Origin: Narcine bancroftii
Lineage: Eukaryota
Reading direction: 5' to 3'
Length of the DNA: 64,000 bases
Assembly (NCBI RefSeq): GCF_036971445.1
Contig: NC_091469.1
Span: 302,188,001 to 302,252,000, forward strand
The notes under the pieces were generated by a model. That model was not told the origin of the DNA. It did no database searches and was given only the letters and a program-made list of their open reading frames with translations. Shown here in pieces: positions 1 through 64,000 of the stretch. Numbering within the stretch: the first letter of the stretch is position 1; every line of letters begins with the position of its first letter. Position numbers and translations under genes: made by a program.

Positions 1-1177
1 CTATTAATCTCCTTTACGGTTCTTTGGGTACATTTACTCTGTGGCTCCATTTGATGCAGTACTATTTGAGGACAAGTCACAAGACGTGCGTGGAAAATGT
101 ATTAGATTTGCAGCTAAACATATGTCTGATCCAGCTGCTCAAGTAGAATAACATAAAGAAATAGAAACATGAGTAAGGCATTCTGCTCCTCATGCCTGGC
201 CCACCTGGTCTACAATTCAAAATAATTTTGGCTGATCTGGCACAGTGTATTATTTCATGATTTACTTAATAACTAAAAATCAATCACTATAAATATTTTG
301 TCCAAAATGAACCTATACAGACCTCTCGAATGGAGAGCAGTAAGGATTCACTACACTCAAGGTGAAATAATATTCATCTATATCTTGAAATGCTAAACCC
401 CTGATTTTGTTCCTCCATTAATTTGTTTGACAATGGTGGAGCCTCATAGAGGCTATGAACCAGAATCAATGCCGACCTCCAATGCTGTCTGTGTGGTATC
501 TGCATATTCCAAAGCTCATCCACTCCGGCTCTTACATCTGGTGACACGGCATCGGCATTTACACTATAAGATAAGGGTATTGATTGTGAGAAAGTTTGGG
601 CTCCAACTAATTCAGCATTTACAACTTGTGACGTTGGCAAAATGTATGATTCATCATTCACAGCTCACTTGAGAATTGCCTTCGTGTCTACAAATGCCAA
701 CATTCTTCATAGGCACCAATCCACTTTGACCAACAAACCACGATCTTCAAATCCTCCTCTTAGCCCTTCTGCACTCAAGATGGTAACCTAAACTTGCACT
801 AAGTGGTCTGACACACACGCAGGCTTGATGTTTCTTGGCTTTGTCCGTACAACTCCAGAAGTTTATTGACATATTGTTGTAAAGTTTTTACACTCATCCA
901 ATCCATTTTTAATTCTGAAGTTAATTTTTATTCATAGGGAGAAGTCATTTTACTTTGTCAGCTTCTGTGATTGCTGTGTAAGTTTTTTTTTAATTTCTGT
1001 GATAAATAGCACAGAGCATCTGGCTTCATGTTCCATGACAACATGTTTACAATTGTTTATTCATTTTTACTTTAATTTTAAAGTTTCTGCATTTTCCTTA
1101 TTATCACCAATTTTGTTTCAGCTGTTTATCAATCTTAATATAGTACAGGCCTCTCCTTTGTTGTTTTCTGTTGTAGT

Positions 1178-2565
1178 GAGAACCCCAGAATGCTACAGCA
1201 CAGAAAACAGGCAGTTCAGCCCCTCTCTTTGGTGCGGACCATCATCTCCCTAGTCCCACTGATCTGCTCCCATAACATAACCCTCCAGTCCTTTCACATC
1301 CATGTAACTATCCAATTTACTCTTTAAGCACATAAATGAGCCTATATTCACCACGTCAGATGGTAGCTCATTCCACATTCCCACCACCCTCTGAGTGAAT
1401 ATCTTCCCCCTAATGATCCCCCTAAACCTCTCCACCTTTAGATTAAAATTATGATTTCTCATATTTATTTCACCCAGTCTGTGGAAAAAGCCTATTTACG
1501 TCCACTCCGTCTATACCTCTCATAATCCTGTAAACCTCGATGAAATCTCCACTCATTCTTCTTCGCTCCAAGGAATAAATTCCTAACCTGTCCAATCTTT
1601 CCCTGCAATTCAACTCCTGAAGACCCAGCAACATTCTAGTAAATCTTCTCTGCACTCTTTCAATCTTACTGATATTCTTCCTGTAATTAAGTGCCCAGAA
1701 CTGCAGACAATATTCCAAATTTGGCCTACCAATGTCTTAAATTATTTCAACATAACATCCCAACTCCAATACTCAATACTTTGATTTATAAAAGCTTTCT
1801 TTACAACCCTGCCCACTTGCAACACCACCTGCAGGGAACAATGTATCTGCAAACCTCAACCCCTCTGCTCCTCCACACTCCTTAGTGCCTTATCAATTAC
1901 TGTCTATTTCCTACCTTGGTTTGCCCTTCGAAAATGCATCATCTCACACATCTGCATTAAACCATTGCCACTTTCTGGCCCATTCTCCTAGCTGGTCCAG
2001 ATCCCTCTGCAAGCTTTGATAACCCTCCTCACTGTCCACAATCCCTCCTATCTTTGTGTCAACAGCAAATTTTCTGATCTAATTCACAACATTATCATCC
2101 AGATCATTGATGCATACAACAAACAACAATGGCCCCAAAACGGATCCCTTAGGCACACCAATGGTCACAGTCCTCCAATCCAAAAGCAGCCATCCACTCC
2201 ACCCTCTGCCTTCTCTCATGTAGCCAATTTCGAATCCAGTTTACCACCTCTCCTTGAATATCTAATGTCATAAACTAACCTCCCATGTGGGACCTTGTCA
2301 AAGGCTTTACTAAAGCCAACAACCACAGCATTTCCTTCATCCTCCTTCCTGGTAACCACCTCAGAAAACTCCACTAAATTTGTTAAACATGACCTACCAT
2401 GCACAAAGCCATGTTGTTTATCCTTAATCAGCCTAGGACTGTCCAAATACCTATATAATCCTGTCTTTCTGAACTCTTTCCAATATTTTACTAATGACAT
2501 CAGGCTCATTAGCCTATAGTTACCTGATTTATTTTTGGAGTTTTTTTTAAATAATGGGACAACAT
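1178..2565 (-). mobile_element. CR1-clade LINE, 3' part (decayed RT C-terminus and 3' tail)
   Basis: Minus ORFs carry CR1 ORF2 motifs: VVPLFKK..GNYRLMSL, QHGFVHGRSCLTNLVEF, FSKAFDKVPHGRL, EYCLQFW..IERVQRRFTRM, FTQRVVGMWNELP. 3' tail like other CR1 ends in the window. Possible TSD TTGTAGT at 1171-1177 and 13480-13486. Confidence 0.9.
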
Positions 2566-2702
2566 GGGGGCATGGCAAGATGGCGTAGAGTCTAGACGTG
2601 CGATCTCAACCTCTCTGGCCAGACTTTTAAATACCCGTTTTTTAACCCTTTGTTTTCAAGATTAAACTTTTTAAATTTTAGTTTAAAGTATTAAGGAATT
2701 AT

Positions 2703-3986
2703 TATGGCCACTAATGGTAAAAAGACTAAACCTTGAGTTCATAAGAAGTTACATTTTTGAAGTGTTGAAAATCTGGGGTCTAGATGACTTGAAACAGCCC
2801 CAGGCTCAATTTCTTCATTGCCTAAACCCCAAAGAAATGGACCCCGATTTGGAAAGCCTTTCGATTTCAATGGAGGGAGCATGCAGGAAGACGACTCCAT
2901 TGTTGGAAATGCACCAGATAGCATTTCAATCTGAAGAAATTGTTTTTCTTTGCGAATTGATGAGAAAACAACAAGATACAGGGGAACACCAGCGGCGACC
3001 CCCTGAAGAAGTTGGGGTGCCTTCTGTTGAGTTGCAGCAGGAGCTGCAGTTACCTTGTTCTCCCACCATGTCAGGGAGAGCAGAGCTGAGATTTACCGAT
3101 TCACAGTGTGTGCAATTAAATGCAGTTATTCAAGCTGTTATAAAACCTTTGTTGACATCTCAAATTAATGAAATGGTTCAAATGAATGCTGGTATGAGTT
3201 CAGAATTAAATATGGTTAAGACATGTGTGGATGCATCTTTTGAAGAATTTTTTAAAAATTCAGACTGCTTTTTTGGACTGTAAACAACAAGTGACTTCTA
3301 ACACTGAAAAAGTGTTGAAGGTGGAAAAATCAGTCATAGAATTAGGAGAACGTGAGAAGGAACTAGAAAGAAAAATAGATTACTTGGAGAATCAAAGCAG
3401 AAGGAATAATGTGAAAATTGTTGGTTTGCCAGAAGGTATAGAAGTACAAGATCCTTTTTGTTTTTTTAAAGACTGGATTCTGCAAATATTAGGGCAAGAA
3501 TTTTTCTCTGGGGGATTGGCACTGGAAAGAGCCCATAGAACTTTAAGAAGAATACCTTCAGCTGGTCAACCACCGTGACTGGTAATAATTCGACATCTGA
3601 GTTATTTGGATAGAGAAGCAATACTTCGACTTGCAGTACAAAATGCGAGACAACGACAAATCCCATTATCGATTCAGAATAGCAGAGTTTTTTTTTATCC
3701 TGATCTGAGTCAAGATGTCATTCAACATCGACGTCGATTCAATCCAGTTAAAGAAGTTTTGTGGCATAAAGGTTATAAGTCTACTTTTCGTTACCCTGCA
3801 GTATTGAAGGTGTTTTATGGAGGCTATCAATTTCGGTTTTTTGAAACTGATTGTGAAGCAATGATTTTTGCTGATTCATTGCCAGATATAAGAGGACAAA
3901 GATGTAGTCCACCATTATCTCCTAAAGAAAAATCTGGTAGCTCTGGAAACAGAAGAAATGGCAGAAATGGGAAAAACGGGAATTGA
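2703..3986 (+). pseudogene. L1 ORF1p (coiled coil, RRM, CTD), frameshifted
   Basis: ORF pieces 2714-3283, 3225-3578, 3606-3986; motifs LENQSRRNNVKIVGLPEGIE, LERAHR, FFYPDLS, FRYPAVLKV. Confidence 0.9.
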
Positions 3987-4376
3987 AAGAGTCTGCCTCC
4001 TTCTGAAATGGGATCTTCGAGATTGGAATCTTTTGGATGAAAAGAAGAATTTTCTTTTTCTTACTCTATTTCTTTTGTTATTATGATATTTTGATGTTAT
4101 TGATTGTTTGGCTGGGGAGGGGGAGATTTCCACTAAGTTCTTTACTAGTCATCAGCCACTGGTGGGTGACCCACACCCAATTTTTGTTTAGGAGATTACT
4201 ACCTTTTGGAAGATTTTTGGGGGGGGGGTGGTTTCTTTTTTTTTCCTTTTTCTTTATTATTTTTTTTTTGTTTTTTTTTAGTTTTTAATTTGTGATTTTT
4301 TTTATTGGAGGGCCTATATATAGTGATTTGAGTTTTTACATAAAGATATTATTGGTATTTAGTAATAATAGTAGAT

Positions 4377-5265
4377 ATGTCAAAGTTGACATTTGCTACT
4401 TTTAATGTTCGAGGATTAAATAGTAAGATTAAACATAAGCAAGTCTTGACATATATTAAGAAAATGAAAATTGATATTGCCTTTTTACAAGAAACACATT
4501 TGAATGTGAAGGAAAGCGTGAAATTAAAAAGGGATTGGATAGGGCATGTATATTCTTCTTCATTTAATTCTAGAGCTAAAGGTGTAGCAATTTTGAAACA
4601 TAAAAATTTATCTTTTGAATTATAATCAATGGAGGAAAAGGCAGGATGTGTTCTTAAATTTAATTGTAAGAGTTTTAGTGAATTTTGGACTTTACTTAAT
4701 ATTTATGCCGCAAATGCAGATGATGAAGTATTTATTTCAGATGTATTTTTATGTTTGGGACAAGCTAATGATAATATTTTAGTTGGTGGTGATTTTAATT
4801 GTGTTTTGGAACCTTTATTAGATAAATCTCCGAAGAAATTTAAAAAATTCAAGATAGCAGTTCAGGTTCAAGCGTTGATGAAAGATCTTAATTTAGTAGA
4901 TATTTGGAGACGTCATAATCCGACAGAGAAATATTTTTCCTTTTATTCATCTAGACATGAATCATTTTCAAAGATTGACTTTTTTTTTAGTATCGGCACA
5001 TTTACAAGGGAAAATACAACAAGCGGAATATAAAAGTAGGGTGATTTCAGATCATTCTCTGTTATATTTTACATATGAAACCTGAGAAAATTTAAATAGC
5101 TTATTGTTGGAGATTCAATAGAATGTTGTTAAAAATATGGAATTTATTGATTTTTTGAAAAAAACAAATTAATTTTTTTTGAAAGAAAATTCTAATTCTG
5201 TTCAAAGTAAGTTTGTATTATGGGATGCTATGAAACCCTATTTGAGATGTCAAATAATTAGGTAC
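4377..5265 (+). pseudogene. L1 ORF2p N-terminal APE endonuclease (disrupted)
   Basis: FATFNVRGLN, FLQETH, KGVAIL, GGDFN, SDH motifs; ends WDAMKPYLRCQII at the Gypsy junction. Confidence 0.92.
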
Positions 5266-5494
5266 TGTAGAGCTCATCGAAAGAACCAAAGACTTGTTGA
5301 TCCAAACCAAGGCTTTTATTAGCAAAACACAGGAGCTCTTCACAGGTGGCCGACCAGTCCGGAATGATCTGACCTGGCTAGGGACACAACCCTTTAAGGC
5401 TTGGCTAAGCTCTCAGCCAATCGCTGTAAGCACAGTCATTACATACTCTAGATACTGTAACCATATACATTGGTGATAGGTCTGTTCTATCACA
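5266..5494 (-). repeat. 3' LTR (229 bp)
   Basis: Direct repeat of 9840-10081 with about 10 substitutions and a 13-bp deletion; preceded on the minus strand by the purine tract AAGAAGGGGTGAA (about 5495-5507). Confidence 0.95.
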
Positions 5495-5564
5495 TTCACC
5501 CCTTCTTGGAGAACTGACCCTGGGGTAGAAGGGCTGAAGAGGGAGAAGGGAAGGAAGGGGTAGG

Positions 5565-8500
5565 TTAAGGACTGTAGCGGTCAGGGGGTCTGACCAACCG
5601 CCGTGGTGCTGGGATTGGGGTTGCTGGAGTGGTGTCGCCAGCGGGCTCGGCGGGTGCGACCGCTCCTTCGCTCAATTCCCCAGCCGTGTTGTCGGCAGGG
5701 TGGCCCGGGTGGTTGGGGTGCTGTTGGTCCTTCTGTTCCGGCACGGGGCCTGGGGAAGAGTTGGGGAAGGTTAGGTTGGGGGGGTTGCTGGGCCTACCAC
5801 GTCCTGAGCTAGGTCCCACACGGAAACAGTGTCCTCCCACCCATCTGGGAACTCAACATAGGGGTAATGCAGGTTCATGTGGAGTAGAGTCACTCGGTCG
5901 ACCAAGGGGTCGTTCTTTGAGTGCCGGACATGGCGTCGCAAAAGGACGGGGCCAGGGACGGTGAGCCATGCCGGTACAGTGGTTCCTGATTCGGATTTCC
6001 TCGGGAAAAGTAACATCCTTTCGTGGGGGATGGAATTTGTTGTGGTACATAAGAGGGAGCGGTTGGAGTGTAAGGCACTAGTGAGAACCTCCTGCCAGTG
6101 AGAGGTGGGGAGAGCCAGTGTAACCGCTCTCCAGATGGTGGCATTCTCCTTCTCGACCTGGCCATTACCACGTGGGTTATAGCTGGTGGTCCTGCTTGAA
6201 GCGATATCACACTTCAGAAGGTACTGTTGCAGCTCTGCGGTAATGAATGAGGACCCCCTATCACTGTGGATGGAATTGGGGTACACGAAAATGGCGAAGA
6301 TACTGTGAAGAGCCTGTATCACTGAGGTTATGGTGGTGTCTGGGCAGGGCACAGCGAACGGGAAGCGGGAGTACTCATCGATGGCCATAAGGATGTAGTT
6401 ATTACGGTTGGTCGACGGTGGGGGCCCCTTAAAGTCTATGCTAAGACGCTCGAAGGGGCGGGTGGCTTTGATAATGTGGGAGTTCCCCGGACGGAAGAAG
6501 TGGGGCTTGCATTCAGTGCACACCGAACAGGCTCGGGTCATGGAGCGAATCTCCTCGACTGTTCAGGGTAGGTTGCGCGCCTTCACAAAGTGGGCAAACC
6601 TAGTGACCCCTGGATGACAGAGCGCCTCATGGAGTTTCTGTAGTCTGTCCATCTGTACGCTGGTGCACGTCCCCCTGGAGAGCACGTCAGGTCGGTACAG
6701 GATGTCATAGTTAAAGGTGGAGAGTTCGATTCTCCATCTGGCGATTTTGTCATTTTTTATCTTACCACGCTGGGTGTTGCTGAACATGAAGGAGACCGCG
6801 CGTTGATCAGTTAACAGTGTAAAGCGCCTCCCAGCGAGGTAATGTCTCCAACGACGCACCGCTTCAACTATGGCCAGGGCCTCCTTCTCGACCGAGGAAT
6901 GTCTACTCTCTGGACGCTGGAGGGTTCTGGAGAAGAAGGCTACAGGCCAACCGGCCTGGTTCAAGGTGGTGCTAGGGCGAAGTCGGATGTATCGCTCTCG
7001 ACTTGAAACGGGACAAACTCATCGATCGCGTGTAGTGTTGCAGCGGCAATGTTGGATTTGATTCAATCGAAAGCCGCTCTGGCTTCGGTCGAGAGGGGAA
7101 AGGAGGTGGTCTTGATAAGAGGACATGCCTTATCGGCGTAGTGTGGAACCCATTGGGCATAATATGAGAAAAAGCCCAGGCAGTGTTTGAGCGCTTTCTG
7201 GGTATTGGGGGGGGGGGGGGGGGAAGTAAGTCCATTAGGGGACGCATGTGGTCAGGATCTGGCATCACTACCCCGTTCTCCACCACGCAACCTAGAATAG
7301 AGAGTCGTGTGGTCTGGAAGACACACTTGTCAAAGTTATAGATCAGGTTCAGCCGAATGGCAGTTTGAAGAAATTTGTCTTGGTTGGCATCATGGTCTTG
7401 CGTGTCGTGGCCGCAGATGGTGACATTGTCCAGATACGGGAAGGTAGCGGTTAGCCCATTCTCGTCCACCATACGGTCCATTTCCCGCTGGAAGACTGCG
7501 GCACCATTCTTGACCCAAAATGATACACTGAAAATTGATGCAGCCGCCCATTCGCTTCAAAGGCCGTGAATGGTCGGTCCTCACAGCGGATCGGGAGCTG
7601 GTGGTAGGCTGAACGTAGGTCAATGGTGGAGAATATGTGGTATTGGGTGATCTAGTTTACCACATCCGTGATGCGTGGCAGGGGGTACGCATCCAGGAGC
7701 GTGAAGCGGTTAATGGTCTGGCTATAGTCAACCACCATCAGTAGCTTTTCCCCATTCTTGACAACTACCACCTGGGCTCTCCAGGGACTTGAACAGGGTT
7801 CGATGATGCCCTCATCCAGCAATCTACGCACCTCATTCCTAATGAATTGCCTGTTTTCGTAACTATATTACCGACTTTTGGTGGCCACATGCTTCCAGCC
7901 AGGGGTGAGGTTTGCGAAGAGTGCTGCGGGGCAATCCAGAGTGTGGAAAGGCCGCAGGAGTGGCCCTGGGGTATGGGGGCGGGTTGCTTGGGTGCTTCAG
8001 GGGTGGGGCGATGGCAGACCGAGAGGGGAGCGTGGGGTCCCCCAAAGTGTAGGGACACTGTTCGAAACTGACACTGAAAGTCTAATCCCAGCAACACTGG
8101 GGCGCACAATTGGGGAAGGATGAATAATTTGAAGTGGGTGACCATTACGCCCTGTACTTCCAGCATGGTGATGCAATACCCCTTTATCCCGGTCGAGTGC
8201 GACCTAGTCGCTAATGAGATCCTCTGGGTAGTGGGGATAATGTCAAGTCCCAAACAGAGGGCCAGATCTGGCCGGATAAAACTGGCAGTTGACCCAGAGT
8301 CAAATAAGCAATTGGTGTAGTGTCCATGCACTTTAATCAGTTCCATTACTTTAGTGAAGGGATGAGAGCATTGCTGATTTAGTGTTATAGAAGCAGCCAC
8401 TGATCCTGTTGACAGGGGAGTTCCGCGTGTTGATGTCACGCAACGGGATGACGTCATAGATGCAGTCAACGCTGGAGAAGCAGATTGGAGGTACTCCCGG

Positions 8501-9805
8501 AGGTGCTGTTGTGGCGGTGTCGGCGGATGAACAGTAAGTAGTGGGGATTGTTGCTCACGGTTGACGGTGGGTAGGTCGTCGGTCACAGCGGTCGGGCCCC
8601 AGCGGTCGTCAGCGATGGACGCTAGGGTGAGTACCTGGTTGGCCTCGGCGGATCCCCAGTCGGTTGCGGTGGCCGCACCGGAGGCGGCATGGGCAGCAGC
8701 AGCAGGGGAGCGGGCAGCAGTAGTGGTAGCTTCGTCTCCGGGGCTGGCTTTGGCGGTGGTAGCGGCAGCAGCAGCAGCGGTAGCATCAGCCCCGGGGGTG
8801 GTCGTGTCCGTGGCAATAGCAGGCTCTACAGTCGGGACCGAGGCCTGGTCGATTGTTCCGCAAGGGGGCGAGAGGCGGGCCAACATCATGGTTGCGAGTG
8901 TGGGCTGCTCCTTCTGGGTTCGGCGTCTCCGTGACATCAGGCGTTGCCGTGCAGGGGAGCCCTCGCTGTCATTGGGCGAGAGCTCTGGGGAAGAAGAGTT
9001 TGAATGGGATAGTGGCGGTTGGGCTTCACACGAGGCACTGTGTTTGCAGGTGGCCATTTTAGACCTACAGACTGCAGCAAAGTGGCCATTTTTAAGGCAC
9101 TTCTGGCACCTGGCTTTTCTTGCTGGGCACTGGGACCTGTTGTGCTTGACCCTCCCGCAGAAATAACATTTTGGTTCGCAGGGGGCAGTGTAGCAGCAGA
9201 CGACAGGCCGTCAGTATCTCGGGGGGTGGTAGGGTAGAAGGGCACTCTACTCACATCAGAACGAGGGGTCCAGTCCCTAGAGAATTCGTTGGACTTTAAG
9301 GCTGCATCCTCCATTGTGATTGCAATCCGGGCCACGTCCTCTAGTTTTTCTACCTCTTGTTTGAGCAAGCACAGCCTCACTTCGTTCGAACGGAGCCCGG
9401 CCACAAAGGCATCCCGGACGAGATCGTTTGTGATCAGGGCAGCAGTTTTGTCCACTCAGTTACAGTCCTTGCCCAAAGCCTTTACTACTTGTAAATATGC
9501 CCTGCTGGACTCACCGGGCTGTTGCTTCCTCGACGCAAGCATGAGCCGGGCATGAACTCTGTTCATTGGTTGATCGTACAGTTATTTCAGTACCTTTATG
9601 GCTGCGGTGTAAGTGGTCTCATTCTGGATGTTCTCGTAGACTCTCAAGGACACCATAGACAGCAATGCTGTTTGACACTGGTTATCCTCCTCCACCTCAA
9701 TGACCCTTAGTAAGTTTTCAAAGTTTAACAGCCAGAACTTAAAGGCTTTGAAGGCTGTAGCTGGGGTCGATGTCAAGTTTTTTCTGGCCGAGTCAGACGC
9801 TCCAT
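5565..9805 (-). pseudogene. Gypsy gag-pol polyprotein, frameshifted
   Basis: Gag MERLTRPE.., RKQQPGES, LVRDAFVAGLRS; CYFCGRVKHNRSQC and CQKCLKNGHFAAVC; protease CLFDSGST; RT FPYLDNVTICG; RNase H EKEALAIVEAVRRWRHYL, FTLLTDQ; integrase LHEALCHPG, CSVC, IDFKGP, HSDRG, GNGQVEKEN; C-terminal RPPDRYSP. Confidence 0.93.
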
Positions 9806-9839
9806 CCCTTTTTAAAAAAATTCATTTTGCTAATAAAAT

Positions 9840-10081
9840 TGTTGAGCTCGTCAAAAGAACCAAAGACTTGTTGATCCAAACCAAGGCTTTTATTAGCAAA
9901 ACACAGGAGCTCTACACAAGTGGCCGACCAGTCCGGAATGATCCAACCTGGCTAGGGACACAACCCTTTAAGGCCCAGACAGTAGGCGTGGCTAAGCTCT
10001 CAGCCAATCGATGTAAGCACAGTCATTACATACTCTAGATACTGTAACCATATACATTGGTGATAGGTCTGTACTATCACA
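9840..10081 (-). repeat. 5' LTR (242 bp)
   Basis: TG...CA termini, AATAAA on the minus strand near the U5 end; gag ATG lies 34 nt downstream (9805). Confidence 0.95.
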
Positions 10082-12834
10082 GTTATATTCATAAAATAAA
10101 AAAGAATCGATTAAATCAGAGTCTTGAATTAGAGAAACAGATCGATGAGTTAGGAAAGGAATTTCAGAAAGATGCTACAGAAGATCAAAAAATAGAATTA
10201 TCTAGGCTGAATTGAAATATAATACTTTGCAATCTTATCAATTTTAATGTGTGATTAATAGGACTAAACAATGGTATTATGAATGGGGAGAGAAAGCACA
10301 TAAGGTATTGGCATGGCAATTAAAGAAAGAACAGATATCAAGGACTATTAATGCTGTTAGACGGAATTCTTTTATTACTTATAAACCTCGTGATGAATTT
10401 TATAAAAAGTTATATACATCTGAAGGAAAACAGGAAACATGATCGATTGATTTTTTTTTAATCACAGTTGAATTTACCGATATTAGAGGATGCAGATATA
10501 CAGGGGTTAGAAGAACCATTTACTGATTTGGAAATTAAAATGGCTATGGTGGAAATGCCGGTCGGTAAATTGCCTGGTGATGATGGATATTTCGTTGAAT
10601 TTTATAAAATTTTTTATGATGATTTATCTACAGTGTTTGGGGATGTAGTACGTCAAGTTGGAAAACATTATGATTTACCAGAGTCTTGTTCTAGTGCTTT
10701 AATTACAGTAATTCCTAAAAAAAAAAGATAGAGATCCTTTGAAGGTATCTTCATATAGACCAATTTCGTTGTTAAATGTATATTATAAAATAATAGCTAA
10801 AATATTAGTGAATAGATTGGCTATTCATATTGACCAAACAGGTTTTATAAAGAATAGATGTGCCTCAGATAACATTTTGCGCGTGATTAGTTTGATTAAT
10901 AGGTTTCGACAATCTTTATATCATCTGATGGTGATATCTTTATATGTAGAAAAAGCATTTGATAGAGTTGAATGGAATTTTTTGTTTAAAGTTTTGGAGA
11001 AATTTAAGTTTGGTCCTTCTTTTATTGGTTAGATTAGGGCTCTATATAGTAAACAGGTAGCTAGAGTATTGAGAAATGGTTTGATTTTGGAATCTTTTAA
11101 GTTAACTCGATCAACTCGTCAAGGTTGTCCTTTATCACCAGCTTTGTTTGCGTTAGTGATTGAACCTTTAGCACAGTTGATAAGACAAAATACACAGATA
11201 CAAGGTATGAAAGTTTTAGATGAGGAGTATAAAATTAATTTATTTGCTGATGATGTATTGGTGTATTTAATAAACCCAGCTCAGTCACTTTTGCATTTGA
11301 AAGAATTTTTAATAGAATATGGATGTCTTACTGGATATAAAGTTAATTGGGAAAAAAGTGAAATATTACCGGTAAGTGAAGGAGATTATTCAGTTTATAA
11401 GAATATTATTAATTTGAAGTGGACTGATCGAATTAAATATCTGGGTATAATTTTGAATGTTAATTATCAATCTTATATAAATTAAATTATGCTCTGTTAA
11501 TGAAAAAAATTAAAACTGATTTGATTAAATGGAAAGATTCACCTATTAATTTAAGGGGAAGGATAAATACAATTAAGATGAATATCTTTCCGCGTATACA
11601 ATATTTGTTTCAATCTATTCTGTATTTACTTGATAAAATTTTTTTTCAAGATTTAAATAAAATGGTTAGGGAGTTTTTATGGAGGGGTAAATTTTCAAGA
11701 GTAGTTTTGAATAAATTAACATGGAAATATGAGTTAGGGGATTACATTTACCACATTTTCAAAATTATTATGAAGCAGCCTAACTTAAATTTATTAGTTC
11801 CTTGATGGATTTGGCACGGCCTCCTAGTTGGGCTAAAATTGAGATGGCAAGCATTTCTTAATTTGAAATACATAATTTTTGTTTAGGTGGAATATAAATT
11901 TGTTACAACAATATAATGTGCCTATACTAAAACATGTAATGAAGTTATGGATAAAGAAAAATAAAATGATAGGTTCTAGGGGTAAATTATTGGCTTTGAC
12001 TCCATTGTATAATAATCAACTTATTTCTTTTTCAATACATAATCAAAGTTTATTGCATTGGAGATTTAAAGGTGTGAAAAATTTGGGAGATTGTTTTAAA
12101 GAGGGTAAATTTTTATCTTTTAATCAGATGAGGGAAGATTTTGGTATTGATAAGAATTCTTTATTTCTTTATTATCAAATTCGATCTTTGGTAAAATGTA
12201 TGTTTGGTAGAGATATGATTTTACATAAAATGACTAAATTTGAGACTTTTCTTATGAAAGTACCAGAGAAGAGTTATATTTCATTTAAGTATCAAATATT
12301 ACAGGATGGTATGGATGAAAAGGGTTGGGATAGATCTAAAATTAAATGGGAAGCGGTTTTTTGGTTTTACTTTTTCTGAAGAGGATTGGTTAGATATCTG
12401 TTATGATAGTGTAACTAGATTGATAAATGCACATTATGAAATGATTAATTACAATTGTTTACATTAATTATATTTGACACCAGAAAATTTTTAAAAATAT
12501 GGTTTTTATGAATCAGATTTGTGTTTTAGATGTGAATAAGATTAAAATAGTTTTAGATCCAACAGTATTTTTATTGGGTCATTTGCAACCTCTGAAAGGC
12601 TTGGGATTAGATAAGTTTCAGCTTGCTTTTGTATATTTAGCTTTATCCGTAGCGAAAAAATGTATTGCTAGTACATGGAAAGATACAAATATGATTGATA
12701 TTAATAGATGGCATAATTATATCAAATATTGTTTAAAAATGGAAAATATTACATATGTTTCACATGATAATTATATTTTTTTAATTAATAAGTGGCTGTT
12801 ATACTCGGAATATTTACATTTCAATTTATATTGA
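10082..12834 (+). pseudogene. L1 ORF2p RT and C-terminal region (many frameshifts and stops)
   Basis: YEWGEKAHKVLA, PGDDGY, YRPISLLN, EKAFDRVEW, RQGCPLSPALF, LFADD, IKYLGI, AKKCIASTWK; the frame continues from 5260 if the Gypsy element and a 5-bp TSD are removed. Confidence 0.92.
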
Positions 12835-26216: not shown

Positions 26217-26815
26217 AGCTTTAAACAAGTTCCAATGCAAATTATGGGAAAGGACATTCAAGTCCTTCTGAAGAACAACTTTGGTCAAACTGAATTCCGT
26301 GATACTACACATCACAGCTTCACATTTTAAAACTATTCTCCAATCTGTATTATTGCTAATACCATGCAATTAACTCTTGTTTAGCAGCTTCATGCAGGCA
26401 CCCTGGAAGTCTAAATGTACCACATCCTCTGAACAGGAGTGGATGGTATTTGGAATGCTGCACAAAACAAGGAACAGCAACAGTTTTGCTTCTGTGGTCC
26501 GACCTTCAGCATGATCATTCAGCTAACAGCAAATCAAATTTGGCCCTGACTCAAAAGCATCTCAAAGTGCTATGGGGTGCCTAATGTAACCGCTAAACTT
26601 TGGAAAATAAACCTACAGTTTTTGTTTAAGTTACAAGACTTTGTTTTGGACTACTATTTTATGACAATGTCATCAAGTAATAAATAATTGTTGGATCATG
26701 TTGCATAAATATCAAGGACAAAATTCATTCACCACCTTTAGACTTCAGATAAATGCAAACTTTCCTCTGTCAAAATATATTTGTTGTGCTTATGCATGGA
26801 ATTCAAACATTCTTT

Positions 26816-26980
26816 GGGTGGCAAGGTGAGTGGAGTGTTTAGCGCAACTCTATTAGAGCTTCAGCAACCTGGTTTTGAATCCGCCACTGTCTCTAAGGAG
26901 TTTATACATTGTCACAACATCTGCCTGCGTTTTCCCAGTTGCTCTGGTTTCCTCCCAGCCTTCAAAACATTCAGGTACAT
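26816..26980 (+). mobile_element. V-SINE (HE1-like), partial
   Basis: GGGTGGCAAGG head, B-box-like GGTTTTGAATCC, V-core GCTCTGGTTTCCTCCCA. Confidence 0.7.
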
Positions 26981-27031
26981 ATAATTAAAATTAAAATTTG
27001 AATTGGTTAAGATGGTACAATCAAAAGTGAA

Positions 27032-27193
27032 NNNNNNNNNNNNNNNNNNNNNNNNNNNNNNNNNNNNNNNNNNNNNNNNNNNNNNNNNNNNNNNNNNNNN
27101 NNNNNNNNNNNNNNNNNNNNNNNNNNNNNNNNNNNNNNNNNNNNNNNNNNNNNNNNNNNNNNNNNNNNNNNNNNNNNNNNNNNNNNNNNNNNN
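27032..27193. other. Assembly gap (162 N)
   Basis: Run of n characters. Confidence 1.
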
Positions 27194-28574
27194 TTTGGTA
27201 TTTTCAAGTAATTTCTCATGTCAGATTCTTTGTATTACTTATTATTTGTGGTTTTTGGTTAGCTTTTAGCAATTTTTTAAAAAGAGTTCTGTGTTCTGCC
27301 TTGACTGCTTTTCCCTCTTCGATGGGTTCAATTCAAAAGTAGAGGAAAGATGTTGAATAGACTACCTACAGTGCTATCTTTCAAAAATAAATGAGATATA
27401 TGATTGCAGTGACCTGTACAAAGCAAGGTAATATGGACTTAACTGTATTTTTTAAAAATCAAATTGGCAGAGAATAAAATGTTCAGAATGAGCTCCTTCT
27501 GATATAATGAATTTATAATTCTTTGCACAGATGGAATATGGAAAGAAACTTGGATGGCCTGTGTTTTAGACTCACATTCTTAACCATCTTTTTTTTTCTC
27601 TATATTCCTGATGGGAAATAATTTACAAACAACATAGAAAACAAAGTAAAAATATCTGTATAATGTAAGGCTTAGATGAAATGTAATTCAAGTGTCAAAA
27701 AGTTAAAAGTCCATATTTTCCTTCTTAATGGCAGCAGATATTAGTTTTTGTGAGCAGGTACAGTGAAAATATAATTAAATCCCAGAGGTATATTTTTGAC
27801 TTGAACATTTTTCTGCACAGCATTATCAAGTGACAGGTCTGTTCCCAAACGGAACATCTGAACTGTCTCAGCTGTTATTATCTGCTGAAAAACTGTTAGA
27901 AAATTATGATCTCTGTGCCAGGCTTAACAGTTTGTGTTTTAAAGGAATAACATTCTAACTGAATAACTATTATTGAAATATTGATTGCAAAGAGAATCAT
28001 TTACGAAACATGGCTTTCTCTCTCAAAGTGAAATAAGCTTCATGTAACTCCCAATTACAGCAATAAGAAACAAAAAGGGAGTGAGAGCAAATAATCATTA
28101 AAAGTTCATTGGGACCATGTTGGTATTTTCAATGAATAAAATACAAAACAGAATTGCATTTCACCTGTGTGTGCACTTGCTTCAATTATTTTTGTTTTAA
28201 ATTTTACTTAATAATACTGTTGAATAAATGGATAGTTAGCTTTCCAAGAAATACGTATGAATCAGGATTTCAATAAATAGCAGTTGAGAGCAGCCAGCTT
28301 GCAAATTAAACTGTAGATACTCTCAAAATTTATTTTAGCGATCTAACCAAGCCTACACAGAAAAAACATATTGAACTACAACGTGATTAGATTTCAAGGA
28401 ATGGAGTTATTTCTTAGGAAAAATACATCAATTTAAAAAGAAATCCTTATCAGGAAAGGCCAAATCCAAATGTAAAAGTTTTTTTTTAAGTTTGGCTTTC
28501 ATGAAATGAAGTTCTTTTCTGTATTTGTGTGTAAATTGTAAAATTTGCATAAACCAAATACAGCCTTTATTTCA

Positions 28575-28810
28575 TTTAGAAATGCAGCAGGCTAACAAGC
28601 CCTTCTGCATGGCCTGTATTGTCCAATTACACCCAGGTGACCAATGAACCCATCAGATTTTAGAATTTGGAGCAAAAGCAGAGCACTTGGAAGAAACCCA
28701 CATGGTCATAGGGAGGATGTACACACTCCTTACAGACAGTGTCGAATTTGAAACTGCATCACTGGTACTGTAATATTTTTGCAATAACCACTATACAAAC
28801 CATGCTGCCA
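28575..28810 (-). mobile_element. V-SINE (HE1-like)
   Basis: Colinear with 17998-18225. Confidence 0.75.
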
Positions 28811-28924
28811 TTTCCAATTGAAATCTCAGTGAAAGGAAGCATCACACATATCTAATTAATGAAATGTTTCTCATGCATATGGCACCAGTTAGATCCTTGT
28901 TTTATACCTGATAGTTAAGTAGAT

Positions 28925-29530
28925 AATAGACCATAAATCATAGGACATTTCAGCATCATAGGCCATGTTCTGCTGACCTCTATATTACTACCATTTTTTT
29001 TTAAATTAAATCTTCCCTACCTCATAATCCTCTATTTTTATTTAATCCATGTGTCTGTCTAATAGACTCTTAAACACCCCTATGTTTCAATCTCCACCGC
29101 CGTCCCTGGCAATGCATTCCAGTGCCCACAACACTGTTAAAAAAAAACCTCACTCCTGATTTCTCCTCCCTTCACTTTGTACAGCTGTCCTCTGGTGTTT
29201 GCTACACCTGCCCTGGGGGAAAAAAGGCACTAGCTGTCTACCTTATCCGAATCTTGTAGACATCTATTGAGTCACCTCTCATCCTTGTACATTCCAGCTT
29301 TACTAACCTTACCTCATAAGTTTTATTTTCACAAAATCCTGGTAAATCTCCTCTTCACCCTCTCCATAGCTTCCACATCCTTCCTATAGCATGGTGACCA
29401 GAAATGAACACAATATTCTAAGTGTGATCTAATATTTGTAGTTTTGAAACATGACTCAATCTTGACCTCAATCCCTGACTAATGAAGCCCCACATCTCAT
29501 AGACCTTTTGATCTATCCTATCAAATAGTT
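28925..29530 (-). mobile_element. CR1 3' fragment
   Basis: CATAAATCATAG tail; CCTGGCAATGCATTCCA and AATCTCCTCTTCACCCTCTCCA motifs shared with other CR1 3' ends. Confidence 0.7.
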
Positions 29531-31189
29531 TTTTTAAAAAAGAATAAATCCTCAGATGGAGCAGAAATATTCTCCATTTAAAGTGTCCTTCACAAATTCC
29601 ATTCTACCACCATTGCATAAATCCTTCCGGTTACTCGGCATTCTTTTTTTGCCCAATATGAATGTTCAACTAATTATCTGCTCCATCATAAAGATCACTC
29701 ATTCCTGTCCAAAACAGTGTCCAGGTCTGTCTTTGCCTCAACTCATTTGATGTTGAAGCCGTCAATGGTGACCTTTACTACAAGTCCACTTGTCTATTCT
29801 GCTGAATAACCTCTCATCAATGATCCTCCAATAACATTAGCTCATCCAACTCTTTGCAACCCATATTGCAATTCACACACTGCGCACCCTGAACCATTTG
29901 ACCTATATCATGACTTGGCCTATCAATACTTTGGGTTTAATATTTCCTTTACTTTCATCTGTCTCTGTGACTATGCCCTCCCCATCACAGTAACTTTCTC
30001 CAACCTTCAACTTTCAGATAACTACATTCCTTCAATTCTTGATTTTCTCAAGTTTTAATGCTTCCATTTAAAGAGGTGTCATGCCCTCAGTTGCTTGAGA
30101 CTTTCTGACTCTAATCCTCTCTTAGGACGCTCTGTATATCATCCTCTTAGGCTACCTGACTAAAGCTTGCTTCATAGCTTGGAAACAAGTTTGATTTGAT
30201 GTATCTGCTCATATTTTACCAAGGACAAGCATCTTTATTTTCAACACTTGCTTCAAAGCAAATGGAATTTTATCTCTCTGGTAAAAAGCAAACATATGTT
30301 CTTTCAAATTATCATTCTACACAGTCAACACAATAATCACTTTATGGATCTATTGTTCTAAACCAAATGGAACTGATTTTTTTTATTTTTCACTCAGCTT
30401 TTAAGACGAAGTGTGTAGAATGCATGAGATGTTACAGTAGAGAGCATATAATCAACCTTTGTTCTTACCAAAAATCAGTGACTGTTTAAAAAGCTATTTC
30501 ACATAAGAGCAAAGAATTGAAAGGATTTTAATTTAATTAATTTCTGAGTGTTATTTGTTCATTTAATACGTTAATAATGAGTAACAAGTTCTCAAAAAAG
30601 TTTAATGCTCTTTAGTTTAACAGTGAAAGAAGTTTCCTATCAAGTTGTTTAGTGATAAATGATGTTTCAAATATTGTTTTCTGAGTTGGGTTTCTCACCT
30701 ATTTCTACCAAAATGAAGCACAAGAATTTTTCATTATTTTCCATATAAATTAATCTCTTTTTTGACCTGAGAAGAATGTATTGAAAATTGTTTATGAGGG
30801 AAGAATTGAAGATTCACCGTACCCGAGGAAATAAAAACCATTTGAGAATAAACTTATTCTGACACACTCATAAATATATAAGAAAGTAATGGGAACTGGA
30901 AGAAGAAAAATGCCAGTTTTAAAAACTAATAATCCTCAATCATCTACTCCACCAAATATGAATACAACTCTCAATTTTTTTTACATAATGTCTGTTTGCC
31001 ATGTGTTTGAGCAGTTTAGGATGGGGAGGTCTTGTCTATTAAAAGATCATTTGAATTGTTCTGGGATAATTATGTTTTCTCAAACTCAACAACATTGGTG
31101 GTTATAGTTCATATCAGTTAGATCCATGTCAACTCAAGTTGAGAGGAGATGCTTTCATTTGCAGTATTCATACAAGATGAACTAAGCTT

Positions 31190-31285
31190 TATACACAAAG
31201 ATGCTGGAGAAACTCAGCAGGCCATGTAGCATCATACAAAGTAAAAGGTAACCAACATTTTGGGCCTGAGCCCTTCATCAGGAAT
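31190..31285 (-). mobile_element. Penelope-like terminal repeat with decayed hammerhead core
   Basis: Minus strand CTGATGA-A-GGGC-TCAG-GCCC-AAAATGT, then GATGCT..CCTGCTGAGTTTCTCCAGCA. Confidence 0.65.
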
Positions 31286-31416
31286 CTCAATATTCAATCT
31301 TTCCAAATGCTTATAAGTAGTAGAGATTCCCATAGTGGTGTAAATACAAGTCAATGATCTTGCCACCATCTCAATCATTCCAGGCCAGTTAATATTCACC
31401 ATCCAGTGACTTAGAT

Positions 31417-31748
31417 CAGTCGTTTTCAATTTTTTTCTTTCCACTGACATACCACCTTAAGTAATCCCTATGCCATTGGTGCTCTGTGATAAGTAAGGGA
31501 TAACTTAAAATGGTATGTGAGTGGAAAGAAAAAGTTTGAAAACCAGTTTTAATCATACCTAATTGACTTGTTATGTGCACGGTTTCAAAACTCCAAGGGA
31601 AATGGGCCAATGACAATTTTTCTCAAGCAAAATATTTCATTAACAATTGGGTCTACAATAATGGTTCCCAACCTTTTTTCCCCACTCACACCTTAAGCAA
31701 TCCCTTAAGATGGTAAGTGAGTGGAAAGAAAAAGTTTGGAAATCACTG
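31417..31748. mobile_element. Compound hAT MITE, copy 1
   Basis: CAGT..ACTG termini, two internal palindromic modules, TSD ACTTAGAT/ATTTAGAT; homologous to 57866-58241. Confidence 0.85.
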
Positions 31749-32179
31749 ATTTAGATAATTTTCCATCCATTTTAGCAATTTACTTTTAGATCTGTACCTT
31801 TGGGCAATTTGGAATTCCTTGCCTAATTCAAATGCATCACAGCTGCACATATCACATAGCTAACAATATCTTCTTTTCCTCTACAAAGTCCAGTAAGCTT
31901 TGGAAAAGAAAATTCACTCTGTCCTTCTCTACCATAATATACTCATCCAGATCTTTAAATGTGTTCATGACATATGCTCTAGTCAGCTATAAGCAACAAA
32001 CATTTCAACCATTTTACCATTTGAAGTTCAAATTAGTTTATCAAAAAGTTTGCTGCAACCTTTCCTTGATTTTTGATTTATTCCATCACATGCATATTAT
32101 TTTAATTACATTATTTTTGTATTCATCTCATGATAAATCTTATGTGGTTTATTTGAAAGTAGAGAGATGTTTATTTGAG

Positions 32180-33119
32180 AGATGCAGATTTCAGATTTAT
32201 TGTCAGAGAATATACATGGCATCATATCCAACTCTGAAATTCTTTTCCCTGCGGGCAAATTACCACTTACTGGCAGTGCAGAATAATACTGACTCAATGT
32301 ACACATGTAAACAAATAAAGAAATGTAAACAAACTGTGCAATACGGAGAAAAAATAATCAATAAAGTACAAAAGTAAGAGTCCTTACTTATATAAGTTCC
32401 TGTTTGAGTCTGTTGTTGAGGAGTCTAATGGAGGAGGGGTAGCAGCTGTTCCTGAACCTGGTGGTGTAAGTCTCGTGATGCCTATACCTCTTTGCTGATG
32501 GTAGCAGTGAGAGGTGTGCTGGCAGGCTTGGATCCTTGATGATTATTGCTGCTCTCCAGCAGCAGCGTTCCCTATAGATGTTCTCAATGATGGGGTGAGT
32601 TTTACCTGTGTTATGGGCCCAAAGGATCCCAAAACCAAGCAACAATAGAAGTTCACCAAGACAAATTGTTACTTAAACAAAAGTCATTTTTAATTTTCTT
32701 TAAACAAAAAACAGAATCAAACTTTACCTTATTACTATGAACTTAACTTAACCCCCTTCTAATTCCATGTGCATGTGTATGTATTGTGTATATGTTCAAA
32801 AAAGTTCTTTGATTCACAGTCCAATCTCACTTCTCACTCCTCCAAGTTCATCAATATCAAGCAATTTTTATACCAACAGAATTTAACATTTATGAATTTT
32901 CACTAATCTCTGGTTTTTAAAGGTAAATGGTTACCACTCAGGAAGGTTCTTGTTGGTTTCAAAGAGAGATGTGTTGCTCATTGATCAACAGGCTGAACTC
33001 AGAGCTCACAACCCATCTTTAAAATGGCGTTTTAAACAAGCTGCCAGCTTGTTGTTGCAGCCTCCAAAAGCCAATGCAGAAAACCATTTCTCTCTGTCTC
33101 AGAGAAATCCTGTTTGGCC

Positions 33120-33153
<34 letters not shown>

Positions 33154-33662
33154 GCTTGCAAAACCACATGACCTTCTTACAACAGCAAACTGCAACCATA
33201 CAGATTATGGCACCAGACCCAATCTTCTGAACCTGTTCATCTGTTGCTTTCAAAACAAAAATCCATTTACACCTGCTTTTGAAAGAAATTCTTTAGCAAA
33301 GCAATCTCATTGTTTTATTTGCAAAGGCTCTTGGTGCCTGCATGACTCACTTTCAGCAAAGCTCCTGCATATTAAATAAGATCTGTTTTGTGAAGTGTTT
33401 GTTTTTTTGTGACCTACAGATTAACACCCCCCCCCCAAACAATCTATCTCCTTCAAAACATATTTATATACAATATAAAATATAATAAACCTGTCACACA
33501 TGTGATGTTCTGGATTGTGTCCACTACCTTTAGCAAGTCTTTATGTTCAAAGCATTGGTGTCCCCATACCAGATCATGATTCAGCCAGTCAGCACACTTA
33601 CCACTGAACATCTTTAGAAATTTTCCAGGGTTTCCGATGTCATGCCAAGCCTCTGCAAACTG
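32180..33662 (-). mobile_element. Rex1/Babar 3' fragment interrupted by a solo LTR
   Basis: IIKDPSLPAH..LLPSAKRYR..TTRFRNSCYPSSIRLLN on the minus strand; resumes at 33503. Confidence 0.8.
32609..33498. mobile_element. Solo LTR (890 bp), family unassigned
   Basis: TG...CA ends, 4-bp TSD CCTG/CATG; removal restores the Rex1 sequence TTTACCTGTGATGTTC; internal (CT)n at about 33120-33153. Confidence 0.75.
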
Positions 33663-34796
33663 AAACCTGAAATTGAAGATAAATATTCAGCAAAACCAAG
33701 TATGCTTCTTCATAAGACCAGACCAGTTCAGCTTGAAAATTTTCATTTCAGATCATCACTACAGATTTTCATATTGAGATGATATACGAGAACACCGAAA
33801 GACTAGATAGATAAATAAATGAGAAATAATGGCAAAGATAATCCCACACATTTCACATCAAGTACAACCATCAAACAAATATCAACTTTTTTTCTAAAAA
33901 ATAAAAGCTTCAAATGCTAAGCTGTGTTATAGTTCAGAATCAAAAGACTAAACAGAGAAGCTACAAAGATTGTTTGACGACTGCACCATAATTCTACAAA
34001 AATAAATTCAGGTAACTCAAAAATTCAGGTAACCACAATGAGTATAACATGTGCATCTACCAGTAATTGTCTAAAATAAGCAACTGGATTGAAAGTGACA
34101 CTTTTCTGTCCAGGAATAGATAGTTAAAGTGTATTATTTGGTAAGTTTGTGGCAAATGATGCCATTCATTATTTGACCTTCATAACTGTATGCAACAGCT
34201 TAAATGAACAAGTGTCCCTTTGTTGACATTTATGATGGATGAATAATAAGATTTTATAAAGCAGAAAACTCATCAGAAAAGGGTCGATATTTAATAAGAG
34301 TGATCTCTAAATAGGTCAGTGATTCTATTGTGAAATATAATTAGATCAGGGAGAAAATAACAGTGCACATTAAATTGCAATAAGATTTCTTTATTTTTCT
34401 CAGCCCAGAATACATAAAAGGTAAAGGAGTGTATCTTGATGGGATGTCTAGACATCTAATATCCCCACTGCAGTTATGCATGCTTGAAGATACTTTATTT
34501 GGAACCAAAGGGCCTTTCTTGTGAGCCTGACTCCAGCAGCAATGTCAAAGCAGTAACAGGAAAACAGAAGGAACCATATGCTTAAATTCTTTGAGTTTTG
34601 ACAAATGGAAAAGTGCCTCCTGCACTTTTGTAGCTATAACAACTGTCAAAACTATTTTTTATTCAGCTTCTGAATCCCCAACATTCAGAAACAGTTATAA
34701 TCACATCAGTTGTTGAAAAATTAAACCAAAATTAATTGAAAAATTAAAATATTTCAAATTGTGCACATAAATCATTTGGAACTTTAAACAAAAAAA

Positions 34797-35007
34797 TGGT
34801 GGCAGGATTAATGTAGTAGTTAGCGCAACACTGTTACAAATTTGATGTTGTCGATAAGGAGTTTGTACATCCTCCGTGTATGTTTCCTCCAGTAGCTCTA
34901 GTTTCCTCCCAACCAGCAAAATGAAATGTACAGGGATCATAAGTTTATTGTTGTTTTTGGAGGTTATGGTCTTGTGGACCAGAAAGTCCTTTTACCATGC
35001 TGTATAT
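34797..35007 (+). mobile_element. V-SINE (HE1-like), degenerate
   Basis: GGTGGCAGG..GTAGTAGTTAGCGCAAC head, AAGGAGTTTGTACAT core. Confidence 0.7.
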
Positions 35008-35859
35008 CAAAAAAAATGATGATTAATGAAAAATCTTCCATTTCTTATTTTTGCAGCTTTATAATCCCTATGAAATCTTCAAGTGGTAGATCCTGCGTAA
35101 ACTCCAAAACGGCGCATGATCCAAGAGCCATTTCCCCAATGCACGAACTGGGGAAACTGAGTAAGACATAGCTGTCTTGTTGAATTTTATTAGGAGCTGA
35201 GAACTGCAGAACCTACTATCATTGTCAAAGTGGTGGATTTCCATGTTTGTCTGATCAGGCACCTAAGACCTGGAATTGATGAGACTTTGACAGCAAGTAC
35301 AGATTAAAGAGACTTGAACAGCTCTCAATTGGTTTCCAGCCCAAATGTACTTTACCTTCTCCAAACCTCAAACCATTCACTCTCAGTATCCAATTGGTCT
35401 TTAATGGGCTTGACCTACATGTATCCTTTTAACTCACTGATCTCTAGGTACAGGACTCTGAGATTTATGTCCCTTCAGCAATGGCAATCAATATAACCCA
35501 AAACTGCTTCAGAGCCTTTGAGTTGGAAGAGTTAATTATGTTTGTCTGTAAACAAATTAGAGTTAAAGGAAATAGTAGCAGATCTCAAAAGCAGGTTTGA
35601 ATACTGTCCAGATCATGAGTTTATAATAATAGATATATTGAAAAAGAACTGTACAGGTTAATCACAGCTATAAACTCTTGATCAATGACCCAATAAATCA
35701 TTGCCAGTTCAAGTGATAATCCAAGCAGTTTTTTTTTATATTAATATCAATATTTGTCTTTCACATTCTCTCAAGTTGTGAGTTCCAGGCCACATGACAC
35801 TTTGGATAGAAAAAAAAATCTTCTATAAATTTTATTTAATCCTTCTATGCTCACTCACA

Positions 35860-36424
35860 AGGCCTTTTCATAGTGGAAAAAAAAAGCCTTTACATCGCTT
35901 CACTTACCTTGTTGAAAGTTCTGAGGTTGGATTCAGGAGGCGAACTCCCATCTGCCTAGAGGGGGTTAGACTCAGAGGTTGAGCGACCTCTCTTCACTTC
36001 TTCCATGAAGGCAATGCCGCTGAAAGCAGCTGCAAAGGGGCAGGCTGATGACATCGCAATGATGTTGTCAGCCCATAACCCAGGAGCGCCAACTTTAAAG
36101 TGCTCAGTGTGGTCATATACTTAATGTATATTATTGTAGATTTATGTTTAAAAAGTACCTGTTTGACTGCAGTAAATAATAATTTTGTTCTTTTTTGGTG
36201 GGAGGGAATGTTTATATTAATTTTTCACTTGCCAGTGCGTATGTTTGACGTCACAGTGACATTACTGTGCCACTTGCCCTGACTCCGGAAGATGGCTCCT
36301 GACACACCTCAGTAAAAAAGCATTGCTGGATCAGCCTTATAGGCTTTCTCCATAAAAAGGTAAATTTAACTTTTTTTTAATCATTGAGCTGCCTTCAAGG
36401 CAGCATTACGCCATGTAAAGGCCC
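35860..36424. mobile_element. Probable PIF/Harbinger-type MITE
   Basis: Degenerate inverted ends AGGCCTTTTCAT / ATGTAAAGGCCC; no coding content. Confidence 0.4.
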
Positions 36425-36434
36425 ACAATCTCTG

Positions 36435-36512
36435 TTTCTTTTCTGTACATTTATTATCATCTGACGGCGCATAGACAACCAGATGGAGCAAAATTTCTTC
36501 AGACCATGGTCT

Positions 36513-36543
<31 letters not shown>

Positions 36544-37130
36544 TAGCATATAATAATCTCATATACGCATAAAGATATTATTTAAAATAAGTATACATAA
36601 ATATTTTGGATGGTTTACTAGGCTATGTGGTACTATTCATCAATCTCACATCCTGTGGGAAGAAGCTATTTCCCCATCTGGCAAGCCTGATTCTAATGGT
36701 CCTGTACCTTCTTCTGTTTTTAAATATTTTTTTATTTACCACATTATGAACCATATCGACCAAAATATCTGTACCTTCTTCTTGATGGTAGAGGGTCAAT
36801 CATGGTGTGTGCTGGATGGAAAGTGTCCTCAATAATTCTTTGACCCTTTTTAAGCAATGCCCTGGTAAACATCGTTAATATAGGAAAGGGAGATCCCAGT
36901 GATCTTCTCGGCTGTCTTGTTGAGATTCTGTATTGACTTACGATCCAATGCTTTGAAGCTACCATTCCACAAAATGATGCAGCCAGATACAACACTCTCA
37001 ATTTATACTCCTGTAAAATGTCCTGAAGATGAGGGCCAGTACCCTACCCTCCCTCAACCTCCTCAGGCTCTGCTGTGCCTTCATGGCTAATGAGGAAGTG
37101 TTGTGGATCGAGGATAGGTCATCCCGTATA
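36435..37130 (-). mobile_element. Rex1/Babar 3' fragment with (CA)n at about 36513-36539
   Basis: RIIEDTFHPAH..PLPSRRRYR on the minus strand. Confidence 0.7.
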
Positions 37131-38409
37131 GAACTCTTGGAATTTTATACACATCAGTTAAATCTGTGACTGCTGCATTTTAAAGAAAGCAGTTCCAGCC
37201 TAACTAATCTCTTGTCATTAATTAAACTCTCAATCCTGGCTAAATATTCATGAATCTTCTTTGTATTCTCTCAGATTTTGTTAGACCAGCCAGTGATGTG
37301 CTGAAAAGACATAATTGGGTCCTAACTAATGTTTTGTACAAATTTGAATTGACCTCCTCCTCCAATCATCAATGCATTAGTCAATAAATGCCAATGCCTA
37401 CAAGCCTTCTCTACCTCTACTGGTATATTCAGGGATGTAAGTGTGTTCCAAGATCCCCATGTTCATCTACCCTTCCACTATACCCAGTGTTGCATTCTGA
37501 TAAATAAATGATTTTCTATGTTTCTAGAACACATTCCTAAACTTATCAAATGAGGGCAATGAAGGCAAGCTGTGGATTCAGAGAAGAGAATATAATGAAA
37601 GGGAGTTAAGATTATTGAACATCTCGGGTAACATAGCAAGAGAAGAAAAGAACGTACAAAAATCTCTGCAAACCTTGTCACATTTCCACACTAACCAGTG
37701 AATTTTTTTTTTTGAAAGGTTAAAGATCACAGAACAAAAGATCTTAACTGGCAGGATGATGGATTTATACTCACTCTGATTCATTTTCTTGTCTTAGATT
37801 TCACCAGGGCCTTCATGAGGAGAGAAAGCATATACTTATGTCTGCACACATCGTTGCAGGTAATCTTCAAATAATAATTTTATATTTGGGAAATGACAGA
37901 GAAAATGTCTGGTTTTCCAAATTATAATTCACATCATTAACTGAAGACAATCTCTTTATAAATGGTTTTTTCATTGATGTGAAATTTGAACATAAATGAC
38001 TTCAGGGAAGAAACAAAGATCTGATAGATGGGAGTTATTAGAGTATTAGAGCAATAAATAGGTTTGCATGTGCCTCAATGTAAAATAATTGTCTAGTTTC
38101 TTGATGGTCTATCACCTAGGGGAATCAATATTGACCATGATACGTTGGTCAGCAGTTTGAGGACCCTACAACTATCATGCATGTTATTCTTAAATCCACT
38201 ATTGTATTATCATTGTTCACCATTTATTGCTTAAATGGGGGTCTCAGAATTAGTAAGGACCTTTTCCAACTAGCTATGATCAGGAAGAAGGTACAGGAGC
38301 ATGAAAATTGGCACTGCTAGATTAGGAAATAGACTCTTCCTGCAGGTTGTGAGATTGATACCAAGTATATTATTAAAAAATATATATACATATATTTATT
38401 TTAAATTCT

Positions 38410-39245
38410 AACTTCCAAAACATTGTTCAAGAGGCAGATGTGGATATGTCAATGACGACTGTCCAAAGAAGACTTTATGGTCAGAAATACAGAGGCTACA
38501 CTCCAAGATGCAAATCACCAGTAAGCCATAGAAACAGAAAGGCCAGATTATTGTTTGCCATGAAGTATTTGAAAGATCCTGCAGAATTCTGGAAAAAAAA
38601 AGTCTTGTGAGCAGATGAGACCTGTAGTCGAGAGATGGCATGAGCAATTTGCCATGGTTTGCATCTGCCTGCCTTCGGAAGAGTGTTTCTGATCTGTCGC
38701 ACATATACTTGGGGATTTTTCTTTATTATGATGAGAATTTTTCTGTCATCAATAGTGTAGGAATTCCTTGGAATACCAGTCCTTTTTCTATTACTGAGCT
38801 CATCAGTACACCTTTTTTTTTGCTTAATGATGTTCCAAACTGTTGATTTCAGCATTTTCTTTTACTGTTTGATTTTTGTTCAGCCTCATAATGGATTCTT
38901 TGACTTTCATTGGCACAACTCTGGTCCTCAGGATGAAAAGTGGCAACTACAGACTCCAGAGGTGATCAAAAGATTAGAAGGAAGCCTAGCTCTTTTATAC
39001 TTGGACCAATTAAACATTCCTGAGTATTCACAAACAGCTGTGAAGCTAAATGTCCCAAACATTATGATGCCCTGAAATGAGAGGACTACATATAAAACAT
39101 GCTCTAATTCCTACATGGTCAAACCAAAATGTATACAAATAACCCAGAATAAAATCAGGAATATGCACTTTAATTACATGTGAATTGTTTGATTATGAAT
39201 TGAAAACTGGAGCACAGGCAAATAAATGAAAAAAGTGCCTTGTGA
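38410..39245 (-). mobile_element. Tc1 transposon remnant, internally rearranged
   Basis: Minus strand KSTVWNIIK..NRKRTG.PR..DDRKIL..KKNP (paired HTH); plus strand 38410-38621 TVQRRL..RKARLLFA..FWKKVL.ADET. Confidence 0.85.
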
Positions 39246-39344
39246 TTATTATGTGCTAGGTATTTTTTGGGTGTAGGTGTGCACCATGGTCCGGAGAAAT
39301 GCTGTTTCACCTCGTAAAGTCAGATGATAATAAACTTCAAAATA

Positions 39345-41640
39345 TATCTCTTCCACGAACATCCTCAACACTGGGGCCCCACGAGGCTGTGTACTCAGTT
39401 CCCGACTGTACTTGCTGCAGCACCAGTGTCTCAAACACTGCCCTGAATCAAACTGACTAGATGAAAATTAGCGGCTCTCCTGGCGCTATGTAATGGCAGC
39501 GTTGCCACTGGTGCAAAACATGGAGAGCAGGGAGCGGAAACACAGAGCTCCTGTTGGTTCCAACAACCCAGTCCGTCTGCTGTCAGATCTGTATAGGTTT
39601 TTAATGACCTGCTAATGGAGCTGATGATGGTTTAATTTAAAATTCTGCAACCGCAAGGTCCGTGCCCAAGATGGTAGTGCCAATAATCGGCAGCAGCGAC
39701 GAGGGGTTGCAGACTCTGGGGAAGCAGAGAACTGGCACAGGGCACCAGAAAACAGGGAGGACACCATCCCTCCTCCCCGCCGTTTGAGAAGGAGAAGCAG
39801 AGGAGATGACTCATGGGATGGTTGCCACAGCGGAGGACCAGTGAGGTGTTCTGCGGCTGAAGAATACACAGGTGACGGGCTGTTGGCATCCCGAGGCAAG
39901 AAACCCATGCAGGCTGTGGGCTGCTGGCAGCTGCCGTCGAGGGATTCACAGCAGGTGGCTGACTGCTGAAGATTGGCATGAGACAGGCTGAAGGGGTACT
40001 GGAACTGCGATGTGAGATGGTGCCAAAAGCAGTGAAGGTTTCCTGATCATGTCGGATGTTCATCTGGAGCTCGGGCTGCTGATGTTTGGACTGAAGTCTG
40101 TGTGGCCGCAGAAGCTGCGGGAGCACTGGAGGTGAATCCAGGACAATCGGTGACTCTGAGGGGACTCTAGTTTGCTTCTCTTTCTCTGAATGTAAGCGGT
40201 GCTTCAGGCAGTTTCTGCCGATGGCAAATCTATCTGCCTTACGGCAGAAAAAAACAAATTCTGTGCAACATTGTATTGATTACTTGAAAATAAAGGAATC
40301 TTATTAATAATAATGCCATTAACTTGCCTAAACCCGGGAAAAATTCCGGAGATCTTTCTTCTAAGTAATATAAGAAGTAAAGAACTTGGACTCGATTTGG
40401 ATGGAGCACAAAAAAGATTTATTATGATAGCCTTAGGTGTAGCAAAAAAATGTATTATGTCAACCTGGAAATTAGAAGATAGTCTGAGAATACAGCAATG
40501 GTACATAAAAATGAATAAATGTATTCCATTGGAAAAAAATAACATACAATTTAAGAAATAATATCACAGTATTCGAACAAATTTGGGAACCATACATGGA
40601 ACACAACAGAGAAGTCCTACCGCGGACCTCCACCACCTAAAATGACAGAGGAGAAGAAGACAAAATGAACTGACCCAGTGTGTAAAAGTAGATGACACAA
40701 TTTTCTTGTTTATTTTCATTGTGTGATGACATTTTTTAATGGGTTTAATGTATCATATAGGTTGAACATTGAGTGGGTGGGGGGGGGGGGTGAAGGAGGA
40801 AGGGAAGGGAGGGGGAAAAAGGGGAGAAAATGATACTGTGTATATTCAAGAGGGAAATGTTTGTGTGTATTTTGGTTAGTATGGTTCATAGTGTGAAAAA
40901 TAAAAAAAAAATTAAAAAACATAAAGGAATCTTGAATCCATCTATAAATTCACAGATGACATCGCTATCATAGGCTGGATCTCAAACAATAATGAATCAA
41001 AATGTAGAAGGGAGATGGGGTTCCATTGATGGTGCCAAGACAACAACCTTAATCTTCCTAATTGTCTGGTTGACTAATGACCTGGTCATAGTCCTCTGGA
41101 AGAGCCGTGACTGCATCAACAATGCTGAGATCGAGATAGCAGACATTTTGTTCCAAATAGGAAACATCTCTAACCATCTGTTCTGTACCAGCCACGTTGA
41201 AAGAATAGCAAGAGAGAACATCAGGGCATCTGTTTCCTCAGAAGCCAATGTAAAATGGCATTCCATCTGCATCAACAACTTCTACAAATGAACTGTTGAA
41301 ATATCCTGTCAAGGTGCATCACTGTTCAACACAAGATTGCAATAAACTGCAGAAAGTTTTTGAAGGTTTAGACTGTCACACCAATGACAACCCCCACCAC
41401 TCCACCCCCACCATTTCTCCTGCACTAACTTTATCTACACTTCCTATTGCCTTAGAAAAGCAGCCAACATATCAAAAGACTCATCCACCCCTGTACTAAC
41501 TGATTTTTCTCTGTAACTCTGCACTCTGTTCTGTGTTTTACTTGTTATTACTAGGTACAGGTTAATGAGCTGGAATGCTCCCCAAACCAACTTCCATGCG
41601 CTACCTCAGTGCACATGACAATGAACTTAAACTTGAATTT
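39345..41640 (+). mobile_element. Rex1/Babar LINE with nested insertions
   Basis: LNTGAPRGCVLS at about 39362-39400; resumes IYKFTDDI at about 40940; CTTAAACTTGAA tail. Contains a GC-rich non-coding retro-element (about 39470-40300) and an L1 3' fragment. Confidence 0.65.
40303..40920 (+). mobile_element. 5'-truncated L1 (second family): ORF2 C-terminus, 3' UTR and poly(A)
   Basis: PEIFLL..IALGVAKKCIMSTWK..CIPLEK; G-rich 3' UTR; AATAAA and A-tail; 13-bp TSD ATAAAGGAATCTT at 40290-40302 and 40921-40933. Confidence 0.9.
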
Positions 41641-44519
41641 GAAATCAGACTACAGCTTGGAATACATTTCAATACTGGCATCACTTTAAATTGTTTGAGT
41701 AATATATACAATGTTTAGACTTCTAAATGGTCTGTATGTTTTGCTGTGGTTGAAAAGGTAAATACAATTTCATTTGTAACTGTAAAGTGGACATAATTCT
41801 TGACATTTCATAGGTTATAGCTTGGTGAGTTGATTTTTTTTTAGTTTGACATCAGCAGTGTTCTTTTGCTCCTTACTTTGGCGTTTGCTTAACTTTTAAT
41901 CACACACTTGGCTGAAAGAAATTTGTCAGTGGCAAAAGGTACATTTGTCATCTAAAACCTAAGTGGAATAATTCAATTTTAATTCATAAAATGTCCAGTC
42001 ATACAATTATGTTAACAGTCTTATTATTACAAGGATCCAGATTCAGAGAAAGGAAGATGGAATGAATTAACTCCCAGATATAAAGCTGTTGAACCAACAG
42101 CCATCCTAAGCAGGGATCTGAATGAAAAATCATTGTTAACCTCAATATCAGACCTCATTGACTTTCCATCATCCATCCACTCAGATGAAGTGGGCAAACA
42201 GCTGAAAAGCAGGTAAAAGTTGGACAAAACTTTTTTTTGCAGAAATCTCTTTCATTAAACACAAGTTCACCAAGCTTGCCTTATGTACAAGTCCTTCTTA
42301 TGTGACTGCAACTACAGAACAGGAATGATGTGGAACATCACCTGGAAAATTAACATCTATAAAAATGGGATTTGTGTAAAAGTGAGCTTAATGGTCAACA
42401 TGAACTTAGTGAGCAAATGGACGCGTTTCTATGCTGCATCCCTTCATAACCTCCCGAACATATATTGCCACATTTATTTTCACCGTGTTGGAGTTCCAGG
42501 ATTTCCTTACCAATGGCATTGTTTTAAGGAGATGGCTTGTCAACAATTTTTGGGTTTTCTCAGGCAGAACAATAAATAAAGTCTGGGGACACAAATGATT
42601 GTGCGTGCAATAATCTTGTCCCAAAAGCAAACTGCTGGACGAACCTGGGACTGAAGCTTCGAAACATCACCTTTCCCTGTTCCTCTACAGATGTCACAAG
42701 ACCTGCTGAACTTCTCCAGCAGTTTGTACTTGGAATAAATGAAATCTTTCCAACATTATCTCATCATCTAAATCCCAACAGCAAATATAGAAAGAGGCAG
42801 ACTGTGGATTAATATTCCATGACCAAACAGATTTATATTTACAACAACATTTTATTATATTTTCCAATAGTTGTTACAGTTTATGAGCTATAAATGTGAT
42901 AGATTTGTCCTGAGCAGCTCATGTTGATATTTATCTATAGCATTTTTCAAACTTACTTTTTGAAGTAAGCAATCTTCAGCAGAATCGATACATTAAAATG
43001 TAACCTACAAGGGGATATTTTATTACTTTCACTGAACAATTATTGAAAAATTAGCACTGTCACTGGAATTTGACTCTTCCTCCTTCTGTGCATTTATTAG
43101 AATGACTAATTAGCAAGTTTCATTCCAGAAATAATGAGGGCTTCTAACAAAGGCAATGCACTAACTTAAATCTCCTGTCAACGGGGCACATCAAATTGAC
43201 AAGTCCATGGAAGGTATGTGAGGCAATTTCTTGGAACAATATCATGCAGAGTCAAGATCAGCTTTCCAGTAAAGGCAGAACATTATTCTCTCTCTAACAT
43301 TTCGGTGGCCTCGTACACTATTATAATGAGACCCAATGTAAGCTTCTGAAACAACCCCTGATCATTCACCATTGTGCATAAACTAAATCTGGCTTTGTAA
43401 AGTGTAATGATCAACTGATCATGGGAGAAATTGATAAGGGATCTTGTTCAGCAGATGATCAGGAAGAGAATTTCTAATTTTCCTTGCTTGGAAAAAGACT
43501 CTTTTTGTTCACAATGTTATGGTTGTGACAAGAAATATCCATGGAGGCTCAGAGTTTCGGCCCCAAAACTTGGATACAATGCTGCAACATATTTAATGAC
43601 TTCATATGAATGCATATGATCAACTATTTCACTTGTATATGCCATATTTCTGTCGTTCAAGACCAGCATGGGATGCAACAATAGAACCACTGCCCAATTT
43701 ATCTTGTCCCAACATTTCTTATCTTTCAACAACCCCTATCAGTCAAGACTCTCCAATCGAATATTCATATGCCTAACCTTACCTTCAGAGTTACTGAAAC
43801 ATCAATACTCACATTTCACAATTTCACCAGCTACGTGACATAATTACTCACTGTGTTTTGCATTCAAGACACTAAGATAATGTCAATGTCTATTCACTGG
43901 ATGGAGGGACATTCACAGACTCCGATGTAATAGAAATCAGGTGAGGATTTTGATGGACCAGACTGCAAAACCCACATTTTCCCATTATCTTCTCAGTACC
44001 TTATAATGACGTACACTAGTTCTCATTTTCCGCAATGGAGGATGATGAATTGGTATATGCTATTGAAAATAACATCCAGCTGCCATGTAGACATTCATCA
44101 CATCTGTGTGGTACATGTTGACATCCTTTGCTGACAATACAGAAGAAGTGATTCACTGCTCAGTTGTGAAACCAATGTAAAGGGTGTGTGTGTGTGTTTT
44201 TTTAAAGTAGCCTGGAAGATTATTGACAGCTACATTAGCTGTGAATTTTACAATAAAATTCACTATTCAAAATCTGTTGAAATATTTTTTAATGCATTCT
44301 TGCTCTGAGAAAATATTTACATACCCCCTTTCTGATTAAAGTGCTTTATAGTTGTCTGTTTGATACACACACATACATAAAAGATGCAAGAGTGAGAGTA
44401 TAATAAACACAGCAGTTAACTTGTACACAAACAGCAATGCAATGGTGGCCAGAAAATCTGCTTTAGCAATGTTGGTTGATGGAAAAATAACGATCAGATC
44501 ATGGGGCTTAACCTCTGTA

Positions 44520-45277
44520 ATATTTTTTTCACGTGCTGCAGAGCTATTGGACTGGCGTGGCACATCTTCACAGCTCCAGCTAAGGTAAGCTCTGTCTCTT
44601 GCAGCAACCTCTCACCCACTTTCTTATCAATAATCCTGAACACAATTTGATCATGGATCATTGAATCCTGCAGTGTATATTCTTGCTTTTAATTTCAAGT
44701 CCGTTAAAAAAAAGTATCAACTCTCTCCCTGCAGCTGGAAGCAAGAGTGAAACATGTACCTTTCGAACATTCCATTTTTATTTGGTGAACAGTATTCATC
44801 AAACATCTCGATAACCTTGTCAAACCTGCCCTGATCAGCTGCCTCGACAAAAACAAATGTGTTGAAAACCTCTAGTGCTTTAGGTCCTGCCTCAGTAAGT
44901 AGCGGTGAAATCTTCTGTACATCAGGTTTGCTATTGAGTCCAACGTCTTTCAGGTACAGTCTAAATTGTTGTTTGAACAACCTCTACCCATGGTTGACGT
45001 TTCCAGTCCAATTTACAGTGTCAGGGCCTTTACACTCTCCATGTTTTCTGCTGCTACCGACTGATTCTCATTGCACATTCCTGGTATTTCTTCCACTCCA
45101 CGTGATATTTCTTTTATTGCAATAAAGAAACTTGGGTTATTTTATAACAACTATACTTTATTAGCTGCAGTACTCATAACTTCGTGGAGGCATCCATTTG
45201 GAATCTACTCCTAGCTGCAACAATTCATCTCTGACTTCCTCTAGTGGTCAGGATTATCACTAGCATGCTATCATTAC
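44520..45277 (-). mobile_element. Truncated Gypsy (second family): LTR plus gag fragment
   Basis: FKQQFRLYL..AGPKALEVFNTF..FDEYCSPNKN..FERYMF..QLQGES..ERLLQETELTLAGAVKMCHAS; putative LTR about 45101-45277 followed on the minus strand by TGG-initiated sequence. Confidence 0.8.
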
Positions 45278-46118
45278 AGAGAAGGCTCCATCGTCTACAG
45301 TATAGGGAAAGTGTTCCCTGAAAAAGGGGAAATTTCCGACCTCCTTGAAAGTTGATACAGCAGAGACAGAGAAACTGGGAGAAAGAGCAGGAAGAGGAGT
45401 GTTCTTGGTAGTTAGTGGACAATATCTATGGATACTCTGCCTGCTGAGATAGAAAAGAGACAAAAGATCTTCAATCTGAATTATCAGATCACATTAGATA
45501 CTATTTATTGTGTAATAAAACAAAAAAATGTAATATTACATGAAATTGCCTTTAGTCGTCCATAAGGCAGACAAACATTCATCATTAACATTGCCCGGCA
45601 TCAGAGAAAGAGAAGCAAAAGAGTGTCACTGAATGTCTGTGCACAAGATTCCAGTTCAGTTCAAAACATTGTCAACCCAAACCCAGATCCAAACCTCTGA
45701 CATGATGAGAAAGCCTTCAGTGTCCAGGGCCCTTTAGGAGCCCTTCTTGCCTTGAGAACCCTCTCGAATATTTGATCCGAGACCTGATTTTCATGACCCA
45801 GTCTGCAGCAGCCCTCACCTGTGGGTACCTTGTCAACATGTCACCAATAGCCCACCACCTGCTTCAGCCGCAGAGGCCCCTTGCTGGTCCACCACCATGG
45901 TCATTGTCCTTAGATCATCTCTTCTGCTTCTCCAACTCAACATGGGGTTGGGGAGGGGGGAGTTATTCTCCCTGTTTCTAGTGCTCAGTGCCAGTCCACT
46001 GCTCCCCGGAATCTGAACCCCTCGGGTCCACTGCTGAACACAGGCTTTGCCATCTTGAGCCCAGATTCCGCAGTCGCAGGACTGGGTGGTAGTACCCTTC
46101 AAGGAAGTGCTGCATCTC

Positions 46119-46340
46119 TGTGATACTTTGGGATCCTATCACCACTGTATATATTTGCATATAGTGATAATGATTGGCTGAGAGCCATAGCCACTCCTAC
46201 TGGCCAGGTCACAAAGGGCTGCACCTAATCAGATCCAAGTCAGTCTGGACTGGTCGACCTTGAGGTACTACGCTCCAGTCTTTTGTTAATAAAAGCCTTA
46301 GTTTGAGTCAACAGGTCTTTGAGTCACTCGATGTGCTACA
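46119..46340 (+). mobile_element. Solo LTR related to the 5266-10081 Gypsy
   Basis: TGTGATA...CTACA; shares GATTGGCTGAGAGC, GGACTGGTCG and TTTTGYTAATAAAAGCCTT blocks with the reverse complement of 9840-10081; perfect 5-bp TSD ATCTC at 46114-46118 and 46341-46345. Confidence 0.92.
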
Positions 46341-46789
46341 ATCTCCTTTCCCACTGTCCCTGGGCGCTGCTGTTACAACAGCTATGACAATGCTGCCATT
46401 TTTTAGCTGTGTTTCTCTCTTAACAGATGCTGCTGGAGCTGCTAAGTGTTTTCTGTTTTTATTTCAGATTTCATCCACCATCTGCAGTTTTTGAATCTCT
46501 GCTTCTGTTAGTCATTTGGCCTCTTCTTCTTTCAATGTTGCTTATGACGACAACTGGCAGCCAGTTCAGAACCTCCCTTCTCTGTCTTCTCCACTGAGAA
46601 GCAATTAACAGGTAGCTTCCAAGAGAACTGCAACAAGATTGAATATTAGTGTATATAGAGATAAAGAGATATAGAGAGATTGAGATAAATAAAGATATGA
46701 TACATGGGTATATGGATACAAAGAGCAATGGATACATACTGATGTGGAGATATGGATATATAGAGAGATGGACACCTGATGTAACTTAT

Positions 46790-47025
46790 GGGCAATATGG
46801 TTGGTGTAGTGGTTAGCACAATGCTGTAAAAGTGCCAGTGATCAGGACCGGGGTTCGAATCCCACACTTCTGTAAGGAGTTTGTATGTGATCCCCGTGTC
46901 TGGGTGGGTTTTCTCCTGGGGGCTCCTGCTTCCTCCCTCCATTTGAAACATACTGGGTTGTCGTTTAATTGAGTGGCACAGGCTCATAGCCTGAAATGGC
47001 CTGTTGCAGTGCGGTATGTCTAAAT
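46790..47025 (+). mobile_element. V-SINE (HE1-like) with intact B box
   Basis: TGGTGTAGTGG A box, GGTTCGAATCC B box at 46852-46862, V-core. Confidence 0.85.
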
Positions 47026-47499
47026 TTAAAAAATAAATAAATTAATTAAGGGTTAAAGCAGTTGGAGGTGCAGAATACAGGGGTTTGATTTAATAAACTT
47101 TTTAAAATGTAATCTGAGTTGCACTGCTCTGTGAGCTGTAACTGGCTTTCCCCACAAAGATAGTTCAAGTCAAATTTGGCAAAGGCGATACTACCTTCAA
47201 ATTCCATCATTTTCTGCCTTTTGAAGCAGTTTGCCTCTATGCTAACCATCAAGACATAATAGCGAGAGCTTCAGTTTAAGAGTTCAGTAATGGCTTCAAT
47301 AATATCAAGTCATTGCAAAGTTAATATTCCACTGGGCTTGAGGCATCCACCTGCATTTACTTGGTGACGTTTGAAAGAGTGAGTTTCTTCTGAACAGTGA
47401 AAGTGCACAGTATTCTGCTGTAAATAGCAGGCTGTGCTTAACTAAAAACCGAATAAAGGACATAAATTTACGTAATAATACTGAGATGTAATGCTTTTT

Positions 47500-47765
47500 A
47501 TCACAAAGCACTGGCGGATAATTTGTGCAGAGCAAATTCCCCAAACAGCCACAGCCAGTTAATTTATTTTGCTCACATTGATTGAGGTGATAAACGTAGA
47601 CCAGGATTCACTCAAAATAGCACCTGGACTTTCAACTGAGAGAGCAGACTGGGCACAGTTGAAATTCTAGTTTGAAAGGCATCACCTTCAACAGCGCTCA
47701 TCCACAGAAAAGTATTTGCTGTCAATTCCTAAGGGGTAGACTTAAAAATGAAAAGTTTCTGCTTC
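47500..47765 (-). mobile_element. Old DeuSINE-type (SacSINE/AmnSINE-like) remnant
   Basis: Blocks AGCAAATTCCCCAAACAGC, TTGATTGAGGTGATAAA, CTGAGAGAGCAGAC and GAAAGGCATCACCTTCAACAG resemble the Deu domain as I recall it. Confidence 0.5.
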
Positions 47766-48824
47766 AATTGTCTTACGAAAAAGGTCATCTCTAGAAGTTC
47801 TGAAATATAGTCACATCTGCTGCTTATTTATCAACCGCAGTAACTTCTGTTTTTGAACATGTGATTGAAAGCTTCCATCAGCACCTTGCCTCAGAAATAT
47901 CTGCACCAAACTGACATAAATTATTTATTTACCTTTCACCACTATATGTAAACATCCTTCTAATGCACACATTTTATTTTCTTGATTTGATTAGATGGAA
48001 AAGTTTTGGTGTTTTTCAATCTCTTTTGGATTCAGATGCAGAAAATGAAGTGGACCAGTTTCAAAACTCCTCATCGATTCAGTGCCTGATTGGTTAAAGT
48101 TTATGTTAATGTTCATGTTTTTTTTTAAAATAACAGGGCATTGGATGTGAATGAATTCTTCAGTAACAATGTGCTAAGCAACCAAATCAAAATGTTAGTC
48201 ATAAACTTCTGATTCTAGGTTCAGTAATGCAATAAACTTCCCCTGGAAAACTTCTAACTCCATTAGTAGCCCTCTGTCCTAAGCATGTAGCTTCCCATTA
48301 ATCCTGCATTAATTCAGAAAGTAAAACATTCAAAACTCATGGAGATAAAGCCATTGCAGGGAGCTCACTTGAACTCAGGAAACATTAACCTGCAGCCGGG
48401 AAAGTAATCTTCCCACTGATCTTATGTACAGGCTGCAGCTGGCCACTCAGCCCCAGGAGCCTGTCCAAACATCCAATCCGATCTGTCTGATCAGATTGCC
48501 AACTCAACTCCGAATTCCTACCTTGCCCAATTGCAACCTCAAATCTCCAGATGCAACCACAACTCCCATCTGTGCTTAACAAGAATCTATCCAGCTCAGC
48601 CTCAGAATATTCACCTTTTTTTCCACTACCTTTTGAGGAAGGCAGTTCCAAAGTCGTATAACATTCAGATTGAAAATACTTTCTTTATCACTCTCTTAAA
48701 TTGATAATTATATATTTGTAAAACAATGACTCATATTTCTAAATTATTCCATGAGACAACATCATCTCTCCTCATCCACTCATCACAATATTTCAAGACC
48801 TATGCTTAAATTTTAAAATTTTTA

Positions 48825-49060
48825 ATTTAGGCATACAGCATGTTAACAGGCCCTTCCAGCCCTCAGCCCATGTCACTCAAGTAACCCAATTAACCTGCAA
48901 CCCCCATACACTTTGAAAGCTGGGAGGAAGTTGGAGTGGCCTGGTGAAACCCACACCGATACAGGGAGAATGTACAAACTCATTACAGACAGCGCCAGAT
49001 TCAAACCGGGTCACTGGTGCTGTAATAAAATGCACGAACTGCTTCGCTAACTGTGCTGCT
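48825..49060 (-). mobile_element. V-SINE (HE1-like)
   Basis: Colinear with 17998-18225; (TTTAAA)-type tail. Confidence 0.8.
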
Positions 49061-49272
49061 GCTTGAATTAAGTCCTCCTTCCTCTTCTAAACTCCTTTGG
49101 ATGCAAACCCACCCAATCAATTCATTCATTCCGCATTATTTCGCCCAATAATAATAATTTAATTAATTCCAATGAATGGATCTCTTTTCTTAATGAATAG
49201 ACCATTCTACTCATAGTCCAATGCCCTAAACAGGTGAAATGTGACCATGCCACTCATGGCAGGTGAGAGGTA

Positions 49273-50676
49273 CAATAAAATTCCCATTATCCGGCACCTA
49301 CCGGAATCACGAATGCCAGAAATATGAATTATCCGGATGTCTGAGATTCACTCTTACAATGTTTAAATACACCATTTAAAAGACAAGCAACAATGCAAAA
49401 TATGGTAATTTGAGAAATATCCATATTGTAGTCTTTCATTATGTAAAATTCCCATAACTTACAAAATGTCAATTTAAATTCAAACTCCAGTCACTAACAC
49501 TGTAACAGTTTTGTGCTAGCTGCTACGTTATCCATGTCACCATTATAATTAACCCACTCCCCCAAGTTTACAGATAAAGCCTTACCAATATACCTAATAC
49601 AGTACTACTTCGATTATCTGAAATCCTCTGTTATCCAAAAGATTTTTGGACCTGGAAGTGACGTCTGTTCAGCTCTGAATTTTTTTTCAGATAATTGAAG
49701 ATTTCAGAAAAATCAAAAATCCTCATTTATCCAAAAAAAAATGTAAATTCGCCTCTGAAATTTTTTTGGATAAATGGAGATATCCGAAACAATCAAAAAA
49801 CCTCAGTTATTCAAAATATTTTTGGAGCCGAACTGTTACAGGTTGAAACATTTTGGTATTTTGGAAAAGCCTCTAAGTACAATTTTGAGTTCTTGGTGTT
49901 GGATTTATCTTATTTTGTTCAGGTTGATTTTTGGTGATAATTGAACATTATTTCATGCTTTAAAACCCTTCCCTTGTTGTTTGTTGTTATTTAAACACTG
50001 TTACAAGTGATTTGCTCTTACTGCTGGGCTGTTTTTAAAAAAATTATCCGAAAATATCATTTATCCAAAGTAGGCCTAGTCCCAACCATTTCAGATAATC
50101 TGATTTATACTATTCTAATAAAGGTAAAGACTCATATCAGGCATGGATCTGGAGACACTTTGAGAGAGTCATCCTAATGGCTAGCAGTATCAACCAGCTC
50201 TTTATTCTGGTGTGCCATTCGGGCTGTCAACGCAACTCAATTTATCTCCATGAAAGTGCCCCGATCAGGTTCTCAACACATCCTGACTCACCTCCACGCA
50301 AGTGTCCCAGTCAGGCTCTCAGCACAACCTGACTCACCTCCACGCCAATGTCCTGGTTAAACCCTCGGTGAACCTTCCTGTGCTGACAACCAGACTCATA
50401 TCCACTCAAGTGTGCCAGACAGGACCTTGGTGCCCCTTCCCTCTGCTGATGACCCAACTCATCTCCATGCAAGTGGCGACAGCGAAAAGAATGTACGTGC
50501 ATTGTGGGGCATTGCTAGTTCTGTGCATGTCCAATGAAGTCTCAGCTCTCCCCTGCGGGATCCATCCACCAGGTCTCATTTATATGAAACATAGTTATCT
50601 AGTTATTTCTTTGATTTATTTTGCTGGTTGTTTGAGTTTCCGATTGATTGAGTGCCGGATAATGGGGATTTTACCA
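49273..50676. mobile_element. Tc1/mariner-superfamily (Tigger-like) non-autonomous element
   Basis: TA flanks; TIRs CAATAAAATTCCCATTATCCGGCAC / GTGCCGGATAATGGGGATTTTACCA; degenerate CCTGACTCACCTCCACGC internal repeats at about 50280-50470. Confidence 0.8.
49600..50112. mobile_element. Nested Tigger-like MITE
   Basis: CAGTACTACTTCGATTATCTGAAAT / ATTTCAGATAATCTGATTTATACTA ends; repeated TTATCC(A/G)AAA subterminal motifs. Confidence 0.7.
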
Positions 50677-52084
50677 TATTTGTTGCTGATAACCAGGTAA
50701 ATGGTTGGCTATTTAAATGCTCAAAAATTTCTTATCTTTTAATTGGTAGTGAGTGACCTGGCAATCACCTCAAAGTATCCCGAATCTCTAGTCAGTCTCA
50801 AAACAATCTTTGGAGCTTCCAGGAATGAACATATGATCACTCAGATAGCAGAGGCAGTCAGCAGCTCCTTCACCTGTAGATTTGAGAAATGAAATGCAAT
50901 GTAACTGTGAACAGTTTTACCAAATGAATTGGATTTTGTCAGTTAATGACAACTGATCTGTTGCCAGTCATGCAATCCACCAAGCTCAAAATGTGTCAGG
51001 GGACAAGACCGAGGAAGTGATATCATGAGGAAACTTCTGAGCTACAGTGGTGGTGAATAATTACCCATAGATGATTGCACTAAAATGTTTTGTTAAATGG
51101 TTTTATATCTTTGTGGCTGAATATTGGGTGTAATTTACCAGGAATAGCAGCACTTATGCAATGAGTTTTCACCCAAGGTTACCAAGTTGTGTGGAAGAGC
51201 TAAGCAGGGCAATTTCCCCCTCATCCACTTCCAATAACTGGGTCTTAGACCATAAATGAATGATTCGAGAATGTTTCCCCTTTTACTGCCTCATGGTGTC
51301 TCAATATCTCTGTTAATAATAATTACTATTTATCATTCACTCATGAATGAAAATAAAAAAAGGTCAAATTTAAATCAATTTATGGTTCAAGCTAACCCAA
51401 AAATATTTTCAATGTAATTGAGTCTATTAAAAGCAGCAAGGTTCTGACAAGATACCGAGATCTGGTAACATCTTTTAATCTACATAATTATGCATTTGGC
51501 GCACAACTAAAAAAAATTAATGACATACCAATCCTGGTTTCAAATTTTGTTTCACAGATCTTGAAATGAATTGGCTTTCATAATTTGTTACTTAGACTAT
51601 AATGAGGGTATTGTTAGTCAAAGGAGAGACATGTGTGTTCAATGGGAACATCTAGAATAATTCCCAACCAAACTGAGTTGATACTTACAAGGTGAACCTA
51701 CATGCAAATCCATGAGACTGAAAGGACCTTCCAGGGTGTGATGAGGTCAAACAAACTGCACACACAAAATAGGTGAGGAATAAGTGGCACGCGGCTCCAG
51801 CAATTAGTTCTGACAGTCAAAAACAAACTGGTCTGGACATTTTGGGAGCCCAGCAGAGACCTTTCACACAATCCACATTAACTGAACATAAAAATAAACT
51901 GATGGATACTGTAAATCTGAAACAAAAACAGAAAATCCAGAAAGCATTTGTGGAAAGAGAATTAGAGTGGTTCTTTCAGATCAAAGGTCTGACCTTCCTG
52001 ATCAATGATCTTTGAAACAGAAGTTCAGATTGTTGAGTCTTTGTCAGAAAGGAAGCAAGTTTGGAAGCAAGAGGAGCTCCTCTT

Positions 52085-52735
52085 CAAGATTCAAGAATCC
52101 GGTATTGTCATGAAATAATACTGAAAATGTAATATTACACAAAATTCCCTTCTGCAGACAAAGAGTTGCCATTAATACCGCCCAGCGCTTCTACAAGTTT
52201 AAGGTTTAATGCAGTGAGAAGGGTTCTTCTGTGAGCAGGCTAACATTAATCCAACTGTGTAAAGAGCACAATTTATAAAGGGTAGGATTGAATAAAAAGA
52301 GTAATATCAATTATCACTGAGCAAGAGCAGCATTATAAAACTGCTGTGAGGTTCATTCAGGAGCCTGAAAGCTGTAGGGAATAAACTGCCTTTAAGCCTA
52401 TTGGTGTGAAATTTCTCCCTGATGGGAAGAGGGAGAAGAGAGAGTGATGGGCCCTTCAGTATGTTGGCTGCCTTTTTTAGGCAGTGTGGCATGCAGGTGG
52501 AATCCATGAAGGGGAAGTTTACATTATGTTCTGAGCTGCATTCATTAACTCCTGCAGCTTCTTCTGATGCTGAGCAGATCAGCTCAGTAGTGAGATGTAC
52601 ACAGTAAATATGCTTTCATTGTTGAGGGACAAGGGGGTTATACCAAACTTCCTTAGTCTTCTAACAAAATAAAGGCATTGGTATGATTTCTTGACTGTCA
52701 CATCAACGTTCAGGAGGTGATATCACAGATTTCTA
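52085..52735 (-). mobile_element. Rex1/Babar 3' remnants
   Basis: HCLKKAANILK..TNRLKGSLFPTAFRLLN; TTCAAGATTCAAG tail. Confidence 0.65.
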
Positions 52736-53550
52736 AAAGATTCTGAAGCGGATTGAGAAAGTTGATGAGAAATGGCTTGTTTCTTCGAAATGGAGAGTCT
52801 GTGAAATAAATCACTCCATTTATAACTGAATTAATAAGCTGTAAATCTTTAGAATTCTGTATCTCAGAAGGCTGAGGCTGCTCAGTTCTTGCACGCATTC
52901 AAGTCGGAGATCAGTATATTTTTGAGTAGGAAGACAGATGGCAACAAGAGGACAGGTGGAGGTGAAGCACAGGACCAGTCAAGACCTCACTGTTGTCCTC
53001 GAGGTGCACTTCTTCAAATTCTGCCTCTGTTTCTTGTTTCACCATCAAAATAGAATGTCAGTGGAACTGTGTGCCAAATACCTGACTGTAAGGTGATGGA
53101 AAAAGTGGCGGACAAATTCACTAAACTCTCCCCATTTAGGTTTAGACCTCGATTACACAGATATGCACAAGTTATGCCGCTTCACGCTTCACAGCTTCAA
53201 TCCATAACTTCTCCATCTCCAGGTCGTCACTGCACTACCCTTTCCTCCCACCCACAAACCACTGCTGTTTTAACACTAATTTATTCACACAAAGAAATTG
53301 ACCAGAACCTTCTAAAAACACCTTTGAAGTGTGTGACATTCACTATGGCAACAAGTATGCTGTGAATCTGATAACTTGCCCTCAGGGCTCTGGCGAGAAC
53401 TAACAGGGAATATCAGCACTGAACTTTACATGGATTAATTTGCTTCCCCGCATTTAACAGGCAGAGAAACATATTGTCAGTGCTTAACAATTCAGCTGGA
53501 ATTTGGAAGCACAAAAGTATATTAATGCAGCAACTACATTGTTATATAAC

Positions 53551-53750
53551 TGGGCAGCATGGTGGTTAGCACCATCTAGTTCAAACCCAGCCGTGTCTCT
53601 AAGGAGTTTGTCCATTTTCCCTGTCACATGCGCGGATTTTCTCCACCAGTTTCCATCCATCAACCAAAAATGTACAGTGCTGATTGTTAATTGGTCACAT
53701 GGGTGTATTTGGGCTACACGGGCTCATGTCACAATGCTATATCTCTAAAT
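53551..53750 (+). mobile_element. V-SINE, degenerate
   Basis: GGGCAGCATGGTGGTTAGC head, AAGGAGTTTG core. Confidence 0.65.
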
Positions 53751-56080
53751 GGACCGGATGGCATACCTGGTCTTGTGCTTAGAGCCTGCAGAGACAGATC
53801 AGTTGGCTGGGTCTTTATGGTTATTTTCAATCTGTCCCAACAAACTTTAAAACTGCTACAATCGTGCCTGTGCCGAAGCATTCTACTGCCATGAGTCTAC
53901 ATGACTACCGTCCAGTTGCACATACTCCTGTCATCGCAAAGTGTTTTGAGAGGTTGGTTCTATCTCACTTGAAATCTTGTTTGCCTGCCACTATGGATCA
54001 ACATCAATTTGCCTATTCTACTAACAGGTCAACAAAAGATGCCATTTCAACAGTGCTACACTCTACTTTGACTCATCCTGATCAACTTCATTCTTGTATT
54101 AGAATGCTATTCATGAATTACTGTTTGGATGTCAACACTGTTGTACCATCAAAGCTGATAACCAAACTTTATTTGTCCAATATCAGCCCATTCCTTTGTA
54201 ACTGGATTCTGGATTTCCTTACTTACAGACCTCAATCTGTTAAGCTGGGCAATATTTTTCTTCCTCCAGTCTCACCTTGAACACCAGAATGCAGGATTGC
54301 ATGCTGAGCCCCCTTCTGTATTCACTTTTTTCCCTCTGTGTTCCTATGTATAGTACAAACTTAATGATTAAGTTCTAACGTGCCATCACAGTGGTAGGCC
54401 TGATTACAGGGGATGAGGAAACGGCTGATAGGGTGTGGTGTGCTGAGAACAATCTGTTACTCAATACCCAAAAGACAAAGGATATCTGCAGATTTTAGAT
54501 AGCCAGGAAGCCACACTCATGTGGTGATGGAGTGTTTACAGAACTTTAAATTCCTGGGGATCCATATCCCTGCTGATCTCACTTGGTCCTTGAATTCATC
54601 AATTTTGATCAAAAAGGCACTACAATATCTTTATATACTGAGATATATGCGGATAATCCACCTCCACTCAAGAATACTGCTGGATTTCTATAGAAGCATA
54701 ATTGAGAGTGTGCAGACATACAGTATTTCGTTGTGGTACAGAGTGTAAGGCACTCTAGTGGGTAATGAAAACTGGCCAATGGATTGTTGGAATGCCATTC
54801 CCTATCATCAGATCTATCTATAGGGAACAATGCTTGGGCAGGGTGAGAAATATTATCAAAGACTCAACACACCCTAACCATGAACTATTTACTCTCCTAC
54901 CATTGGACAGAGACTAGAGGAGCCTTTGCTCGTGTACCACTAGGCTTAAAAAGAGCTTTTTTTTTATGAAGCCATGACAATGTTAAACACTAACTTACGG
55001 CACTGAGTGGTGCTGCACTTGAATTTTATAATCAGTAATTTTTAACAATTCATTTTAGAATAGTGTAGTTTTAATTGGATACACTTTGTTGTATGTTTTG
55101 ATTGTATGTTTTTTTTTAATCGTACCCCCCAGCTCCCCACCATGACTACCAGCACCCCCACATCTCCATCGGGCACACAAAACTCAAAATGGTCAACCAT
55201 TTTACCTATCTCGGCTGCACCATTTCATCAGATGCAAGGATCGACAACGAGATAGACAACAGACTCGCCAAGGCAAATAGTGCCTTTGGAAGACTACACA
55301 AAAGAGTCTGGAAAAACAACCAACTGAAAAATCTCACAAAGATAAGCGTATACAGAGCCGTTGTCATACCCACACTCCTGTTCGGCTCCGAATCATGGGT
55401 CCTCTACCGGCATCACCTACAGCTCCTAGAACGCTTCCACCAGCGTTGTCTCCGCTCCATCCTCAACATTCATTGGAGCGACTTCATCCCTAACATCGAA
55501 GTACTCGAGATGACAGAGGTCGACAGCATCGAATCCACGCTGTTGAAGATCCAACTGTGCTGGGTAGGTCACATCTCCAGAATGGAGGACCATCGCCTTC
55601 CCAAGATCGTGTTATATGGCAAGCTCTCCACTGGCCATCGTGTCAGAGGTGCACCAAAGAAGAGGTACAAGGACTGCCTAAAGAAATCTCTTGGTGCCTG
55701 CCACATTGACCACCGCCAGTGGGCTGATATCGCCTCAAACCGTGCATCTTGGCGCCTCACAGTTCGGCGGGCAGCAACCTCCTTTGAAGAAGACCGCAGA
55801 GCCCACCTCACTGACAAAAGACAAAGGAGGAAAAACCCAACACCCAACCCCAACCAACAAATTTTCCCCTGCAACCGCTGCAACCGTGTCTGCCTGTCCC
55901 GCATCGGACTTGTCAGCCACAAACGAGCCTGCAGCTGACGTGGACATTTACCCCTCCATAAATCTTCGTCCACGAACCCAAGCCAAAGAATGTATGTAAT
56001 TATATTTTAAATTCCAGTCGAAGCTGATTGTGGTTCAGTGGCTGATCTACCAATACAATGACAATAAAGTGGATCATCAT
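53750..56080 (+). mobile_element. Rex1/Babar LINE (RT to 3' end), with an RTE inserted in its 3' UTR
   Basis: GPDGIPGLVLRAC, VPK..HDYRPVA.TPVIAKCFERLV, QFAY..NRSTKDAI, CNWILDFLT.RPQSV, FKFLGIHI. Confidence 0.88.
55126..55990 (+). mobile_element. RTE-clade LINE, second 5'-truncated copy
   Basis: Open 249-aa ORF 55189-55938 nearly identical to the C-terminal part of 25073-26152; same 3' end. Confidence 0.95.
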
Positions 56081-56974
56081 CTTTAAATGTAAGAACTTTT
56101 TTTATATTTGAATTCAGTTAAAAATCTAAACACTAACCCTGATTTGACCTGTTCTGAATAAATTAATGGTATGCACAAAAAAAAGAGATAAAGATTAGGC
56201 AAGTGGTGTCCTTTGGAGTCATTTCTTCTTCACCAGGGTTATTTCAATTGAGTTGTGGCTGAAAGTCCTTGGGTGCATGTAGCAGCTGATTCCATTTAGC
56301 GCAGTACAAGAGAGGTGAGAGCTCCTTTTACAATCGATCCTTTCGTGATATTGTTGGTGGACAAAAGGTGACGCAGATTTACTGATGGCATTGCAAGTCA
56401 CCAAACACATGCATAATTTACCAAGAGCATGAATAATAGATGAAACTGATGTTTGGATTCATTTCCTCTATTAAAGGGATCCAAACCTCCCAGGGAGAGG
56501 ATTACACTCGGATTAGAATTAGATACTAATAAAATGCGATTTAAAATGAAATTCCTAAGGCTGGATCAGAATTGTATTTGGATTTACTAATTGTTTATCT
56601 GAGTTATCCATGCTAAAAATACTCAATCATTTCCACTGAATTGAATATGCATCCACACTTATTGCTAGAAAACTGATGCAAAATAAAATTATTCTTGCCA
56701 GTAATGAGGTGATGCACTCTTTACCAGTGGAGAGTTTCACAATAATTATGAAGTATTACATTGAAATCTTGGCAGTGAATGATAATTTCAATGAACTGGT
56801 TTATATTTATTATACTCAATGGCAATGTATGAAGACACACAAAACAAAATTCTTCAACTCTCAAGACTGCAGCACATGTAATGGTTTTGGTGCTGTATTG
56901 AATTATTGTAAAATATAATGCATGCAAAATTGAGTACCCAACATGTATTAGAACATTATACGGGCTGCTTTTCA

Positions 56975-58285
56975 ATGGTTACAGCTCAGCTTTCAACATT
57001 AACATCTCCCTAGTACCAGGCAGCAAGTTAGAAAACCTGAGCCTCTGCTCCTCCCTCTGCATCGCGACCCTTGACTTCCTCAATGGAAGACTACAGTCAA
57101 TGTGGATCGGTAACAACATCTCCTCCTCACTGTCAACTTAAGGATGCTTGCTTCCCCACTGCACTATTCTCTCTACATGCATGATTCTGTGGCTGGTCAC
57201 AATTCAAATGCCACCTATAAATTTGGCAATGGCACAATTGTCAGCAGAAACACAGACACCAATGAGGAAGGGTATAGGAGATTGATTGATCAGCTAATTG
57301 AGTGGTGTCACAGCAACCTGGCACTCAGCATAAGCAAAACTAAAGAACTGATTATTGACTTCAAGAAGGGAAAATCAAGAGAACACAAACCCGACTTCAT
57401 TGAGGAGTCATCAGTGGAGAGGGTAAAGAATTTCCAATTCCTAGGTCTCATCATCTCTGAAAATCTATCCTGGGACCTTTATGTCAAAGCAATCATGAAG
57501 AAGGCTCACCTGCCCTATATTTCGTTAGGAGTTTGAGGAGGTTGGTACGTCACCAAAGACTCTTGCAAATTTCTACAGGTGTATCATGGAGAGCATTCTG
57601 ATTGGTTGCAACACTGTGTGGTGCCAATTCATAGGGCAGGAAAGGGCTACAAAGGGTTGTAATAGAGTTGTCACTTCATCAAGGGCATCAGCAAGAGTGG
57701 TGTCTTAAGAAAACAGGTTCTATAATCAACAACCCTCACCTCACAGGCCATGTTCTCTTCTACTTATCTGTGTGTATGTACACATGCACATACATGCATA
57801 GTGTGCTTATGGATATGTAATTTATAGCAATTATTGCATCTATAATGCAAAATAGTCCTATAGAATAGTGGTTCTCAAGCTTTTTCTTTCCACTCATATA
57901 CCACTTTAAGTAATCCCTATGCCATAGGTGCTCTGTGATAAGTGAGGGATTGCTTAAGGTGGTTTGTGGGTGGAAAGAAAAAGTTTGAAAACCACTGTTT
58001 TAATCGTACCTAATTGACTCGTTATGTGCATAGTTTCATAACTCCAAAGGAAATGGGCCAATGACAATTTTTCTTAAGCAAAATATTTTAGTAACAATTG
58101 GGGTCTAAAGCAGTGAGTCTCAACCTTCCCTTCCCACTCACATATCGCCTTAAGCAATCCCTTACTAATCACAGAGCACCTATGGCATAGGGAATACTTA
58201 AAGTAATATGTGAGTGGAAAGGAAAAGGTTGAGAACCACTGCAATAGCAAAACAACAAATTTCACGACACATGTTCATGACAATA
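56975..58285 (+). mobile_element. Rex1/Babar LINE fragment
   Basis: LSISKTKELIIDFKKG, FQFLGLIISENLSW; AATAAA and (ATTCTG)n tail; compound MITE inserted in the 3' UTR. Confidence 0.8.
57866..58241. mobile_element. Compound hAT MITE, copy 2
   Basis: Modules 57866-57997 and 58111-58241 are each self-palindromic and inverted relative to each other; degenerate TSD CTATAGAA/CAATAGCA. Confidence 0.85.
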
Positions 58286-59479
58286 AACGTGATTCTGATT
58301 CTGATATTTCTGTGTGAAACTCCATCTGAAATCTATTAACTTTTGGAGCAGGTTCTTAACAAGAGCTAATACATTGATCAACACTGTCTCATGAAAAATC
58401 AAAAGTTCTGAGAGAACATCAGTACTTTTTCTCTGTCCATAGATGCCGTCTGATGATTTCATATTACTGCTTTAATTTTAGATTTTTAGCTCCTGCGTAC
58501 TTTGTTAGTCTGATAATAATCTCCCCTTAGAATCTAGACATTCAGAAACTACACAGGAAGATTTGCATTTTGCACAGAATTCATCTCAGCTAGCTGCACC
58601 TATCGAAAAGAGCATCACAGTTACAAGGGCACCCAGCAGCCCTACCAACACATGATGATGTGATTCTGAGCACGAATACAATGTCCATCCTGTTTGCATT
58701 TCTGACAATGAGATCACTGGTTTTCATTCAGAACACACCCCAAAAGCTTTCACCTTTAACATATCATCCCAATATTAGTTGGTTCATTTCAGTGCAACAT
58801 TTTTTCTTGTACCATTTATTTGATTCCATCTTGTTTTTACATTGGAATAAGTAATTGATTGGATTTGCTCAGTATGAAAGAGAAAAGCATCCTTTCTATT
58901 CTATTTCCTTTTCCTCTTGCACTTCAGTGGCATCAGCAAGTCGGGAGAATCAAAATCCAATGACTTTAAGTTTTTTGTCAACTTTCTGTTTGGTTTGGAT
59001 TTTAAATGTTCATGGGACACTTCACTAGTTAATCTCTCTAGCTTGTAAAAGATCCATTATTCCAAAGCTACATTCCATGTGACAACAAGCCTTGCAATTC
59101 AGGCCCAATGGCGAACTAGTCTTCACTCTTTTCCAGCAGTTTCAGCCAAAGATAGACTCTTTCATTTGCTGTCCATCTATCTTATTAGTCTAGTTAAATT
59201 TCTATTGCCTTCATCAGCAAAGAGTTTGCTGGAGGTGCTGAGAAATGTAGTGTGAACAATGCTCTTCCAACATTGGCTGTATGGACAAGATATCTGAGAT
59301 GACAAATGGTTGGATCTGATTGCCATTGAACACAGGAGAAATTTATCTTTGGGTTAGACCTGCTCAATGCATGTATAATTAGGTTTCACTTAATGCTGCA
59401 CATTAAGATCCATTGAAGTTGACAAAGCCAAAATTACCTGAGTGGAGATTGCACTTCTAAGCATATTTAGCAGTGAGGT

Positions 59480-61435
59480 CAAAGACAACATTCTCTCCAA
59501 ATGGCATGAGCTAACCAAATAAATGGTCTGAAATGCACAAAATATTTTAACTCTGTTTGGATGCCCTTCTTTTCCCTGCATAAAGAATGAAGTAGGGGTG
59601 GGGGGAATGGAAATACTCACCCTCCCCTTGGGATTGATTGCTCTCCACAGAAGCGGGATGGTACTCCCGCTGTGGGTTGGCATGCAGGTAAGGGGGGTAT
59701 TGCATTTGGGGCTGCTTCGGGTGGACTGTGGAGGTGGAAGTTTGCTGGGAGGGTGATGTTGGAAGAAAGGGGGAGGGCAAGTGAATGGCAAATTCCAGTG
59801 GGCAGGACTGAAGTGCAATGTAGCAGTTCATAAGGTGCACCATCTCCCGCATCATGGAGGTCTGCTCGTGAACAGCATCCTGAGGGTGGTCAGGCTCCCC
59901 GCTGTGCCTCACCACACCCTGCTGATCACCCTGTACTATTCCAATTTTCTCTCGTGCTGCATGCGGTCATGCTCCTTCTCCTCCTGCTCCATCTCCATCT
60001 CCCTCACAAAGCTCTGGATCGCCACAGTCAGGCCCTATTCCCGATTGGGTCTCCTCCTCTTCCCCCTCCTCTCCGTGCTTGCAGGGCATTGAAACAGAAG
60101 TTGTAGAGCACATGTGTCAGAATCAAATTACAACTGGACAAACACTACCAAATATAAAACGTGAAGGACACTTGCATTGAATGCTGCTTCTGCATGCACT
60201 GTTCAAGCCTTTCGTCCACATGTACCCCCTCCATCATCGGCGTGCTTGGTCCACAAGGGGTGTCCATGGGCATGTCTATCCATGATGGCACATGCTCCAG
60301 GCTCCTCACACAGTCATGTGTCTGGCTATTTGGGTCCTTCTCTAGGGTGTCTTCTATCTCACCTCTACCAACCTGAGCACTTGGCTCAGTAGGGGCCAGG
60401 GTCATACCTCAATGGGACATTCTAACGGGGTGCCTGCCTTGCTGGCACATGGCTTTCAACATTTGGTGGGCTATCCAAGTTGGCCATCAGGGAAAGAGGG
60501 GCTGCAGATGAGCTAACATCCTCAGATCAGAAATGCCTGCTGACTATAGGGCCAGTCCAAGTGCTCTTTGCCATTGTGAGTATTGTGCTCGGTGACCTGC
60601 AGAAATCTCTTGTGCAGATTTTTCAGTTTGTTTATTACCTGCGTTTTTGTCTTCTTGTAAACTACCTCCCTCAGCCTCAGCACAATGAGGTCATACATAG
60701 ACCTTTTTACACCGTACGAGATCACTGTTGACTTGCATTGGGATCTCCCCTTATGGAGACCAGCTCTTGGACCTCAGCTTCCAACCATACATCAACCATT
60801 ATTCATATTTGCAGAATTGCCAATTGAAGGTGTCCTCTTTAAATATCACAACAGATACTGCCTGGAATCTAGTTGAATTTCCCTTTTCCTGGAGAAATCT
60901 ACACAGGGGTCCAAATGGGTGAGGTGTGCAAGATGATCTGCAGTCACATCTCTGGTGACACAATCTGCAGTTTTAAAGGCTGGAATCACGTCCTTCTCTC
61001 TAAATAAGCACAGAGTGTGATCACACAACACACACTTTAGTAGGCACAATCACTAAAGATAAAATGAACTAAAAATTCACCTCCTAAAAATACGCTAGAA
61101 ACACATTCCTACCACGTTTTAAACCCTCGATTAACTAATTGCACTGCAGACTCCCCCTCTGCATTTGAACTTCACACCAAGCTGCTGCCACGGTAACACA
61201 CTCATTCAAGTGCTGACATCACCGGAGTAACCAGGTCAGCCATTTTCTTTTGCAAATCGGCCAGGGAGGAGACCTGGGTAAATTTTACTGGGTTCCCTGA
61301 CCACCTCTGAGGTAGTCAGAGGCCCGATTGGGCTCTAACCAGGTTGGCCCAGTTGGACCCTTTTGAATTGCCACGTAACTGGGGCATTAACCCCATGCCT
61401 GGTTAACCCCATTTTACATGGAAGTCTGAAAGGGC
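59480..61435 (-). mobile_element. PIF/Harbinger remnant encoding a decayed Myb/SANT (trihelix) protein; left boundary uncertain
   Basis: Minus strand WLEAEVQELVSIRGD..YDLIVLRLRE..KTKTQVINKLKNL..HN..G..WPY (about 60480-60790); downstream charged coiled coil (REMEMEQEEKEHDRMQHERKLE); right end ..TCTGAAAGGGC followed by TTA. Confidence 0.7.
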
Positions 61436-61649
61436 TTACTGTGATCACAGTTTGTCTGAACTGAGTCTATGTTGCTTTGTCAGCTTTACAATTACTGATT
61501 GCATGCAAATCTGTTGTCATGTTTTATTATTAAAAAGCGAAAGCTTCCCACTTCACAAAGCTTTCTACAGTATCCAATGTCTGTAAGTTGTGTCTGAAAT
61601 TTTATAGCATGTTTTCACTGCAAAGAAAATCATAGCCCAGATTAAAATT

Positions 61650-61985
61650 TCCTGAGCAAGGGAGACCTTTCAGCCATTGAGTCTATACCAGATCTAAAAC
61701 TGATTTGATCAATCCCATTCATTCACCTATTTCCTCATTTACTCATTGACATTCCAACTCACCAACCCATTGATTTTTCTGCTACCCACTTAAACAAAGG
61801 GAAATTTGTGATAGTCAATGAACCCAATGATCTTTTGGAGTGGGGAGTACACGAGCACCTATGGGAAAGCCATGCAGTTCAAGCAAGAATATGCAACTCC
61901 ACACAAACAGTAATGAGGGACAGAATCAAACCCAGTCCCTTGGAGCTATGAGACAGCTGCACGATCTACAGCACAATAATGCCAT
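61650..61985 (-). mobile_element. Old V-SINE-like remnant
   Basis: AGAATATGCAACTCCACACA core and tRNA-like head on the minus strand. Confidence 0.5.
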
Positions 61986-62299
61986 CAGTGATCACATTGG
62001 CAAAGCTCAGACCAAGTATTAACAGCTTGGCCTCGAGACCAATTTACAGGTGTCAAGATGACCCCTTAGCATATTGCTCTAATTTTGACATATACTTGAT
62101 CTGGGGTCGGCGGGTTGGGGGGGGGGGGGGGTGGGAGACGGGGGACGGTCTACTGCAAATTTTGAAATTTGTTTCTCCCTCTTAAATAATGATGATAATT
62201 CATCCTGTTGTACTTAGTTGTAAAAAACAGAACTGGAAATATTGAATAGGTCAGATGATATCCAAGAGTAAGACACAAAAGACTGCATTTATCACGCTT

Positions 62300-62690
62300 G
62301 AAGGAAAAACACTAATGCTGGAGAAACTGTCTAACTGGATGGCATTAATGTTGACTTCTCCAGTTTTTGCTCGCCTACTCCCCATTCTCCCTCTCTTTTT
62401 CCTCCAGCTCTCCATCCCCCTTCCCTCTCTATTCACAGAGCCATTCTCCTCTCTCCTTGTCTGCTGGTGTACCCTCCCTCCCTCCCTTATCCACCTATCA
62501 CCTCCTGTCTGTGGGACTGTGCTCCTCTCCCTGCCCTTCCCCCCTCTCCCCCCACCTGGGCACCTGCCTAAATTTTGTTCATATCTTGATGAAGGACTCA
62601 AGCCTAAAAATGTTGGTTCTGCACCGTTCTCTTTGCTATATAAAGTACACCGTTAGACCTGTCGGGTTTCTCCAGCAGTGTGCTTTTGCT
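62300..62690 (+). mobile_element. Penelope-like element end
   Basis: Pyrimidine-rich tract, then TTGATGAAGGACTCAAGCCTAAAAATGTT..GGGTTTCTCCAGCA. Confidence 0.6.
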
Positions 62691-63729
62691 GATGAGATCA
62701 ATGTTCTTTCTGTCCTAATCAGTTGTAATGCATAAGCAGTGGATAACAGTTTCCCATTCACATAGTGACACAAAACTGTAGCCAAGCACTGATCCTTTAA
62801 GCCCAGCTCCAAACAGACATTTCAGAAGGAGGTTTCAATAGTCGATTTTAGTTTCCCATTTCATTAATGTTTGTAGCTATTCTCAGTGATTGTGCCTCTC
62901 AGCTTGTTATAAATGTTGGTTGAATCCACAAAATCCTGTTTGACCTGTATTTGATCCCTGTTATCTTGTGCAAACTGTCCTACTCATCAGGGAGATGAAA
63001 GAGACAAGGGTATAGATGCTGAATAGTTAGAGAGTACTGGCACCTTTCTTCTTTTCACGCACTCACACCTGCTACTCTCAGAGCTCCATGCCGCGATCCT
63101 CAGGCTCTGTACTTCCTTGCCACTTTTCCTCTGGCATCGGCTGATTTTAAAGGTTTGCAAGATTGTGAAGTTGGCAGCAGAGTGCAATAAATAATTTAGA
63201 CTGGCTTAAACTAGTACCATGTCTTGGATTGATGCAGCAAATGGAATCTTGCCTTCATGAGATTAATGGCCTTTTATACATTGCAATAATTGTTTCTACA
63301 GTTGGGGAACAAACAGGTGGAAGTCACATGGATGTTTAGCTCGTGTGTTACACAATTCATTTCCCTAGATACTAAAAATTTTCCAGCAGTTCAGATTTCC
63401 CATTGATGAAGTAACTGCATATTTTCCCTGGAAACCTGACATTGACCATCATGTGTTTTTTTTTTCTCACGATTCTTAACATTTGCTTTTCTTGATAAAG
63501 GGTAGAGACCCAAAATGTTAATTGACCATTTATATCCTGGGATGCCTCTAACCCAGTAAGTCCTTCCAGCTTCTTGTTGTATGCTCAAGATTCTGACATT
63601 TACATTTCATGTGTTTCTCTGGAGGCTTTTTCTATCCATCAAATGTTCCTGGCCTTTCTTTAAGGACTTTCTTTATGGGCTAGGGAATAGTCAGTGGGCT
63701 GCCTGCACTCATGGTTGAAGGTCAAGAGT

Positions 63730-64000
63730 AAATCACAAAATTCTACAGACACCATGGCTGAAGTAAAATCACAAAATGCTGGAGAAGCTCAGCAGGTCAA
63801 ACAGGGTCCTTTATGTAGCAAAGGTAAAGATACAGAACTGACATTTTGGGGTAGAGCCCTTCATCAAGGTATAGAAAATGCTGGCAATCATCCGAACAAA
63901 AGAGTCGGGGGGGGGGGAGTGCAGGGAAACATGGTGGCAAAGGCAGGAGATGATAGGTGGAGAAAGGGGGAAGGGGACAGCAGCAATGAAGGGGAAGGGG
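63730..64000 (-). mobile_element. Penelope-like element end, running off the window
   Basis: Reverse-complement relative of 62300-62690; minus strand TTGATGAAGGGCTCTACCCCAAAATGT. Confidence 0.65.

Follow-up and report, generated by a model that had tools for sequence, protein, structure and literature searches.

A Gypsy element in the genome of Narcine bancroftii probably initiates reverse transcription without a tRNA primer. The window, a 64,000-nucleotide stretch of contig NC_091469.1, contains what is, by its sequence, a decayed member of a widespread animal clade of Ty3/Gypsy LTR retrotransposons. Across this clade, the site that starts one base past the 5' LTR lacks the TGG of a tRNA primer site and pairs in a fixed register with a segment of the element's own LTR, and the two sides covary. 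We put at about 80% the probability that the clade, which stands outside the chromoviruses, uses Tf1-like self-priming from the 5' region of its own RNA, with the LTR segment that pairs with the post-LTR site serving as primer in place of a tRNA.

The window element and its fold-back

The element runs from 10081 to 5266 on the minus strand, within an L1-like reading frame of the opposite strand (Table 1). It has the LTR pair, the polypurine tract, and the order protease-RT-RNase H-integrase of a Ty3/Gypsy LTR retrotransposon; Pfam recovered these four domains in Gypsy order, and the best PDB match was Ty3 Gag-Pol. The LTRs differ by 10 substitutions over 229 aligned nt and by one 13-nt indel. 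The copy is old, is AT-rich at the primer site, and has no clean target site duplication (TSD). Its nearest named protein, N. bancroftii P0009, is an intact single ORF of 1,457 amino acids and is 88 to 90% identical. An Ala/Thr-rich tandem insert lies between the knuckles and the protease (window approximately 8830 to 8640, minus strand); it is longer in P0009 and is missing from invertebrate relatives of approximately 1,200 amino acids.

Table 1. Features of the Gypsy element and of a related solo LTR, in window coordinates
Feature	Position	Strand	Remark
5' LTR, TGT...ACA, 242 nt	9840..10081	-	direct repeat of the 3' LTR
3' LTR, 229 nt, second copy of the arm at 5314-5327	5266..5494	-	
LTR arm, predicted self-primer, contains AATAAA	9888..9901	-	exact complement of 9825-9838; counterpart in 32/38 elements
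GCC directly after the arm; predicted cut between 9888 and 9887	9885..9887	-	[AG]C[CT] after the arm in 25/32 elements; cut predicted from Tf1
Unpaired single A, spacer between LTR end and primer site	9839	-	1-nt spacer in 17/22 relatives whose LTR end is fixed by the 3' LTR
Primer-binding position, without TGG, complementary to the LTR arm	9825..9838	-	
Promoter-like motifs ATTGG (10008-10004), TTAAA (9971-9967), TCATT (9941-9937)	9937..10008	-	read from the letters; start site predicted only
gag-protease-RT-RNase H-integrase, gag ATG at 9805	5565..9805	-	several frameshifts and stops
Twin CCHC zinc knuckles	9067..9168	-	from translation; most relatives have two
RT motif YLDN, not YxDD	7425..7436	-	relatives YxDN or YxDD
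Polypurine tract, end GGGGTGAA	5495..5507	-	relatives similar
Solo LTR, related subfamily, ~75% identical	46119..46340	+	5-bp TSD ATCTC; arm variant, then GCCT...AGGT

On the minus strand, the 5' LTR ends in CTCAACA and is followed by the single A and then by TTTTATTAGCAAAA (9838-9825), which over 14 nt is the exact reverse complement of the LTR arm (9901-9888). Between the two arms lie 49 nt, and 34 nt separate the gag ATG from the LTR. The initial annotation had described this fold-back, the missing TGG, the TTAAA and TCATT motifs, and the two CCHC knuckles, and reanalysis bore it out in each of these points and in every coordinate. Against the 14 nt observed, 10,000 dinucleotide shuffles of the LTR gave no match longer than 11 nt, a length reached twice. 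The stem folded by RNAfold has 15 pairs, one of them G-U; for the whole region, the folding z-score was modest (-1.96), with 7 of 200 shuffles folding equally well. The polarity fits priming, with the 3' end of the arm facing the LTR end. ARAGORN found no tRNA gene within the 64-kb window.

Contigs of four public sequencing runs covering 9650 to 10120 contained no alternative letter at 10% or more in either arm (4/4 runs). Because both arms are the majority sequence in all four runs, the copy is not rearranged, an alternative that had been raised along with the original proposal. These contigs also include a sister subfamily in which LTR arm and primer site carry one and the same short replacement, the two sides being read from different contigs.

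The CCAAT-, TATA-, and initiator-like motifs of the 5' LTR would set the start of transcription at 9939, and the solo LTR repeats the ATTGG plus a TCAGT at the equivalent place. An inverted repeat centered on TCAT or TCAG is present at the initiator-like motif of both ray LTRs (9956 to 9926, minus strand; 46226 to 46252, plus strand); the arms of this repeat differ in sequence between the two.

Relatives of the element

At an E value of ≤1e-30, 760 matches to relatives were obtained. Named relatives come from Hypanus, Mobula, Scyliorhinus, Actinostola, Trichuris, Armadillidium, and Ischnura, and clusters place others in Acropora, Montipora, Porites, and Pocillopora. Two CCHC knuckles and either YxDN or YxDD are found in most of these relatives; the former RT motif is carried by many members of the one clade and the latter by others, intact ORFs included. 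A 71-protein profile yielded 92 loci, namely the best 80 of the 557 metagenome hits and all 12 of the hits in genome contigs. The 57 loci in which the gag 5' end was accompanied by 70 nt upstream were kept; 35 lacked this, 3 of which were recovered from contig ends. Among 22 relatives with two LTRs, the 3' LTR sets the 5' LTR's end one base before the arm in 17, and the end rule was off in the other 5. TSDs of 5 bp were found at 13 of 22 loci, as at the solo LTR at 46119. Two scans of viral contigs turned up no relative, the Atlas returned generic Gag clusters only, and none of the public runs listed with the element was recorded as RNA.

Some loci contain a second element. In L006 and L015, a clade member is inserted in another Gypsy element, and in L089, a second element with integrase first adjoins the clade member. 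The integrase of the L015 host also precedes RT, an arrangement by which the L015 and L089 elements were labeled Gmr1-like (PMC8220671). Twelve contigs from bacterial genome bins (L081 to L092) match these animal retroelements, and most of them are likely host contamination.

Covariation of the pairing across the clade

LTR ends were assigned without reference to the stem in 55 sequences from 29 clusters, after three further loci had been dropped for absence of the end motif. By this rule, the 11-mer following the LTR matches the element's own LTR with at most one mismatch in 23 of 29 clusters, versus 24 of 812 cross-cluster pairings; perfect matches number 18 of 29 versus 2 of 812. Under an open rule, the post-LTR 11-mer finds its complement in the element's own LTR, at 0 to 1 mismatch, in 32 of 38 representative elements, versus 8 of 1,140 shuffles, and the 32 pairing elements hold 30 distinct 11-mers. 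The representatives have a median RT-RNase H identity of 53%, with eight pairs above 80%.

In a MAFFT alignment of 16 hand-picked stem-bearing families, 13 of 16 pairs are altered on both sides and 90% of cells are paired; none of 500 shuffles equaled this, and slid controls reached 32 to 47%. RNAalifold, unaided, returned the same stem. A TGG primer site was found in none of the 32 stem-bearing elements. The four unrelated Gypsy elements in the flanks of the loci all have one (4/4) and fold back over 4 to 7 nt only, where the value for L079 rests on 41 nt of LTR. The absence of TGG and the covarying pairing are real and clade-wide, and the proposal of candidate self-priming outside the chromoviruses, made for a single copy, passed the check suggested for it in the relatives. 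On the evidence of its letters, the primer site is one that could not serve a tRNA 3' end and that tracks the LTR, not a host RNA.

Six of the 38 elements do not reach this level of pairing (L027, L031, L046, L051, L067, and L071), and most of these look decayed. L027 has no fold-back in the 92 nt available upstream and has a TGG after ACAA within that stretch; it is possibly a tRNA-primed member, or merely a short contig.

Anatomy of the arm

Counted from the junction, positions 1 to 11 are Watson-Crick pairs in 248 of 253 cells and G-U in none, in a set that had been chosen for 0 to 1 mismatch. Positions 12 to 16, which were not selected on, are paired in 21, 20, 15, 15, and 14 of 23 families, above the cross-family rates of 0.29 to 0.62, and position 17 is paired in 3. 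The duplex is 11 to 19 bp long and often extends past the likely start on its upstream side. In 21 of 32 elements, the last 11 nt of the arm open with an initiator-like AG (-11/-10), a Tf1-like spacing; the pairing nevertheless reaches -16, and a primer limited to 11 nt at the cap leaves the pairing beyond the AG, at positions 12 to 16, unaccounted for. A TATA motif 18 to 40 nt upstream of the AG was found in only 2 of 32. The initial annotation had placed the start approximately 40 nt upstream of the arm, at variance with Tf1. This may hold for the ray LTR; in the relatives with AG at -11, the start may be Tf1-like. The window element departs from that pattern, in having no AG at -11 and in carrying the CCAAT-, TATA-, and initiator-like motifs.

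The arm ends in TAAA(A) in 24 of 32 elements, with its final three bases almost invariantly A. A canonical poly(A) hexamer, A[AT]TAAA, is present in 14 of 32 arms, and the stem persists in L028, L040, and L079, whose arms lack it; masking of the 5' poly(A) signal, offered earlier as a function of the stem, does not serve as a general reason for it. At the [AG]C[CT] motif that follows the arm, a hairpin of at least 4 bp opens at the first base past the arm in 22 of 32 elements, versus 26% in shuffles; in the window element, this second hairpin has 3 bp only. In 29 of 32, an ATG is found no further than approximately 35 nt from the LTR end. A crude test of the 32 elements revealed no excess over shuffles for the two side duplexes known from the Tf1 pretzel (mean helix, 5.8 versus 5.6 and 4.8 versus 4.7; P ≤ 0.05 in 2 and 1 of 32).

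Proposed priming mechanism and alternatives

By analogy with Tf1, the 5' part of the RNA would fold onto the primer site and be cut immediately 3' of the arm, between AAA and GCC in the window element, probably by RNase H. The new 3'-OH would copy the spacer base, U5, and the remainder of R, and the 10 to 30 nt between the cut and the poly(A) site would permit strand transfer. Because the 3' end of the arm faces the LTR end, a cut at this point should yield a primer that copies U5. The primer would be copied back into the primer site in every cycle, and such rewriting would explain why the arms are strictly Watson-Crick and carry matched changes. In many invertebrate families, the primer may consist of the first approximately 11 bases, beginning at the initiator-like AG; in the ray family, the start may lie approximately 38 nt further upstream. 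Hiding of the 5' poly(A) signal may be a side benefit in some families.

The primer might instead be the copy of the arm in the 3' LTR, on the same RNA molecule or on another one, paired and cut at the primer site. This would accommodate the pairing to position 16, upstream of the AG, since those bases are always included in the 3' copy, and the window element does carry the same arm in its 3' LTR; the almost invariant A's at the arm end are likewise compatible with it. We consider it improbable, because the AG at exactly -11 suits a 5' end and because cutting the 3' copy would be expected to remove the R needed for strand transfer; such a route for LTR elements is also not described in the accessible part of the literature examined.

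The stem could also be regulatory, hiding the 5' poly(A) signal or governing the nearby gag start, with an unknown small RNA or tRNA fragment as the primer. The AATAAA in the arm of the window element, the common TAAA(A) ending, and the short distance from LTR to ATG all speak for such a role, and the weight of the evidence goes against it to a similar degree: the canonical hexamer is missing from most arms, including the three stems named above, a host primer would demand a conserved site where we found 30 different 11-mers, and masking requires neither a fixed register nor arms free of G-U pairs. For an old, AT-rich copy without a clean TSD, it was conceivable that the arms match by chance or that a local inversion had put the present sequence in place of an ordinary tRNA site; both are refuted by the shuffles, of which none in 10,000 reached 14 nt, by the run contigs, by the excess of own over cross-cluster pairing, and by the layout shared by 32 of 38 elements.

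Comparison with known elements and placement of the clade

Self-primed reverse transcription is described for Tf1/Tf2, Tj1, and the Tf1/sushi chromoviruses (PMC4600332, PMC10085805, PMC11042837), and the accessible literature ties self-priming within Gypsy to this group. The primer of Tf1 ends up as a DNA copy at the cDNA end (PMC11042837), and Tf1 priming uses a three-duplex pretzel with two side duplexes by the primer site (PMC10085805). The present clade resembles these elements in having no tRNA site, in the complementarity between part of the LTR and the bases closely following the 5' LTR, in the priming polarity, and in the Ty3/Gypsy domain order. In contrast to them, it has no chromodomain, as had been read from the window copy: none was detected in 11 of 11 full protein scans (P0009 and 10 relatives) or in the precomputed domains of 120 listed matches. 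It further differs in its twin CCHC knuckles, in the YLDN of many members, in a duplex that often extends upstream of the likely start, in a hairpin stacked at the predicted cut in place of the pretzel, in an arm that in many cases is at the same time a poly(A)-like signal, and in the closeness of the gag start to the LTR.

For Tcn1 chromoviruses and the plant TAR copia elements Houba and Osr-1, self-priming has been predicted from complementarity of at least 10 bp starting 0 to 5 nt past the LTR (PMC6317226). The present clade shows complementarity of this extent and position in different lineages and hosts. Multiple origins of self-priming were already suspected from the TAR elements, so a further instance is less surprising. 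Dictyostelium Skipper and fungal GalEa resemble the clade in having no tRNA site, but their post-LTR sequence has no LTR complement (PMC5006619, PMC5445492), whereas that of the clade does.

The initial annotation called the knuckles Mag-type. Twin knuckles and a 5-bp TSD are Mag traits, and the clade shares both. The Mag lineage, with its A, B, and C clades, also has short LTRs, a single gag-pol ORF, and a size of 4 to 5 kb (PMC11117352), as does the clade. In RT-RNase H, however, the window element is only 26 to 34% identical to the flank elements of L006 and L079, versus 46 to 63% within its own clade. We take these two flank elements to be Mag-like on the basis of their motifs; both have TGG sites (2/2), versus 0 of 32 in the clade, and they form a separate branch. 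The Mag label fits the knuckles and the TSD, and the RT-RNase H comparison does not establish it. In a tree of 57 RT-RNase H rows, which has no true root, uses the four unnamed flank controls as its outgroups, and includes no named sequence of a chromovirus, Mag, or Cigr-1 element, support of 1.0 separates the clade from those four controls; the split from L006 and L079 likewise has support of 1.0, on a branch of 0.61.

The Cigr-1 clade of Ciona, molluscs, and annelids has LTRs of approximately 245 bp, one ORF of approximately 1,210 codons, an echinoderm-type gag, and a non-Mag RT. By description only, this fits the relatives of 1,170 to 1,250 amino acids; if the two clades are one, the priming of Cigr-1 may already be in print. 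Four peptide motifs searched for were absent from the searchable supplements of PMC6238403 and PMC8556966 (11 of 14 files). Saci2/lennie elements share the single gag-pol ORF, the TGT...ACA ends, and variable primer sites (PMC12471100), but they have a 4-bp TSD, versus 5 bp here, and tRNA primers have been proposed for them (PMC12471100); the accessible part of the supplement to that report contained no primer-site text.

In our search of the accessible literature, to which Repbase, GyDB, and subscription journals are external, self-priming in an animal non-chromovirus Gypsy clade of this kind was nowhere reported; repeat databases may already note its priming. More tentatively, at slightly less than even odds, we suggest a broader reading. 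An old, animal-wide, non-chromovirus Gypsy clade of rays and sharks, corals, nematodes, and arthropods may have invented tRNA-free priming independently of Tf1, combining initiator, primer, and poly(A) signal in one segment of 11 to 16 nt, marking the cut with a stacked hairpin and no pretzel, and rewriting the primer site in each cycle, a system that would be undescribed. If a non-chromodomain animal clade primes likewise with another RNA architecture, self-priming would either have evolved anew or date back further than supposed, with consequences for a question posed in PMC3601003, whether hairpin or tRNA priming is the older. Such elements would be expected to escape control by 3' tRNA fragments, and annotation of primer sites from tRNAs would miss or mislabel them. 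The thirty natural arm variants make the predicted cut rule directly testable.

Gene models and other repeats in the window

In Narcine gene models, gag of this family is spliced to host exons (DNAJB13 and collectin-10), and models named BRCA1 and endophilin also begin with gag. Other models splice gag onto the element's own 3' region. The splicing takes place at fixed points, which match splice-site-like motifs on the minus strand of the window (GT at 9593-9592, 9514-9513, and 9254-9253; AG at 5751-5750). This is suggestive of an active promoter in the LTR and of spliced gag RNAs that lack the knuckles.

The L1-like element into which the Gypsy element inserted is decayed (approximately 2700 to 12400, plus strand), its endonuclease and RT parts split by the insertion. 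Two LINE 3' parts, presumably RTE-like and 95% identical to each other, lie at 25343 to 26206 and 55129 to 55990 and have a zinc-finger-like motif at the end. A palindromic repeat of approximately 380 nt occupies 57861 to 58242, with a second, partial copy at 31412 to 31753.
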